DNA of 63,950 nt, the filler included, from Armatimonadota bacterium (GTDB lineage: Bacteria; Armatimonadota; Fimbriimonadia; Fimbriimonadales; Fimbriimonadaceae), in assembly GCA_031400935.1 (NCBI GenBank). It is 4 parts of 4 records of this genome, joined end to end, with 100 filler letters (N's around TTAATTAATTAA, not from the genome) between each part and the next. Parts side by side here need not be neighbours in the genome. Positions count along the whole stretch, not along the records: positions 60,217 to 63,950 come from JANNQV010000031.1; 3 more parts are not named here. The stretch is one strand, 5' to 3'. Position numbers and translations under genes: made by a program. Positions 1 to 63,950 of the stretch are shown here, piece after piece (position 1 is the stretch's first letter; each line of letters begins with the position of its first letter). Under the pieces are notes generated by a model, which saw nothing but the letters and a program-made list of their open reading frames with translations, was not told the origin of the DNA and ran no database searches.

Positions 1-1173
<1,173 letters not shown>

Positions 1174-1404
1174 AAATGTTTTGAACTCCTAAGAGTCTTT
1201 CGTTATTTTCGGCGACGTTCTTTCAGGTGAGCACCTGATCTGCCCCATCGAATTTTTAAGGTTCGTAGGAACAGCCGTCTGAGCTTTTTGGCTAATTTTT
1301 GCTCAAGGGTAGGATATTGACTTCTCAATATCCCCGCACACTGTCTTTGCCAATCTCTATGGAGCTTTCAAGGTTCGGCTATCCACAAGTGGACAGCAAT
1401 AAAG

Positions 1405-1434
1405 ATTATAGGCAGGTGGCCCTTGAAAAGTCAA
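1405..1434 (-). promoter_or_regulatory. sigma70-type rRNA promoter TTGACT-N18-TATAAT
   Basis: Near-consensus -35 (1434-1429) and perfect -10 (1410-1405), ~230 nt upstream of 16S. Confidence 0.8.
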
Positions 1435-1450
1435 GGGGGGTGCTTTGTAA

Positions 1451-1556
1451 AATGGGTGAGAAGTTGAATTGGGTGACCTGGGTGAACTTGTTGAAGCGAG
1501 GTCCTGATGAAGTCACTCAATTCATACATCACCCATTTCACCCAATTCATCTCATC
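1451..1556. repeat. Inverted pair of degenerate 9-mer tandem arrays (TTGGGTGAA / TTCACCCAA-like)
   Basis: aatgggtga..ttgggtgac ctgggtgaa cttgttgaa faces ..cacccattt cacccaatt catctcat. Confidence 0.65.
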
Positions 1557-2733
1557 AAGCCTTCCCTCCCCTCTCCAAAGCCCTCAAACGCATCTCAGCC
1601 TGTGGGGCGAACGCCCCCATCGGAAACGACGCCAAAACATGCCGATAGCCCTTTGCCGCCTGCTTGAAGTCAAAAAACTGATTTTCATAAATCAGAGACA
1701 TGCGAAAAACTGCCGCCTGGGCATCGTCTTCTGTTGGCTCATGGCGCAAAACCGCTTCAAGCAGTTTGATTCCTTGCGTGGCGTTTCCCGTCTCGCTCAG
1801 ACGCACTCCGACTGTGATCAGAGCGCCGTTTGAAACTTCCAGCCCCTGCCCCACAAATCCCATGAGGATCGTTCCTAAATCCATCAGAGGAATCTTGTCC
1901 AGCAGGTGAGTCATTTTTTGTCGCACCAGTTCGCGGCATTCCTCGCTGACAGAACCTGATTCCTTGACTTCCGCCATGTACCACTGAGCCAAAATTGCGT
2001 AATCATGCGGGTTCGTGTGCCAAAGTTTCTTCAATTCGTCTGGTGTCAACCCAGTCAAAACCGAAGTCTGTGAAATGATGGCCTTTGCATGGCTCACATC
2101 CCGTGCATCGCGCTTTGGACGAAAGAGGTAGCAAATCAAAAACCCTGCCCCCGCGCCGCCAAGATGCGCAAAATGCCCTACCTCGTCTCCCATAAAAGCA
2201 AAGCCCTGAACAAGATCCAGCCCTATATAGAGAACTGCGATCCAGCGCATGTGCCAAATCGCGATTCCAGCCTTAAAGAAGAACCAATAAAACAGCTCGA
2301 CGAGGCTGTATGGGAACATAAACAGAGCCATTCCCATAATTCCCATCGTGGCACCTGAAGCACCGATTCCATTTAGTTCTCCGGTTGAAAAGTTCGCAGC
2401 CCTTTGCAGAAAATCGCCAGCAAATCCAGCCACAAAATAGCCGATAAGGAACTTGAGCGTCTTCAACCGTCCTTCCACCGCAAAGCCAAAGAGGTAGAGG
2501 AACCACATGTTCCCAATGAGGTGGAACAGGTCGGCATGAAGAAAGATCGCCGAAATGGTTCGCGACCAGACAAATTCGTTGGGCAGCGAGCCATGATCTC
2601 GAACGATATGCTCGTGAATTTGCGCCCCATCACTTGTCAAAAAGAAGACAATGACATTGATGGCAATGAGAATTATTGTCGCCGCAGGCAGGCTCTCTGG
2701 AGGATTCTTTGCGCGAACCGGCAAATACAGCAC
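1555..2733 (-). CDS. Rhomboid intramembrane serine protease with C-terminal TPR-like domain
   Basis: HADLFHLIGNMWFL, GASG catalytic Ser, AHLGG catalytic His, helical TPR-like tail. Confidence 0.9.
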   Translation of the reverse strand: MLYLPVRAKNPPESLPAATIILIAINVIVFFLTSDGAQIHEHIVRDHGSLPNEFVWSRTISAIFLHADLFHLIGNMWFLYLFGFAVEGRLKTLKFLIGYFVAGFAGDFLQRAANFSTGELNGIGASGATMGIMGMALFMFPYSLVELFYWFFFKAGIAIWHMRWIAVLYIGLDLVQGFAFMGDEVGHFAHLGGAGAGFLICYLFRPKRDARDVSHAKAIISQTSVLTGLTPDELKKLWHTNPHDYAILAQWYMAEVKESGSVSEECRELVRQKMTHLLDKIPLMDLGTILMGFVGQGLEVSNGALITVGVRLSETGNATQGIKLLEAVLRHEPTEDDAQAAVFRMSLIYENQFFDFKQAAKGYRHVLASFPMGAFAPQAEMRLRALERGGKA

Positions 2734-2826
2734 CTACAGTATTTCGCCCACAATGGGTCAAACTCCTTGCGTCGTTCGTCGTTTTGCTGAAAGGATTTGG
2801 GAAATCGTTCAGAACTGGTGCTTTCA

Positions 2827-2872
2827 GCAGGCAAAAGCCTGCGATCCAGATGCAGACTGAAGTCTGCGTTCC
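2827..2872. repeat. Two tandem REP-like palindromes (GGAxCGCAGxCTTxxGxCTGC on minus strand)
   Basis: gcaggc-aaaa-gcctgc-gatcc (2827-2847) and gcagac-tgaa-gtctgc-gttcc (2852-2872). Confidence 0.55.
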
Positions 2873-2914
2873 TTTCTGATGACCTTCCATATCTTGGCCA
2901 AATAGGATGCCTTT

Positions 2915-5134
2915 TTGATTCGAATTCTATTCACCGCTTCTATATTCGTCGGCTCCTTTTTGCTGTTTTTCATTCAGCCGATGGTGGCAAAAATGGTGCT
3001 CCCCAACTTTGGCGGGACTCCAGCCGTATGGAATACGAGCCTTGTCTTTTTTCAAGCTGCGCTGCTGGCTGGATATGCCTACGCCCACTTCGTTCCAAAA
3101 TGGATTGGAACCCGGAATCAAGCAATCCTCCACGTAGTTCTTCTAGCGGTCGGGGTTCTCTTTTTACCTTTTGCGGTGCCACAGGGCTTTAATCCATCGG
3201 CAACTTCGATGCCGGAATGGGCAGACCTTCTAAAGTTCTTGACTCTTACGATTGGGCTTCCCTACTTCTTGATCGCTGCTGGCGCGCCGATGCTTCAGAA
3301 GTGGTTTTCAAAGAGCGACGACCCTGCCGCCAAAGACCCCTATTTCCTCTATGCTGCCAGCAATATAGGTTCTCTGCTCGCACTTCTCGCCTATCCGATC
3401 TACTTTGAACGCGAGTTTGCCTTAGGAATCCAGGCTGACATCTGGAAATTTAGCTATTTCGGGTTGATTGCATTGCTGCTTGTCTGTGCACTCTCCGGTT
3501 TTAGAAATCTGAAGTCCCCAGTATCCGACGACGAACAACTAACAACCAATAACCAAAAACCAACAACTAAAACCTTTGACTGGAACCAAAAACTCCGCTG
3601 GATCTTGCTTGCGGCAGTTCCTTCAAGCCTTCTAATCGGCGTGACAAATTACTTGACGACCAATATCGCCGCAATCCCGCTGCTCTGGGTGATTCCGCTA
3701 GCTCTGTACTTATTAACCTATGTTCTTGCTTTCCGGTCAAAACCTTTCGCGAGTTCAATTTCATTAGGAAGATGGACTGCGTTGCTTCTTGCTCCACTTT
3801 CGGTGATCATGGTTTTGGAAGCTACCGAGCCGTTCATCATGCTCGCGGCTATCCATCTGCTCGTTTTCGTCTTGGGCTCGCTGGCATGCCATTCAGAACT
3901 TTCTGAAACACGCCCCGATGCTACTCACTTAACGGAATTCTATCTTTGGATTTCGGTCGGCGGAGTTGTGGGCGGAATCTTTTCGGCGCTTGTTGCTCCC
4001 GCAGTCTTTCAGAGCCTAGCTGAATATCCCATTGCTCTTGCTTTTCTGGCTGCGTTGAGCTGGAAACCTGGCAGTGACGGTTGGACGAAGAAGGATTGGC
4101 TTTGGGTGACTGGGATTGCCGGTTCGGTCTTTGCGCTTTTCTATGCTTCGCAACTGATGAAATTGCCGGCAAATCAGCTCCGAACCGGAATCACGATGGG
4201 TGTTCCAGCCGTACTTTGCTTCCTCCAGATTGATCGCCCACTTCGATACGCTGCTTCGCTTGGCGTCTTCTTCTTCCTTGCGGGATTTCTAGGACTTTCA
4301 ACTGGAGGAAAGCTCATATTTGCGGAGCGTAGCTTCTTTGGCGTTCACCGAATCGTTGAACCCGACGGGACAACTTTTCGACAATTGACGCACGGAAACA
4401 CCATTCATGGCAGGCAGAATCTGAACCCAAAATTCAATGGAATTCCGCTCACCTATTATCATCCGACAGGGCCGATTGGCGAAGTGATGACTCGAATGTT
4501 TGGCGAAGAACAGCCCGCTGAAGTTGGTCTGGTTGGACTTGGAGTCGGATCGCTGGCGGCATACGCAAAGTCCGAACAGCACTTCACATATTTTGAAATT
4601 GATCCAGTTGTCATAAAAATCGCCCGAGACCCAAAGCTTTTTACTTTCCTTTCGGATTGCAATGGAAAGCTTGACATCGTCGAGGGCGATGCGCGGATAT
4701 CTTTGGTCGCTGAAAAAGACTTGTCATTTGATCTTTTGGTTCTCGATGCGTTCAGTTCCGACTCGATTCCAGTCCATTTGCTGACTCTTGAGGCCATTGA
4801 CCTCTATCTCAAAAAGCTGAAGCCAAACGGGATCTTGGCGTTTCATATTTCGAATCGGTATCTCAGTCTTGCTCCCATTTTGGCAGGTTCGGCAGAAGCT
4901 AGGAAATTGTCAGTTCGCTATTGGGACGACACAACGGTTTCTGATGCTCTGCTTGCCGAAGGAAAGACTCCATCCCAATGGTTCCTGATGGCTCGGAATG
5001 AAAGCGATTTCAAGGCAACCGACCACTTTCTGCCTTGGAGTAAGCTAAATGAAATTCCAAAAAAGCGACCATGGACAGATGCCAGATCGAATCTGTTGGA
5101 AGCCTGGATAACAATTGATGACCTAGGCGGATGA
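2915..5134 (+). CDS. Fused membrane domain / spermidine synthase-like SAM-dependent transferase
   Basis: Many TM helices, then VGLGVGSLA, FEIDPVVI, GDAR, LDAFSSDSIPVHLLT. Confidence 0.88.
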   Translation: MIRILFTASIFVGSFLLFFIQPMVAKMVLPNFGGTPAVWNTSLVFFQAALLAGYAYAHFVPKWIGTRNQAILHVVLLAVGVLFLPFAVPQGFNPSATSMPEWADLLKFLTLTIGLPYFLIAAGAPMLQKWFSKSDDPAAKDPYFLYAASNIGSLLALLAYPIYFEREFALGIQADIWKFSYFGLIALLLVCALSGFRNLKSPVSDDEQLTTNNQKPTTKTFDWNQKLRWILLAAVPSSLLIGVTNYLTTNIAAIPLLWVIPLALYLLTYVLAFRSKPFASSISLGRWTALLLAPLSVIMVLEATEPFIMLAAIHLLVFVLGSLACHSELSETRPDATHLTEFYLWISVGGVVGGIFSALVAPAVFQSLAEYPIALAFLAALSWKPGSDGWTKKDWLWVTGIAGSVFALFYASQLMKLPANQLRTGITMGVPAVLCFLQIDRPLRYAASLGVFFFLAGFLGLSTGGKLIFAERSFFGVHRIVEPDGTTFRQLTHGNTIHGRQNLNPKFNGIPLTYYHPTGPIGEVMTRMFGEEQPAEVGLVGLGVGSLAAYAKSEQHFTYFEIDPVVIKIARDPKLFTFLSDCNGKLDIVEGDARISLVAEKDLSFDLLVLDAFSSDSIPVHLLTLEAIDLYLKKLKPNGILAFHISNRYLSLAPILAGSAEARKLSVRYWDDTTVSDALLAEGKTPSQWFLMARNESDFKATDHFLPWSKLNEIPKKRPWTDARSNLLEAWITIDDLGG

Positions 5135-5135
5135 G

Positions 5136-5693
5136 CTACTGAAATGCCTTTACCACAGCCAAAACTTCTCGAAACTTATCATGCTCAGCTGACCTCAGCC
5201 ATTCATAAACCACAGATTCCGAATGAGCAATGACCGCCCCCGCTGAGCGCAACCTTTCCAACCCGATTTCATGCCGATCTTGGGTTCGAGAACTAACTGC
5301 ATCAGCGCAAATGATCACTTCATGCCCTAAATCCAGAAGTTCATGGGTCGTTTGAGAAACGCAAATGTGCGTTTCAATGCCAACCAAAACCACCTGAATC
5401 GGAGTCGAGGAACCTAAGTGCCGCCGAAAAAGATCGCACCCTGAGCAGCTAAAGGTCATCTTGTCGGCAGGCGGTTCAGATAGAAAAGGCAGAATGGATT
5501 CTGCGCTGCCTCCCATCCTTTCGCGATTTTGTTCTGTCGCAATAATAGTTCCACCAAGAATGCTCGCAGATTCAACTAAGAACTCAATTCGTTTCAGCAC
5601 ACGCTCGGAATCGTAGACTCCGGACATGAATTTCGGTTGAACGTCCACCGCCAATATCACGCTCTTATGTAAGTCAGCAAACGTTCTTGGCAT
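5136..5693 (-). CDS. Isochorismatase-family cysteine hydrolase
   Basis: LAVDVQ, K-x-x-FSC, GIETHICVSQT. Confidence 0.9.
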   Translation of the reverse strand: MPRTFADLHKSVILAVDVQPKFMSGVYDSERVLKRIEFLVESASILGGTIIATEQNRERMGGSAESILPFLSEPPADKMTFSCSGCDLFRRHLGSSTPIQVVLVGIETHICVSQTTHELLDLGHEVIICADAVSSRTQDRHEIGLERLRSAGAVIAHSESVVYEWLRSAEHDKFREVLAVVKAFQ

Positions 5694-5803
5694 AGCTCAA
5701 TTATGGAAGCGCATTGACGTTTGTTGTTGAAAACCTGTAAAATGGGTGTAGCTCAAGGAATGAGTGGAATTTGGCTCTATTCCTGACTATGGAGGTCATG
5801 AAC

Positions 5804-6316
5804 ATGAACAATTGGAAAATGGCAGGAATTGCTGCCGGTATTTTAGCTGTGTCGGGCTCGGCGGTTGCGCAAAGCACTTTCGATCCAACACCTTACAATT
5901 TCAGCTTTCGTATTGGCGGCTCGCTACCTCAAGATGGGGCAGTTCGCGGCGCAAAGGATTTCTGGAATGCAATCGGCGTTGATTATAACTTCGCTACTTC
6001 GGCATTGAAAACCGGAAACGGATTCGTTTCTCTCGATGTATCTTCTACAGAGTTTTTGGGTGAAGGCGACGCGATTTGGTCAATGATGCTCGCAAATCGG
6101 TTTGCTTCAAACACCGAAGAAGGTCCATATTTTGTAGCTGGACTAGGCGCGTTGTTTACAAATTTTGTTGAGAACAAGACAACTTTTGGAGCGATGATTG
6201 GCGGCGGACTTCGTTTCGGCCAGTCCGTTTTTATTGAGGGGCGATACACCTATGGTCGAAAGATTGATGGATTTGATCCCAGTACGATCGGCGTCTTTGT
6301 AGGCTATCGCTTCTAG
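5804..6316 (+). CDS. Outer-membrane beta-barrel protein
   Basis: GGAGG RBS, signal peptide, alternating beta strands, C-terminal VGYRF. Confidence 0.8.
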   Translation: MNNWKMAGIAAGILAVSGSAVAQSTFDPTPYNFSFRIGGSLPQDGAVRGAKDFWNAIGVDYNFATSALKTGNGFVSLDVSSTEFLGEGDAIWSMMLANRFASNTEEGPYFVAGLGALFTNFVENKTTFGAMIGGGLRFGQSVFIEGRYTYGRKIDGFDPSTIGVFVGYRF

Positions 6317-6334
6317 TATCGAAGCACACTTTGG

Positions 6335-6365
6335 AAACGACTCCGAATTTCCGGAGTCGTTTTTT
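6335..6365 (+). terminator. Intrinsic terminator
   Basis: aaacgactccg-aatttc-cggagtcgttt followed by T-tract. Confidence 0.85.
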
Positions 6366-6372
6366 GTTGTTG

Positions 6373-6512
6373 GTTGTCGGTTTTCAGTTATCGGTTATCA
6401 GTTGGCAACTTCGGGTACAAGCTGATATTCGATTCAATGAATATCGGATTGGCTCGGACAAAGCGAGCCTAAGACTACCGAAACTGACAACCGATAACTG
6501 AAAACCGACAAC
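6373..6512. repeat. 31-bp near-perfect inverted repeat built of heptamers (MITE/STRR-like)
   Basis: 6373-6403 vs reverse complement of 6482-6512: one mismatch; two internal hairpins. Confidence 0.8.
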
Positions 6513-6547
6513 TTACAACCCAAATCCAAAACCCACATTCCACAATT

Positions 6548-7114
6548 TCAGACCCCCTGGGCTACCAAAATCGCTTCTGCAACTTCTCTCATTGACTTTC
6601 GCAAGTTCATTGATTGCTGCTGAATCCGGCGATATGCTTCTGCCTCGTCAATGTTGTGAAGACTCATGAGAACGCCTTTTGCCCGATCAACGGCTTTACG
6701 AACTTCTAGCCTTTCAGTGACAGATTCAAGTTCTTTGCTAATTGCAATATGCTGCTCAAATCGGCTGCGGGCGACTTCAATTGCTGGAGGCAAATCGCTT
6801 GGCTTAAATGGCTTCACAAGGTAGGCAAACACCCCGGCATCCCTAGCCCTTTCAACGAGTTCGCGATCACTATAAGCCGTGAGCAAAATTGCCGGTGCCA
6901 ATTGTTCCTTAGAAAGAATCGAAACGGCCTCGATTCCATCCATCACGGGCATTTTTACATCAAAAATGCAGACATCTGGGTTTGTTTCGCGCGCCAATTG
7001 AACTGCTTCTTGGCCGTCTGATGCCTCGCCCACCACCACGTAGCCATGGTTCTCTAACATTTGGCGTAGGTCAAGTCGAATGATCGGTTCGTCGTCTGCT
7101 ATGAGTACTTTCAT
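6548..7114 (-). CDS. Response regulator, REC + ANTAR (PdtaR/EutV-like)
   Basis: IADDEP, DVKMPVMDG, C-terminal VDRAKGVLM...EAEAYRRIQQQSMN ANTAR. Confidence 0.93.
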   Translation of the reverse strand: MKVLIADDEPIIRLDLRQMLENHGYVVVGEASDGQEAVQLARETNPDVCIFDVKMPVMDGIEAVSILSKEQLAPAILLTAYSDRELVERARDAGVFAYLVKPFKPSDLPPAIEVARSRFEQHIAISKELESVTERLEVRKAVDRAKGVLMSLHNIDEAEAYRRIQQQSMNLRKSMREVAEAILVAQGV

Positions 7115-7154
7115 TGTTTTGGTCAGGTTCTATTTTACAGGGAGTTCGGGGTGC

Positions 7155-7334
7155 GTTGTCAGTTATCCGTTGTCAGTTGGTAGTTGGCAGTAGGCAGTTG
7201 GCAGTTGGCAGTTGGCAGTTGTTGGACAGGTAGGACATGGTGGACGATTCGGACTCCTGGGACTGTACACTCACAACCAATAACCAATAACCAACAACAA
7301 AGAACAAATAACCAGTCGCCAACAACAGACAACC
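7155..7334. repeat. Heptamer arrays (CAGTTGG)n / (AACCAAT)n in inverted arrangement with central 9-mer GGAC repeats
   Basis: gcagttg repeated ~6x; ggac spaced every 9 nt at 7224-7263; aaccaat/aaccaac array from 7275. Confidence 0.8.
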
Positions 7335-7361
7335 GCGAGCCATCTCGCGCATACTTTTAGG

Positions 7362-8264
7362 ATGCTACGGACAGTTGCTACCCTGATGGATTCTGCTATA
7401 GATTTTGCGGGTTTGTTTCCACCTGCAAAAATGCAAATGACCGATGCTATCGAAGAATATTTGAATCTAATCAACGGTACCGAAAATTGGATCGTAAACC
7501 GGTTTGTTTGTCCTGCGACTCGACTCGACGAGTTAGGAAAAATGTTGTCAACGCGAAATAATACTGAGGCAATCAACCTTGCAGTGGTGAGTCAAGGTGG
7601 GCTGACACTCGACACATTCGAGACAATCCTTGAATCAGATGCGAAACTCATGAATGCATTTTCAATTGAATTTGGTCAAATCGCAACGATTGAAGCCCTC
7701 GAACTCAAGGTTCCTACAGATGACCAATTACCTAAGGCCCTGAAAGATTTAGGTTCGTTTTCACATATTGATGTGTTTGCCGAATTGCCAACGGATCAAA
7801 GCGGATTCGACGGTTTGGCAGAAGTCGCTGCCACCGAATGGATTGGGGCAAAGGGCAGATCGGGTGGAATTGAGCCTGCAATGGTGCCAACCTCGATGCT
7901 ACTCGCCGGATTCCTAAAGACCTGTCTCGACCTTCAATTGCGGTTCAAATTAACTGCGGGTTTGCATGAGCCTGTTCGACACTTTGACAAGGCCGTTGGA
8001 ACAGATGTTCACGGATTTGGAAATGTGATTGGAGCCTGTCTTTTCCATTCTGCTTTTGACCTTTCCACTTCCGAAATCGCAGAAATCCTCGAGCGCAGCG
8101 AATTGTCTTGGTTCGAAGTCAGCGATGATAGGATACGAATCCAAAATCAAGATTTTTCGATTGACGATCTAGAAGAATTTCGTGGCGATTTTGAAGGGTT
8201 TGGTTCCTGCTCGATTCAAGAACCACTTGAAGGCATGGCTAAATTAGGTTGGTTAAGAGACTAG
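7362..8264 (+). CDS. Conserved hypothetical protein of the type found next to fahA
   Basis: IDFAGLFPPA, FKLTAGLHEP, HGFGN, FGSCSI-EP motifs. Confidence 0.75.
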   Translation: MLRTVATLMDSAIDFAGLFPPAKMQMTDAIEEYLNLINGTENWIVNRFVCPATRLDELGKMLSTRNNTEAINLAVVSQGGLTLDTFETILESDAKLMNAFSIEFGQIATIEALELKVPTDDQLPKALKDLGSFSHIDVFAELPTDQSGFDGLAEVAATEWIGAKGRSGGIEPAMVPTSMLLAGFLKTCLDLQLRFKLTAGLHEPVRHFDKAVGTDVHGFGNVIGACLFHSAFDLSTSEIAEILERSELSWFEVSDDRIRIQNQDFSIDDLEEFRGDFEGFGSCSIQEPLEGMAKLGWLRD

Positions 8265-8267
8265 ATT

Positions 8268-9542
8268 ATGAGATTTGTAGTTCCAAGCGACGCAGTTTCC
8301 TGGGTTGATTACCCTGAAGATTCGCCCTTTCCCATTCAGAACATCCCGTTCGGCGTTTATTGGTCGGAGGAGTTAGCCGGTCCTCGGCCTTGCACAGCCA
8401 TCGGGGAATATGGCGTGGACTTGCTCCTTTTGGCAAACTCCGGGTTGTTTGACTATCCGGATTCTGACTCAAACACAGCGAACCTTGATGGACTACTCAT
8501 GGCAGGCTCTGAAGCAATCTCCTTGCTTAGGAAACGACTTTATGAACTATTTGAAGAAGACAATTCAGAATTGCAAGATGACCAAGAATTGCAATCGCTG
8601 TCGTTTTTTGAGCTAGATCAAGCTCAAATGGCGCTTCCGTTTACGGTCAAGTCATTTGTTGATTTCTATTCAGGAATTCATCACGCTTCCAACGTTGGCA
8701 AAATGTTTCGCCCAGATCAGCCCCCGCTGTTGCCCAACTACCGCTGGATTCCAATTGGCTACAACGGACGTGCATCGAGTGTTGTAGTTTCACGTACAGA
8801 AATTGTTCGCCCCAAGGGTCAAACAAAAGGACCCAACGATGATGCACCCACTTTTGGCCCCACAAAGGAGATGGATTTCGAACTGGAAATGGGATTTGTC
8901 ACTTGTCGCGAAAACCCTTTGGGGCGAACAATTGCTATCGAAGCTGCCGAAGAATCAATCGCCGGGCTAGTAATCGTGAACGATTGGTCTGCAAGAGACA
9001 TTCAAAGGTGGGAGTACCAGCCTTTGGGGCCATTTCTGGCAAAGAGCTTCGCCACAACAATTAGCCCTTGGCTCGTGACTCTAGATGCATTAGAACCATT
9101 TCGGATAGAAGGCATGAAGCAGGAACCAGAACCACTTGCCAACCTCAAGACTTTCGGAAAGCCGCACTTTGATGTTCAGCTCGAAGTTTTGGTTCAAACA
9201 TCTAGGTCAACGAAGCCGCAAAGAATCTGTCAATCGAACATGAAAAATTTGTATTGGAGCCCAAGCCAGCAATTAGCGCATCAAGCTTCAAATGGAACAA
9301 ACATTCAAGTAGGAGATTTGTACGCCTCAGGAACGATAAGCGGTGAATCGGACGATTCTTGTGGCTCTATGCTCGAACTTTCGTGGCGAGGCCAAAGGCC
9401 AATCGAGATTCGAGAAACAGGCGAAGCGAGAACGTTTCTAGAAGACGGAGATATCGTATTCATGCGTGCATTCTGCCAAGGCAACGGATTCCAAATCGGC
9501 TTTGGGGAAGCGATTGGGCGAATTGTTGCTAGTTCATCGTAG
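8268..9542 (+). CDS. fahA: Fumarylacetoacetase
   Basis: FPIQNIPFG, DFYSGIHHA, DFELE, NDWSARDIQRWEYQPLGPF. Confidence 0.96.
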   Translation: MRFVVPSDAVSWVDYPEDSPFPIQNIPFGVYWSEELAGPRPCTAIGEYGVDLLLLANSGLFDYPDSDSNTANLDGLLMAGSEAISLLRKRLYELFEEDNSELQDDQELQSLSFFELDQAQMALPFTVKSFVDFYSGIHHASNVGKMFRPDQPPLLPNYRWIPIGYNGRASSVVVSRTEIVRPKGQTKGPNDDAPTFGPTKEMDFELEMGFVTCRENPLGRTIAIEAAEESIAGLVIVNDWSARDIQRWEYQPLGPFLAKSFATTISPWLVTLDALEPFRIEGMKQEPEPLANLKTFGKPHFDVQLEVLVQTSRSTKPQRICQSNMKNLYWSPSQQLAHQASNGTNIQVGDLYASGTISGESDDSCGSMLELSWRGQRPIEIRETGEARTFLEDGDIVFMRAFCQGNGFQIGFGEAIGRIVASSS

Positions 9543-9564
9543 AATGAGTTATGGAGGAGTCTCA

Positions 9565-10497
9565 ATGAAGGTTCTCTTAGCAACAGATGGATCCAAACAT
9601 GCCGAACTTGCAGACGCAATCGGCTCAAAAATTCCTCAATATCGAAACGCCGAATGGACGGTTGCAACCGTTGTGAGCCCAATGGGAGGGATGTTAATCG
9701 GCGTCGAACCGTTTGGCGCACCAATCATCACGGAAGACCTTCAACGCCTGTTTGAAGCTTCTTTAATAAGAGGCAAATTAGTACTCTCAGAAACTGTTCA
9801 TAGGCTCAATTCGAATGGAATTCGCGCAAAGTCTCAGCTCTTGGAAGGCGATCCTGTTTCGGAACTGTGCGCTTTTGCCGAGGAAGGCCAATTTGACGTC
9901 ATTCTGGTTGGCCACAGCGGCACTGGAGGACTAACAGGATTGCTTTTGGGAAGTGTTGCCAAGGCAATGGTTTCCAAGTGCTCATGCTCTGTTTTGGTTG
10001 CACGAACCTCTCCCGATGCAAGCGACGATACCGTTCGGGAAGCCATTTCGAAGCTAGACAATTTCTCGATTGGAATAGGATTCGATGGCTCAAACGGTGC
10101 CCAAGTTGCTCTCGAAACCGTTCGGGATCAAGGCGATTCAGCATTCAGCGAAACATTCGCTATTTGCGCTCATCCTATTGCAGTAGTTCCCGCTGGGATT
10201 GACGCTTCTGACCTTAGCGAATTGATTGGCGATGGAGGAGAGGCGGCAATCGAATGCGTCCGAAACGCGGAGGAGCAACTCAAAGGAGTTTCGGAAGTCG
10301 TTTCGGGCGGCACGGGACTTGGCAGTGCATCAGACGTACTTTGTGAATTTGCTCGTTCCAAAGCACTTGATCTCTTGGTTATAGGAGCCAATCGGCACGG
10401 CCTGTGGGAAAGGCTGTTGCTCGGCAGCACATCAATGGATGTTGTGAAGCATTCGCCGTGCTCTGTCTGGATCGTGCGCCCAGGACGGGATAGTTGA
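9565..10497 (+). CDS. Tandem universal stress protein
   Basis: Two USP domains (LLATDGS...LLGSVA; GFDGS...LLGSTS); GGAGGAG RBS. Confidence 0.92.
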   Translation: MKVLLATDGSKHAELADAIGSKIPQYRNAEWTVATVVSPMGGMLIGVEPFGAPIITEDLQRLFEASLIRGKLVLSETVHRLNSNGIRAKSQLLEGDPVSELCAFAEEGQFDVILVGHSGTGGLTGLLLGSVAKAMVSKCSCSVLVARTSPDASDDTVREAISKLDNFSIGIGFDGSNGAQVALETVRDQGDSAFSETFAICAHPIAVVPAGIDASDLSELIGDGGEAAIECVRNAEEQLKGVSEVVSGGTGLGSASDVLCEFARSKALDLLVIGANRHGLWERLLLGSTSMDVVKHSPCSVWIVRPGRDS

Positions 10498-10546
10498 TAA
10501 GGCCCAGCTTCTTGGGTCAGTATAAAAACGTCAATAGGTTTCAGAT

Positions 10547-11299
10547 ATGGCCAAAGAAAATGTGATTCAGACCACCTTCACTTTCGTTGGCGAATGCACG
10601 ATCATCCTTGCAGACGCCGTTCGTCGTCTGCATTCAAAACCTCGAGAAGCCAACGAAGTTCTAAGTCAAATGGCTTTCATCGGCGTCATGTCCGTGCCAA
10701 TAGTCGCACTAACAAATTTCTTTTCGGGTGCAGTCTTGTCACTCTATTCATCTGAGTTTCTGCTTCGATACCAAGCTGGCGGTTTGGTGGGAGCAACAGT
10801 TGGGTTGGCGGCGGCAAGGGAGATTGGGCCCGTGTTGGCCGGAATCATGGTTGCCGCTCGGTGCGGCTCTGCAATGGCGGCACAAATAGGAACGATGTCT
10901 GTAACAGAGCAGCTCGATGCTCTTCGAATGCTCTCCGTGCCCCCAACAAACTATTTGGTGATTCCAAGAATTGTTGCGGCTGTCGTCATGCTTCCAATTT
11001 TGGCGTTAGTTGGAATGTATTCAGGCATTTTTGGAGGCTGGATGGCGGCGATTTCGCAAGGCGTTTCCAGCGGTACTTTCATACAATCCATTCAGCAATA
11101 TGTGGTTCCGTGGGATTTTGTTGGCGGGCTGATAAAGGCCCCGGTTTTTGGCCTCATTATCGCGGTTGTAGCTTGCCAACAGGGAATGAGGACTTCTGAG
11201 GGGGCCGTTGGAGTCGGAAAGGCTACGACAAACACGGTTGTGATTTCGATGGTCCTGATTTATGCCGCGAATTACATTCTAGCTGAGCTTCTTTACTGA
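10547..11299 (+). CDS. mlaE: MlaE-family ABC permease
   Basis: REIGPVLAGIMVAARCGSAMAAQIGTM..TEQLDAL, GAVGVGKATT. Confidence 0.92.
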   Translation: MAKENVIQTTFTFVGECTIILADAVRRLHSKPREANEVLSQMAFIGVMSVPIVALTNFFSGAVLSLYSSEFLLRYQAGGLVGATVGLAAAREIGPVLAGIMVAARCGSAMAAQIGTMSVTEQLDALRMLSVPPTNYLVIPRIVAAVVMLPILALVGMYSGIFGGWMAAISQGVSSGTFIQSIQQYVVPWDFVGGLIKAPVFGLIIAVVACQQGMRTSEGAVGVGKATTNTVVISMVLIYAANYILAELLY

Positions 11300-11324
11300 T
11301 TAGTTTGAACTCAAATTATAGCTT

Positions 11325-11342
11325 CTTAACAATCCCTTAATA
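11325..11342 (+). promoter_or_regulatory. Putative Pho box
   Basis: CTTAACA-N4-CTTAATA direct repeat with 11-bp period upstream of pstS. Confidence 0.55.
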
Positions 11343-11396
11343 CTTCGTTGGTAGCTTTTGTTAAGGTGGAGTGTTCCATCAAGGCTAAAAACAAGA

Positions 11397-12455
11397 ATGA
11401 AAAAGAAAGTTTTATCTGGATCGTTTGCAACACTTTGTGCCGTTACGGCATTTACCTTTGTAGCAGGTGGTTGCGGAATGGGAGGCGCTGGCAATAGTGC
11501 TCCGGTCGCATCGGTTCCTGCTTCGACATCCCCGGCGAGCTCGTCCCTAACCGGAGACATTCGTATTGACGGCTCAAGCACAGTTTTTCCAATTGGCAGA
11601 GCGTTGGCCCAAGAATTCATGGGCAAGAATCCTGGCGTAAAAGTAACCGTTGCGGAAAGCGGCACGGGCGGCGGATTCAAGAAATTCATCGCCGGAGAAA
11701 TTGAGATTGCTACAGCTTCGCGAACCATAGACGAAAAGGAAATCGCGCAATTAAAGGAAGCGAACATTGAATTTATTGAGATTCCAATCGCCTTTGATGG
11801 CTTGACAGTCGTCGTAAATCCAAAAAACACATGGGCAAATTCACTCACAACCGCTGAGCTCAAGAGAATTTGGGAACCAGGCAGCACGGTCAAGACTTGG
11901 AAGGACGTTAACCCGATCTTCCCTTCAAGCCCCATCAAGTTCTTCAGCCCAGGCACAGACAGCGGGACATTCGATTACTTTACGGAAGCGATCAACGGAA
12001 AGAAAAAGGAGCAAAGAAACGACGCTCAAACTTCGGAAGACGACAACACATTGGTTACCGGAATCGCTGGCGAAGTGAACTCGATCGGCTACTTCGGCTA
12101 TTCCTACTTCGAAGGCAACAAAGACAAGGTCAAGGCAATCAGCATTGATAACGGAAACGGAGCAGTAGCTCCTTCTCCAGAATCCATCCAAAACAACACC
12201 TATGCACCGCTTTCTCGTCCGCTTTTCTTGTATGTTTCAAAGAAGGCATTGGACTCCAATCCCGCGGTTAAAGCTATCGTAGAATTCTTCTTTAGCCAAG
12301 GAACTGGCTTGATAGGAGAGGTAGGATACGTAGCGTTTAGCGCAGAAGACTACGCAGCGGTAAAGTCGCACTTTGACACTAAGCAAGTGGGTTCAGTTTT
12401 TGCAGGCAAGAAAACGGTTGGCATGTCCATTCAGCAAATTCTCAAAGGTGAGTAA
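11397..12455 (+). CDS. pstS: Phosphate ABC transporter substrate-binding lipoprotein
   Basis: Lipobox AGGC, IDGSSTVFP, SGTGGG, DSGTFDYF. Confidence 0.95.
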   Translation: MKKKVLSGSFATLCAVTAFTFVAGGCGMGGAGNSAPVASVPASTSPASSSLTGDIRIDGSSTVFPIGRALAQEFMGKNPGVKVTVAESGTGGGFKKFIAGEIEIATASRTIDEKEIAQLKEANIEFIEIPIAFDGLTVVVNPKNTWANSLTTAELKRIWEPGSTVKTWKDVNPIFPSSPIKFFSPGTDSGTFDYFTEAINGKKKEQRNDAQTSEDDNTLVTGIAGEVNSIGYFGYSYFEGNKDKVKAISIDNGNGAVAPSPESIQNNTYAPLSRPLFLYVSKKALDSNPAVKAIVEFFFSQGTGLIGEVGYVAFSAEDYAAVKSHFDTKQVGSVFAGKKTVGMSIQQILKGE

Positions 12456-12464
12456 CTAGAAACG

Positions 12465-13403
12465 ATGGCGCACGTTCAAGGCATGGGTCCCGCTTTCACA
12501 AAGGCGAACAACCGGTCACCTCGGCGATTGAAAGAAGGCATCATTCGATACCTTTGCCTTGCTTGTGCCCTGATCTCAGTTGTGACTACCTTTGGGATTA
12601 TTTGGACCCTTCTCAGCGAAGGGCTTCACTTTTTCCAAGAAGTTCCTATTTTGGATTTTCTGCTTGGAACTAAGTGGTCTCCACAGATGAATCCAGTTTC
12701 CTATGGCGTTCTGCCATTGGTTTCTGGCACGGCGATGATCGCGTTCGGTTCTGCAATCATTGCCATTCCGCTTGGTTTGATGGCGGCGATATTTTTGAGC
12801 GAATATGCAAACCTGCGAGTTCGGTCCATCTTAAAACCACTACTTGAAATTCTTGCTGGAATTCCTACAGTTGTGTACGGCTATTTCGCGCTTACGGTTG
12901 TTACGCCTTGGCTTCGAACTCTGTTTGGGCAAGAACGGGTTGAAGTCTTCAACGGCGCTTCTGGATGCATCGTTGTCGGCATCATGGTTTTGCCGCTTGT
13001 TTGCTCTCTTTGCGAAGATGCGCTATCTGCTGTACCTTCAACGCTTCGAGAGGGAGCGTATGGTCTTGGTTCAACCAAGTTCGAAGTAATCCGAAAAATC
13101 GTCGTTCCCTCCGCCCTTTCGGGAATCATGGCGGCATTCATACTAGCTATTTCAAGAGCGGTCGGTGAGACAATGGCTGTAACATTGGCAAGTGGCAACA
13201 AGCCGTCAATGAGCTTGAATCCTTTTGAAGGAATTCAGACTATGACTGCGTACATTGTTCAGATCACAAGAGGCGACACGCCAAGCGGAACGACCGCTTA
13301 CTACACGCTCTACGCTGTTGGATTGACCCTATTTGCCTTCACATTTGGCATGAACATCATTGCTCGTAGACTCGTAAAGAAATTTCGGCAGGCATACGAA
13401 TAA
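12465..13403 (+). CDS. pstC: Phosphate ABC permease
   Basis: EILAGIPTVVYG, SRAVGETMAV. Confidence 0.95.
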   Translation: MAHVQGMGPAFTKANNRSPRRLKEGIIRYLCLACALISVVTTFGIIWTLLSEGLHFFQEVPILDFLLGTKWSPQMNPVSYGVLPLVSGTAMIAFGSAIIAIPLGLMAAIFLSEYANLRVRSILKPLLEILAGIPTVVYGYFALTVVTPWLRTLFGQERVEVFNGASGCIVVGIMVLPLVCSLCEDALSAVPSTLREGAYGLGSTKFEVIRKIVVPSALSGIMAAFILAISRAVGETMAVTLASGNKPSMSLNPFEGIQTMTAYIVQITRGDTPSGTTAYYTLYAVGLTLFAFTFGMNIIARRLVKKFRQAYE

Positions 13404-14335
13404 TGAGCGTCGCTCTTCCTCCTCCAAGAATTTCAGACAAAGCGGCAGTCATGCAAGCTCAATCCACTAAATTTTCTCGAATTCCCCTAAGCAGGCGAGT
13501 GCCGGACAAGGTGTTTGGAGTTGTCTGCATGATTGCATCTCTAGTAGGAATCGCGCTATTGGGATTGCTCTTGTACCGAATCGGGCTTGATGGGTACAAA
13601 AGAGTCTCGCCAACATTCCTAACTACCTTTGATAACTGGAGGCCGCACTTGGCTGGAGTTAAAGCGGCACTCGTTGGAACCATTTGGGTCATGGTCTTGA
13701 CGGCGCTTTTTTCAGTACCCATTGGAGTTGCCGCTGCGGTATATCTGGAAGAGTTCAATCGCAGAAAGAGTCGATTTTCGGAGTTTATTCAACTCAATAT
13801 TTCAAATCTAGCTGGAGTGCCATCCATTGTATATGGGATATTAGGCTTAACAATCTTCGTGCGATGGTTGGCACTCGGACAGAGTGTTCTTGCAGGTGCA
13901 TTGACAATGTCCTTACTGGTCCTTCCGCTCTTAATTACTGTGACTCAGGAAGCGTTGAAAGCCGTTCCACCAAGCTTGCGTGAAGGCTCATTCGCACTCG
14001 GAGCGACAGAATGGCAGACAATTTATAGGCAAGTTTTGCCGGCTGCATCGCCAGGGATCATGACCGGAATCATTCTTTCGATGTCACGGGCAATTGGGGA
14101 AACGGCTCCGCTCTTGCTCGTTGGCGCAGCTGGATTCATAACATTTGTTCCTCAGAATCTTAAGGACGGATTTACAGTTCTCCCCATTCAAATCTATAGC
14201 TGGGCGAACATGCCAGAGCCAAAGTACCAAGAGGCTGCCGCGGCTGCAATTATCGTGCTTTTGGTTTCGCTCTTACTATTGAATATGGCGGCGATTTTGT
14301 TGCGAATCCGTGCTTCGAAGAAACTTCGGCCGTAA
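13403..14335 (+). CDS. pstA: Phosphate ABC permease
   Basis: NLAGVPSIVYG, SRAIGETAPL; TAATG overlap with pstC. Confidence 0.95.
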   Translation: MSVALPPPRISDKAAVMQAQSTKFSRIPLSRRVPDKVFGVVCMIASLVGIALLGLLLYRIGLDGYKRVSPTFLTTFDNWRPHLAGVKAALVGTIWVMVLTALFSVPIGVAAAVYLEEFNRRKSRFSEFIQLNISNLAGVPSIVYGILGLTIFVRWLALGQSVLAGALTMSLLVLPLLITVTQEALKAVPPSLREGSFALGATEWQTIYRQVLPAASPGIMTGIILSMSRAIGETAPLLLVGAAGFITFVPQNLKDGFTVLPIQIYSWANMPEPKYQEAAAAAIIVLLVSLLLLNMAAILLRIRASKKLRP

Positions 14336-14347
14336 CGATTCGCCACA

Positions 14348-15430
14348 ATGAACTCTATGCGTCCAGAGTCGCTCGCTTTTTTAGAAAACATCGTCAATAC
14401 TCCATCGCCTTCAGGATACGAAGAAAGAGCCGCCGAAGTATATCGACAGTACTGCACCCCGTTTGCGGACAAAATCCATACCGATATTCATGGAAGTGTC
14501 TGGGCAATCGCAAATCCCGAAGCAGAAATGAAAATTATGCTTGCTGGACATATGGATGAAATTGGTTTTATCATTCATTACATTGACGACCAGGGATTTC
14601 TATATTTTCAAGGCATTGGTGGGCATGACAGTACGATCCCAGTTGGGCAAAAAGTTTGGATTCATGGCAAAGAGCAGATTCCAGGCGTGATCGGGCGCAA
14701 AGCGATTCACCTTTTGGAAGAAGACGAGCGAAAAAAGAAGCCGGAAATGAAAGATCTTTGGATTGACATTGGCGCTTCAACCAAAGAGGAAGCGGAAGCT
14801 GTTGTTTCGCTCGGCGACGTAGCTACATACCAATACGAATTTCAACGGTTAATGGGAGATCGAGCCGTCGCGCGTGGCTTTGACAATAAAATGGGTTCGT
14901 TTGTGGTTGCTGAGGCACTGCGGCTCTTGAAGCAGGACGGCGGACTTGACCCGAAAGTTGGCGTTTATGCGGTGGCGACAGTACAAGAAGAAATTGGGCT
15001 ACGCGGCGCTAGAACCTCGGCATATGGAATCGGCGCACAATCTGGATTGGCAGTTGATGTAAATCACGCGATTGACTACCCAAGCGTCAGCAAATCACGT
15101 TACGGCCAGTTGGATGTCGGCAAAGGTCCTTCAGTCATGCGTGGCGCAAATGCAAACCCAACGGTTTTCAAAATGATTCGGGAAGGGGCGGCTAAGGAGG
15201 ACATCCCCTATCAGGTTGATGTGGCACCGGGCGGAACCGGAACCGACGGCAACGCTATGCAGATCAATCAGAGCGGGATGGCGGTTGGAATTCTGGGCGT
15301 TGCACTTCGCTATATGCATACTCCGGTAGAACTGCTTTCGCTTACGGATGTTTTCGACTGCGCTCGAATCATGGCTGCTTATTGCCGGTTGGTTACGCCT
15401 GAAACCGATTTCACGCCCCGATTAGGATAA
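14348..15430 (+). CDS. M42-family metallo-aminopeptidase
   Basis: AGHMDEIG, FDNK, QEEIGLRGA, GTDG, RYMHTPVE. Confidence 0.93.
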   Translation: MNSMRPESLAFLENIVNTPSPSGYEERAAEVYRQYCTPFADKIHTDIHGSVWAIANPEAEMKIMLAGHMDEIGFIIHYIDDQGFLYFQGIGGHDSTIPVGQKVWIHGKEQIPGVIGRKAIHLLEEDERKKKPEMKDLWIDIGASTKEEAEAVVSLGDVATYQYEFQRLMGDRAVARGFDNKMGSFVVAEALRLLKQDGGLDPKVGVYAVATVQEEIGLRGARTSAYGIGAQSGLAVDVNHAIDYPSVSKSRYGQLDVGKGPSVMRGANANPTVFKMIREGAAKEDIPYQVDVAPGGTGTDGNAMQINQSGMAVGILGVALRYMHTPVELLSLTDVFDCARIMAAYCRLVTPETDFTPRLG

Positions 15431-16671
15431 GCCAGTCTGCGAATCGCCCTAGTACTTGCCTCAAAAACCCTCTGAGCGGTCTCTTGGCCGTGGAAAGCGA
15501 GGGATGCCTCATAGCCTCCTCGTGCGTAATCGCCGGCTTCGAGAATGTATCCGATCCAACCATTCACATGGCTTGTTACCAAAACGAAATCGAATCCTAG
15601 CCCTTTGCCATAGTCGCGAATCCTCCGCCCCAAAGCCGAGGTCGGCTCGCCAGGTACTCCGACGACACAAATCTTCCCGATGCGAAAAGCTGAAATCTCG
15701 GCCTGGGTTGGGGCGAATTTTGTGATGATTGAGTTTGCAAGTGGAACCGGGACTTTGTTGAGCTTGGCAAATTCGGGATTTGGCGAGACGGCTGAAAGGG
15801 CAATGCTTTCTGAGGCCCAGTCCAACTTGGGTTTTTGGTAATGAATCGTGCGTCTCGGCTTTTCAGTCTCGACATACATGAGCTTTTCGTACATGTTCAA
15901 CCAAAATTGGTTGATCTTCACCCGAAAAATATCTCCTTCGGCTTTCGGCGAGACATCGCCAATCGCCCCAACTAGTACAGGCGAGGAATTTGACAGATCC
16001 CATGCTTGCCCAGGCCAATCTGCATGAGTTTTGTTGTTTTCTGGCCCAACAATCGTTGCGTGTGCTGAATACCAAAAGAAGAGATCGCTCCGAATTCTTA
16101 AGGGACTCGATAGTTCTCCTGACCAAACGTGGAGAGCCAATTGATCTGGAATTGCACCTTGGCGGCGCCCATGATTAGCATCAACGTGCGCGAAATCAGC
16201 GTTTATTGAATCACTTTTGAATTGATATGTAGAAAGGATGCCATTAATGCTTCTCGAAATCGTGTTTGCGTACCATTCCAATTTCGATGGGTCGAATTTT
16301 GCGATCCCAGGAATGGTAAAAGTCATCCGATCATTTAACATTTGGCTATCAGGCGCTGAATGAGTGTGAGTTGCGGCCAGAAACAGGCGAACATCCGAAG
16401 GAATTTTCGCCTTCACCTCTCGAACCAAACTTTCGGGAATTGTAAGGAGGTCGCAACTTACGACGACGACAATCGTATCGTTGTTTTTGAATTTAAGGAT
16501 TCGACCATAGAGCGGATTGCCCCCCTGGTCTGCTGGCTTCGAGCCTCGTGCCGTATATCCGCCAAGCGAAAACGGACGCGGTGGTACGAGATCAAAGTAT
16601 GAATTTGATATCTGAAGGACTCCTAGCGGAAGAACAAGAGTAGCACCAGCAAGCACCAATGCGATCGACAT
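15379..16671 (-). CDS. Neutral/alkaline ceramidase-family secreted protein
   Basis: LGGY, ATHTHSAP, GDVSP, GVPGEP, GGYEA. Confidence 0.8.
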   Translation of the reverse strand: MSIALVLAGATLVLPLGVLQISNSYFDLVPPRPFSLGGYTARGSKPADQGGNPLYGRILKFKNNDTIVVVVSCDLLTIPESLVREVKAKIPSDVRLFLAATHTHSAPDSQMLNDRMTFTIPGIAKFDPSKLEWYANTISRSINGILSTYQFKSDSINADFAHVDANHGRRQGAIPDQLALHVWSGELSSPLRIRSDLFFWYSAHATIVGPENNKTHADWPGQAWDLSNSSPVLVGAIGDVSPKAEGDIFRVKINQFWLNMYEKLMYVETEKPRRTIHYQKPKLDWASESIALSAVSPNPEFAKLNKVPVPLANSIITKFAPTQAEISAFRIGKICVVGVPGEPTSALGRRIRDYGKGLGFDFVLVTSHVNGWIGYILEAGDYARGGYEASLAFHGQETAQRVFEASTRAIRRLAYPNRGVKSVSGVTNRQ

Positions 16672-16721
16672 AGTCCCAGTTTACTGCTCGGAAGTCACGC
16701 TTTCTGCTAGACTTTTCTTGT

Positions 16722-18317
16722 ATGAGCTTTACGGTCGAATTGGCTGCCGATCAATTTTCAGTCGATGCAGGCTCGACAATACCCCTCACATTTTCTGTTT
16801 CGAACACAGGTTCGGATGCAGAACAGCTTGAAATTTCAGTAGAGGGGCTCGATTCGGATTGGACTGCGATTCCGATTCCGACCTTTCCTTTGGCACCTGG
16901 AGAGAAACAAAGCGAAAAGATTTTTTTGAAGCCGCCAAGAGTCAGTGAAAGCCAAGCGGGCGACTACCCGTTTGTTGTTCGAATTCGGAGTTTGGAGTCA
17001 GGAGAATCTCGTGGGCTTCAGGCAATGCTGGCGATCAAGCCGTTTCATTCGCTCAGCATGGAGATTTCACCCAAAAAGGGAATGTATTCACCCACTCGAA
17101 AAGAAAACAGTTTCGAGATAACGGTAATGAATTTGGGAAATAGCGAGCAGTCCTTGCAACTCTTCGCAAATGACCCAGAAGACGAGCTCATCTATACGTT
17201 TGACCAGGAGCAAATTGCGCTCGGGCCTGGGCAAACCAAAAATGTCGAAGTTTTGGCAGAACCTTCGAAAACAAGAATCCTGGCAACTTCTCGGCTTCAT
17301 GGATTTTCAATCGGATGTCGAGGGACAGATAATTCTTCATTAGTTTGTACTTCGCAAGCCCAATTGGAGCAAAAAGCGTTTCTTTCTCCCGGTAATTTCG
17401 CGCTTTTGTTAGCGATTTTAGCAATCTTCTTCGGTTGGCTCGCACTGATTCCTAAGCCGCCCGAAATGGCTTTTCTTCGATTGAGCAGGGCCGATGTATT
17501 CGCGGGAGACACCGTAATGGTGCGCTGGAATGCCAATAATGCATCAAGAGTTCGAATCAAATTGGGTTCAGAAACCCTCGTTGACGGCCCAGAACAAAAT
17601 GGAAATCATGAATTTACGGCTTCGACAAGTGGAACAGTTGAAGCGATTGCTATTCGTGATGGAAAGCAAAGCGAAAGCCTGACCGCAGACTTAAGGGTTA
17701 GCGAAAAACCCATCGTTCCCGATCCCAAAATTGAAACTTTTTCGATTTCGCCAAAAACAGTTGACAAAGGAGAGAAACTGACGATTCGCTATCGGGTGAG
17801 CGAGGATGTCGTAAAACTGACCTTGTCGCCTCCAGGCCAAATTCTTGACACAAAAATTGATACAATTGTCATTCCTGCAGACGTGGCAGGCTCAATTGTC
17901 TACAAACTTGTGGCTGAAAACTCGGCTGGGAAAACCGTGACCGAATCTGTTACGGTTTCTGTCAATGACGCTACATTGCCGCGAATTGATGAATTCAAAG
18001 CGACTCCAGACAAGGTAGAAGGCGAGATAGCAACCATCACAGTTTCCTGGCGAACCACGAACGCGGTTCGCATTGAAATTGTCGCTGACTCAGAAAAAGT
18101 GGAAGTCACCGAATCCACGGGATCACGCGATTTTATAGTGAGCAAGACTACGGACTTCACGATCACGGCATTTGATAGCCAAGGGAGGACTGCGATTAAG
18201 AAGATGCGTGTCGTAGTCAAGCCTTCTGCAACAATTGATCCTTCAACCGACCCGGCCTCAACTACGGGCGGCGGCGGCAATCCCACAACTCGCACAACTG
18301 GTGGAATCCGGCGTTAA
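16722..18317 (+). CDS. Membrane-anchored protein with multiple Ig-like/beta-sandwich domains
   Basis: N-terminal NEW3-like repeats, single TM (~aa 225-243), three C-terminal Ig-like repeats. Confidence 0.65.
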   Translation: MSFTVELAADQFSVDAGSTIPLTFSVSNTGSDAEQLEISVEGLDSDWTAIPIPTFPLAPGEKQSEKIFLKPPRVSESQAGDYPFVVRIRSLESGESRGLQAMLAIKPFHSLSMEISPKKGMYSPTRKENSFEITVMNLGNSEQSLQLFANDPEDELIYTFDQEQIALGPGQTKNVEVLAEPSKTRILATSRLHGFSIGCRGTDNSSLVCTSQAQLEQKAFLSPGNFALLLAILAIFFGWLALIPKPPEMAFLRLSRADVFAGDTVMVRWNANNASRVRIKLGSETLVDGPEQNGNHEFTASTSGTVEAIAIRDGKQSESLTADLRVSEKPIVPDPKIETFSISPKTVDKGEKLTIRYRVSEDVVKLTLSPPGQILDTKIDTIVIPADVAGSIVYKLVAENSAGKTVTESVTVSVNDATLPRIDEFKATPDKVEGEIATITVSWRTTNAVRIEIVADSEKVEVTESTGSRDFIVSKTTDFTITAFDSQGRTAIKKMRVVVKPSATIDPSTDPASTTGGGGNPTTRTTGGIRR

Positions 18318-19861
18318 TGCGGACTGCCCTTCTTTCTGTCACCGACAAAACTGGAATTGTCGAGCTCGCAAAACGACTCGTCGCTATTGATTTCAGATTG
18401 CTTTCAACTGGCGGGACAGCGAAAACCCTTCGCGAAGCAGGATTGTCTGTCACAGACGTTTCGAAAATCACGGGCTTTCCTGAAATACTAAACGGCCGAG
18501 TTAAGACACTCCACCCGAAGATTCATGGAGGATTGCTTGGCGACTTGCGGCTTGATTCGCATCGAACAGCAATGGCAGAGCATGAGATCGGGGCGATTGA
18601 ACTCTTATGCGTGAACCTCTATCAATTCGCAGACACGATTTCAAAGCCGCATTCGCTTGACGAGGCGATCGAGTCAATTGACATCGGCGGACCTGCGATG
18701 ATTCGTGCCGGCGCCAAGAATTTTGCGAATGTAACAGTCGTCGTTGACCCAAAAGACTATGATTCTGTTTTGAGGTCTGTCGAAGTTGGAACTACTTTTG
18801 AAGAGAGGCATCAGCTTGCCGCCAAAGCATTTCGACACACCGCTTTTTATGATTCCATGGTTTCGAGGTTTTTGACTTCGAATTCTGGTGAAGCGGGTTG
18901 GCCCGAAACCATAACCGTCGGAATGCAATGGGACAATCGCGAACTTCGATATGGCGAGAACCCGCACCAAATGGGGGCGAGATATCTTGATCCTTTGACC
19001 AAATCCGATAGCTTGCGTCCAGCCGTGCTAAGTTCGGGCAAAGAAATTAGCTACAACAACTGGCTGGATGCAGAGGCGGCTTGGGAACTGGTCAGCGACC
19101 TGCCGATTGGCGCTTGCGCGATTTTCAAGCACGGCAATCCTTGCGGTGTTGCAATTGGGTCGAATCTGGGTCAAAGCTACCGCTCTGCAAAAGAAACCGA
19201 TCCCATTTCGGCGTTTGGCGGTGTGGTGGCATTCCACGGCAAATTAGATCACTCGGCAGTTGAAGCGCTGACCGACAAGGGGAACTTTCTCGAAGTAATC
19301 ATCAGCGAGGGATGGTCCGATCCCGAATTAGGCGAAGAATTCTTAAAAGGCGCCGCCTGGACAAAAAATGTTAGATTCTTGGAAGCAGACATCGCCTCTA
19401 AAACGAGTTACCAAACGATCAGATCCATTCGAGGCGGATATCTGGTTCAAGATTCTGATGAGGAACCGAGCCAAAAAAACTGGGAAGTTGTTACATTGTT
19501 GCAGCCAACAGAAAACCAGAGTCAAGCAATAAAGTTTCTTTGGGCAATCATTCCCCATGTCAAATCGAATGCAATTGTTGTCGGAACTGAAAATAGACTT
19601 TTGGGAGTCGGTGCAGGGCAAATGAACCGAGTACAAAGTGTGAGGCTCGCAATTGGGCAAGCCGGAAGCGGCGCAAGCGGTGCAGTTTTGGCGAGCGATG
19701 CGTTCTTCCCGTTTCCTGACAGCATCGAAACCGCCGCAAATGCGGGCATTTCCGCTATCATTCAGCCCGGCGGCAGCAAAAAAGATTCAGAAGTGATCGA
19801 AGCTGCGAACGAATTAGGAATTGCAATGGTCTTTACAGGTGTTCGACATTTTCGACATTAA
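18317..19861 (+). CDS. purH: Bifunctional AICAR transformylase / IMP cyclohydrolase
   Basis: ALLSVTDKTG, GRVKTLHP, IDIGGP, RYGENPHQ, KHGNPCG, SDAFFPF, RHFRH. Confidence 0.98.
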   Translation: MRTALLSVTDKTGIVELAKRLVAIDFRLLSTGGTAKTLREAGLSVTDVSKITGFPEILNGRVKTLHPKIHGGLLGDLRLDSHRTAMAEHEIGAIELLCVNLYQFADTISKPHSLDEAIESIDIGGPAMIRAGAKNFANVTVVVDPKDYDSVLRSVEVGTTFEERHQLAAKAFRHTAFYDSMVSRFLTSNSGEAGWPETITVGMQWDNRELRYGENPHQMGARYLDPLTKSDSLRPAVLSSGKEISYNNWLDAEAAWELVSDLPIGACAIFKHGNPCGVAIGSNLGQSYRSAKETDPISAFGGVVAFHGKLDHSAVEALTDKGNFLEVIISEGWSDPELGEEFLKGAAWTKNVRFLEADIASKTSYQTIRSIRGGYLVQDSDEEPSQKNWEVVTLLQPTENQSQAIKFLWAIIPHVKSNAIVVGTENRLLGVGAGQMNRVQSVRLAIGQAGSGASGAVLASDAFFPFPDSIETAANAGISAIIQPGGSKKDSEVIEAANELGIAMVFTGVRHFRH

Positions 19862-19927
19862 TTGCCGAAAATCAGATGTAACGGATCGGTTCCGTGGTAT
19901 CGTCTAACAGATAGCGAGGTTTATGGA

Positions 19928-20239
19928 TTGAAAAATCAAAACGATATGATCGTCATGATTGTGACCGCAGTTCTGGCAATCGGAACTCTGGCTGCATTTT
20001 ATTTTACGAAGCCGGTCCCGGTTATGCCACCGCAGCCTGAAGCTGTTGTAGTGGCTCCACCCCAATTGCCGACGGGCGACGTAGTAATGGCAAACGCTTT
20101 ACCAAATGCGTCTGGCGGCGGCGCTGGTGCTGGTGCATCAACAGCTTCTGCTTCCGCTGGATTTGGCGGTCGCGGTGGTGGTGGCGGCGCGGGTGCTGGC
20201 ACTAAACCAGGGCTGTCTGGAACTGTCTTGGGCGGCTAG
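19928..20239 (+). CDS. Small membrane-anchored Pro/Gly-rich protein
   Basis: GAGG RBS with TTG start, TM helix, low-complexity tail, downstream terminator. Confidence 0.65.
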   Translation: MKNQNDMIVMIVTAVLAIGTLAAFYFTKPVPVMPPQPEAVVVAPPQLPTGDVVMANALPNASGGGAGAGASTASASAGFGGRGGGGGAGAGTKPGLSGTVLGG

Positions 20240-20273
20240 TAAACCAGACGTAAAACGTCAAAACATCCAATTT

Positions 20274-20305
20274 GAAGCCGTCTGAAATTTATCAGACGGC
20301 TTCTT
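20274..20305 (+). terminator. Intrinsic terminator
   Basis: gaagccgtctga-aattta-tcagacggcttc-tt. Confidence 0.75.
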
Positions 20306-20364
20306 GCTATCTAAGCTCAATCTAAGCCACACTATGGGTGTCTGCCAATTGCAGATGCAACGCC

Positions 20365-20631
20365 ATGGCGACACCTCCTGTCCTTAACGTAGGATTTTAC
20401 AATTACGTACTCACCGACAAAATTGTTGCTCTTGTTAGCAGCGAGTCGGCCCCAATTCGGCGTTTGATTCAATCTTTGCGAAAATCCGGCAACCTGATTG
20501 ACGCCACTCATGGTCGAAAGACCAAGTCAATAGTATTCACAACAGGCGATGCCGTTGTGCTTTCAGCAATTTCGCAAGAGACTTTAGCAAAACGGTTAAC
20601 TTCTGGAGATTATGGTTCCGATGAAGAATAA
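20365..20631 (+). CDS. remA: DUF370 / RemA-family regulator
   Basis: [49 protein letters not shown]. Confidence 0.88.
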
Positions 20632-21685
20632 CCACAAAGCCGGATTTTTTCGGAATTTCAGCTCCCGATTCGGTAGTGATATCGGAATTGATCTTGGCAC
20701 TGCCAATACACTGGTTCACGTTGCCGGCCAAGGCATTGTGCTTCGTGAACCGAGCGTAGTCGCAATCAACAAAGATACTGGCGAGGTGCTTCAAGTCGGA
20801 GAGGAAGCCAGGCGAATGCTGGGCAGAACGCCGGCTAACATCGTAGCCATACGCCCTCTGAAAGATGGCGTGATTGCAGATTTTGATCAGACCGAAAAGA
20901 TGCTCCGATATTTTATCGGCAAGGTTTCGCGAAGGCTCTTTGCTTGGCATACAGTGGTTGTCGGAATTCCGAGCGGCGTGACTGAAGTCGAGCGTAGAGC
21001 CGTAATTGAAGCAACAGAAAAGGCTGGAGCGCACAGAGCTTACGTCATTGAAGAGCCGATGGCGGCAGCAATTGGTGCTGGATTGCCAATTATTGAACCT
21101 ATTGGTTCGATGATCGTTGACATCGGAGGTGGCACAACCGAAGTTGCGGTGATTTCATTGGCTGGAATCGTGCACTCTCGCTCGATTCGCGTTGCTGGAG
21201 ACGAAATTGACGAAGCAATAACAGCTTATGTGCGTAGAGCGTACAGCTTGTTCATAGGAGATCGAACGGCAGAGCAAGCCAAGATCGAAATAGGATCAGC
21301 TTTCCCACTTGCTCAAGAACTGGAAATCACGGTTAAGGGACGTGATCTGATCACAGGCTTGCCGAAACAAGCAACTATCACAAGCGAAGAAATCAGAATT
21401 GCCATTTCAGAACCGTTGAACGCAATTGTTGATGCAGTAAAGCTCACGTTAGAAGCCACCCCGCCAGAATTGGCGGCGGATTGCATGAATCATGGAATTG
21501 TCCTTGCTGGCGGCGGAGCACTTCTTAGAGGCATAGACAGGCTGATTTCACAAGAAACAGGTATGCCAGTTATTATAGCGAACGACCCACTTAGCTGCGT
21601 TGCAATGGGAACAGGAATGGTCGTCGAAGCGATGCGTGAAGATGATCAGCTTCGTCGAATGCTGGAGAAATCATCAAAGCTGTAA
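20612..21685 (+). CDS. mreB: Rod shape-determining actin homolog
   Basis: [32 protein letters not shown]. Confidence 0.98.
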
Positions 21686-22488
21686 GACCGAATGCTGCAC
21701 GAGACTTTGCAATTCTGATCGGACTCATCGTCTGCGGCACTATTATTGGGAGAATGCAAACCGTTGCCCGTAATTCTGGCTCGGTAGATTTGGTCTCTCG
21801 TATCGCACAAGCCGTTATCCATCCTGGCAGTAATCTCCTGACGAATCTCACAATTTCTACAAGCAACTTTTTTGCAGGCATTTCAAATTCTCAATCCTTG
21901 TTTGAGGAAAACCGGCGGTTGAAGCAGCTCGAAACCGCAGCACAACTGTATACGGAACAGCTTCGTTTCTACAAACAAGAGAACGACCAGCTACGAAAGC
22001 TGATCAATTTGCCTCCCACGAATGGAAAGCAGCGGATTCCAGCACAGATCATCATGTATGCCCCGTTAGAAAACCGCGTGACAATCAACCGTGGATCAAA
22101 CCATGGAATCAAACCCAACCTTCCTGTCGTAGCAGCAGAGGGACTCGTTGGCACCGTTCAAACGGTCTCCGCAAATTCGGCACAAATTGTACTGATTTCT
22201 TCCCCGCAGCTTCGAGTCGGCGCAGTTGTAAATCGCCAACCGAAGCCGTTTGGCATTATTCGCGGTGAATCCACAAACAAGATGATCCTGCAAATTTCGG
22301 ACATCAAGAGCACAGTCAAACCTGGCGACGTTGTTATGACATCGGGCTTAGGCGAACTCATACCCGGCGGAATCCCCATTGGCATCGTTTCTCTTCGAGA
22401 AACTGACGAGGAATATGGGGCATTGCAATGCCAAGTGTTTCCGTACGTTCGCATTGGTGACATACGCGAGGTGTACGTCTTGCGATGA
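21670..22488 (+). CDS. mreC: Rod shape-determining protein MreC (start uncertain; first ATG at 21754)
   Basis: Coiled coil EENRRLK...[29 protein letters not shown] helix encoded in frame upstream of first ATG. Confidence 0.9.
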
Positions 22489-22967
22489 ATTCTCGGCTAA
22501 ACATAATCGTTGCAATTATCTTGGGCTGGTCAGCAATTTGCCTGCAAGTATCTGTCGCACCGCGGATCGCTCTCTTTGGAGCACTTCCCGATTTCCCACT
22601 AATCGTTCTGCTCGCATTTTGCCCAGCACTTTCACGGGTTCAGGCGGCGGTTTTTGGATTTTTTCTTGCAATTGGATATGGCGGCACCATCGGTGCAAAC
22701 TTATGGCAATGTGTAGTTTCGTATACAATCTCTGGCTTCGTTTTAGCTTGGATTAACGACAATCGAGTAACCCCAAACGTTCCTGTAATGTTTGCTACAG
22801 GCTTTTTCGGGACAATTCTTGCCCGCCTCCTCTTTATGTTTGTTGCCGCACCCCCCGGCATTACAAGCTACTTGGGGGCTACAATTCTCTCGGCGCTGTA
22901 CAACGGAGTACTAATACTGCCTTTGTATGCACTTTTGAAACGATTTTTAGACCCAGCGTTTCGATGA
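22485..22967 (+). CDS. mreD: Rod shape-determining protein MreD
   Basis: Hydrophobic, PDFPLI motif, ATGA overlap with mreC. Confidence 0.8.
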   Translation: MNSRLNIIVAIILGWSAICLQVSVAPRIALFGALPDFPLIVLLAFCPALSRVQAAVFGFFLAIGYGGTIGANLWQCVVSYTISGFVLAWINDNRVTPNVPVMFATGFFGTILARLLFMFVAAPPGITSYLGATILSALYNGVLILPLYALLKRFLDPAFR

Positions 22968-22989
22968 CGAAACCAAGTAAGGAAAATTC

Positions 22990-24243
22990 ATGAGCGAGCA
23001 TATCAATGTTTTGCAGATGGCGCGAAATCAACTCGCCCATGCTGCCCAGCACCTTAACCTTGACGAGGGAATGCATGCCGTTTTGGCGCAACCCAAAAGG
23101 CAACTAATCGTCCATTTCCCGGTTGTCTTTGATGACGGTTCCGTCCACGTTTTTGAAGGCTATCGAGTTCAGCATAACACGTCGCGCGGACCCACTAAAG
23201 GCGGCATTCGCTTCCATCCCGACGTTGATGTGGATGAAACAACCGCTCTTGCTATGTGGATGACTTGGAAATGCGCTGTTGCCGATATTCCTTATGGCGG
23301 CGCGAAGGGTTCGGTCAAAGTTGACCCTAAGACCCTAAGCCAACGAGAAATTGAAAGGCTGACCCGCCGATATGCCACTGAGATCAACATCGTTATCGGA
23401 GAACGAGGCGATATTCCCGCGCCAGACATAGGTACCAATCCGCAAACCATGGCTTGGATCATGGACACAATCTCTATGCAAGCCGGATATACAACGCCGG
23501 GCGTAGTGACCGGAAAACCGATTGCACTTGGCGGTTCACAGGGGCGAGTTGAGGCTACTGGGCGTGGCGTCGTAGTTAGCGCATTGGAAGCATGCCAGCG
23601 ACTTGGAACCACTCTTTCAGGTTCCAAAGTTGTTGTTCAAGGATTTGGAAACGTGGGATCAATTGCGGCCATGCTCGCCGAACGAGAGGGCGCGATAGTC
23701 GTTGCTGTGAGCGATGCAAAGGGAGCCATCTATAACGAAAACGGCCTCCCAATCCATGACCTTTATCACAAGTACAGCGGAATGGATGGCGGAATCATGA
23801 ATTTCAAAGACGCGACGGTCGTTTCGAATTCTGAGCTATTGGCTCTGCCATGCGACGTACTCATGCCATCAGCAATTCAGGCTCAAATAACTGCCGAGAA
23901 CGCTAACGATATCAAAGCAAAAATCGTTGTCGAAGGCGCAAACGGCCCAACAACTAATGAAGCCGACTCGATTCTTTCAGATAGAGGAGTTCTTGTTGTG
24001 CCTGATATCCTAGCCAACTCTGGTGGAGTCATCTGTAGCTATTTTGAGTGGGTTCAAGACCTTCAGAACTTCTTTTGGGAAGAAAATGAAGTCAATCAAA
24101 AGCTTGAAAGGCACATGTCTCGCTCATTTGCGCAGGTGTGGGACACGATGCAGTCCCATAAAACCGATATGCGTACTGCTGCGATGATTATTGGCGTGAG
24201 GCGAGTCGTTGATGCAACGACAATGCGCGGCATCTTCCCGTAA
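22990..24243 (+). CDS. gdhA: Glu/Leu/Phe/Val dehydrogenase (glutamate dehydrogenase)
   Basis: GPTKGGIRF, GGAKG, DIPAPD, VQGFGNVG, EGANGP. Confidence 0.95.
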   Translation: MSEHINVLQMARNQLAHAAQHLNLDEGMHAVLAQPKRQLIVHFPVVFDDGSVHVFEGYRVQHNTSRGPTKGGIRFHPDVDVDETTALAMWMTWKCAVADIPYGGAKGSVKVDPKTLSQREIERLTRRYATEINIVIGERGDIPAPDIGTNPQTMAWIMDTISMQAGYTTPGVVTGKPIALGGSQGRVEATGRGVVVSALEACQRLGTTLSGSKVVVQGFGNVGSIAAMLAEREGAIVVAVSDAKGAIYNENGLPIHDLYHKYSGMDGGIMNFKDATVVSNSELLALPCDVLMPSAIQAQITAENANDIKAKIVVEGANGPTTNEADSILSDRGVLVVPDILANSGGVICSYFEWVQDLQNFFWEENEVNQKLERHMSRSFAQVWDTMQSHKTDMRTAAMIIGVRRVVDATTMRGIFP

Positions 24244-24298
24244 GGTTCAGGCACCGGAAGCGAGATGGCTTGTGAAGAAACGCTGCGCGGCAGAGTAT

Positions 24299-24499
24299 AT
24301 GTACATGGCTCCAATCGCAAAGAACCTATTAGCTTTCGTGGTTCTCGTGTTGGGTTTCGTGCTCTATGGACTGGGTGCGGCTCATATTGGTGGGCCAAGT
24401 TTTGGATTGTATTGGATGAGATCTGCGGCGGTGATGGTAGTTGGTATTTGCCTAATCCTTGTTTCGCTTCGAATCATGTGGCGCCAACGTGAGCCGTAG
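24299..24499 (+). CDS. Small two-TM membrane protein
   Basis: Two hydrophobic segments in 66 aa. Confidence 0.5.
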   Translation: MYMAPIAKNLLAFVVLVLGFVLYGLGAAHIGGPSFGLYWMRSAAVMVVGICLILVSLRIMWRQREP

Positions 24500-24616
24500 C
24501 TCATTTTGCACTGTTACGATTCGGTTGCTCGACGGGTGAGGCTGGCAGATCGTGATCCGGGTGGCACTATGTCCAGGTCACTCGTCGAAAAGACTGAAAG
24601 ATAGCCTGTGCACGAG

Positions 24617-25195
24617 CTAGTGAATCGGGTCAATAAATGACTCAATCTCAGCAATTCGAATCTGTCCTTTCTCTTTGAAGAAAGTTATTGATGCCCTCAT
24701 ACGGTATTTGGGTTTCTGCGTCGCATCAATGAGGCAATATCGCGGCTTTCCGTTCTTCATTTCGAGAACCATTGGCAATGTCGATAAGTGATGCCAGAAC
24801 CATGCAAAAACTATGTTTCCTTTAACATCGGAGTATGGAGCGGCGAATCCAGCTGTTGGACCAGGAAGAAATCGGTATCCTTCAAAACTGTGTAGGAATT
24901 CTCCTTTTGATTGTCCAAAGGTGTTTCGAATTAAGCGCCGATCTTGATAGTATGCGGCGGTGAAAGTAACCTTTCGCTGTTGACTCACATAAGGAGCAAT
25001 ACTCTTAGCTTTAGCTGTCTTTAGCCGAGCTTAAACCGACTCTAACTCCGCACTTGATAGCCGAACAGGTGTTATCGGCTTGACCTTCAGCACGTAAGTA
25101 GTTTTGGTTTGGGGGCAGGCATGCGCGCTCGATACAACAACAGTAAACAAGAACATAGCTCGAACTGCCTGTCGAACTTTGAACACGCAGTTCAT
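24617..25195 (-). pseudogene. Secreted hypothetical protein with one in-frame TAA (25033-25031); paralog of 29602-30171
   Basis: Frame continues ...SAELESV*ARLKTAKAKSIAPYVSQQRK...; shares KGN..AWFW, GKPRY..ID, IESFI with paralog. Confidence 0.7.
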
Positions 25196-25231
25196 TTCAT
25201 TCACTCCAAATAATTGTGGACATAGAGCTGC

Positions 25232-26059
25232 CTACGGAGCTTTGACTTGCCACGACATGTTCACCGAGCACCAATCCTTTGGTATTGGCAAGCTATTACT
25301 ATCGTAGTTTTGAAAGAAAATTTGTATGTATGGCTTGCCCTTCTTTGACCAAAAGGTTGTACCGTTTACATGTCTCTGAATGTCCCAATTGCCGGATTTT
25401 TCTAGAATCTCAGTCCAACGCGGATACGCAGTCGCCTTGTGCTCCTTAACGTACCACGTGAAGTTATAGTACTCACCAATATCTATCAAATTATTATAGG
25501 AGATCACTTCCGGGACGCGTTGAATTTCGGCGATTGGGATACTAGGCGCATTCGCGGGCATGGGAATTGCGTTCTTCGCCTTCTCGGGCCAATTGCTGGG
25601 AGTCGGACCCACGACAAGCGGCCATTCGAAAATTGAAACGTGTGTATATGTATCTCGATCAACGTACGCTGCAGCACGTTGATTGGGAAAGGGGCTGGGA
25701 GCCGGAACCAGACGTCCTGGCTGCGTATAGATCGTAATGGTGCGATCTGAGAGATGCAAAGTGTTCCACCTACCACCTGTATCCGAATGACCAAAACCCT
25801 TTGAATCGTAACCCTCTCCCAATTCGGCAGTTACTGCATCTTGAGTTTTCTTCACTTCCCAATCCAAAGCAATAGATCGAAATCCACGGATTGAAGATGT
25901 CTGTGCGTTAACACTCTTTGGCGCAAGCTTGGAAAGGACGATTGGGAGGTGAGAGGGCATGTACCCTTGGATCGGAATCCGGCTTGGCACTTCAGCAACT
26001 TGGGGTTTTGTCTCCCCTAGGCTGTGAGAAGTGAATACGAGTGCGAGAAGGCTTAACAT
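25232..26059 (-). CDS. Secreted hypothetical protein
   Basis: MLSLLALVF signal peptide; TATAAT just upstream. Confidence 0.65.
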   Translation of the reverse strand: MLSLLALVFTSHSLGETKPQVAEVPSRIPIQGYMPSHLPIVLSKLAPKSVNAQTSSIRGFRSIALDWEVKKTQDAVTAELGEGYDSKGFGHSDTGGRWNTLHLSDRTITIYTQPGRLVPAPSPFPNQRAAAYVDRDTYTHVSIFEWPLVVGPTPSNWPEKAKNAIPMPANAPSIPIAEIQRVPEVISYNNLIDIGEYYNFTWYVKEHKATAYPRWTEILEKSGNWDIQRHVNGTTFWSKKGKPYIQIFFQNYDSNSLPIPKDWCSVNMSWQVKAP

Positions 26060-26370
26060 CGCAGTTCCATTATACAGACTGTTCAACTGATGAACAATTT
26101 CTTCGGTGCATTGCGTTTCTCTTTGCCTTCCGCCAACCGTGCCACGATCAGGAGATACAACCAATTTCCCAGTGGTGCCCGATGGTTCTTTTCACAAACT
26201 GCCATTCGCGATGCGAGGCGGCGAGTGGACCCTTGACTTCACCAACGAAGTTCTCGCTCCAGGCTCGAAAGTAGATTCCCTTTGAGGTTTTCGCACGGTG
26301 GCTCAATCATCGGTCAAGGATCGACCATACGATAGAATAAGGTTGCATCCCTTTTGAAACCTGGTGAATC

Positions 26371-27357
26371 ATGATAGTCTCAATCCTAACACTAGCTCTC
26401 GCATCGGCCCTTGGGCGAGTTGAGGTCAACTGCATTGCACCTTCCAATTCAGGGGGATTTTACGTTTGTACTGGAAAGTTGTTTCATATCAGCCCAAACA
26501 GCCGGTCGCCTCAACTATTCCCTGGTATCGCGGCTAAACGGGTACTAGTAGCATCAAGGGGGCTTTACATTTACGGTGGAGGTGAATGGCAATATTACGA
26601 GGAGCCCATACGTAAAGCAACTCCAATTGTCCTGAATGGTAAGAAGGTTCCTGACTTAGAACTTGGTTTTGACGGCACAATTGCCTTCCAGGGGATCCAG
26701 GGATCAAATCGACTTTTTCGATTGACCAAATCCACGCTAGAGCCAATTGAGGACACTAAAGGAGTAACCGTTTTCCCAACTCTTGACACATTGTCAAAAT
26801 GGTCGCCCGTTTTTCTTGGCCGATCAAGTGATTTGTCAAGTGACATCCAATCGTACCGACTACCCATGGATACCATCGTAGAAAGCGGCAGCAAAGTAAT
26901 TGTGTCCAAATTGCCAATCAAGATCGCCCAAAAATTCCCTTTTGCTGCATACAAAACCGGTCTCGATGAGACTGTGATATTTTGTCAGGCAGATGGCTCT
27001 AGTTCAGTGAATGCCCTTCTCGTAACAGGAAAGAAATTTGAAATCAAACAAGAACTAAAGGTAACAGAGGGTAATCGCTTCTTTTCGGTTGTTCGAGCTC
27101 ACGGCACTCCAAAGGGAGCTAAGTTTCTTGTCAATGGGCTGAGCGAAGTTGGCGTTGTCGAATTAAGTGATGGAAAGCTTTCACTGCGACCACTCAAAAT
27201 CAAATTCGATCCGACCAAGGAGCTGCTTCATGTTGATTGGTCCAGCAAAGGAGAGATTTGGGTGTTTGGTTCAGTAGACATAAGAATTTGGAAGAATTAC
27301 AATAAAGCACCTAGTCGAACTATCACGTGGAAAGAAATGGGCTTAGGTACGAGGTAA
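26371..27357 (+). CDS. Secreted hypothetical protein, beta-rich
   Basis: 328-aa ORF with signal peptide. Confidence 0.65.
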   Translation: MIVSILTLALASALGRVEVNCIAPSNSGGFYVCTGKLFHISPNSRSPQLFPGIAAKRVLVASRGLYIYGGGEWQYYEEPIRKATPIVLNGKKVPDLELGFDGTIAFQGIQGSNRLFRLTKSTLEPIEDTKGVTVFPTLDTLSKWSPVFLGRSSDLSSDIQSYRLPMDTIVESGSKVIVSKLPIKIAQKFPFAAYKTGLDETVIFCQADGSSSVNALLVTGKKFEIKQELKVTEGNRFFSVVRAHGTPKGAKFLVNGLSEVGVVELSDGKLSLRPLKIKFDPTKELLHVDWSSKGEIWVFGSVDIRIWKNYNKAPSRTITWKEMGLGTR

Positions 27358-27455
27358 GCAGATTCGAATTCAATAATATTCTCTCCCACCGTGAACTATC
27401 GTGAAATAGAATGTAGATTCTGGCGTCTTAACACGTACAAAGATACAGGCACACC

Positions 27456-28160
27456 ATGATCACGTTAACTACCTTGTTCTTCATTGCAACATCGTTGCCT
27501 CAGCAACAAAAGCGCGATGAATTCATGATTATCGGCCGTCATAGGGCAGATTTTGGCGACAATCATTCGATCAACCCTCCATTCGACCTTAACTACCCTG
27601 ACTACGATCCCATTTGGAACGCTCATTCAAGTAGGGAATCACCTCCAACAGAGATTTTCTTCGCTGCCGGAACTTTTCTCAGTCGGTATTACCTACAAAT
27701 GTCAACTGGTGCCGATCCACCTGAGAAGCGAAAGTACTGGCTTGCACTCGAGTACAGGCGAAATCCAATGAACAAATGGGGATCAAACATAGTTTTCGAA
27801 TGGAAGGTACAGCTAGCTTACAAAAAACCTAAGTCCCTGCCCCCATCAAGCGGGACATTGGAAAAGATCCTCTATAACCGCGGCCTCCAAGTTGCTGGCC
27901 CGGTTTCAGCTCGAGTCAAAGCAGGACTCAAGGATAAAAGGGGTGTTGCTGCATATATGTTTTCCCCACCTGCGGAACCAGCTTTTGTTTACTGGTATGT
28001 CCTGCCAGATGGCACTGAGACTAAGAAGCTGTCTTATGATTCACCGTGGCCGGAGTATAACTGGAATGGGACAGTTCCTGATACTCCATTTCCCTACTTG
28101 ATAACGGTTAAAGAGAAGACTGAACTTGTTAAAGCTGGATGGAAATACAAGAGAGAATGA
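27456..28160 (+). CDS. Secreted hypothetical protein
   Basis: 234-aa ORF, short hydrophobic N-terminus. Confidence 0.65.
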   Translation: MITLTTLFFIATSLPQQQKRDEFMIIGRHRADFGDNHSINPPFDLNYPDYDPIWNAHSSRESPPTEIFFAAGTFLSRYYLQMSTGADPPEKRKYWLALEYRRNPMNKWGSNIVFEWKVQLAYKKPKSLPPSSGTLEKILYNRGLQVAGPVSARVKAGLKDKRGVAAYMFSPPAEPAFVYWYVLPDGTETKKLSYDSPWPEYNWNGTVPDTPFPYLITVKEKTELVKAGWKYKRE

Positions 28161-28217
28161 GGATTTTGATGGGCAACGGCAGGTGTCCAGCTCAGCCCTA
28201 GGAATTGTTGTGAAGTC

Positions 28218-29189
28218 ATGTCATTGTTGCTGTTCAGTTTTGTCCTGTTAAGTAATCTGAATATATCAGCTAAAGAAGAGTTGCCCCAACGAAACCTCGT
28301 ACCAGTACAAGGGTTTTCAATATCCAAGCGGCTTAAGAATGTAGTTGCCGTTGATGGGGACCTCATTATGCTTGGTACAGAGAAGGCTCTGAGGCAGATT
28401 CCTGGAAAAGGCAACTTAGGTTCAAGTTATATTCAATGGTCAAGCAACGAATCCGTTGTGACAGTTCTAACTAACGACCAACAAAAACTGTTCTCGCTCG
28501 ATGTCAGAACTAGCCAATATGTCATGGGTTCACGCCTGAGTAAATCCAGGCTAAGTAACATGTGGCTTCTTGGGGATGTTAGAGAACATGGAAAAGATCA
28601 GAAATCGGTTGAATTGACTCATCAAAGTGACTTTGGTGCAGTTTCCATGAAACATTTCGGCACTAAGGCAGGAATAAATCAGAGCTTAGAGTGGATTAGC
28701 AAGAAATCCGTTGCAAGCAAATTCTCAGGCTATATTCCTGATGAAGAACTTCATTCTCTTTTCATCCGAATAATTTCATCGAACCTTGCCCTCATTGGTC
28801 GAAATGCATTTACAGACGGCACGATGTGGGATCTCTATATCGCAGATTTTGGTCGCAAAAAGATCGAACCACTCACTAGTTACTTAGCGCGGCAGAACCT
28901 TGCGATTACGGAAACTGATAGGATCTATGGCCAGTGCGTTTCAGAGGTTAATGGACTTACGATAATCAAAGGTACAAGCTATAAATCACTCGAAAGCGCA
29001 GGAACTCCAATTACATTCACCCTTGACCCTAGCAGAAACATTGTCCAAGTTCAAAATGGTAAGGGGGCGAGCGATATCTGGTGCCAAACAAGTAAGCGGA
29101 ATCTAACTGTGCTGAGGAGAGGAAACAAGATTGTCACTAAATGGACAGAAATCCCAAAGGCACGGACTCGCGACAAGGCTGAAATGTAA
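28218..29189 (+). CDS. Secreted hypothetical protein
   Basis: 323-aa ORF with signal peptide. Confidence 0.65.
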   Translation: MSLLLFSFVLLSNLNISAKEELPQRNLVPVQGFSISKRLKNVVAVDGDLIMLGTEKALRQIPGKGNLGSSYIQWSSNESVVTVLTNDQQKLFSLDVRTSQYVMGSRLSKSRLSNMWLLGDVREHGKDQKSVELTHQSDFGAVSMKHFGTKAGINQSLEWISKKSVASKFSGYIPDEELHSLFIRIISSNLALIGRNAFTDGTMWDLYIADFGRKKIEPLTSYLARQNLAITETDRIYGQCVSEVNGLTIIKGTSYKSLESAGTPITFTLDPSRNIVQVQNGKGASDIWCQTSKRNLTVLRRGNKIVTKWTEIPKARTRDKAEM

Positions 29190-29371
29190 GTTTTCTCTTG
29201 TGCGTTCCATCTGTGGGGCGAAGATCGCGGTGAAGAAGCAACTAATGAGTAGAATTGGACTATGAGCACGACGGGTGAGAGGGTTAAGTTGTAATTGCTT
29301 TTCGTGGGTGGCACTGTCAAACGAGGAACGAGATTGGCAGTGAACAGGTTAGAAGTGAGTAGAATTGGGCC

Positions 29372-29605
29372 GTGATCACGAGCAATCTGAACGACGGAGA
29401 TCAATGCCAGGTCATTGGCGGCGTTCATGTTGGCAAATCGGGCATCGTTCGAGACATCAACACCAGCAAGACAGGCCATGTGACGATCACGGTGGTTCAA
29501 CCCAACGGTGATCGCTTCAAGACACTTGCCAGGAACGTTGTGGTTGTTTCGAAGTCAGATAAACCTGTCGATCGGGTGGAAAATGAGGTGAAGGACGCAG
29601 AATGA
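29372..29605 (+). CDS. KOW-motif small protein
   Basis: GDQCQVIGGVHVGKSGIVRD KOW signature. Confidence 0.75.
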   Translation: MITSNLNDGDQCQVIGGVHVGKSGIVRDINTSKTGHVTITVVQPNGDRFKTLARNVVVVSKSDKPVDRVENEVKDAE

Positions 29606-30171
29606 AGTCATCCTTATCCAAAGCCGCAGTAGTTGCGGCGTTACCGGTCTGGATGCTCTCGCTGGTCATGTTCCGCATACAAAACGCAGCAACTGCCGCA
29701 GAGCAAGACCGCACTGAAGTCCCATACGCAACTTTGACCGAGAAAGAGCTAAAGGACATTACGGCTCAAATCCGATCTGCGGATGCTGGCAAGCTAGCAA
29801 GCCTACTCAGCGACACGAAGAAAGTGGAGTTCGTTATTAAGGCCGTGGAACACGACGGCAAAGTTGTGACCACCCGCTATTCGCAATCGAAGAAAGAACT
29901 CTTGGGCAGCCTGGGCGCTTAAAGTTTCCACCCCGAAAGAGGCTACTTCAGTATGGGAACAGGCACTGCAGCCAAGGGCAATCAAACTTATGCTTGGTTC
30001 TGGGTTTACGTTCATTCGCACGCTCTAGAACGGGCGAAGTCCGGCAAACCGCGATATGTTGCAATCGACAAGTCGAAGAAGCCGGAGTCAGTCGCCGCTA
30101 TCGCGTGGTTTGTGCGAGAGAATGATAAACCCATGATCACTAGGATCGAGTCATTCATTTCAAACGACTAG
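29602..30171 (+). pseudogene. Secreted hypothetical protein with one in-frame TAA (29920-29922); paralog of 24617-25195
   Basis: ORFs 29602-29922 and 29953-30171 share one frame; the stop aligns with Tyr of the paralog. Confidence 0.7.
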
Positions 30172-30222
30172 CCAGGGCAGGTCATTGGCAATCGACGGGT
30201 GAACCTGCGTAATTCGTAATTC

Positions 30223-30939
30223 CTAATTCACTAAGTACCCCTTCAACTTTTCCTGCATTTCCTCAATCAGCTCTGCTTCCACAAAAATCCCATCTTCTCG
30301 GTATTCCATCTTTAACACCCTGCCGAAGTCGTAACACTCTTGAAGAAGCTGCGAGTGGGAGTAGGGCAAAAGCACCGTCACAGACCCTAAAAGCATCTTG
30401 ACCTGCTTTACCAAAGCTGCCATCAGGTCGTTCATGCCTTTCCCTGTGGTTGCAGAAATGGCGACAGAATCGGGGAATTCGGCTATCAGAGTTCGAAGGA
30501 GAAACGGATCAGTGACAAGGTCAATTTTGTTGAAAACCGTTACTACGGGCTGATTGGTTGCATCAAGTGCGGCTAGGGTTTCGATTACTGAGTCCATTTG
30601 CATTTCCCAAGCCGGATGCCCCACATCTACCACATGAAGAATGATGTCGGCAAAAGTCGCCTCTTCCAGAGTGGATTGAAAAGCGTTTACAAGGTGAGTC
30701 GGCAAGTTGCGGATGAAGCCAACCGTATCGGTAAGAAAAAGCGCGTAACCATCTGGCAGGTCAATTTTCCGAGTTGTTGGGTCGAGAGTCGCGAATGGCA
30801 TTGCATCTGCCAGAAGCTCTGTTCCTGCTATCCGGTTCATCAAGGTTGATTTCCCTGCTGACGTATAGCCGACAATGGTTGCGAAAGGAAATGGATGCTT
30901 TCTACGGCTTGCGCGCTGCTGGTCGCGATGCTTCTTTAC
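30223..30939 (-). CDS. hflX: GTPase HflX (5' truncated by contig end)
   Basis: VGYTSAGKSTL, FATLDPTTR, DTVGFI, NKID. Confidence 0.95.
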   Translation of the reverse strand, partial: VKKHRDQQRASRRKHPFPFATIVGYTSAGKSTLMNRIAGTELLADAMPFATLDPTTRKIDLPDGYALFLTDTVGFIRNLPTHLVNAFQSTLEEATFADIILHVVDVGHPAWEMQMDSVIETLAALDATNQPVVTVFNKIDLVTDPFLLRTLIAEFPDSVAISATTGKGMNDLMAALVKQVKMLLGSVTVLLPYSHSQLLQECYDFGRVLKMEYREDGIFVEAELIEEMQEKLKGYLVN

Positions 30940-31039
30940 NNNNNNNNNNNNNNNNNNNNNNNNNNNNNNNNNNNNNNNNNNNNTTAATTAATTAANNNNN
31001 NNNNNNNNNNNNNNNNNNNNNNNNNNNNNNNNNNNNNNN
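30940..31039. other. Artificial contig linker
   Basis: N44-TTAATTAATTAA-N44, stops in six frames. Confidence 0.98.
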
Positions 31040-31111
31040 ATCCCTGGGAAATATGAGATTGATGTGTTTGGGGGAAGGAATCCGAGGCTTTACGGGTCGT
31101 TGGTGGAATAG
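31040..31111 (+). CDS. 3' fragment, possibly carbon-nitrogen hydrolase C-terminus
   Basis: IPGKYEIDVFGGRNPRLYGSLVE*, resembling the D-x-F-x-x-R-x-P-x-LY end of that family. Confidence 0.35.
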   Translation: MPGKYEIDVFGGRNPRLYGSLVE

Positions 31112-31208
31112 TTAGCGGTTAGCGGTTAGCAGTTAGCGGTTGGCTGTTGGCAAAATAAGCTGAATTGTAAATCGACAAACTGCCAACCGCCTACCGCAAA
31201 CTGCTAAC
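31111..31208. repeat. Inverted heptamer arrays (GTTAGCG)n / (AACyGCy)n
   Basis: gttagcg repeated from 31111; complementary array at 31178-31208, between convergent genes. Confidence 0.8.
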
Positions 31209-31216
31209 TCCGCCCC

Positions 31217-32674
31217 CTAATTCATCGTCCAAAGCACCTGATCACAAGTCTGCGTCCAGCCGTCAACATCGGAAACATCCGCTTGCGGAACCCAGAAAAC
31301 TCTCGATTTGACTTCCCTAGTTCCCGAATAGTAATTGGCGACGCCTGTCGTTATCGTTCCTTCAACCACAGAATCCACAATCGTCGAGTTTTGGATGCTG
31401 ACGTTTGTATAAGCGTTTGTCGAATAGTTGAACATCCGTACAAACTGGCTCAGGTCGTTTCTCGATGCACTGCCTTCGAGTTTGAATTTAAGCTGGCTCA
31501 CCGTTCCTGCTGGAAGGGTTGACTCGAATTGTATTTCTCCGTTAGAATCAAACTCGTCGCATAGGACGTAAACCTTGTCGTTGTCGGAGTTCAATAGGGA
31601 TGCCAAATTCCCTCCAAAGTCGAGGCCATTGAGGATGACGTAGGAGGTTGGAGGGACGGAAACTTGGTCTTGACGAATCCACATTATGGCTTCGAAACGA
31701 AGAAGATTCACATTCCATGCATAACCAACAACTCTAGTTGTTCCGTTTGCGAACGAGATTCCAGTTGCATGCGAGTGCAAAAAACTTGCGGGGAGAAAGC
31801 CGTGAAGATCTACCCAAGACGCAGCCGTTCCACTCCAAATACAAGCATGAGCATTACCATTTACAGTGGCATAGCCAATCTGTTGACCATTTTCAGCGTC
31901 AACCGCCCGCGCGTCCAGAGTCCCCAAAGGACGCAAGCTCACTAATGATGAAGCGGTACCTGTCCATAGACAAGCTCCGTTCGTTTCAGCACCAACTTGT
32001 TGTCCATCACCCATTCCCCAAATTAGCCCAGGGCCGAGATCAACCCAAGAGGCCGCCGTGCCGCTCCAAATGCTTGCATGGTGCACTCCACCAAAGATAG
32101 AAAAGCCTCCTTGAATACCGCCGTCAACGGCGTTCCCATATGACTCCGTGGCACCGGCGGGAGTTAAGTCGATCCATGAAGAAGCAGTACCGTTCCAAAA
32201 ACTTGCGTGCCGAAGTCCGTTGATCGTTGCAGTGCCAATTTGAGTGTTGCCGCTCACACCCAGTGCTTCGGAATAGATCATGCCTGCGGGATGCAGGTCA
32301 ACCCAAGATGAAGCCGTACCTGTCCATAGGCTAGCACGCTGATTATTTCCACTCGTCGTCGGATAAACATTGCCTACTTGATGTTCGCCATCGATGCCTT
32401 TCAGTGTTGATCTTGCGCCCGAAGGATGAATGTTTATCACCGATGCGGGGGTGTCATTCCAAATGGCCGCCCGTGCACCAGCGCCAAAATCAACTTGTCC
32501 CACTTGGTGATTTCCGTCTACCGCATAAATAACTGAACTTGCTGCATTTGGTGGGTGCAGGTTGACGACCGTCCATTGGGCATTAGCGCGAATGCAAAAG
32601 ACCGGTGCGAATGAGGCAAGGGCCACGATTCGCATGGTACTTTTTCTACAAATACTAGAAGCTCTGAGATTCAT
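31217..32674 (-). CDS. Secreted repeat protein (A-x-x-W-x-GTA-x-SWVDL repeats) with C-terminal beta-sandwich domain
   Basis: Signal peptide, ~6 internal repeats, distinct ~150-aa C-terminal domain. Confidence 0.8.
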   Translation of the reverse strand: MNLRASSICRKSTMRIVALASFAPVFCIRANAQWTVVNLHPPNAASSVIYAVDGNHQVGQVDFGAGARAAIWNDTPASVINIHPSGARSTLKGIDGEHQVGNVYPTTSGNNQRASLWTGTASSWVDLHPAGMIYSEALGVSGNTQIGTATINGLRHASFWNGTASSWIDLTPAGATESYGNAVDGGIQGGFSIFGGVHHASIWSGTAASWVDLGPGLIWGMGDGQQVGAETNGACLWTGTASSLVSLRPLGTLDARAVDAENGQQIGYATVNGNAHACIWSGTAASWVDLHGFLPASFLHSHATGISFANGTTRVVGYAWNVNLLRFEAIMWIRQDQVSVPPTSYVILNGLDFGGNLASLLNSDNDKVYVLCDEFDSNGEIQFESTLPAGTVSQLKFKLEGSASRNDLSQFVRMFNYSTNAYTNVSIQNSTIVDSVVEGTITTGVANYYSGTREVKSRVFWVPQADVSDVDGWTQTCDQVLWTMN

Positions 32675-32830
32675 TTCTTTCCTTTCGTCCGAAATTTGGG
32701 ACGGCAAACACTAGTCTAGCGGATTGGAGGCGGAATGCAACCAACCTTTTCAAAACCTGGCAACTGTTGGAACCGTGGAGCCTCGAAAGAAATTCGGTCA
32801 AGCGGCCCGGTCATCCGCTTGCCTGCTCCC

Positions 32831-33538
32831 TTAACACTTCGCAGACTTGCGTTTCTTGCCAATCGGGCTTCGGGCTGCGAACTTCTGGATAGATTCGGGA
32901 GCAAAGGGCATCTTGCACGACCCGACCAGTTCAACTGAGACTTTGCCGATGCGCGTGCCGGTTTCGACCGCGAGATCGTGGAGCGGTATGAAGTAGCAGC
33001 CAACAGGGATGACAAAACTGTTCATCACTTGTTTGACGTCATTGGGCTGCTCGTGAATTGTGTTCGCCACACGCTCCAAGAGCAACTTGATTTCGGCTTG
33101 ATCGAGCTTTGCGTCATCGGTGATGGCGATCATGCTACTATACGTCTGCCAGCCAGCCGCAGCGGTGATTTCGACTTTACTATCCATCCACTCCAGGGCA
33201 ACTTCGCGGCCGTACGGGCTTCCGGACGCCACCCATGGAACCGCAAATTGGGCAATCCAGCCGAAATTGGTGGCATTCTCGATCCATTTTTGAAGGTCCT
33301 TTTTGGTCATCTTCGCGTCGTCTGCGATCAGTCCGGCTAGGTACATCGCGTCGGCGATGCCGGTGTCGTAAAGGTCTAGGGCAAGCTGGTAATCCATCTT
33401 GACGCGCTTTACGATCTTCTTCATGTCCTCGACCTTCACGCCGAGGCACGGCTCTTTGGCGCCATGGTTCATCCAAGTTTTCTTGGTCTGCGGGTTTGCG
33501 TAGGTTTCTAATTCAGCGACGACTTCTTTAACGGTCAT
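32831..33538 (-). CDS. DNA alkylation repair protein (AlkD-like family)
   Basis: GVKVEDMKKIVK, LALDLYDTG..DAMYLAGLIAD, C-terminal GKKRKSAKC. Confidence 0.85.
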   Translation of the reverse strand: MTVKEVVAELETYANPQTKKTWMNHGAKEPCLGVKVEDMKKIVKRVKMDYQLALDLYDTGIADAMYLAGLIADDAKMTKKDLQKWIENATNFGWIAQFAVPWVASGSPYGREVALEWMDSKVEITAAAGWQTYSSMIAITDDAKLDQAEIKLLLERVANTIHEQPNDVKQVMNSFVIPVGCYFIPLHDLAVETGTRIGKVSVELVGSCKMPFAPESIQKFAARSPIGKKRKSAKC

Positions 33539-33605
33539 TTGGGTTCTCCCTCAAGTCAGAATTAATGCGGAATCCTTTCTACTAACGAGGACTATTGCCG
33601 ATGAC

Positions 33606-35255
33606 TTAGCGAGCACTAGAACGTATAAGCAACTTCATGCGCGCTCCGTATTGGGACCTCTCGAAAATTTTGGAACATAGCGACGCTGGCACCGCCTTGT
33701 CAGCGAATGCCGTGGCAAGTGAGTAAAGCTCTTTGTCGGGCGAAAGCAAAATGCAGTCTAGGACCGTCGCGAGGTAGGTGATCGTTTCAGGATCGTCCTC
33801 CTTTCCCACAACCGCAAACTTTGCATAGTTATCGCGAATAAATGCCCCAAGTCCTTTCGCATCGAATCCGCGAAGGCGTGCGAACAGCCATTTCAGAGCA
33901 TCTGGGGAAATGCCCGTTCCAAGCAGCAAGTCGTTCGTGAAGCATTTTCGGAAGCGGGGCTGCAACATGCTAATCCGCCCTTGCTCGTGCATTTCATGCA
34001 ACAGACTCGCATACCTCCCCGGAGTGACGCCGGGAAGCATCACTTTGTTAATCTCGGCCAAGCTCGCCTGATCCGTATAGATCCAAATGCGGGCTTGATC
34101 GTGAGGGCCACGGAAGCGCGATTTGTTAGTGATCTCTGCCAACCTCGCGAGGGCAGGGTCTTCGATCCGCCCGATCTTGAACCGCGTCGTTTCATCAGGC
34201 TCCTTCTTCGCAATCTGCGTACATGCCACGCGCAATTTGCCAACGCTTATATCGAACGATTCCTCCATGCTCGGTCCACGGAAAGGAGACTCTTTCGCTG
34301 GAATCGTCAGCATCTGTCCCACCAGAGTAACCATGTCTTGTACTTTCGGATCTTCTGACTTCAGCGGGCACCCAGCAGGAACGAATAGGCGAAACGGACT
34401 GGTTGGCAGTTGGGCTGCAGTTAGGCCCACATTGGTCAGGCTTTGGCCCACGACTCCAAGCCCCAGCAATCCGAGTTCCGCAGGGACAAAGCCTGTGCCC
34501 GTGCCAGTTTCGCTCTGCGGCCCTGCGCAGTAGGAGGCCGTTTCAGGCTCGAGCAATCCCGTTTGGCCCGTGCAAAAGCAATTGGTGAAGACCACTTCTT
34601 TCGGAGGCGTGGCTAGGTCAAGAAGGTCGATGTAGGCTACAACATGGTCCACGTCCATCGTAGTCCAAAAAGTGTCCCAGTTATGAACGAAGTGCTTAAC
34701 CGTGCCCTTTGCTCGCAGTTTGAATCGCTTGTATTGGTATTCTCGCCCAGAAGAGCTGCATGGTGCCGCCCAATGCCCTGGAGGCGGGTACCGGACGATC
34801 TCTTCGTAACGCATGTCTTTCGCCACTTTGAAGGTCTGCCGGGTCAAACCTACGAATGAGAGGCCGTTGTATGCAAGCTTCTCTCCTTCGACTGAGCTAT
34901 CGGGGTCGAGATAGCGGACCCTTGCTGGCTCGCCGTACGACCAGTGGAACTTCAAACAAGCGATATCGCAACTTGAGTCGCACTCGCTGTGCTCACGGTG
35001 CTTGTTGCCACGGCACTGAAACGTGCAGTGTGCATAGTGGTCCATCCCGACTGGTGCCGGCCCGCTATCCTCGAGTGTGTAGGTCAGATCAATCCTGTAC
35101 TCGACCGACCTCGGGCCACCACCCGCAGCATCGAAATACGTGTCAACACAAGGTTTATCCGGTGCTCGCAACGGAATCTGAGGAGGAATCTGAAAACCGG
35201 CGCCAGGCGAGCTAGTTGGATTAGCCAAACAAAGAACAGCCAGAGCGAACAACAT
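33606..35255 (-). CDS. Secreted Cys/His-rich hypothetical protein
   Basis: 549 aa, signal peptide, HCTFQC..H.EH.ECD.SCD..C..H cluster. Confidence 0.7.
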   Translation of the reverse strand: MLFALAVLCLANPTSSPGAGFQIPPQIPLRAPDKPCVDTYFDAAGGGPRSVEYRIDLTYTLEDSGPAPVGMDHYAHCTFQCRGNKHREHSECDSSCDIACLKFHWSYGEPARVRYLDPDSSVEGEKLAYNGLSFVGLTRQTFKVAKDMRYEEIVRYPPPGHWAAPCSSSGREYQYKRFKLRAKGTVKHFVHNWDTFWTTMDVDHVVAYIDLLDLATPPKEVVFTNCFCTGQTGLLEPETASYCAGPQSETGTGTGFVPAELGLLGLGVVGQSLTNVGLTAAQLPTSPFRLFVPAGCPLKSEDPKVQDMVTLVGQMLTIPAKESPFRGPSMEESFDISVGKLRVACTQIAKKEPDETTRFKIGRIEDPALARLAEITNKSRFRGPHDQARIWIYTDQASLAEINKVMLPGVTPGRYASLLHEMHEQGRISMLQPRFRKCFTNDLLLGTGISPDALKWLFARLRGFDAKGLGAFIRDNYAKFAVVGKEDDPETITYLATVLDCILLSPDKELYSLATAFADKAVPASLCSKIFERSQYGARMKLLIRSSAR

Positions 35256-35323
35256 ATCAGTATCTTAGCACGTAAGCTTGCGTATGCCAAGTCGTGACAT
35301 TTCGCCCATTAGCGACTTGCTGC

Positions 35324-36565
35324 CTACCCAGCGCGGCTCCATTCGAGAGCCTTTTTCTTATCATCGCCCCATGTGACAAGGAAAGTGTTTGCCCCTTCCC
35401 GTTTGAACTCATAGTTGAAGACTTCGCGAGTACCGTCCTCGAAATTCAGGGTCAGTTCGCCGTCAAAGGCAGTCCAAGTTCCGCGCCATCCCGAACCCGA
35501 ACGCGAACTGAGCCCTCCAGTCCAAGTGATGTCGCCGTATTGGTTCTTACCGCTGAAATTTGAATTCGCCTCAGAATTGCTTTGATAGCTGAACGAGCCG
35601 TCCGCGCCAAGCACCGCGTTCGAATTCGTCTCTCTTCCAGCGGTTTGATTGTAGGACCAGTGCTTCCAGGTTCCAACAAGGCGATCATCCTTCTTTCCTT
35701 GTCCCCAACCAAACGTATAGAAAATGTCTCGAAGCGTTTTGTCTCGTTTTTCCAAAGTTTCCTTAGATGCGACGGCGATCAATGCCACGCCGTTCCCTTT
35801 TAGAATCGCTACATAGGCTCGAACTTGGCCCGGCTTTCCATTTACCGTTCCTTGCCAGGTGATAAACGCACCTTTTCCATTCCCGGCCGACGCTTTTTCG
35901 ACCCCGCCAACTCGCTTCATATCGGGCAGGCTTGCCTTGAGAGTTGAATCAAGGTAAGCGACGACCTCTGGTGCGGCTGGGTCTGTGGCGCCATTGGCAG
36001 ATTCCGAAAGGATGAAATACTGTTCGCCTTCGGCAGCATCGGGTGGTGAAAGTTTAAGGCCTAACTCGAGTTCTTCGAGCTTCCAACTGGCAGGGTAGCG
36101 CATTTTCCCGCCGCTTGCATGGGTGTATTCTTTGCCCGATTTCAATACTTCGGTCGGCTCTTTGCTGTATCGAACTAGCTTCCCTGCGGCTTTGGGCTGC
36201 TCAGCCTTTGGTGTTTCGCCGATTCTCTTGAAACTGATCGTGTCGGCTGACGACCAGTCGGCTTTTCCGTTTTCGTCCAGGTCGGCGATCTTCATTTGGA
36301 GTCCTTCTGCGTTCAAATTTGCCCTGAACCTGAGCTTTTCACCCATGATGGTGATATCGCCTTCAGCACTTTGCCCAATCACAGTTCCTGAAAGCTTAAA
36401 TTCGACTCCGGATGTCTTTGCCGTTCCCGAAACGGAAGTGCCAAGTTGGGCGAGTTCGAGCGTGAATTCGGCTCCATCTTGAGAACCCTTGTAGGTTCCC
36501 GTAAAGTTCGTAGCCAAGGCAAAGCTGGTGCATACGATGAACAAGAAGCTGAGAAAGTGTCTCAT
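35324..36565 (-). CDS. Secreted multi-domain hypothetical protein (PsbP-like middle, lipocalin-like C-terminus)
   Basis: Signal peptide, MRYPASWK, LVGTWKH; TATACT 6 nt before ATG. Confidence 0.7.
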   Translation of the reverse strand: MRHFLSFLFIVCTSFALATNFTGTYKGSQDGAEFTLELAQLGTSVSGTAKTSGVEFKLSGTVIGQSAEGDITIMGEKLRFRANLNAEGLQMKIADLDENGKADWSSADTISFKRIGETPKAEQPKAAGKLVRYSKEPTEVLKSGKEYTHASGGKMRYPASWKLEELELGLKLSPPDAAEGEQYFILSESANGATDPAAPEVVAYLDSTLKASLPDMKRVGGVEKASAGNGKGAFITWQGTVNGKPGQVRAYVAILKGNGVALIAVASKETLEKRDKTLRDIFYTFGWGQGKKDDRLVGTWKHWSYNQTAGRETNSNAVLGADGSFSYQSNSEANSNFSGKNQYGDITWTGGLSSRSGSGWRGTWTAFDGELTLNFEDGTREVFNYEFKREGANTFLVTWGDDKKKALEWSRAG

Positions 36566-36758
36566 TTGCTTAGTATAAGCGGAAATGGTTGGCGATGTCG
36601 AGGTTCTGATCGTTTTCTTGGAACCTTTCACGCAGCGGTCGCGAAGGTACTCATTTTGATCCGCAGATATTCGCGATCTTCGTGAAGCAAAAAAGAGGAA
36701 GATTAGAGTCTCTTAAAACAAAAGACGGTCTTCGAACCTCTTTACTATTGAGGAAGCA

Positions 36759-37247
36759 ATGGATAACAAGGAATACGAGGACTTCTATCATGAGAATGCG
36801 GATCGTGTGTTCCGGTTTTGCTATCGTCTGACAGGCGATAGGACGAAAGCCGAAGATATCGCCTCGGAAGCGTTTGGCATTTGCTATTTGAAGTTTGATA
36901 ACGTTCGTGTTGAGTCCGCGCAAACTACATATCTGTTTCGAATCGTCGTTCGATTATGGGGAAACCAACAACGAAAAGATCGCTTGGCAACCCTTGTTCC
37001 TTTCACGCGGCAACCGAAGGAGGATCATGAAATGCGCCTTGACCTCGATGTAGCAATTGAACGCCTTCCGTCTGCTCAACGAGTAGCCCTTATTCTCGTA
37101 AAGGCAGAGGGCATGACCCATGCCGAAACGGCAGAAATCCTCGGAGTGCCTATTGGAACAATTCAGTCACGAGTCTTTCAGGCCCTCAAAGGTGTTCGCA
37201 AACATCTTATGGCAACCGAATCTAAAGAAATCACTGTGGAGAACTAA
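36759..37247 (+). CDS. ECF sigma factor
   Basis: AEDIASEAF, EGMTHAETAEILGVPIGTIQSRV. Confidence 0.92.
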   Translation: MDNKEYEDFYHENADRVFRFCYRLTGDRTKAEDIASEAFGICYLKFDNVRVESAQTTYLFRIVVRLWGNQQRKDRLATLVPFTRQPKEDHEMRLDLDVAIERLPSAQRVALILVKAEGMTHAETAEILGVPIGTIQSRVFQALKGVRKHLMATESKEITVEN

Positions 37248-37997
37248 ATGGAAAATCTTGAGCTCGATCTATCTACATGGCGCAACGCAACAGCACCCGA
37301 TTCAATGGCAGGAACGTCATTGTCAAAAGCTAAGCAACGTAGGATTGCTATACCCGCACGTATAGGACTCGCTGTTTTGGTTGCGGTTGGAATTGTGCTC
37401 CTGCTGCAGCCAAGTCCCGCGCAAGCGGCATTTTCTAGGATGAAAGTGCAACTTAAACAAATTGATTCAGTTTGGATCGAAACCGACTTTCCAGGTGATG
37501 AGACTCGACAGGCTGGAAAGGGCGTAACTGTCATTGCCCATGGAGCAACTCGTCGGGATGGCCGTGAAGGACATAGGTCTTTTCGAGGCCAACAGGGAAG
37601 TTGGCACTACAACTCATTGAATGACAAGCAAATCGTTCAAAACGACAAGGAACCTAGAAATCCCACGACAAACAGTTATCTATTCGAGTCTTTCTTAGCT
37701 GCAGCAGGACCGAATCCGAAACTTGACGATTTAGGCTCAGTAATCATCAATGGCACGAAATTGCAATTATTGTCCATAAACCATTATCAGCAAATTGACT
37801 ATTACTGGATAGAGTCAACTAGCGGTTTACCGTTGCAAATCAAGCAATACCGCCAGAAAGACGGTGAACTGTTTAACACTTGCCGATTCCGATACGATGT
37901 CAAAATTGATCCGAAAATCATGACTCCTGAAGCGTTAGACAAACCGCTAACTGAATCGGTGCGACCGTATCCGGTTCTAGCTCGTTTTGGAGATTAG
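37248..37997 (+). CDS. Membrane anti-sigma-like protein with LolA-like extracytoplasmic domain
   Basis: Abuts ECF gene; single TM; YWIESTSGLPL motif. Confidence 0.65.
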   Translation: MENLELDLSTWRNATAPDSMAGTSLSKAKQRRIAIPARIGLAVLVAVGIVLLLQPSPAQAAFSRMKVQLKQIDSVWIETDFPGDETRQAGKGVTVIAHGATRRDGREGHRSFRGQQGSWHYNSLNDKQIVQNDKEPRNPTTNSYLFESFLAAAGPNPKLDDLGSVIINGTKLQLLSINHYQQIDYYWIESTSGLPLQIKQYRQKDGELFNTCRFRYDVKIDPKIMTPEALDKPLTESVRPYPVLARFGD

Positions 37998-38103
37998 AGA
38001 TAAATCGTGCACAAAAACTGTGTGGGTTGGGAGCCCGAATGGCAGAAAAAAATCGAGACGAGTAAAACGCCCGCTTTCCATTTGCACCGCGAAAAGATTG
38101 GAC

Positions 38104-39024
38104 TCACTTTCTCGGATGAGCTGCCTTGTACCGCCGTTTCACTTCTTCATAGTCAAGTTGAGTGTAAACCTGAGTCGTGGCGATGGACTCGTGCCCCAAA
38201 AGCTCTTGTACCACCCTCAAATCCGCCCCGCCTTTGAGCAAATGAACGGCGTAGGTATGGCGAAGAATATGCGGTGAAATTTCGTCGGGAAGCCCAGCCA
38301 TTCGGCAATATTCCTGCAATTTCAATGCGAATGTGGTGCGTCTCAAATGCAGTCCGCGATTCGAGAGAAATACCCGATCACTGCCCTTCTTTTGAAGCAA
38401 AGGTCGTGCGGTTTCTAGGTATTTGGCGAGCCAACCCCACGATTCGGCTGGCACAGGAATCCAGCGGGTTTTGTCTCGTTTGCCGGTCACCCGAATCGCC
38501 ATTTGTTCGTGGTCAAGCGCATTCAACGTGAGTTCAGCAGCTTCGCTGATTCTCAATCCGGCTCCGTAAATAAGCTCCATCATTGCCCGATCTCGAATTC
38601 CCGAAGCTTGAGCCACGTCTGGAGCTTCCAAAAGTTTCGTTAGCAACTCGATTGAAAGCGCCTTTGGAATCGCCTTCTTCTTGCGAAATCCTGCGGAACG
38701 CGGGAGTTCCATGGTGGGACCTCTTCCCTGCCGTTTCAGGTGCTTGAGGAAAGTTCGCAAACTGCTCATTCGTCTTTGGGCCGTTGATTGCGCCAAAGGC
38801 GGGCCTAACGATACTAGATACCGATCCATCTGATCAGGATTCAAGTCTTTCCAAGCTGTCAAATTCACCGAAGTGAAGAGTTTTCCAGCTTGGAGCAAGT
38901 CGTTTCTGTATGCTGCCACAGTATGAATGCTGGCGTAGCGGTGCATCCGAAGATAGTCGAGGAACTCTTCGATTTCTTCGATTAGCGTGTCTGTCAAGGC
39001 TTCGCTTTTAGCTTCCAAACCCAA
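38104..39024 (-). CDS. xerD: Tyrosine recombinase XerD-like
   Basis: RDRAMMELIYGAGLRISE, GKRDK, HILRHTYAVHLL, QELLGH, TTQVY. Confidence 0.85.
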   Translation of the reverse strand: MGLEAKSEALTDTLIEEIEEFLDYLRMHRYASIHTVAAYRNDLLQAGKLFTSVNLTAWKDLNPDQMDRYLVSLGPPLAQSTAQRRMSSLRTFLKHLKRQGRGPTMELPRSAGFRKKKAIPKALSIELLTKLLEAPDVAQASGIRDRAMMELIYGAGLRISEAAELTLNALDHEQMAIRVTGKRDKTRWIPVPAESWGWLAKYLETARPLLQKKGSDRVFLSNRGLHLRRTTFALKLQEYCRMAGLPDEISPHILRHTYAVHLLKGGADLRVVQELLGHESIATTQVYTQLDYEEVKRRYKAAHPRK

Positions 39025-40697
39025 ATCATAGGACGGGCGTAGTCCATATCATGCACCGAAGGCTGCGGTGGACCAGCAAAGAACGCATTCGAATAGAGTT
39101 CTTCAAGTTTCTTTTTGAATTCCACGAAACGATCTACTTGAACCTGAATCTCTGGACGATGACCCGTTGAAGCAGCAAGCCGACTGAGATCATATGACTC
39201 GTAACTTGACGCAATTACATACTGCGGCTTGACTTCTGTTAACAGCCTAACATCCCAATCCACTCGTTTATTCGGATTGACCGGGAAATATTGCACAGTT
39301 TTCACGCCATGATACGCGGGAATCATTGCTGTCATTCGATATTCAAAATCTACATAACGCGGAGCATTTGCATCGGGAAACAGTGGAGGAGTGTAAAACC
39401 AGGGATCGGCGACAACTCCAACAGTGATCTTGCCACTTTTGGCCTCCGATTGCAAATATGCAGCTACTGCATCACGAGAGTCGGTACCCGCCATTGGAGC
39501 CGTGTATCTGCCAGTCGCTAGCAAGCCTTCTCCAAATGGAATCCCGCCTAGGAACAAGATAACTGCCGCAACAGCGAATCTGCCGCCACGTTCGATTTTG
39601 CTAGCGGATTGAACAAGGAATGCAAGTCCAAATGCCATTGGAATGAGCAATGGGAACGTGTAGCGGAGGAAGGCAACTTCGGCCCGAGCCAGCACAAGGA
39701 AATAAATGACGAAAAACGCTGCAAGCGCAATGGCTTCGACCTTTTTGTTTCGCACTCCCCAACCGAGTCCGATCAGCGAAACGATTGTCAATATCAATCC
39801 TACGCCAACCGCTAAGTTGATAAAATGAAGCAGAAACGAAGATGGCATTCCCTCAAAAACGAGGCCATGCCCAGTTCTTGAATGGTTGAGTTCATACGAA
39901 AAGTCGCTTATGAATTTTGAAGAATTGCGAATCGCTCCTGGAGTCGAAGCCAGAAATGCAACGATCGAAGTGAGAACTCCTCCAAACGCCAAAGCTATCC
40001 AATTTTTAGGCTTAGTTAGGATCAATAGTGCAAACAGAACTACCAGCACTACAATTCCGGTGTATTTGGTTCCCGCAGCTAGCCCTGCGAAAACTCCAGA
40101 AAGAACCGTTGCACGCCAAAGCCCCTTCTTATCTATCCCTTCATTCAAAATTCCCATTGCCGCATATGCGCTCAATGCAACGAACAAAACCGCAAAAACG
40201 TCAACGGTCATAAATCGAGAATGAACGGTATGACCCGGAGCCACAGCAATCAATAGCGCACCTAATGAGGCGGGCAAGGGATCAAAAAATCTGCGCAAGA
40301 GTAGGAACATGATGACGACAGTAAATGCTCCTGCAAGTGTCGAAACCAGTCTTCCTCCCAAAATTACCTTTCGATCAAGCTCATAAAAAGGCACAATGTT
40401 GTTTTCGTCTGCAGGGGGCGAATACCCGATTACTACATCGTTTGCAATGCTAACCGCGGTCAAATACAGCGTTCCGTAATTATAAAATCCAGGGTAAATA
40501 TCACCTTTTCCAACCGAAATCTGCCTTGCGTACATCAGATTGACAGGCTCATCTGGATGGTAAGACCAACGTCTTTCTGAATTTGGGAGACCCCAATCAA
40601 TACCAACAAACCGTATCAAAAACGCTACGACAAACAGCAATAAAGGAAGCCACTTAACGATTGAGCGCTTCGGTAGGGATTCGGACTCTGGTTCCAC
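38994..40697 (-). CDS. GT-C (ArnT/PMT, family 39-like) membrane glycosyltransferase
   Basis: YHPDE, multiple TMs, GLAAGTKY. Confidence 0.82.
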   Translation of the reverse strand: MEPESESLPKRSIVKWLPLLLFVVAFLIRFVGIDWGLPNSERRWSYHPDEPVNLMYARQISVGKGDIYPGFYNYGTLYLTAVSIANDVVIGYSPPADENNIVPFYELDRKVILGGRLVSTLAGAFTVVIMFLLLRRFFDPLPASLGALLIAVAPGHTVHSRFMTVDVFAVLFVALSAYAAMGILNEGIDKKGLWRATVLSGVFAGLAAGTKYTGIVVLVVLFALLILTKPKNWIALAFGGVLTSIVAFLASTPGAIRNSSKFISDFSYELNHSRTGHGLVFEGMPSSFLLHFINLAVGVGLILTIVSLIGLGWGVRNKKVEAIALAAFFVIYFLVLARAEVAFLRYTFPLLIPMAFGLAFLVQSASKIERGGRFAVAAVILFLGGIPFGEGLLATGRYTAPMAGTDSRDAVAAYLQSEAKSGKITVGVVADPWFYTPPLFPDANAPRYVDFEYRMTAMIPAYHGVKTVQYFPVNPNKRVDWDVRLLTEVKPQYVIASSYESYDLSRLAASTGHRPEIQVQVDRFVEFKKKLEELYSNAFFAGPPQPSVHDMDYARPMIWVWKLKAKP

Positions 40698-41352
40698 TGC
40701 TTGATGTTAGCACTTCAAGAAGCGAATCAACCACAGCGGGGTCGAATGCAGTGCCGCGACCACGAATGATCGAATCTCTTGCGAGCAACGAACCTTGGAG
40801 CCTCGATAGCCACACAAACTCGCAGACGACATTCAATACACGCGCTTCCACCGGAATGTCGTTACCCGAAGGAAATATATCCGTTCCTGTCCCTCGGAAA
40901 TCCGTGTGATGCAAGCGAACTATAGGAGCCAAGTGGCGAAGGGATGGCACCAGTTCGAGCATTGCTCCGCTTACTTCAGCGTGCCGGTAATAGGTGCTCC
41001 AGTCCGCATCATCCCAGTTAAACGTAGACTTTTCATGAACGAGGGAGTATGGAATTGAACAAAGTCCAATGTCGCGAAGCTCAGCTGCCATTTGCATTGT
41101 TACAAGCGTATTCTCACTAAGTTTCAGCCGTTTGCCGACAAGCCTTGCCAAAACGACGACCCTTTCAGTTAATCCCTTGTGACTTGGGAATCGAAGCTCA
41201 ATTGCTGTTCCAAAAACCTGAATGGACTGACGCAGCCGCACTTCAAGCCTTCGAGGCATTGCAATTCGACTATAAAAGAGAATAGTAACCGTCGCAATTA
41301 CACAAATCCCAATCGAAAGCCAAAGAATGGTACTGCCGGAGAGGGGAATCAC
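40654..41352 (-). CDS. Degenerate HD-GYP domain protein
   Basis: ELRDIGL in place of LHDIGK, IVRLHH, FDPAVV. Confidence 0.8.
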   Translation of the reverse strand: MIPLSGSTILWLSIGICVIATVTILFYSRIAMPRRLEVRLRQSIQVFGTAIELRFPSHKGLTERVVVLARLVGKRLKLSENTLVTMQMAAELRDIGLCSIPYSLVHEKSTFNWDDADWSTYYRHAEVSGAMLELVPSLRHLAPIVRLHHTDFRGTGTDIFPSGNDIPVEARVLNVVCEFVWLSRLQGSLLARDSIIRGRGTAFDPAVVDSLLEVLTSSSGTRVRIPTEALNR

Positions 41353-42632
41353 GCGGACGCTCCCATAACAGTTTCCCTAAAGGCAAAAACAACGTTTTCG
41401 TCAAACTGTGTTGCAGAACAACGTTCCAACTCCGCAAGTGCTTCCGCCACGGTCATTGGGTCGCGATAAGTTCTTTGGTCTTTCCCATCCTCGCCGCCTG
41501 TCATCGCGTCAAACGCATCAACAACTGCAATGATTTTGCTTTCGATTGGAATCTCTAAATCAGAAAGTTGATCTGGATATCCTGTTCCATCGGGACGCTC
41601 ATGGTGATGCCGTATCCATCTCACCATCGGAGAAAACGCTTCCGCAGGTTCGAGAATCAATGCGCCGAAAGCAGAATGTTGCTTTACATGGTCATATTCT
41701 TCGTCCGTTAGTTTGCCCGGCTTGTCGAGAATTGCTTCATTGATTCCAATTTTTCCGATGTCGTGAAGGATCGCAGCTTCCTTCACCAAATTCGCGCGTC
41801 TTGCAGAAAGCCCTAGGCGCAAAGCTACGTCTTCGGCAACCCGTGAAACTCTTCTCAAGTGTCCCAATGTATAAGGATGAACTCTTTGAAGCATCATTGA
41901 AAGCGCTGAAATCGTATCGTAGTACTGATCAACGTATCTAGACTGCATTTTCAAGGAATAGCGTAAGACCGCAATGGGAATGATAGTCATGGCCGACCAT
42001 GCCGCATAGCCAGAAGAAGCCAAGAACGCAACAACTACCGCTGCAAAGGCATAAAGCAGTACCGTCATCGCGTTAGGACGCCAATGAAGCATCAGGCTTT
42101 CTGCAATTGACTTTCGATGAACAATCCGATCAATGGTTGCAACCAACACATAATTCGAAATTCCGTAAGACACTACATAAGACGCGATTTGGACGAGCAA
42201 AAGAAGATCGGTATGGAGACGAAGCGAGCCTGCGCCTTGCCATGCGAATGCTGCCAGTGTCCCCGCTAGGGCTGCAACGCCGACATTTACACCAATCCAG
42301 AGCGATCCAAGGTTCCGTGCAACCGCTCGGGACATTGCCCATGCAGCCAACAGGCTTATCATGCAATCCACGGCAACAGCCATGATGGGTCCACTTACAA
42401 CAACGATTCCAACCAGAAATGGCAAAGTGAACGTTATGCGAAGCCCACGGCGAAAGATTGAGACGGGCCAAAGCTCGGTGAGCATTGCAAGCGCAGCTAG
42501 TACTGCCAAGTCAGTGCCGATACGGGATTCTTGCTTGGTGAATATCGCAAGATAGAGCAGGCCAATGAGCGAAACGCCAAAGCAAACAATGAAAACAGTT
42601 TCAACCGGTTTGCGGCGAAGCCAATTCCGCAT
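41349..42632 (-). CDS. Membrane-bound HD-GYP phosphodiesterase
   Basis: ~7 TMs, ILHDIGK, HHERPDGTGYP, DAFDAMT. Confidence 0.93.
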   Translation of the reverse strand: MRNWLRRKPVETVFIVCFGVSLIGLLYLAIFTKQESRIGTDLAVLAALAMLTELWPVSIFRRGLRITFTLPFLVGIVVVSGPIMAVAVDCMISLLAAWAMSRAVARNLGSLWIGVNVGVAALAGTLAAFAWQGAGSLRLHTDLLLLVQIASYVVSYGISNYVLVATIDRIVHRKSIAESLMLHWRPNAMTVLLYAFAAVVVAFLASSGYAAWSAMTIIPIAVLRYSLKMQSRYVDQYYDTISALSMMLQRVHPYTLGHLRRVSRVAEDVALRLGLSARRANLVKEAAILHDIGKIGINEAILDKPGKLTDEEYDHVKQHSAFGALILEPAEAFSPMVRWIRHHHERPDGTGYPDQLSDLEIPIESKIIAVVDAFDAMTGGEDGKDQRTYRDPMTVAEALAELERCSATQFDENVVFAFRETVMGASA

Positions 42633-42833
42633 TTTGCTACTCAGTTTCTGGCGGCAAGGTTAAGATCGGATAGATCGAGAGCTTCGATTGAATTAAACGC
42701 ATCCTTGTTTCCTCAAATCGCTTGCCTCTAATTTGCAAGCGTCCATGTTGCACTTGGAAATTATAGCCAGTTAATTTGCCGGTATGTGGATATCTTGAGG
42801 AAAAAGTGTGAAAAACTTTTGTTCTTTGTAGGT

Positions 42834-43811
42834 TTAGCGCTTCAAACTAAGCAAATCTAGGCTGGATCGGGAGTTGAACTTTTCCTCTTCGATCGCTTTG
42901 TCAGGCGTCGAAATGGGGAGAACTCGAAAACCTCCGGTTGTCGTGGCGCGTGCTCGCAGGGTGACGCAAGTCTTTACGTCGAGATCAAACTCGATTTTCG
43001 AGGACATTTGCATCGGAATTTCCTTTAGACCTGTGACATTAGATTTCACATTAAAGGTCTGGTGGATAAACGCAGCTAAATCTGAACTGAGCGAGAGGCT
43101 CCCTTCAATCCGATGAACTTTGATCCCGTTCGATTCAATAATTCCTTTGTAAATGTATGTGAAGTCCAGGCGCTGGACTGCAAATTTATCGCCTTTGTCT
43201 TTCAACTTTTGAGGTGAAAAGCCAACAGTCTTCTTCCACGAATCGCCAGGCGAAACTTCTAACAGAGGAAGAGGCGGCGAAAAATCAAGAGAAGAATCAA
43301 GGGCTCCAATGTAGAGCGCGAGACGATGAATCTCACCAATAAATTGGCCTACGAATGCCTGGAGCTGAGGATTCCCCCTTTCAGCAATAAAATTAAGTGC
43401 AGGCGGCTTTTTCTTGGGAGGCTTTTCGGGCTTTTTGGCAAGGTCTTTCAATTCGAGTACTTCATTGACAGGTGAGACCGTAAGTTCGAAATCTAAGTTC
43501 TGCTTTTCGTTTTTCGTTTTTGGAGGACTATCGTAAGTTTCTCCTTGGATTTCGGTCAAAATTGGCCTTAGATAACGCATGACGCAGATGCCGTCCGCCT
43601 TCATTTCCTTGACTTCGTAGTTGAATTTGTAAATCAGATCAAGGTCTTGGGGAATCCAAGTCTCCAAGTCGCCTTGGCGAACCTCCGCATTCATAGATGA
43701 ATGAATTTTATATTGAGCCTTTTCGCCTTTTGTAAAAAGCCGTCGCAATTCAACTGGCGCCACGGGAGTTGTAGAAATCAACAAACTTGCTGCAATACTT
43801 GAAAGAACCAT
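42834..43811 (-). CDS. Secreted hypothetical protein
   Basis: 325 aa, signal peptide, GDSWK motif. Confidence 0.7.
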   Translation of the reverse strand: MVLSSIAASLLISTTPVAPVELRRLFTKGEKAQYKIHSSMNAEVRQGDLETWIPQDLDLIYKFNYEVKEMKADGICVMRYLRPILTEIQGETYDSPPKTKNEKQNLDFELTVSPVNEVLELKDLAKKPEKPPKKKPPALNFIAERGNPQLQAFVGQFIGEIHRLALYIGALDSSLDFSPPLPLLEVSPGDSWKKTVGFSPQKLKDKGDKFAVQRLDFTYIYKGIIESNGIKVHRIEGSLSLSSDLAAFIHQTFNVKSNVTGLKEIPMQMSSKIEFDLDVKTCVTLRARATTTGGFRVLPISTPDKAIEEEKFNSRSSLDLLSLKR

Positions 43812-43863
43812 TGTTGCCTCAGATATTAAAGACGTTGAGAACGAAATTGAGTTTCGACACCGA

Positions 43864-44979
43864 TTACCGAATCACCTGCTTTGCGATTACCATTCTCTGA
43901 ATTTCGCTGCATCCTTCGCCGATTTCTGTGAGTTTAGCGTCTCGCCAAAGCTTCTCGACAAGATAGTCGTAAGTCATTCCTCTACCGCCATGAATCTGAA
44001 TTGCTCGATTGGTTACTCGATTCGAGGTTTCGCTGGCAAAGAGTTTTGCGATTGCGGCGGCTTTTGTTACATCTTGCCCCGCATCGTACATTGCCGCTCC
44101 TTTTTGAACGAGGAGTCTTGCGGCTTCAATTTCCATTTCGCTGTCAGCGATCATGTTTTGCACGCTTTGCATATCGCAAAGGCGACGCTTGAACTGCTCA
44201 CGTTGCTTGCTGTACTCCACCGCTAACTCATGCGCCTTTTCGGCAATTCCTAGAGCCATTGCTGCAATGCCAAGCCGTCCTTGGCCGAGGAAACTGATTG
44301 CTTGCTCGAAGGTGCATGGCGTATGCCAAGCAACAGCGTTTTGAAGCTGAAATTGGCTTGTCCAACTTGCGCTGACCCCAATGGTCGGAATACGATCGCC
44401 AAGTTTGAATCCGGGCTGATCGGTTTCCATTAAGAATGCGCTAAGTTCTGATTCGGAAGTTCGCGCGATCATGATGATCAGGTGCGCTCGGCCCCCGTTC
44501 GTGATGAACATCTTTTCGCCATTCAGATGAAAATAGCCTGGCTTTCCTTCAACCGGCGTTGCTAGTGTTTTGACCCGACGGGCGTCAGATCCAGCGTCTG
44601 GCTCGGTCAGCCCCCATGCGAGTTCGATTTCACCGCTCATTGCTCCCTTGAGATATTTTTGCCTTTGCTCCGGAGTCGTCAAATAGACCAAATGCGCAAG
44701 GCAAAGAGCGTTCAGCGCAGCCAAGTTCATGGCTAGGGCGGGATCGCCTTTGGCAACTAGGCGGCAAAGTTCGCAATAAGCAGCCGTAGAGAATCCATGC
44801 CCTCCCATTTCCTTGGGGACAATCGTGCCGAGCATTTTCCGGTCGGCGCATCGCTTGAAAATGTCGTCAGGGAGGCGGTCTTTCTCCCATTCTCTAGTAA
44901 ATGGTAAGACATCAGTTGCCACAAAATTGCGAACATCTTCGAGAAATTTCTGCTCTTCTGGGCACAGTTGCGTTGTCAT
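43864..44979 (-). CDS. Acyl-CoA dehydrogenase
   Basis: GLTEPDAGSD, KMFITNG, REQF, QIHGG, EIGEG. Confidence 0.95.
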   Translation of the reverse strand: MTTQLCPEEQKFLEDVRNFVATDVLPFTREWEKDRLPDDIFKRCADRKMLGTIVPKEMGGHGFSTAAYCELCRLVAKGDPALAMNLAALNALCLAHLVYLTTPEQRQKYLKGAMSGEIELAWGLTEPDAGSDARRVKTLATPVEGKPGYFHLNGEKMFITNGGRAHLIIMIARTSESELSAFLMETDQPGFKLGDRIPTIGVSASWTSQFQLQNAVAWHTPCTFEQAISFLGQGRLGIAAMALGIAEKAHELAVEYSKQREQFKRRLCDMQSVQNMIADSEMEIEAARLLVQKGAAMYDAGQDVTKAAAIAKLFASETSNRVTNRAIQIHGGRGMTYDYLVEKLWRDAKLTEIGEGCSEIQRMVIAKQVIR

Positions 44980-45074
44980 CGTTAGTCGAACTCCTTCGTT
45001 CGGATTTAGGGTTGGAGTGTACCTATGGTTAGTGTGTCTTGGGCTTCTTGGCGAATGCGCGACTACCTCTATGT

Positions 45075-45767
45075 TCAAATCGCCTCAATCGTATCGCGCG
45101 AGCACCACGTCACCCATAGGGCGTTTGGGAAGGCGAATAGCAGCAACACGGCTCCGTCGAGGAGCGAATACGTCTTGGTGGAAAGCAACATCGCCAACAC
45201 GGCGAAAATCGTACCTAGAACAAATTGGATCCAGGTGTTGATTCTAAGTCGCTGCAAGTAGTTTGTGCTCGTTTCCGCCTTTTTAGCAAGAGAATTCAGA
45301 TAGCAAAAGTAGAACGCGAAAGCAAAAAAGTTTCCAGATCGCAATAGGTTCTCGACAGTCTCTGTGAGGTCAACCGAGCTCCATAGGTTTACCGTTAGGA
45401 AAGGCCACAGAACTGCGACTCCGTCAAACCAAGCGAAGATATCTGGCAAGCAGTGAAGTACAGCCATACCTGTAGCAATGCCAAATCCAAAGTTTGCGAT
45501 TTCTTTTGACTTCTTCGCTAGCGAGAGGAGCCAGAAGACGATTCCGATAAAGAGAGCCAACAACAGCGAATGCGTCGCAGTTCGGTGAAAAGTCGCCTCA
45601 GCCCTATGTGGATCCATCTTAGCCAATGAAACGGCGACAGCCTGAGCGTATCCGTCTAAGTCCGGAAGCATTGATCCGAACACCAATCCAAGAGGGAACC
45701 AAGGTTTGTGAGGGAAAAGCTTCCTCGTCGCTAGAGCTAGGACGGCGTGCAAGCCAGGTTGCGGCAC
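45075..45767 (-). CDS. Membrane metal-dependent hydrolase (YdjM-like)
   Basis: PDLD, HRTATHSL, H..PD motifs. Confidence 0.85.
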   Translation of the reverse strand: MPQPGLHAVLALATRKLFPHKPWFPLGLVFGSMLPDLDGYAQAVAVSLAKMDPHRAEATFHRTATHSLLLALFIGIVFWLLSLAKKSKEIANFGFGIATGMAVLHCLPDIFAWFDGVAVLWPFLTVNLWSSVDLTETVENLLRSGNFFAFAFYFCYLNSLAKKAETSTNYLQRLRINTWIQFVLGTIFAVLAMLLSTKTYSLLDGAVLLLFAFPNALWVTWCSRDTIEAI

Positions 45768-45961
45768 TAGTCTTCACCCGCGTTGAGACCATGCTTCTGG
45801 GCAATAAAGGATTCCGAAGTTCGTTCGGTAGCCATGAGCTTTCGCATCGCCAGTGAAAGAGCTAGGCAGTTTCTCATTTCCTTGGAATTTGACTTCTCGC
45901 ACCTAACAAAGGCGACGAAGTCGTTTGCAAGTGAATTGCCAGGTTTCTCGGCATGGACAAA

Positions 45962-46052
45962 CATTCTTTCCCAATTCTATCCTACGTTGGTAATCTCCGT
46001 AGAATGCCTGTCCATGGCACCCGGCGACGATAGGATAGAACTGGAAAGGAAT
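45962..46052. repeat. 23-bp imperfect inverted repeat
   Basis: cattctttcccaattctatccta vs taggatagaactggaaaggaatg, three mismatches. Confidence 0.7.
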
Positions 46053-46266
46053 GATCTACCATGGTAGGTAATGAATAAGAGATTAGTAAAGGGCACGGTC
46101 AAGCTATCCAAGTTCAACGACGCTTTCGGATTAGGACGATTCGCTTGGCCCTGGCACCCACTTGGAGGAATTTGGAAAGATGTCTTGCCCACCCGCCGCG
46201 AGGAAGAGGTTGGCCAACGGCCCGAGCGAAACTGAAGGAACTCGCCATATTTAGCTAGAATCGGGT

Positions 46267-46885
46267 ATGACCACAACAACAATGAACGTCGGTGATACTG
46301 GACAGATTCGTACTGGAGTGCACATTCGAGTGGCTTATCACTTCCTTCGGCTGATGACGCTCGGAGTATTTTGCTTTCTGCTTGTTGCTGGGTTCGGTCA
46401 AGGAACTTCTCAACCTGCGCCCCTATCAAACGACCCTCTGGCGACCAGATCGCGCGGCTCTATGCATTTGGCTGATGCAACGCCCTTTACAGTTGAGCTT
46501 TCGGCGATCAACTTGACCGCGTCGGAGTGCAGTGCGATCCCTTCGGCCGTTTCGAGTTCAACTGGCTCAACGTACAAAAGGAACTGGAAGCAAGACTCAC
46601 TCGTGCCATTTGTGGACCCCCGACTTTCTCGTTCAACCACTCTGGGTTCGGGCACAAGAGGACTGTTTGAAAATACCGTCCTAGTAGTGCCGCAGGAAAA
46701 AGCAAGCAGCCAAAGCGGAGCAGTTCTGTTTTCAATGGGACACACGGACGAGGTTTGGACAGGTGCCTTCACAGCCTTTACCGATCCCGCAGGACGTGGC
46801 ACGGTTGCCCGTTCCGGAGCATTGAGCACTTGTCCAGCGGTCAGTCTCACGAGAAAATCACTCGCGATGCTTTTGAATGGCTCCG
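46267..46885 (+). CDS. Hypothetical protein, 3' truncated
   Basis: Open to contig end; TAGAAT 5 nt before ATG; hydrophobic segment. Confidence 0.5.
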
Positions 46886-46985
46886 NNNNNNNNNNNNNNN
46901 NNNNNNNNNNNNNNNNNNNNNNNNNNNNNTTAATTAATTAANNNNNNNNNNNNNNNNNNNNNNNNNNNNNNNNNNNNNNNNNNNN
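46886..46985. other. Artificial contig linker
   Basis: N44-TTAATTAATTAA-N44. Confidence 0.98.
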
Positions 46986-47192
46986 CGCATTGTGAGGGCA
47001 TCTCTGCTTCCAAAACACCACGAACGCCGGCTTTTCTTTGGCAAGTTTTGCCAAGGAATACGTCTTCCCATCGGGAGCCATGCCCTCGATGGCGGGTGCC
47101 ATATTTCCAGCCGGGAGATAGTTTTCTCCTTGCACTGCGCCGAACGCTATTCCAGCGACTGCAAGGAAAGTCAACAAATGAATTCTTCTCAT
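46986..47192 (-). CDS. Secreted redoxin (AhpC/TSA-like), 3' truncated
   Basis: G..AP.....DGKTYSL, VVFWKQRCPH. Confidence 0.75.
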
Positions 47193-47273
47193 AGCAACTC
47201 CATTGTAGTATGAAACTTGTTAAAAAGTCGTCGTTTAGCGAATAATTTAGATAATCGTAATTGCGGCAGATGA

Positions 47274-48101
47274 TCAATCGGTAATCAGACTCTTCAGCAA
47301 ATCTTCAACCGTTGGCCGTTTCCAAATCACAGCTTTCACATCTCCATAGCCTTCCGTCAATAATTTCGCAGCAAGGCTTTGCCCTTCAGCGACCTGCGCT
47401 TTGATCCCGCCATGGACCTTTTCAACCTTGATGCTCAATGGCTGAACCAATGCTCGCACACCTTGTTGATGCATCGTTTCAATGGTTATCTCTGATTGTG
47501 GAAACTTTCGTTCCAAAGCCTGAATCGAACCTGCAAACACAATTCTTTGCGATTTCAAAACTATAAGTGTATCTACCCTGCCCGCCAATGAAACCGAGTT
47601 GCTTACCATTACTATTGAAGCTCCTTCTCGAAGCCGCTTTCCCATCAGCGCAAGTATAGTCGTTTGCGTCCACGGGTCTAAGAGCTCGAATTGTCCGTCA
47701 AACGCGAGAATTCGGCTCGGAGAAGCAAGAGCAACCATAATTTCGCAGGCAGCTATTTGTGCGTTCGAAAGACTCGAAATCGAAGACTTTCTTACATCCC
47801 AAAGTCGAGTGGCGCTGAGTGCTTCGGCAACTCTTGTCGCGCCCCTTGGCCCCGCTTCTCTCTTTGCGATGGAAAGTGGAGAAACGCGCCTGCTGAGCAC
47901 CCGAATTTCTGCAAGTGCAGCGGCTTCGGCTAATTTCACCTTTCCGCGAGTCGGTCGTTCCAGACCGGCGATTATTCGCAGAAGTTTCGATTTCCCAGAA
48001 GAAGAAGGTCCAAAAATGCCTAGAGTTCTTCCTGCCTCTAAGTTCAGTGTTAAAGTAGGTCCGGTTGCCTCCAAGCTGACCGAATCAATCTTGATATTCA
48101 T
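47274..48101 (-). CDS. Degenerate ABC ATP-binding protein
   Basis: Walker A GPSSSGKS; altered signature LSNAQ and Walker B AFDGQF. Confidence 0.75.
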   Translation of the reverse strand: MNIKIDSVSLEATGPTLTLNLEAGRTLGIFGPSSSGKSKLLRIIAGLERPTRGKVKLAEAAALAEIRVLSRRVSPLSIAKREAGPRGATRVAEALSATRLWDVRKSSISSLSNAQIAACEIMVALASPSRILAFDGQFELLDPWTQTTILALMGKRLREGASIVMVSNSVSLAGRVDTLIVLKSQRIVFAGSIQALERKFPQSEITIETMHQQGVRALVQPLSIKVEKVHGGIKAQVAEGQSLAAKLLTEGYGDVKAVIWKRPTVEDLLKSLITD

Positions 48102-48110
48102 TGGCAGAAG

Positions 48111-49196
48111 CTAGCTTAGAACCAAAAGGTTCTTTGGGAAATTTGTGAGGACTTCTGCGCCAGTTTCCGTTACTACGACATCGTCCTCGATGCGTACTCC
48201 GCCAAAACCCTCAATGTAAACGCCAGGCTCAACCGTCATTACCATTCCTGGAGCCAAAACGGTATCGCTTCGCTGGCTCAAGCCTCCAAAATCATGGACT
48301 AGGCGACCCAAGCCGTGTCCAAGCCCATGTCCCATGTATTGAGCCATGTCTACCTCGGCAAGAACGTCCCTGGCAAGCTGGTCAATTTCCTTTCCGGTCT
48401 TGCCAGGCCGTATTGCGTCAATCGCAGCCTGATTCGCCTTTAGAACTTGGTTGTAGATTCGCTCATGTCGTTCGGTAACCTCACCAATTACAAAAGTTCG
48501 TGTAATATCGCTGTTGTAGCCTTCCACTTGACATCCGAAATCAAGAGTTATGAAATCGCCGATTTCAAGTTTCTTTTGACTTGCTCTTCCGTGCGGCCTT
48601 GAACTACGTTCTCCGCTAACAACGATTGGCTCAAATGCTAAATCAGCGCCCTGCCTACGGAAAAAGAACTCAATATCGAGCCCAATATCCCACTCTGCAA
48701 CACCTGGCTGAATCATGCGAATCACATGCTCCATGCAAGCGTCAGCCATTTTACACGCCGCTCGTATTTTTTCGACTTCGTGAGGCAATTTGACACATCG
48801 CAATGGACCAATAAGGTTGGTTACAGGCGAAAGTTCAACTCCCTCGAACTTCTTTTTCCAATCGTCAAAGATCGAAACCGTAACAAATCCAGCTTCAAAA
48901 GATAGTGTTTCAATGCCAAGTCGGCGAATCTGATCAGCCAAAAAATCGGCCAGGGTTGTTCCAAAAGTTTGTGTTACAACCGCTAGGTCCTCGACCTGCT
49001 CATGAGCTTGAATGGTATATCGGCTATCTGTTATAAATAAGCCTTCGCTAGCCGTCAGAATGATTTGAGCATTGCTTCCCGTGAATCCTGTAGCCCATGC
49101 GATCGAATCCATATTCGTTAGAAGCATGGCTCCGATGTTTTCGTGTTCCATGGCTACGCGAATTCTGGCGATTTGGCTGAGTTGCATTGTTTTCAT
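48111..49196 (-). CDS. Xaa-Pro peptidase (M24)
   Basis: DFG, GYNSDITRT, HGLGHGLG, VEPGVY, GGVRIEDD. Confidence 0.95.
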   Translation of the reverse strand: MKTMQLSQIARIRVAMEHENIGAMLLTNMDSIAWATGFTGSNAQIILTASEGLFITDSRYTIQAHEQVEDLAVVTQTFGTTLADFLADQIRRLGIETLSFEAGFVTVSIFDDWKKKFEGVELSPVTNLIGPLRCVKLPHEVEKIRAACKMADACMEHVIRMIQPGVAEWDIGLDIEFFFRRQGADLAFEPIVVSGERSSRPHGRASQKKLEIGDFITLDFGCQVEGYNSDITRTFVIGEVTERHERIYNQVLKANQAAIDAIRPGKTGKEIDQLARDVLAEVDMAQYMGHGLGHGLGRLVHDFGGLSQRSDTVLAPGMVMTVEPGVYIEGFGGVRIEDDVVVTETGAEVLTNFPKNLLVLS

Positions 49197-49197
49197 T

Positions 49198-49656
49198 CTA
49201 AACCGTCTCCTCCTCCATATTTTGCATGGCTCGTAGAGAAAGTAGATATCCAAAACCGCCAAATCCACATATTTGCCCAACTGCGATTGGCGCAATGACG
49301 GACTTGTGCCGGAATTCTTCGCGTGCTTGAGGGTTGCTTAGGTGCACTTCGATTACTGGCAACCGAACACTAGCCAATGCGTCCCTCAGCGCAATCGAAT
49401 AATGAGTTAGCCCGCCTGGATTGATAATGATTCCGGTAGCCCATCTTCGATGTTCCTGAATCGCGTCAATTAGCGCGCCCTCCGAATTTGACTGAAGAAT
49501 TCGAACCTGAATTCCGAGTTTCTCTGCCTCATTCGAAATTTCGTGGTCAATATCTTCTAGTGGCTTTTTGCCGTAAACGTCAGGCTCTCGAAAGCCAATG
49601 AGATTCATGTTCGGGCCATGAAGAATCAACACATTTATTTCTTTTTTTGTCGCCAT
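49198..49656 (-). CDS. aroQ: Type II 3-dehydroquinate dehydratase
   Basis: HGPNMNLIG.REP..YG, INPGGLTHYS, EVHLSN. Confidence 0.97.
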   Translation of the reverse strand: MATKKEINVLILHGPNMNLIGFREPDVYGKKPLEDIDHEISNEAEKLGIQVRILQSNSEGALIDAIQEHRRWATGIIINPGGLTHYSIALRDALASVRLPVIEVHLSNPQAREEFRHKSVIAPIAVGQICGFGGFGYLLSLRAMQNMEEETV

Positions 49657-49838
49657 TAGCCTTCCTTCGTTTCACTTAGAGAAATTGCACTTTCGGGGAG
49701 CAAATTTGGGATGCCGTCTTCTACGGGATAAAAGCAGTTGCATTTGTCGCAAATTAATCGTTCGGTATCCAAACGAAGTGCTGGGCGGCTATCACAATTT
49801 GGGCAAGCCAGAATTTCCAATAATGCTGCATCAATCAT
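49656..49838 (-). CDS. Trm112-family protein
   Basis: LLEILACP.C, C..C...YPVEDGIP.LL. Confidence 0.9.
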   Translation of the reverse strand: MIDAALLEILACPNCDSRPALRLDTERLICDKCNCFYPVEDGIPNLLPESAISLSETKEG

Positions 49839-50917
49839 TTCATCACCTCTTGATAGACTTGCCAAGTTTCTTGAGCCATACGTTTCCAACTAAACTCTGC
49901 CGCTCTGCGTAACCCTTGCTCCCTCATTCCTTCGAGTTTACTTGAATCGGGAAGCAACTTCAGGATTCGTTCAGCCCAAGTAGATGGTTCAAAGTCCGGC
50001 ATTACTTCGGCGGCATTGCCCGCTACTTCAGGATGTGCGCCGCCTGAACTGCATACAACCGGACATCCGCAGGCAAATGCCTCTAGCAAAGTTATCCCAA
50101 ATCCTTCATGAAAACTGGGAGCGAGATAGAGCTCCGCCGCTGAATAAAGTGCGCTTAGTTGCCGTTCTGAAACATATCCCGTCGCCATGATGTGCGGATT
50201 CAAGGTTTCATTCCCCCTGCCAGCCTTTCCGCTGATTACCAATTTCGGAGTACCAGGTCCAAGAAGGGCTGTTGTATCAATCGCCAATTGCATGTTCTTT
50301 CGAGGCCAACGTGTACCTACCGCAAGCATAAACGGTGGCTCAATCATCAATTCGGACTTGAGAATTTCGGCTGCATCTAATCGGGACAGAATTGAGATTT
50401 CAGAGCCGCATGCAGGATAGGTGACAGCGATTTTTCCAAGCGATCTGGGAAGAAATCGTTCGATTTCCCTAGCAGAAGTGTTTGAAACAGTAATGATCTT
50501 CTTCGCGATTCGTGATGTCAGTAGGCAAGAGCGTTGCAACAAGATTCTGTCTCGCGGCTGAAACCACGAAGGCTCGACAAAAAAAGAAACATCGTGAATA
50601 GTGCTGATTCCACGTGCTCCGGCAAGTGGACTGAGCGCGTACTGTGTGTGAATGACATGAGCACCCGCCTTCCGTGCTGCAAGAGGAAATTGAACCAGAC
50701 TCCACCATCTACTGCTCGCTCCTGGCAAGTGAATCCATCGAAATTGATCACATTCGGGAACGATTTCAGGGCGCGTTTCGTTCGAGAATAATAGGAACGC
50801 CGCATCGGCATTTATTGCTCGAAGCCCGTCAACCAAGCCTCGCCAATAGGTTGCATCGCCGGTTGATTGAGTAGCGATCAATCGAGCATCAAGTGCGAGT
50901 TTTGGTTTGGAATACAT
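49835..50917 (-). CDS. Glycosyltransferase family 4
   Basis: TIHDV, PRKN, EGFGITLLEAFACGCPVV. Confidence 0.92.
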   Translation of the reverse strand: MYSKPKLALDARLIATQSTGDATYWRGLVDGLRAINADAAFLLFSNETRPEIVPECDQFRWIHLPGASSRWWSLVQFPLAARKAGAHVIHTQYALSPLAGARGISTIHDVSFFVEPSWFQPRDRILLQRSCLLTSRIAKKIITVSNTSAREIERFLPRSLGKIAVTYPACGSEISILSRLDAAEILKSELMIEPPFMLAVGTRWPRKNMQLAIDTTALLGPGTPKLVISGKAGRGNETLNPHIMATGYVSERQLSALYSAAELYLAPSFHEGFGITLLEAFACGCPVVCSSGGAHPEVAGNAAEVMPDFEPSTWAERILKLLPDSSKLEGMREQGLRRAAEFSWKRMAQETWQVYQEVMK

Positions 50918-50986
50918 AAAAGTGGTACAAATCCTGCAATTCTAAAGACAATATTCGAATACAATTCGATCCAGGAACGAAATAAC

Positions 50987-51334
50987 ATGAAAAAACAACA
51001 GACCCCAGTCGTGCTCATTGCACTCTTGGTCGTTTTTGGCGGAGCAATGATTGCCATGCGCCAACGCCCTGCAGCCGCAGCTCCAACCGATCCTTCGACG
51101 GGTAAGGGAGTTACGGGCGAAACTCGTGAAGGCGTAACATCCAAAGACCTCGCGAAGACAATGAAGCAACAAGCTGCGCCAAAATCTGCTGCAATGCTTG
51201 CTCCAGACGAAGTGGAAGCTCGGTCGGAGCCTGCAATTCTACTTCCTGACACCGAGGAATACATTCCGACGCCAAACTCGACTTCTACCACTGCGCAATG
51301 GTTTAAGGGCAGTCAGAAAAAGGACTCGAATTAG
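50987..51334 (+). CDS. Membrane-anchored hypothetical protein
   Basis: N-terminal TM, low-complexity tail. Confidence 0.6.
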   Translation: MKKQQTPVVLIALLVVFGGAMIAMRQRPAAAAPTDPSTGKGVTGETREGVTSKDLAKTMKQQAAPKSAAMLAPDEVEARSEPAILLPDTEEYIPTPNSTSTTAQWFKGSQKKDSN

Positions 51335-52112
51335 TTTCCTTTGCAACAAGGATTGGCAAAGGTCCAAATCCGTACACCTTTTGGAAGCTGACTTGGTATA
51401 TCTCGTCCAGGCTGTCCGACTCAAAAACAGCCTGGGCGGAATCGTTAAGCTGGACTCTACCCAAATCCATAACGACAATCCGGTCGGCAACGGAAGCGGC
51501 CGATTGAAAGTCATGCGTGGCAAGAATCACGGTCTTTCCTTCGGATCGTAGCTCCCGAATCAGAGTTTCGATTTGCAAACGGTGCGAAATGTCCAGATGC
51601 GAGGTCGGCTCATCCATCAATACAATTTCACACTCCTGCGCCAGTGCGCGAGCGATCAGAACACGTTGCATCTCTCCACCACTCAATTCTGTTGTGGCGC
51701 GATTTTTCAAACTTGCGCATCCGGCCCGAAACATTGCATTTTCTGCAATTTCTAAATCTAAATCCGATTCGTAGAGACCGTCGCCATACGAAGTTCGAGC
51801 CATCAAAACCATTTCCGAAACAGAAAATCCGAACCGAGCTACTTCTTGCTGAGGCACGTAGCTCGCCGTCCTGGCAAGTTGTTCTGCACCCATTCCACAC
51901 AACGATTCCGAAAACAAGGAAATTGACCCTTCGAATTTGTGTACTGAATTGCAAATGGACTTTAAAAGCGTAGACTTGCCACTCCCATTTCGACCCATGA
52001 TGGCAGTCACGCTTCCCTTTGATGCGCTTAAATCAATATCAAAAATCACGGGCTTTCCGCTGTAACCCGCCGATAAGCCGTTGATTTCAACGGCAACTCT
52101 ATCCGAGGTCAT
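51303..52112 (-). CDS. Iron/cobalamin-type ABC ATP-binding protein
   Basis: GRNGSGKST, LSGGEMQR, DEPTSHLD. Confidence 0.9.
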   Translation of the reverse strand: MTSDRVAVEINGLSAGYSGKPVIFDIDLSASKGSVTAIMGRNGSGKSTLLKSICNSVHKFEGSISLFSESLCGMGAEQLARTASYVPQQEVARFGFSVSEMVLMARTSYGDGLYESDLDLEIAENAMFRAGCASLKNRATTELSGGEMQRVLIARALAQECEIVLMDEPTSHLDISHRLQIETLIRELRSEGKTVILATHDFQSAASVADRIVVMDLGRVQLNDSAQAVFESDSLDEIYQVSFQKVYGFGPLPILVAKETNSSPFSDCP

Positions 52113-54021
52113 TTTCAAGCATCCCCTTTCCAAATGCCTTGAACATTTGGGCGTAAGCACCCTCTGCCTCCATCAAATCTCGATGTGAACCTTGTTCAAT
52201 CAATTCACCTCGACGCAGGACGACAATTTGATCCGCTCTTGCTGCTGTCGTCAAGCGATGGGCAATAAACAATGTGGTTCGCGATTGGATTGCTTCATCA
52301 AGCGCGGCTTGAACTGCCTGCTCACTGTGGGCATCTAGTGCACTCGTCGCTTCATCCATGAGAAGCACAACGGGTTCGCGAACAAGTGCTCTTGCAATCG
52401 AAAGTCGTTGCTGTTCGCCGCCCGAAAGCCCCGTCCCACGCTCGCCGATTTCGCTCTCAATCCCTTTTGGCAAGAGAGCGATAAACTGGTCTGCGTGAGC
52501 AATTCGGGCCGCCTCTTGCAATTGCTCATCGGTGGCAGTTTGATTTCCCAATCGAAGATTTTCCGCAATTGATCCCGCGAAAAGGAAGTTCTGTTGGGGC
52601 ACAACTCCAAATTGCGATCGAAGCCAAGCCTGATCTAGCTCACGAATGTCAATACCATCGAATGTGATCCTCCCCGATGTGGGATCATAGAATCGCAAAA
52701 CGAGATCGGCAATTGTGCTCTTACCAGCCCCGCTAGGCCCTACAAGGGCGAGGCTTGTTCCGGGTTCAAGAGCAAACGAAACATTTCGAAGTGCCTCCGT
52801 CCCGTCTGCATATACAAAGCTGACACTCTCAAATGCGATTCGACCCTTGGGAATCTCGATGATTAGCGAGCCCTTTGCCTCGGCATGTTCTTCCGGCAAT
52901 TCAAGAAGCTGGCTGTAGATTCTGTCAGCGGCAGCTTGAACCTGATTGTAAGTGCTGTTTACGTTACCTAAGGCTCGAAAACCTTGATTGATCACATCGA
53001 ATGCGAGCATGAGCGCGGCCAATTCGGAAATTTGCAATCGCCCTTGAAAAGCAAACTGTCCACAAACGAATAGAACCAATGCTAAAGCAACGGCACCAAT
53101 GAGTTCCACCATTGGACGGAGGGTCGCGTACCTCCTGGCTGCCCGCATTTGGCTATCAAGAGCCTTGGTTATAGAGGATTCGTAGGATTTCGCTACTACC
53201 GCCTCGGCTCCAAACGCCTTTATCACTCTAGTTCCCGAAATGGCTTCGGTGGTTACAGCATTAAGCTCTGCCAAGTGTTCTTGCACGGCGGCCTGTGCCT
53301 TTTTCATTCGTCTTCCATTTGACTGAATGAAGAGCCACATAAACGGAAAAGTACCGACCGCCATAAGCGACAAATATGGCTGTGTGATCAAAATATAAGT
53401 GAATGCGGCACCTGCCTTCACGGGGCCCTCGATTGAATCGCGAATGATCTGCACCGCGTTTTGATAAACACTTACGTCGTTGTTAAGAATGCTCTGGATC
53501 TCGCCCGAACGAGTTTCGTTGAAATACGAAATGGGCAATTTCTGAACTTTTTGAAACATTCTACGGCGCAAGTCGGCTGCAAGATCATTGGCAGCTTGTG
53601 TAAGAAACAAGTTTTGTCCGCGAGCAAAGAAGTACTTTAAGGCATAAATGCCAACGATCAAAATGCAAAGAAAAGTTAATCGAGCAAGTGCTTCATTAGG
53701 TGAATTTTTCCGGTCTCTTTGGGCATCCCTGTAGGCATTTCGAACTTCTTCGGATGTCCTGTTTAGGGAAGCCGCCATTTTGTCAACAAGCTTAGACTCG
53801 GACTCAATCCCTACTGGATCAGTTTGCGAAATTCCGCCTATTATGCTTTGAGGAGCCGCATCTTGCACCGCGCTTACGGATTGCTTAACTAGCTCAATAG
53901 TTGACGTTGTTAGAATTGCTGCTATCAAAACGCAAAGCAATCCCCACGAAATTACTTTTCGCTGCGATTTGAGGTCGCCAGCGAGACGGGGATCGAGTTT
54001 CTTAAAAAGGTGCAGCGCCAA
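52099..54021 (-). CDS. MsbA-like ABC exporter
   Basis: TM domain, GPSGAGKST, LSGGEQQR, DEATSALD. Confidence 0.92.
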   Translation of the reverse strand: MALHLFKKLDPRLAGDLKSQRKVISWGLLCVLIAAILTTSTIELVKQSVSAVQDAAPQSIIGGISQTDPVGIESESKLVDKMAASLNRTSEEVRNAYRDAQRDRKNSPNEALARLTFLCILIVGIYALKYFFARGQNLFLTQAANDLAADLRRRMFQKVQKLPISYFNETRSGEIQSILNNDVSVYQNAVQIIRDSIEGPVKAGAAFTYILITQPYLSLMAVGTFPFMWLFIQSNGRRMKKAQAAVQEHLAELNAVTTEAISGTRVIKAFGAEAVVAKSYESSITKALDSQMRAARRYATLRPMVELIGAVALALVLFVCGQFAFQGRLQISELAALMLAFDVINQGFRALGNVNSTYNQVQAAADRIYSQLLELPEEHAEAKGSLIIEIPKGRIAFESVSFVYADGTEALRNVSFALEPGTSLALVGPSGAGKSTIADLVLRFYDPTSGRITFDGIDIRELDQAWLRSQFGVVPQQNFLFAGSIAENLRLGNQTATDEQLQEAARIAHADQFIALLPKGIESEIGERGTGLSGGEQQRLSIARALVREPVVLLMDEATSALDAHSEQAVQAALDEAIQSRTTLFIAHRLTTAARADQIVVLRRGELIEQGSHRDLMEAEGAYAQMFKAFGKGMLENDLG

Positions 54022-54033
54022 AATTCACCTTAA

Positions 54034-56253
54034 CTAGGATACCAATTCGAGCTTGGCCAAGCTTTGAACTAATTTCTTGACACCAGTAACGCCCGGAAAT
54101 GCTACTGTGACTTCGCAGTCGTCTTTTAGCGGATTGCAAGCAACGACAACCCCGATTCCAAATTTGCCATGCTTCACTCGTTCGCCAACTTGGAATGGAG
54201 GCTTCCATTGTGGCTTCTTTGAGCTAGGTTCTGAAAAACCTGGCTTCCGATCAATCACAGCATATCTGCCCGTACGGTCTTGCTCTAGAGTTCTGCTTTG
54301 AGTGCCGGAAAACGACGACTGGTTGTTGGCAACTGCTAAAACCTCTGCCGGAACGTCATCTAAAAATCGGCTTCGGCGGTTGAAGTTCGGCTGTCCATAA
54401 AGTGCCCTTCGATGCGCGTGGTACAGGTGCAGTTCTTCCCTTGCCCTGGTCATTCCAACGTAAGCCAACCGCCGCTCTTCTTCCAGTTCAGAATCGTTTT
54501 GCATGGACCTCGAATGTGGGAAAACGCCTTCTTCCATTCCGACCAAAAACACGACCGGAAACTCAAGCCCTTTTGCAGAGTGCAATGTCATTAAGGTCAC
54601 CGCATCGCCGCCGGAATTCAGACTGTCTACATCTGCTACTAACGCGATATTTTCCAAAAAATTGCCGAGCGAATGCTCTTCGGCATTTCGGTCGTATTCA
54701 GCGGCAACATTCACCATTTCCTGAAGGTTTTCTAGCCTGCCGCGTGCTTCCTCTGAAGTGTCAGTTCGAAGCATGTCCAAATATCCTGAAGCCTGCATTA
54801 AGTGCTTCAAAATAGTCATGATCGAACCTCCTTCTGCAAGCTCTTTCCCTCCTTCTATTGCCTTTACAAACGTCTCAACTCCCTTTGCCGCTTTTGACTG
54901 AAGAGATCGGACTAGCTCATCAGATAACAAAGCTTGCCATAGTGGATCGCCGCGCTGCCCAGCCCATTCTTCAATGGCTGAAAAAGTCGTCCCGCCGATG
55001 CCACGAGTCGGTTCATTAATGACCCTTCGCACTGAAACGTCATCTTTTGGGTTCAAAACTAGCCGCAGATAGGCGATCATGTCCTTGACTTCTTTTCGCT
55101 CGTAAAACCTTTGGCCGCCAACCAAAACGTGCGGAATTCGCATCATCAAGAATGATTCTTCCATCACTCGCGACTGGGCATTTGTTCGATACAAAACCGC
55201 GAACTCGCCATATTTCCGGCGGCCTGAATTCACGTCTCGCAAAACGCCGTCCACGACTGCCATGGCCTCTTCGTGCTCAGTTCCATGTTGCATGAGCGAA
55301 ATCAATGCTCCGTCAGCATTTTCAGTCCAAAGTTCTTTATGAGCCCTGCTTCGATTTCGCTGGATTACCGCATTGGCAGCAGTTAATATCGCTTTAGTCG
55401 AACGATAATTTTGTTCCAACTTGATGATCATTGCTTCTGGATAATCGGAACCGAATCGAAGGATCAGAGAAACATCCGCCCCTCGCCATCCATAAATGCT
55501 TTGGTCGTCATCGCCGACAACCATCAGATTTCGGTGCTTTTCAGCGAGAATGTGAATCAAGCGATATTGGGCAAAGTTCACATCTTGGTACTCATCAACC
55601 AATACATGCTGAAACCGCTCTTGGTATTTTGTTCGAACATCTTCGCGTTGTTCTAACAGCCGTACTGCGAAATAGAGAATGTCGTCAAAATCAAGTGCAC
55701 TCGCTTTCTGCAGCAGATTGTTATACGATTTGTATACCTCTGAGGCGATTTTTTCAACAAATCCGGTGGCTGATTCTGCATATTCTTCAGGGGTCTTCAG
55801 ACGTTCTTTTGCGTGCGAGATTTCGTTGAGAATTACTCTTGGCTGAATTGATTTTTCGTCAAAATTCTTTTTCTTCAGGATTTCACGAATCAAACTAAGC
55901 TGGTCGCTGTCGTCGTAAATCACGAAATTTCGGTCTAAGCCGATCGAAGCTCCGTCTATCCTCAGCATTCGAGCGCAAATCGAATGGAAAGTGCCCATCC
56001 AAAGCTGCTTGGCATTTTCGCCGACCATGCTTTCAATTCTGTCCCGCATTTCGCGAGCGGCCTTGTTTGTAAACGTCACCGCGAGTATTCTGGAAGGCGG
56101 AATTCCGGAACCAATCAGTCGAGAAATCCTAGCCGTAATGACTCGCGTTTTGCCCGAACCTGCCCCTGCAAAGACCAGTACAGGCCCGCCAGGCCACTCG
56201 ACCGCTTCTTGTTGGGCTGGGTTCAAGTCAATTGGAGTCGAAACGGTAGACAT
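54034..56253 (-). CDS. pcrA: ATP-dependent DNA helicase PcrA/UvrD
   Basis: AGAGSGKT, VDEYQD, EQNYRS, TLHSAKGLEF, EEERRLAYVGMTRA, C-terminal tudor-like domain. Confidence 0.96.
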   Translation of the reverse strand: MSTVSTPIDLNPAQQEAVEWPGGPVLVFAGAGSGKTRVITARISRLIGSGIPPSRILAVTFTNKAAREMRDRIESMVGENAKQLWMGTFHSICARMLRIDGASIGLDRNFVIYDDSDQLSLIREILKKKNFDEKSIQPRVILNEISHAKERLKTPEEYAESATGFVEKIASEVYKSYNNLLQKASALDFDDILYFAVRLLEQREDVRTKYQERFQHVLVDEYQDVNFAQYRLIHILAEKHRNLMVVGDDDQSIYGWRGADVSLILRFGSDYPEAMIIKLEQNYRSTKAILTAANAVIQRNRSRAHKELWTENADGALISLMQHGTEHEEAMAVVDGVLRDVNSGRRKYGEFAVLYRTNAQSRVMEESFLMMRIPHVLVGGQRFYERKEVKDMIAYLRLVLNPKDDVSVRRVINEPTRGIGGTTFSAIEEWAGQRGDPLWQALLSDELVRSLQSKAAKGVETFVKAIEGGKELAEGGSIMTILKHLMQASGYLDMLRTDTSEEARGRLENLQEMVNVAAEYDRNAEEHSLGNFLENIALVADVDSLNSGGDAVTLMTLHSAKGLEFPVVFLVGMEEGVFPHSRSMQNDSELEEERRLAYVGMTRAREELHLYHAHRRALYGQPNFNRRSRFLDDVPAEVLAVANNQSSFSGTQSRTLEQDRTGRYAVIDRKPGFSEPSSKKPQWKPPFQVGERVKHGKFGIGVVVACNPLKDDCEVTVAFPGVTGVKKLVQSLAKLELVS

Positions 56254-56270
56254 TGGTTATCTATTATGAG

Positions 56271-56348
56271 GGATTTTAGCATTGTGGATTCCGATTTTGG
56301 ATTTTAGCATTGTGGATTTACAATAACCAACAACCAACAACCAACAAC
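56271..56348. repeat. Heptamer arrays with exact 20-bp direct duplication
   Basis: ggattttagcattgtggatt at 56271 and 56299; (aaccaac)n at 56325-56348. Confidence 0.75.
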
Positions 56349-56368
56349 TCTTGCAGCATTCTCTCGAA

Positions 56369-56587
56369 ATGAAAAACGGAAACTCGTGCCCTAAATGCAA
56401 AGGAACAGAAATCTATTACTTCCCTGGTAGATTGTTGCAGGAACAAAACAAGGCCATGACAGGCGCTATTTGGGGAGGAAGAGTTCGAATCGCCCGCTAA
56501 GCTTGCATAGATTGCGGCTCTTCCGAAGAATGGATCGACCGACCCGAAGACCTGGAAAATCTCAAAAAACTGGCTCGAAAGGGCTAA
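56369..56587 (+). pseudogene. Small zinc-ribbon protein with in-frame TAA (56498-56500)
   Basis: MKNGNSCPKC...RIAR*ACIDCGSSEEWID...; the two CxxC pairs lie either side of the stop. Confidence 0.72.
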
Positions 56588-56594
56588 TTGCTAC

Positions 56595-56858
56595 TTACAA
56601 TTCAGTTTCGCGAGACTTTCTGCAAGCTTGCTCGATCTCAGCCCATTTTTGATTCGAGAGAACCAACTTCGCCATCTTGTTGTCCTTCCCTGAAAGCAAA
56701 CTCGACCGCAAAAAAAGCAACGCTTGATATGTCTTGGTGCATTGCGGGCATGCCTTCAAGTGGCGGCGAACGTACCATCCCAAAATACAGTTTCGGCGGC
56801 TTTCATCGTGATTTAATAGCGCCTTTTGCATCCAAAAGCAAGGTTTAACGTGTTCCAT
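56595..56858 (-). CDS. Zinc-binding anti-sigma (ZAS) protein
   Basis: HLKACPQC; overlaps 3' end of ECF gene. Confidence 0.8.
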   Translation of the reverse strand: MEHVKPCFWMQKALLNHDESRRNCILGWYVRRHLKACPQCTKTYQALLFLRSSLLSGKDNKMAKLVLSNQKWAEIEQACRKSRETEL

Positions 56859-57468
56859 AGTTCGCTAGTTCTCCATTGGGTTGTGAAGCAACAAATTTGG
56901 CAAGATTTAGCCGAGCGCGAGCCAGTCGTGAACGAACTGTTCCTATGGGAACCGCCAGAATCATTGCCGCCTCCGCATAATCAAGTCCGTCAGCTTCTAC
57001 AAGTAATACACACATTTTCTGGTCACTTGAAAGCGATTCAAGTGCATCCAAAAGCAAAGGATCAAAATCTGATTCGAACATAGATGGTGTCGCGGATAGT
57101 CTTTCTTCAAGAGAAAATTGTTCGGTGTCAAAGGGGACAAAACGACGCCTTTGCCGTAATTCGAGCCGAAAAACGTTCAGAACCACTTTGAGAATCCATG
57201 GCCGAAAGTTTTCAAAGTCGCTAAATTGTCCTGACCGAACCGATTTGAATGCAGTTACGATGGCCTCCTGAACCGTTTCCTCTGCACTGTTTCGGTCACC
57301 TTCCCACAATCGCATGGCAAGGCGAAGCATTGCTCCCTGGTTCGCTTTTGCAAGTTCTAAGAAGGTGCCGTCGAGATGGTCTTTACTGCTCTCTTCTGAA
57401 CTACAATCAGAAGCTCTCCACCACCGATTCTTTGCAGAAGAAGACGTCACTCCATTAAGAATACACAA
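56845..57468 (-). CDS. ECF sigma factor (start uncertain)
   Basis: AEETVQEA, FRPWI, GLDYAEAA..L.VPIGTVRSRLARAR. Confidence 0.92.
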   Translation of the reverse strand: MCILNGVTSSSAKNRWWRASDCSSEESSKDHLDGTFLELAKANQGAMLRLAMRLWEGDRNSAEETVQEAIVTAFKSVRSGQFSDFENFRPWILKVVLNVFRLELRQRRRFVPFDTEQFSLEERLSATPSMFESDFDPLLLDALESLSSDQKMCVLLVEADGLDYAEAAMILAVPIGTVRSRLARARLNLAKFVASQPNGELANYGTR

Positions 57469-57555
57469 CTGTCTTGAAGAGTTCCGTTATGCGTTTCCGC
57501 ACATTTAGTGAACTTAAATTGCTGGGATGGAACTTCTCGAACGACTTCTGAATTC
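57459..57555. promoter_or_regulatory. Divergent pair of ECF-type promoters GGAACT-N15-GWATTC
   Basis: Minus 57485-57459 and plus 57529-57555. Confidence 0.65.
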
Positions 57556-57600
57556 CAATGTGGGCGAAATCACTTGCCCACTAGAAACGGAGGATTTACT

Positions 57601-58494
57601 ATGAGGCACATTTTCAAATTTACAACTATCGCAAGCCTTGCTATGGTGAGCGCAGCCGGATTTTCGCAATACACTTTTCGAGTCGTAGCAAACAATTTGC
57701 AAAAGCCGACTGGCATCGCGGTTGCAGGCGAGGGCTTTTTCAAGACACTGTTTTTCACCCAAATTCCTACTCCTAGAGTGGGCGGTGGCAGCGGCGGAAT
57801 GAACTCGGTTAAAGCGATGAATATTGCTTCCGGCTTCATGCGCACCATCAACATGGGCGAGCCGGAGCCAATCAACATCGCTGTTGCACACGGGGAACTC
57901 TATTGGACGTGCCGGTCGGCAGGAGTAATTTTGCGTCGCGACAGATCGGGAACCATCGCGCCGATCCTAACCGGCTTGAACAAACCTACTGGAATTTATG
58001 TAGATCAGCACGATCAAACCTACTTCACTCAAGTGCCAACGCCTGGAGTCGGGGGAGGTTCAGGTGGCCAAAACACCGTTGACGTGTTTACAAACGGCTC
58101 GATATTTAACCTAACGCGAGGCGAACCAGATCCAACCGACATTGTGGTTGATCGAGAAGGCACAGCCTATTGGACATGCAAGTCTGCTGGCGTTATTTTA
58201 GAGCGAACCCGCTTGGGCGTAGTTTCTCTTCTCGCCAACAACCTGATGTCGCCAAATGGTATCGCACTCAATCGCAATGGCAACAAATTGTTTTGGACCG
58301 AAGTTCCTACACCGGGAGTTCCTGGCTCTATGGGCGGACTCAACAAAGTCAAAGTCATGAACCTCGAAACGATGATTACGACGGTCATTAATTCGGGCGA
58401 CCCGGAGCCAACGGATATCGCAGTTGCCCGAGATGGCACTGTGTATTGGACATGCACATCGGCTGGGGTTATTGTTGAAGCCAGACTTCACTAG
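57601..58494 (+). CDS. Secreted three-fold repeat beta-propeller protein
   Basis: Signal peptide; three ~90-aa repeats each with PTP(G/R)V.G..GG.N and YWTC.SAGVI. Confidence 0.8.
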   Translation: MRHIFKFTTIASLAMVSAAGFSQYTFRVVANNLQKPTGIAVAGEGFFKTLFFTQIPTPRVGGGSGGMNSVKAMNIASGFMRTINMGEPEPINIAVAHGELYWTCRSAGVILRRDRSGTIAPILTGLNKPTGIYVDQHDQTYFTQVPTPGVGGGSGGQNTVDVFTNGSIFNLTRGEPDPTDIVVDREGTAYWTCKSAGVILERTRLGVVSLLANNLMSPNGIALNRNGNKLFWTEVPTPGVPGSMGGLNKVKVMNLETMITTVINSGDPEPTDIAVARDGTVYWTCTSAGVIVEARLH

Positions 58495-58502
58495 ATAAGC
58501 CA

Positions 58503-58541
58503 GGTCTCTCCTTTCTAATCAGACGAAAGAAAGGAGAGACC
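58503..58541. terminator. Hairpin between convergent genes
   Basis: ggtctctcctttct / agaaaggagagacc, 14-bp perfect stem. Confidence 0.75.
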
Positions 58542-58574
58542 ATCATGGTCCAGCGCAATGTTAATGCGTCAGTT

Positions 58575-60116
58575 TCATTTCGTCAAATTAGCCCTTGATC
58601 GCCCGTAATCCATTCCCCTCTCCGGTGGCATCCCATAAATCTCTGGGTGCTGATAAGTCCCTCTTTCAATCCCTTGCTTTTCGACCACTTCCCTCGGCCT
58701 TCGCAGTTGATTGTATGGATCGTTTCGGTCAGCTTCAACTCGCCAAGAAACCTTGATTCCCGGTTTGTTCGAGCGGATTTTGAACCGATTACCCTGAATT
58801 TCAGCCACGACTTTTGCCCAGACAAAATCTTCGCTGTCGGATGTGTCAATAACTGTCAACTGATATTTGAAATTCGCGTTAACTGCCTCAAAATATTCAG
58901 GAAGTTCGACCCAAGCATAGCCTTTGGAATCTATTATCACATTACCGCTGTAGAAATTTTGTGGGTAAGGGCTCTCGCTCGCATAGTGCAGCAAATACTT
59001 GTTTTCAGGGTCGAATGGATGGTCAATTCGAAACGCTTTGTTTCCAGATGCTCCAAAATCGCCAGAGGCAAAAACCGCCCAACCGTCAATGCTTGCGCTT
59101 TGCAATCCACGCACCGAATAATTCGTGCCTGTCGTTGCGATCACTTCGCCAAAAATGCCATTTCCTACGGTGCTGTGGCTTGTCCCATAAACGCCGACGG
59201 TCGCTCCCGAAGTCGCCAAGGCATGGCCATAGACCCCTCGGCCACCGACGCTGGTGCTTTCGCCGACAACTCCGTAGTTTGTTCCTGACGTCGCGCTAGC
59301 CCAGCCAAAAGTGCCAATTCCGGTTGAGCTTGCACTTTGGCCATATACGCCAAAATTCACACCTGTTACTGCTGTCGATTGTCCGTACACCCCACGTCCA
59401 GTGCTACTTGCTGTTACTCCAAAAACGCCATAAGTGGAGCCTGTTGCGCTAGTTGCATTTCCAAAAATGCCTCTCCCCATCGGACTATTCACTTCGCCAT
59501 GAACACCAGTCGTCAGACCAGACACCGCGCTCCCGGCACCTGCAACACCAATCCCAGTTACGCTGCTACTTTGCCCAATAAGTCCAATTGTGTTTCCAGT
59601 TGTCGCTGTTACAGAACCAGAGGCGCCTATACCACTAGTACTAGAACTAGAAAAATATCCGCCTCTAGTTGCCCCAGTTTCTGCAGAGGCCCATCCCCTG
59701 ATTCCGAACCCAGAGGTGCTATCGGTTGTGCCCTCAACTCCAACACTCAATCCAGAAGTTGACAAAGCTACTCCATAAACTCCACGTCCATTTACACTTA
59801 GTGCGATACCTTTTACACCGCAAGTATTGTTTGAAGCTGCAAAGTTTGATCCTGTTATTCCGGAAGCACCGCTAGCCGATGAATTGTTAGTTCCAAGAAT
59901 GATTTCTTGAGAGTTTGTGCCGGTAAGGAAAAGTGGATTAGGGACCGCTTGCAAGAACGCCGTGCTATTGATTCCATCTAACAAATCAGCATTTACGCCA
60001 GTTAAACCCGTGCCAACCCCAGTAAAGCTGTTTCCAGCACCTCCAAATGTGTTCCCTGCCGTCCATACATTTGCAGTTCCAAGTCGTCCAAATGCTGTCG
60101 ACGCCAATCCGCCAAG
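58575..60116 (-). CDS. Gly/Ser/Thr-rich GVxG-repeat surface or fibre protein, 5' truncated
   Basis: NADLLDG, tandem GVYG repeats, C-terminal KAFRIDHP..PENKYL..ESP...YQLT domain. Confidence 0.75.
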   Translation of the reverse strand, partial: LGGLASTAFGRLGTANVWTAGNTFGGAGNSFTGVGTGLTGVNADLLDGINSTAFLQAVPNPLFLTGTNSQEIILGTNNSSASGASGITGSNFAASNNTCGVKGIALSVNGRGVYGVALSTSGLSVGVEGTTDSTSGFGIRGWASAETGATRGGYFSSSSTSGIGASGSVTATTGNTIGLIGQSSSVTGIGVAGAGSAVSGLTTGVHGEVNSPMGRGIFGNATSATGSTYGVFGVTASSTGRGVYGQSTAVTGVNFGVYGQSASSTGIGTFGWASATSGTNYGVVGESTSVGGRGVYGHALATSGATVGVYGTSHSTVGNGIFGEVIATTGTNYSVRGLQSASIDGWAVFASGDFGASGNKAFRIDHPFDPENKYLLHYASESPYPQNFYSGNVIIDSKGYAWVELPEYFEAVNANFKYQLTVIDTSDSEDFVWAKVVAEIQGNRFKIRSNKPGIKVSWRVEADRNDPYNQLRRPREVVEKQGIERGTYQHPEIYGMPPERGMDYGRSRANLTK

Positions 60117-60216
60117 NNNNNNNNNNNNNNNNNNNNNNNNNNNNNNNNNNNNNNNNNNNNTTAATTAATTAANNNNNNNNNNNNNNNNNNNNNNNNNNNN
60201 NNNNNNNNNNNNNNNN
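60117..60216. other. Artificial contig linker
   Basis: N44-TTAATTAATTAA-N44. Confidence 0.98.
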
Positions 60217-60720
60217 AGAAAGTACTTGCAGGCTTGCCAAATATATTCGGGTGCGAACGATCAGGTGGACTGGGTTTTACGAGAATGGGAATCAGTTCTT
60301 GATGGACTAGAAACCGACCCAATGGCGATGGGAGACCGAATTGACTGGGTTGCCAAATGGCAAATTGTCGAGATGTACCGAAGTGAAAACGGGCTCGAAT
60401 GGAGCGATGATGCGCTTCATTCCGTAGATTTGGAGTATCACAACATTGACCCCGAAAAAAGTCTTTTTTCGGCTTGGCGCCAAATGAACGATACCCAAAC
60501 CATGTGCAAAGAGCTTGAAATCCTCGACGCCATCACCGATCCGCCAACCGACACTCGCGCCTTCGCAAGAGGGAAATTGGTTGACTTTGTACTCTCCAAA
60601 CCCGCACAACGGTTCTATATGTTCGATTGGAACGGTGTGGCAGTCAATCGGCACTATTTTGTTGATTTGAGCAACCCGTTTGAGTCGTATGAGCACGAGA
60701 TTGAAGCATTGGGGACCTGA
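60217..60720 (+). CDS. Dop/PafA-family (Pup/UBact ligase or deamidase) C-terminal part
   Basis: W..VL..LETDP, DWVAK, DLEYH, DPPTDTRA..RG, DW, L.NPF. Confidence 0.88.
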   Translation, partial: RKYLQACQIYSGANDQVDWVLREWESVLDGLETDPMAMGDRIDWVAKWQIVEMYRSENGLEWSDDALHSVDLEYHNIDPEKSLFSAWRQMNDTQTMCKELEILDAITDPPTDTRAFARGKLVDFVLSKPAQRFYMFDWNGVAVNRHYFVDLSNPFESYEHEIEALGT

Positions 60721-60843
60721 TTTGATTCCATAATTGTCTCTCGTTTGCAGATCAGATTTCAATCTGCACTTTCCAATCAAGATTCCGTATACTTGATCCA
60801 TTGCTCGTTCAAATTAACGAGTTGGAGGTTTGAAACGGAAACA

Positions 60844-61662
60844 ATGACTTCGATGACTCCAGAGATGGAGTCCCTAAAGATACGGCTAAAAGCCACTTGG
60901 GAAGCGGGCGATTACGGGGTTTTTGCCACCTATCTGCTAACAGGAGCGCTTGAATTTTTCAAACGCTTGAATATTCCCTTAGGCACCACTTTGCTTGACG
61001 TTGGCTGCGGCGCAGGACAACTGACTATTCCGGCGGCCGAATCTGGAATTGATGTAACTGGAATTGACCTTGCCCAAAATCTGGTAGATCAAGCCAACGA
61101 GAAGCTCACTTCCAAAGGATTTCAACCCACCGTTCATCAAGGCGATGCTGAAAGCCTAGATTTTCCAGATGCATCGTTTGACACCGTAATGAGCCTAATT
61201 GGATCCATGTTTGCACCTCGACCAGAGCTTGTCGCTTCAGAAATAGTTCGAGTTTGCAAGCCCGGCGGACAAATCATCATGGGCAACTGGACTCCTGAAG
61301 GCCACATCGGGCAGATGTTCAAAGTGATAGGCAGCCACGTTCCACCGCCAGCCATCTTCCCTTCTCCGCTCCTTTGGGGCAAGGAAGATGTTGTTCGAGA
61401 GAGGTTTGGCGATTCAGTTACCGATCTTCAAATTACAAAGCGATCCTATCCATTCCGATATCCAATGCCACCATCTGGAGTTGTTGATTTCTTCATCGAA
61501 TACTACGGCCCAACTCTTCGAGCGTATGGTTCTTTATCTGATGAAGCAAAGCCCAATTTCAGAAACGATCTTATTGAGCTTTGGAGTCGAAACAATTTGG
61601 CGACTGATGGGGCGACCTATGTCGAAGCTGAGTACATTGAGGTCATTGGAATTCGAGCCTGA
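60844..61662 (+). CDS. Class I SAM-dependent methyltransferase
   Basis: LLDVGCGAG, GDAESL.F.D.SFD, RVCKPGG; GGAGG RBS. Confidence 0.92.
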   Translation: MTSMTPEMESLKIRLKATWEAGDYGVFATYLLTGALEFFKRLNIPLGTTLLDVGCGAGQLTIPAAESGIDVTGIDLAQNLVDQANEKLTSKGFQPTVHQGDAESLDFPDASFDTVMSLIGSMFAPRPELVASEIVRVCKPGGQIIMGNWTPEGHIGQMFKVIGSHVPPPAIFPSPLLWGKEDVVRERFGDSVTDLQITKRSYPFRYPMPPSGVVDFFIEYYGPTLRAYGSLSDEAKPNFRNDLIELWSRNNLATDGATYVEAEYIEVIGIRA

Positions 61663-61680
61663 TTCGGCAATACTTGAAAC

Positions 61681-62223
61681 ATGAGATGGCTCGTCACAGG
61701 ATTTGGTGCGTTCGAGGACGTTTCCGACAATGTAACGAGCCATGTCGCTCCATTGATGGGGGAGCCGTTTCATATTCTCGAAGTGTCCTACCAAGCGGTT
61801 GATGAGTTCCTGACATCCCTTGATCCAGAGTCCTTTGATGCTTTGCTCGCGTTGGGGCATGACAAAAGGGCAGATCGAATTCGAATCGAAACCCTGGGAC
61901 GAAATGTCATCGGCCCAAGACCAGACGTTCGAGGGTACTTGCCGCCTTCGCCGCAAACAGGATCAGACACAGTTCCAGCTTCCCTTTGGAATCTGATTGG
62001 CCTCCAAGATTGCGATCATTGGACAATTAGTGAAGATGCTGGGGACTACTTATGCAATTACATGCTTTATCAGGCATCGAAAACGTTTCCAAGTAAGTTG
62101 ATCGGCTTTTTACATTTGCCCCCAGCCGAAGTTGTTTCACTTGAAGAGCAATCGGCAGGGATTCGAGAACTCATGAATTTCGTACAGAGTGCGGTGGGCA
62201 CCAATTTGCAAACGCAGGGATAG
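61681..62223 (+). CDS. Pyroglutamyl peptidase I-like protein
   Basis: LVTGFGAF, IE, SEDAGDYLCNY, GFLHLP. Confidence 0.85.
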   Translation: MRWLVTGFGAFEDVSDNVTSHVAPLMGEPFHILEVSYQAVDEFLTSLDPESFDALLALGHDKRADRIRIETLGRNVIGPRPDVRGYLPPSPQTGSDTVPASLWNLIGLQDCDHWTISEDAGDYLCNYMLYQASKTFPSKLIGFLHLPPAEVVSLEEQSAGIRELMNFVQSAVGTNLQTQG

Positions 62224-62243
62224 TGGAATTTTGGATAGTAAAT

Positions 62244-63239
62244 CTAACGAAAACTAGCCCGGACTCCATTTGGGGACCACAAAACAATTTGCTTCCTGGA
62301 GCCTTCATTATTTGGATCGCCATCTACTAATTGATTCTTGCGATTCCAGTGAAGGCTCCAAGATTCATTGCTCTGATCCTCAGAAAGTCTCTGATTGAGA
62401 ACCCGTTTTTCATTCTTGGTATCAAAAACCCAAAGGCGTCCATATCCCTTTGCTTTGGCAGGATATGTGATTCCAAATCCTGCAAAATACCGACCTGTGG
62501 TAGATTCGGAGATAGATCTGTTCTCACCACTAACTTCGTCAATGACTTTCTCATCCAACCGGACCAGTTGGACTGAACCGCCTCAGCCACAGTCAGAGCC
62601 TGCAGAATACAAATAATAATGTGGTTTTGTTGGCCCGACATTGGCACCAGCTTTTCTCAGCTCCATTTCAGATATAGCGATGTCTGGATCTGTACCCCGC
62701 TCAATGTCCCGAACTACCAGCTTGATTCCTTTGTAAGCTCGCTTAGGAAGAGAAATCGAATGCCATCCCATTTTGTCGGATAGTAAAACTGTCTTGATGG
62801 GGTTTTCGTCACCAGTGTAGGTCCAATTCGAGTCATAGATGTCTATTTTGACAATTCTGGCGTTTCGAGAGAAGGTCGCTCGATCTTTATTGTAGCCATT
62901 CATGATTCGAATCTCATCCAATACAATGGGAGCTGTTCGAGTTAGATGAACCCAGCTACGTTCTTCTAGTGATCGGAGTTTCTTCGAGATAGTCTTTCCG
63001 TCAACCTCCTCCACGTTAACCGGATCGCCAAATGTGCCGCTAAACACCCATGCTGTTGAAGGATTCTTATCAAACATTAAAGGAATCGGATAGCTAGAAT
63101 GCCGCATTCCAAACCAAGATTCTTCTCCAGTCGAAACTTTCCAGCCTCCCCAAGAGGCGTTTGTGTGTTCGCCGTCCGCAAGGCAGGCACACGATATTGA
63201 CATTAGAATTGCAATTGGTAACCAACGAAAATTGGACAC
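62244..63239 (-). CDS. Secreted discoidin/glycan-binding-like protein with in-frame TGA at codon 219 (candidate selenoprotein, otherwise a nonsense allele)
   Basis: ORFs 62583-63239 and 62244-62558 share one frame: ...GSDCG[TGA]GGSVQLVRLDEK...; FDKNPSTAW, IRIMNGYNK..F..NAR, IAISEM motifs. Confidence 0.6.
62550..62577 (-). promoter_or_regulatory. Candidate bacterial SECIS element
   Basis: UGA-N10-UCCAACU[GGUCC]GGUUGGA hairpin with lower UUCA/UGAG stem and bulged G. Confidence 0.5.
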
Positions 63240-63311
63240 TTCAATTCTTGGGACGTATCACGCTGCTAATCGTGTTGCAATTTTCGCCCAGTTTAGGCTA
63301 ATATATCCTTC

Positions 63312-63410
63312 TTGCTCGGCAATTTACTGAACGCATACTCAATTTCTAACGGCACATTGGTGCCGTCGCGTTTGGTTGCCCGCCGTCGTAGCCGCCGCCC
63401 TCGTATCTAG
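63312..63410 (+). CDS. Arginine-rich leader peptide upstream of argF (start TTG 63312, or TTG/GTG 63357/63360)
   Basis: ...VPSRLVARRRSRRPRI*; 7 Arg in the last 13 codons. Confidence 0.6.
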   Translation: MLGNLLNAYSISNGTLVPSRLVARRRSRRPRI

Positions 63411-63468
63411 GGGGTTTGCCTTGGACGAGCCACGCACTTAGGTTCCCGCAAATCTCCTGCATTCTTTT
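63409..63468 (+). promoter_or_regulatory. Attenuator-like hairpin after the leader ORF
   Basis: AGGGGGTTTGC (63409-63419) pairs with GCAAATCTCCT (63448-63458), followed by gcattctttt. Confidence 0.5.
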
Positions 63469-63610
63469 GTTATCGGTTGTCAGTTGTCAGCGGTTGGCGG
63501 TTAGCTGTTGGCAGTTGCCGGAATCCGCTTCCCGCCTTCCGCACTTTCGTACAACCCATCAACTGACAACTGACACTAGCCCTAAACCCTAGACCCTAGA
63601 CCCCATACCC
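63469..63610. repeat. Mixed heptamer arrays (GTTGTCA / AACTGAC / AGACCCT)
   Basis: gttatcg gttgtca gttgtca ... aactgac aactgac ... aaaccct agaccct agacccc. Confidence 0.75.
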
Positions 63611-63620
63611 CGGAGCCCCC

Positions 63621-63950
63621 ATGGCATTACAAGATTATCAAAAACTCATAAACAGTCACCACAATCATCACGCTTCAATTGAACCTTCGAAGCCAAAGCA
63701 TATCCTAGCAGCATCTGACCTGAATGGCGAAGAAATTCGCTTAATTCTCGATACCGCAAAGTTCCTCAAGCGGCAACGAGCAAAAAACCCGCATATCGTC
63801 GCCCCGCTTGCAAACCGCATGATGGCAATGATCTTTGAAAAGCAATCGCTGAGAACCCGGGTTTCATTTGAAACAGGCTGGAACGAGCTTGGCGGGCATG
63901 CGATTTATCTGACCAAAAACGATATTGAAATGGGCAAGCGAGAGTCAATT
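63621..63950 (+). CDS. argF: Ornithine carbamoyltransferase (3' truncated; absent from ORF track)
   Basis: Translation gives MIFEKQSLRTRVSFE...LGGHAIYL...MGKRESI. Confidence 0.92.
   Translation, partial: MALQDYQKLINSHHNHHASIEPSKPKHILAASDLNGEEIRLILDTAKFLKRQRAKNPHIVAPLANRMMAMIFEKQSLRTRVSFETGWNELGGHAIYLTKNDIEMGKRESI

Follow-up and report, generated by a model that had tools for sequence, protein, structure and literature searches.

Gene, reading frame and authenticity of the TGA codon

The question raised by this locus is whether a TGA codon inside a long reading frame encodes selenocysteine (Sec), encodes another amino acid, or ends the protein. The frame lies at positions 62244..63239 on the minus strand of the window (the whole stretch of 63,950 nucleotides that was analyzed), within a contig of 3734 bases (C31 of G000, the genome studied; window positions 60217-63950). 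It comprised 331 codons between a GTG start and a TAG stop, and its sole in-frame TGA was codon 219 (62585-62583, YSAGSDCG*GGSV), as the first-pass annotation had reported. Homologs aligned across the TGA, which completed a Cys-Gly-Sec (CxU) motif at residues 217-219 (62583..62591, minus strand), where they carried either Cys or TGA. Recoding of this UGA as Sec was strongly supported by the comparative sequence evidence, and the gene showed every computable hallmark of a bacterial selenoprotein.

An assembly slip at the TGA was ruled out. The codon was spanned by X3, a contig of depth 3.2 that came from another study, and this contig carried TGA there, not TGC; its three listed differences all fell elsewhere in the gene. 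Contigs from two runs were identical to the gene across the TGA and were possibly its source.

The gene was flanked by a pyroglutamyl peptidase gene (61681-62223, plus strand; convergent) and an ornithine carbamoyltransferase gene (63621-63950, plus strand; divergent). This order, with both flanking genes, was repeated in G001 only, and apart from that synteny no neighbor family recurred among 78 ORFs at 22 loci. A scan for promoters and terminators gave results at chance level. Elsewhere in the window, the C-terminal part of a protein of the Pup-ligase family lay at the start of the same contig (60226-60720, plus strand), and a repetitive Gly/Ser/Thr-rich protein with no Pfam match was cut by a contig end (58575-60107, minus strand).

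Homologs and motif forms

The family was patchily distributed, occurring in 14 of 228 genomes of the class and 22 of 401 genomes of the phylum; a second phylum search of the same sample returned no further loci. Named homolog records came from Armatimonadetes, Fimbriimonas, Fimbriimonadia and Chthonomonadaceae, all of them Armatimonadota, from which the host is probably a member of the Fimbriimonadia. Six of the 14 genomes found in the class search carried TGA at the motif and eight carried Cys. In total, TGA was found at the motif in nine distinct DNA loci: eight genomes (G000, G001, G044, G360, G436, G467, G496 and G492) and one metagenome contig (L044). Neither TAA nor TAG occurred at the motif position at any DNA locus. 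The proposal that Sec stands in place of a conserved Cys was supported by Cys or TGA at the codon among homologs and by a hairpin confined to the TGA forms.

The TGA forms differed among themselves. The motif of G001 read D-C-U, one residue shorter than that of G000 (D-C-G-U-G), while in G492 (L083:1191-1240, G492:C56) both motif Cys codons were TGA, giving T-S-G-S-D-U-G-U-G-T-Q-W. Among 140 usable proteins, the motif was CxC in 60, CC in 12 and CxxC in one; 15 were truncated, 21 had one Cys and 31 had none. This set was obtained by leaving out the read-through of the gene itself (P0001), two unrelated long proteins (P0147 and P0149), 12 proteins lacking the motif region and three short ones. 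The family can do without the Cys pair, which was missing (one Cys or none) in 52 of the 140 homologs (~37%). Altogether, the family presented CxU, CU, UxU, CxC, CC, one-Cys and Cys-less forms. An acidic pattern was seen in 17 of 32 Cys-less proteins, a count made without a control.

Database proteins tended to end at the motif. Of 158 proteins, 13 broke off exactly where the second Cys would stand and two where the first would, and every other end position below 285 was represented by one protein each. DNA showed TGA for five of the 13 that ended at the second Cys; a third protein, P0159, ended before the first Cys. One GenBank member, HEY0866155.1, was stored cut at its TGA as a 'hypothetical protein' of 211 aa.

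Two candidates from the search for TGA loci were set aside: the L049/L050 match was in the wrong frame, and the TGA of G215 (L042) was the ordinary stop codon of a short paralog. Broken members were also present, with frameshifts or TAG/TAA stops (L027 in G436; L048/L071/L084-85 in G456; L028 in G194), and these may reflect assembly error or decay.

Hairpin downstream of the TGA codon

A hairpin behind the TGA had been described in the first-pass annotation, and ViennaRNA reproduced it, pairing positions 13-33 (counted from the U of UGA) through the stem UCCAACU/GGUUGGA with GGUC at positions 21-24. The UUCA/UGAG extension claimed for that stem was absent from the centroid structure. The loop cited for comparison, GGUC at positions 22-25 of Escherichia coli fdhF, was located on the annotated record. 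The candidate SECIS (register A; 62553..62573, minus strand) had a nine-pair stem with GGUCC at positions 21-25 and was the favored fold, with a pair probability of 1.00 and p = 0.023 against synonymous shuffles. An overlapping alternative (register B; 62550..62567, minus strand) had the loop GGUU at positions 26-29 and six of seven pairs in G000. A segment of 46 nt folded at -15.4 kcal/mol (z = -3.09), while the z-score over 81 nt was -0.10.

The bSECIS model, as outlined in PMC13188914, has a loop of 3-9 nt with a G in its first two positions, a distance of 16-37 nt from the UGA, a stem of 4-16 bp and a minimum free energy (MFE) of at most -7.5 kcal/mol. Hairpins were scanned with our own script, which was distinct from bSECISearch and combined the constraints of PMC13188914 with synonymous-codon shuffles as the null. 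By this script the gene's hairpin conformed to the model, with a spacing of 18, nine pairs and -9.9 kcal/mol. The MFE was -7.5 or lower in six of the nine TGA loci and between -6.3 and -7.2 in the other three. Hairpins beat the synonymous shuffles (p < 0.05) at seven of nine TGA loci, the exceptions being G360 (p = 0.28) and G467 (p = 0.20), and at none of the 12 Cys loci. By itself the hairpin does not settle the matter, because 42 of the 1146 ordinary TGA stops of the genome were also followed by one that fits the model at -7.5 kcal/mol or lower.

Codon use at the hairpin followed the TGA. The peptide VRSDG was common to G001, G492 and a Cys form (L043), and the pairing codons were found only in the TGA forms. 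Three loop registers occurred: positions 21-25 in G000, G044, G360 and G436; positions 23-27 in L044 and G496; and positions 26-29 in G001 and G492. Register B is thus the one used, with the loop GGUC, by the nearest relative G001 and by G492. In G000 either hairpin (21-25 or 26-29) can fold and the first is favored, which implies a shift of the SECIS between sister species. In G492 a single GGUC-loop hairpin suited both UGA codons by distance: the second stood 22 nt away and the first 28 nt, each within 16-37 nt.

Coding sequence beyond the TGA codon

The frame beyond the TGA remained open for 90-112 codons in seven of the eight TGA loci other than G492 and for about 100 codons in G492; in G436 a frameshift occurred seven codons past the TGA. 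Between G000 and G001, the 105 codons after the TGA were 50% identical (pN 0.335; pS 0.80, saturated), compared with pN 0.125 and pS 0.61 before it, so that pN/pS was 0.42 after and 0.20 before the TGA. By this comparison, coding sequence was conserved past the UGA.

The weaker selection past the TGA would also fit a true stop, which would be either a nonsense mutation or the programmed end of a short form consisting of the glycan-binding domain alone. A single base separates TGC or TGT from TGA, and the truncated product could fold, since short paralogs made up of the sandwich domain alone exist at six loci (L042, L051 and L053-L056), with a Cys directly after the signal peptide (AxA-C-D/E/G). 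Those paralogs, however, stopped about 17 codons ahead of the motif with a mixture of codons (three TGA, two TAG and one TAA), whereas the stop at the motif was TGA in all nine loci. The open frame past the TGA and the occurrence of hairpins behind TGA only also argue against termination, which is very unlikely.

Selenocysteine machinery and other Sec candidates

Genes for SelA, SelB and SelD and a tRNA-Sec were all found in the genome, as had been asked of it if the UGA encodes Sec. The tRNA-Sec scored 66 bits against the Rfam tRNA-Sec model, and selD itself contained one TGA. The SelB wing domain was present in 178 of 228 class genomes (a tally that takes in the unpublished G442), and co-occurrence with the machinery is therefore necessary but weak evidence. 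In one family, f4, the wing domain was seen in two of 29 genomes, and this family seems to be largely without the trait.

Among the eight genomes with TGA at the motif, tRNA-Sec was found in seven (the exception being G496, 88% complete) and selB in seven (the exception being G044, 94% complete); selA was found in all five tested. Across 25 family-bearing genomes, TGA occurred at the motif in five of 11 with tRNA-Sec and in none of 14 without it. These counts include kin, which are not independent of one another.

The same evidence bears on whether the UGA is read as Cys or Trp, through an alternative code or suppression. Homologs do have Cys at this position. Nevertheless, TGA ends 1146 long frames in the genome, the only tRNA with a UCA anticodon in its ARAGORN listing was tRNA-Sec, and SelA and SelD are present, all of which makes such a reading scarcely credible and the least probable of those considered.

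The Sec candidates seen in G000 were SelD and three envelope proteins; a Sec formate dehydrogenase was not seen, and none of five molybdopterin oxidoreductase matches had an internal stop. A DsbD (G000:C45, L088:94-2040, plus strand) carried UxxC (GYTUTNC) inside its thioredoxin domain. A signal-peptide protein (G000:C25, L087:102-1097, plus strand) carried a UxxC thioredoxin motif (YADWUGAC) with a GGU-loop hairpin; its N-terminal domain looked LolA-like by eye and had no family match. Of 18 genomes, 10 gave DsbD matches, with TGA in G000 and G001 and no stop in the other eight. G360, G467 and G496 had the Sec form of the family protein and DsbD matches without a stop. A coupled Sec relay with DsbD was rejected as a general arrangement, as Sec-DsbD was present in two of the 10 matched genomes.

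History of the Sec forms

A FastTree phylogeny of 134 rows, built with the motif excluded, required 13 changes to account for 18 Sec-labeled rows, and at least six of the 13 were forced by well-supported branches. The tree left out P0001, P0003, P0028, P0069, P0147, P0149 and rows shorter than 120 residues. Ten of the 18 Sec labels were assigned from truncation alone, and among these ten one belonged to the gene studied and one (P0115) duplicated G044. On these labels, Sec forms appear scattered over the tree. Gains of Sec are indistinguishable from losses because of the truncation-only labels, the unrooted tree and its many weak forks.

Predicted protein structure

An AlphaFold2 model built with 105 sequences had a pLDDT of 92.6 and a pTM of 0.89. 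A signal peptide was predicted at residues 1-21 (63177..63239, minus strand), with cleavage between A21 and D22. The signal peptide of the first-pass annotation held up in a pattern test: the protein passed, as did 75 of 105 aligned homologs, and N-terminal fragments made up many of the misses; in addition, A21 and D22 were conserved and residues 7-16 were helical in the model.

The discoidin-like domain that had been suggested was recovered as a beta-sandwich of the CBM32 / F5-8 type C (NADase-type glycan-binding, discoidin) kind at residues 29-199 (62643..63155, minus strand). It scored 31.7 bits against PF25302 (E 2e-7; cut-off 27) and 60.3 bits against NF047619 (cut-off 38), and the CBM32 fold was matched by 2j1a (Z 13.0, rmsd 2.8, 137 residues aligned).

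The C-terminal domain (residues 202-331; 62247..62636, minus strand), which would be made only if the UGA is read through, was predicted to be all-beta. It resembled a fragment, two to three blades long, of the closed ring of four-stranded blades that makes up a propeller of the WD40/TolB kind. Its profile matched WD40 proteins (E 7e-8) and TolB (E 1e-3), and modeled separately it had a pLDDT of 88.9. Propellers filled its list of structural matches (best Z 7.6, rmsd 4.7), and Foldseek gave no match to the C-terminal model at E <= 0.001. An ESM Atlas search with a Cys homolog (P0004) gave a best match of 0.88 to an F5/8C + PD40 cluster, which is a lead. In the model, C217 and U219 lay on a hairpin loop between strands 208-212 and 222-227, and they were the only Cys and Sec of the mature chain. 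No thioredoxin domain was matched in Pfam or NCBIfam, and the model was all-beta.

Possible functions of the Cys-x-Sec loop

Sec is very likely inserted at codon 219 by SelB acting on a hairpin 18-22 nt past the UGA. The protein is likely then exported and cleaved behind residue 21. The CBM32-like sandwich would bind a glycan of the cell envelope or the environment, or serve as a scaffold. The Cys-x-Sec loop, at the beginning of the propeller-like domain, would hold a soft metal ion of the Cu, Zn, Cd or Hg type through two exposed ligands; Se would raise the affinity of this site, and family members would tune it through CxC, CC, CU, CxU and UxU. Taken with all of its steps, this account of the function is put forward tentatively, at somewhat under an even chance.

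A metal site is favored because the spacing and number of ligands vary, a thioredoxin fold is absent, and CC and CU have been linked to metals elsewhere: Haft and Gwadz (bioRxiv 10.1101/2022.07.06.499078) argue in their preprint that these motifs, found also in exported SaoB, are a sign of contact with heavy metals. It is weakened by a neighborhood without metal genes (no metal-transport or resistance genes recurred among the 78 neighbor ORFs at the 22 loci) and by the many Cys-less homologs. Most characterized selenoproteins are redox enzymes according to PMC13188914, which also counts against it.

A thiol-redox site ranked close behind. The loop would alternate between a selenolthiol and a strained selenenylsulfide and would be recharged by the DsbD pathway. 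It would either reduce or isomerize a partner that the glycan-binding domain has captured, or turn binding on and off. The envelope thiol-redox proteins that accompany SelD among the Sec candidates (the UxxC DsbD and the UxxC thioredoxin) are in keeping with this. The CGC motif is described as redox-active in the bacilliredoxins BrxA/B (PMC8945050), and the review PMC13188914 expects redox proteins among most uncharacterized selenoproteins. Against it stand the lack of a thioredoxin fold, the occurrence of Sec-DsbD in only G000 and G001 of 10 matched genomes, and the spacing of CC, CxC and CxxC, which fits a fixed catalytic geometry poorly. Moreover, a diselenide formed by UxU is expected to resist reduction. 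A redox role is a real possibility, though a doubtful one.

Sec might also be inserted while the pair is only a structural bridge stapling the beta-hairpin of an exported binding protein, with near-neutral swaps between Cys and Sec and the machinery kept anyway. The frequent switching on the tree, the 52 of 140 homologs without the pair and the nearly class-wide machinery would all suit a bridge of this kind. Each switch to TGA, however, costs a hairpin within coding sequence, in at least three registers, and a cost without gain is hard to pay. CxC and CC bridges are also strained. A purely structural role is accordingly unlikely.

Under the favored metal-site reading, the U-G-U loop of G492 would receive two Sec residues from one hairpin and would act as a selenium metal clamp at the cell surface on a lectin fold, within a family marked by repeated Sec gain and loss, shifted SECIS registers and a natural series of CxC, CxU, CU and UxU. 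This is a possibility, to be held with more reserve than the metal site itself.

Comparison with known selenoproteins

Of the models in NCBIfam release 20, only NF047619 scored above its cut-off with eight family proteins, and no selenoprotein model did. The literature search returned no description of the family; the 2026 screen of Deng et al., in which 44,000 groundwater genomes were reportedly searched for new selenoprotein candidates, could hold it. Neither a discoidin or CBM domain nor UxU appears in Table 1 of the 119-family catalogue of 2026 (PMC13188914), and no mention of the family was found in the portions consulted of deep-Sep (PMC12013277), SelCysML (PMC13745706), BSepDB (PMC13326102) or Haft and Gwadz.

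The view that the protein matches no recognized selenoprotein family therefore stood, while the CxU motif, offered as part of that novelty, proved to be known elsewhere. Bacterial CxU/CU selenoproteins in Table 1 of PMC13188914 include rhodanese form 3 (NF041203), UshA-like (NF041198), SaoL, SaoB, HgcA and MbdU. As given there, these families share with the gene studied a UGA at a conserved Cys, an in-frame SECIS and a neighboring Cys, and SaoB is likewise exported with a CU. In contrast to them, the protein here had no match to their NCBIfam models, has another fold and is encoded outside any operon. Since other families already have CxU, what is new here is the scaffold together with the UxU form.

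Three further families were compared. The domain at residues 29-199 passed the cut-offs of both NF047619 and PF25302, as a NADase-type glycan-binding domain. Its best PDB sequence match was 7ji1 (E 3e-10), the translocation domain of a streptococcal NADase. The NADase catalytic domain was absent in Pfam searches, and so there was no sign of a toxin; among the papers searched, none described a selenoprotein with a NADase-type glycan-binding domain. DUF1573 (PF07610) is an exported beta-sandwich. Its motif is of the Cys-Gly-Cys type and also occurs with Sec, and bacilliredoxin shares the CGC motif. In the DUF1573 forms described, Sec comes first (UGC), whereas here it is mostly second (CGU) and takes both positions in G492; the studied protein had no PF07610 match in Pfam. 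Galactose oxidase (CBM32 plus a kelch propeller) had the same domain order and was the top Foldseek match (E 3e-8). It differed, however, in giving a TM-score of 0.34 and an rmsd of 14-18, in being matched over a propeller fragment only, and in length (639 residues versus 331), and there was no evidence of its copper-radical site in the studied protein.

Relative to the catalogues compared, both the selenoprotein family and its scaffold are new, and one member has UxU. It adds a family on a fold unlisted among the Sec proteins given in the 2026 catalogue, from a phylum whose selenium use has barely been described even though SelB was found in 178 of 228 class genomes, and databases store the family's Sec proteins cut short. 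Because CxC, CC, CxU, CU and UxU occur naturally on a single small, soluble scaffold, the long-standing question of the benefit of Sec over Cys can be tested directly, and with the UxU gene it can be tested whether a single bacterial SECIS serves two UGA codons six bases apart.
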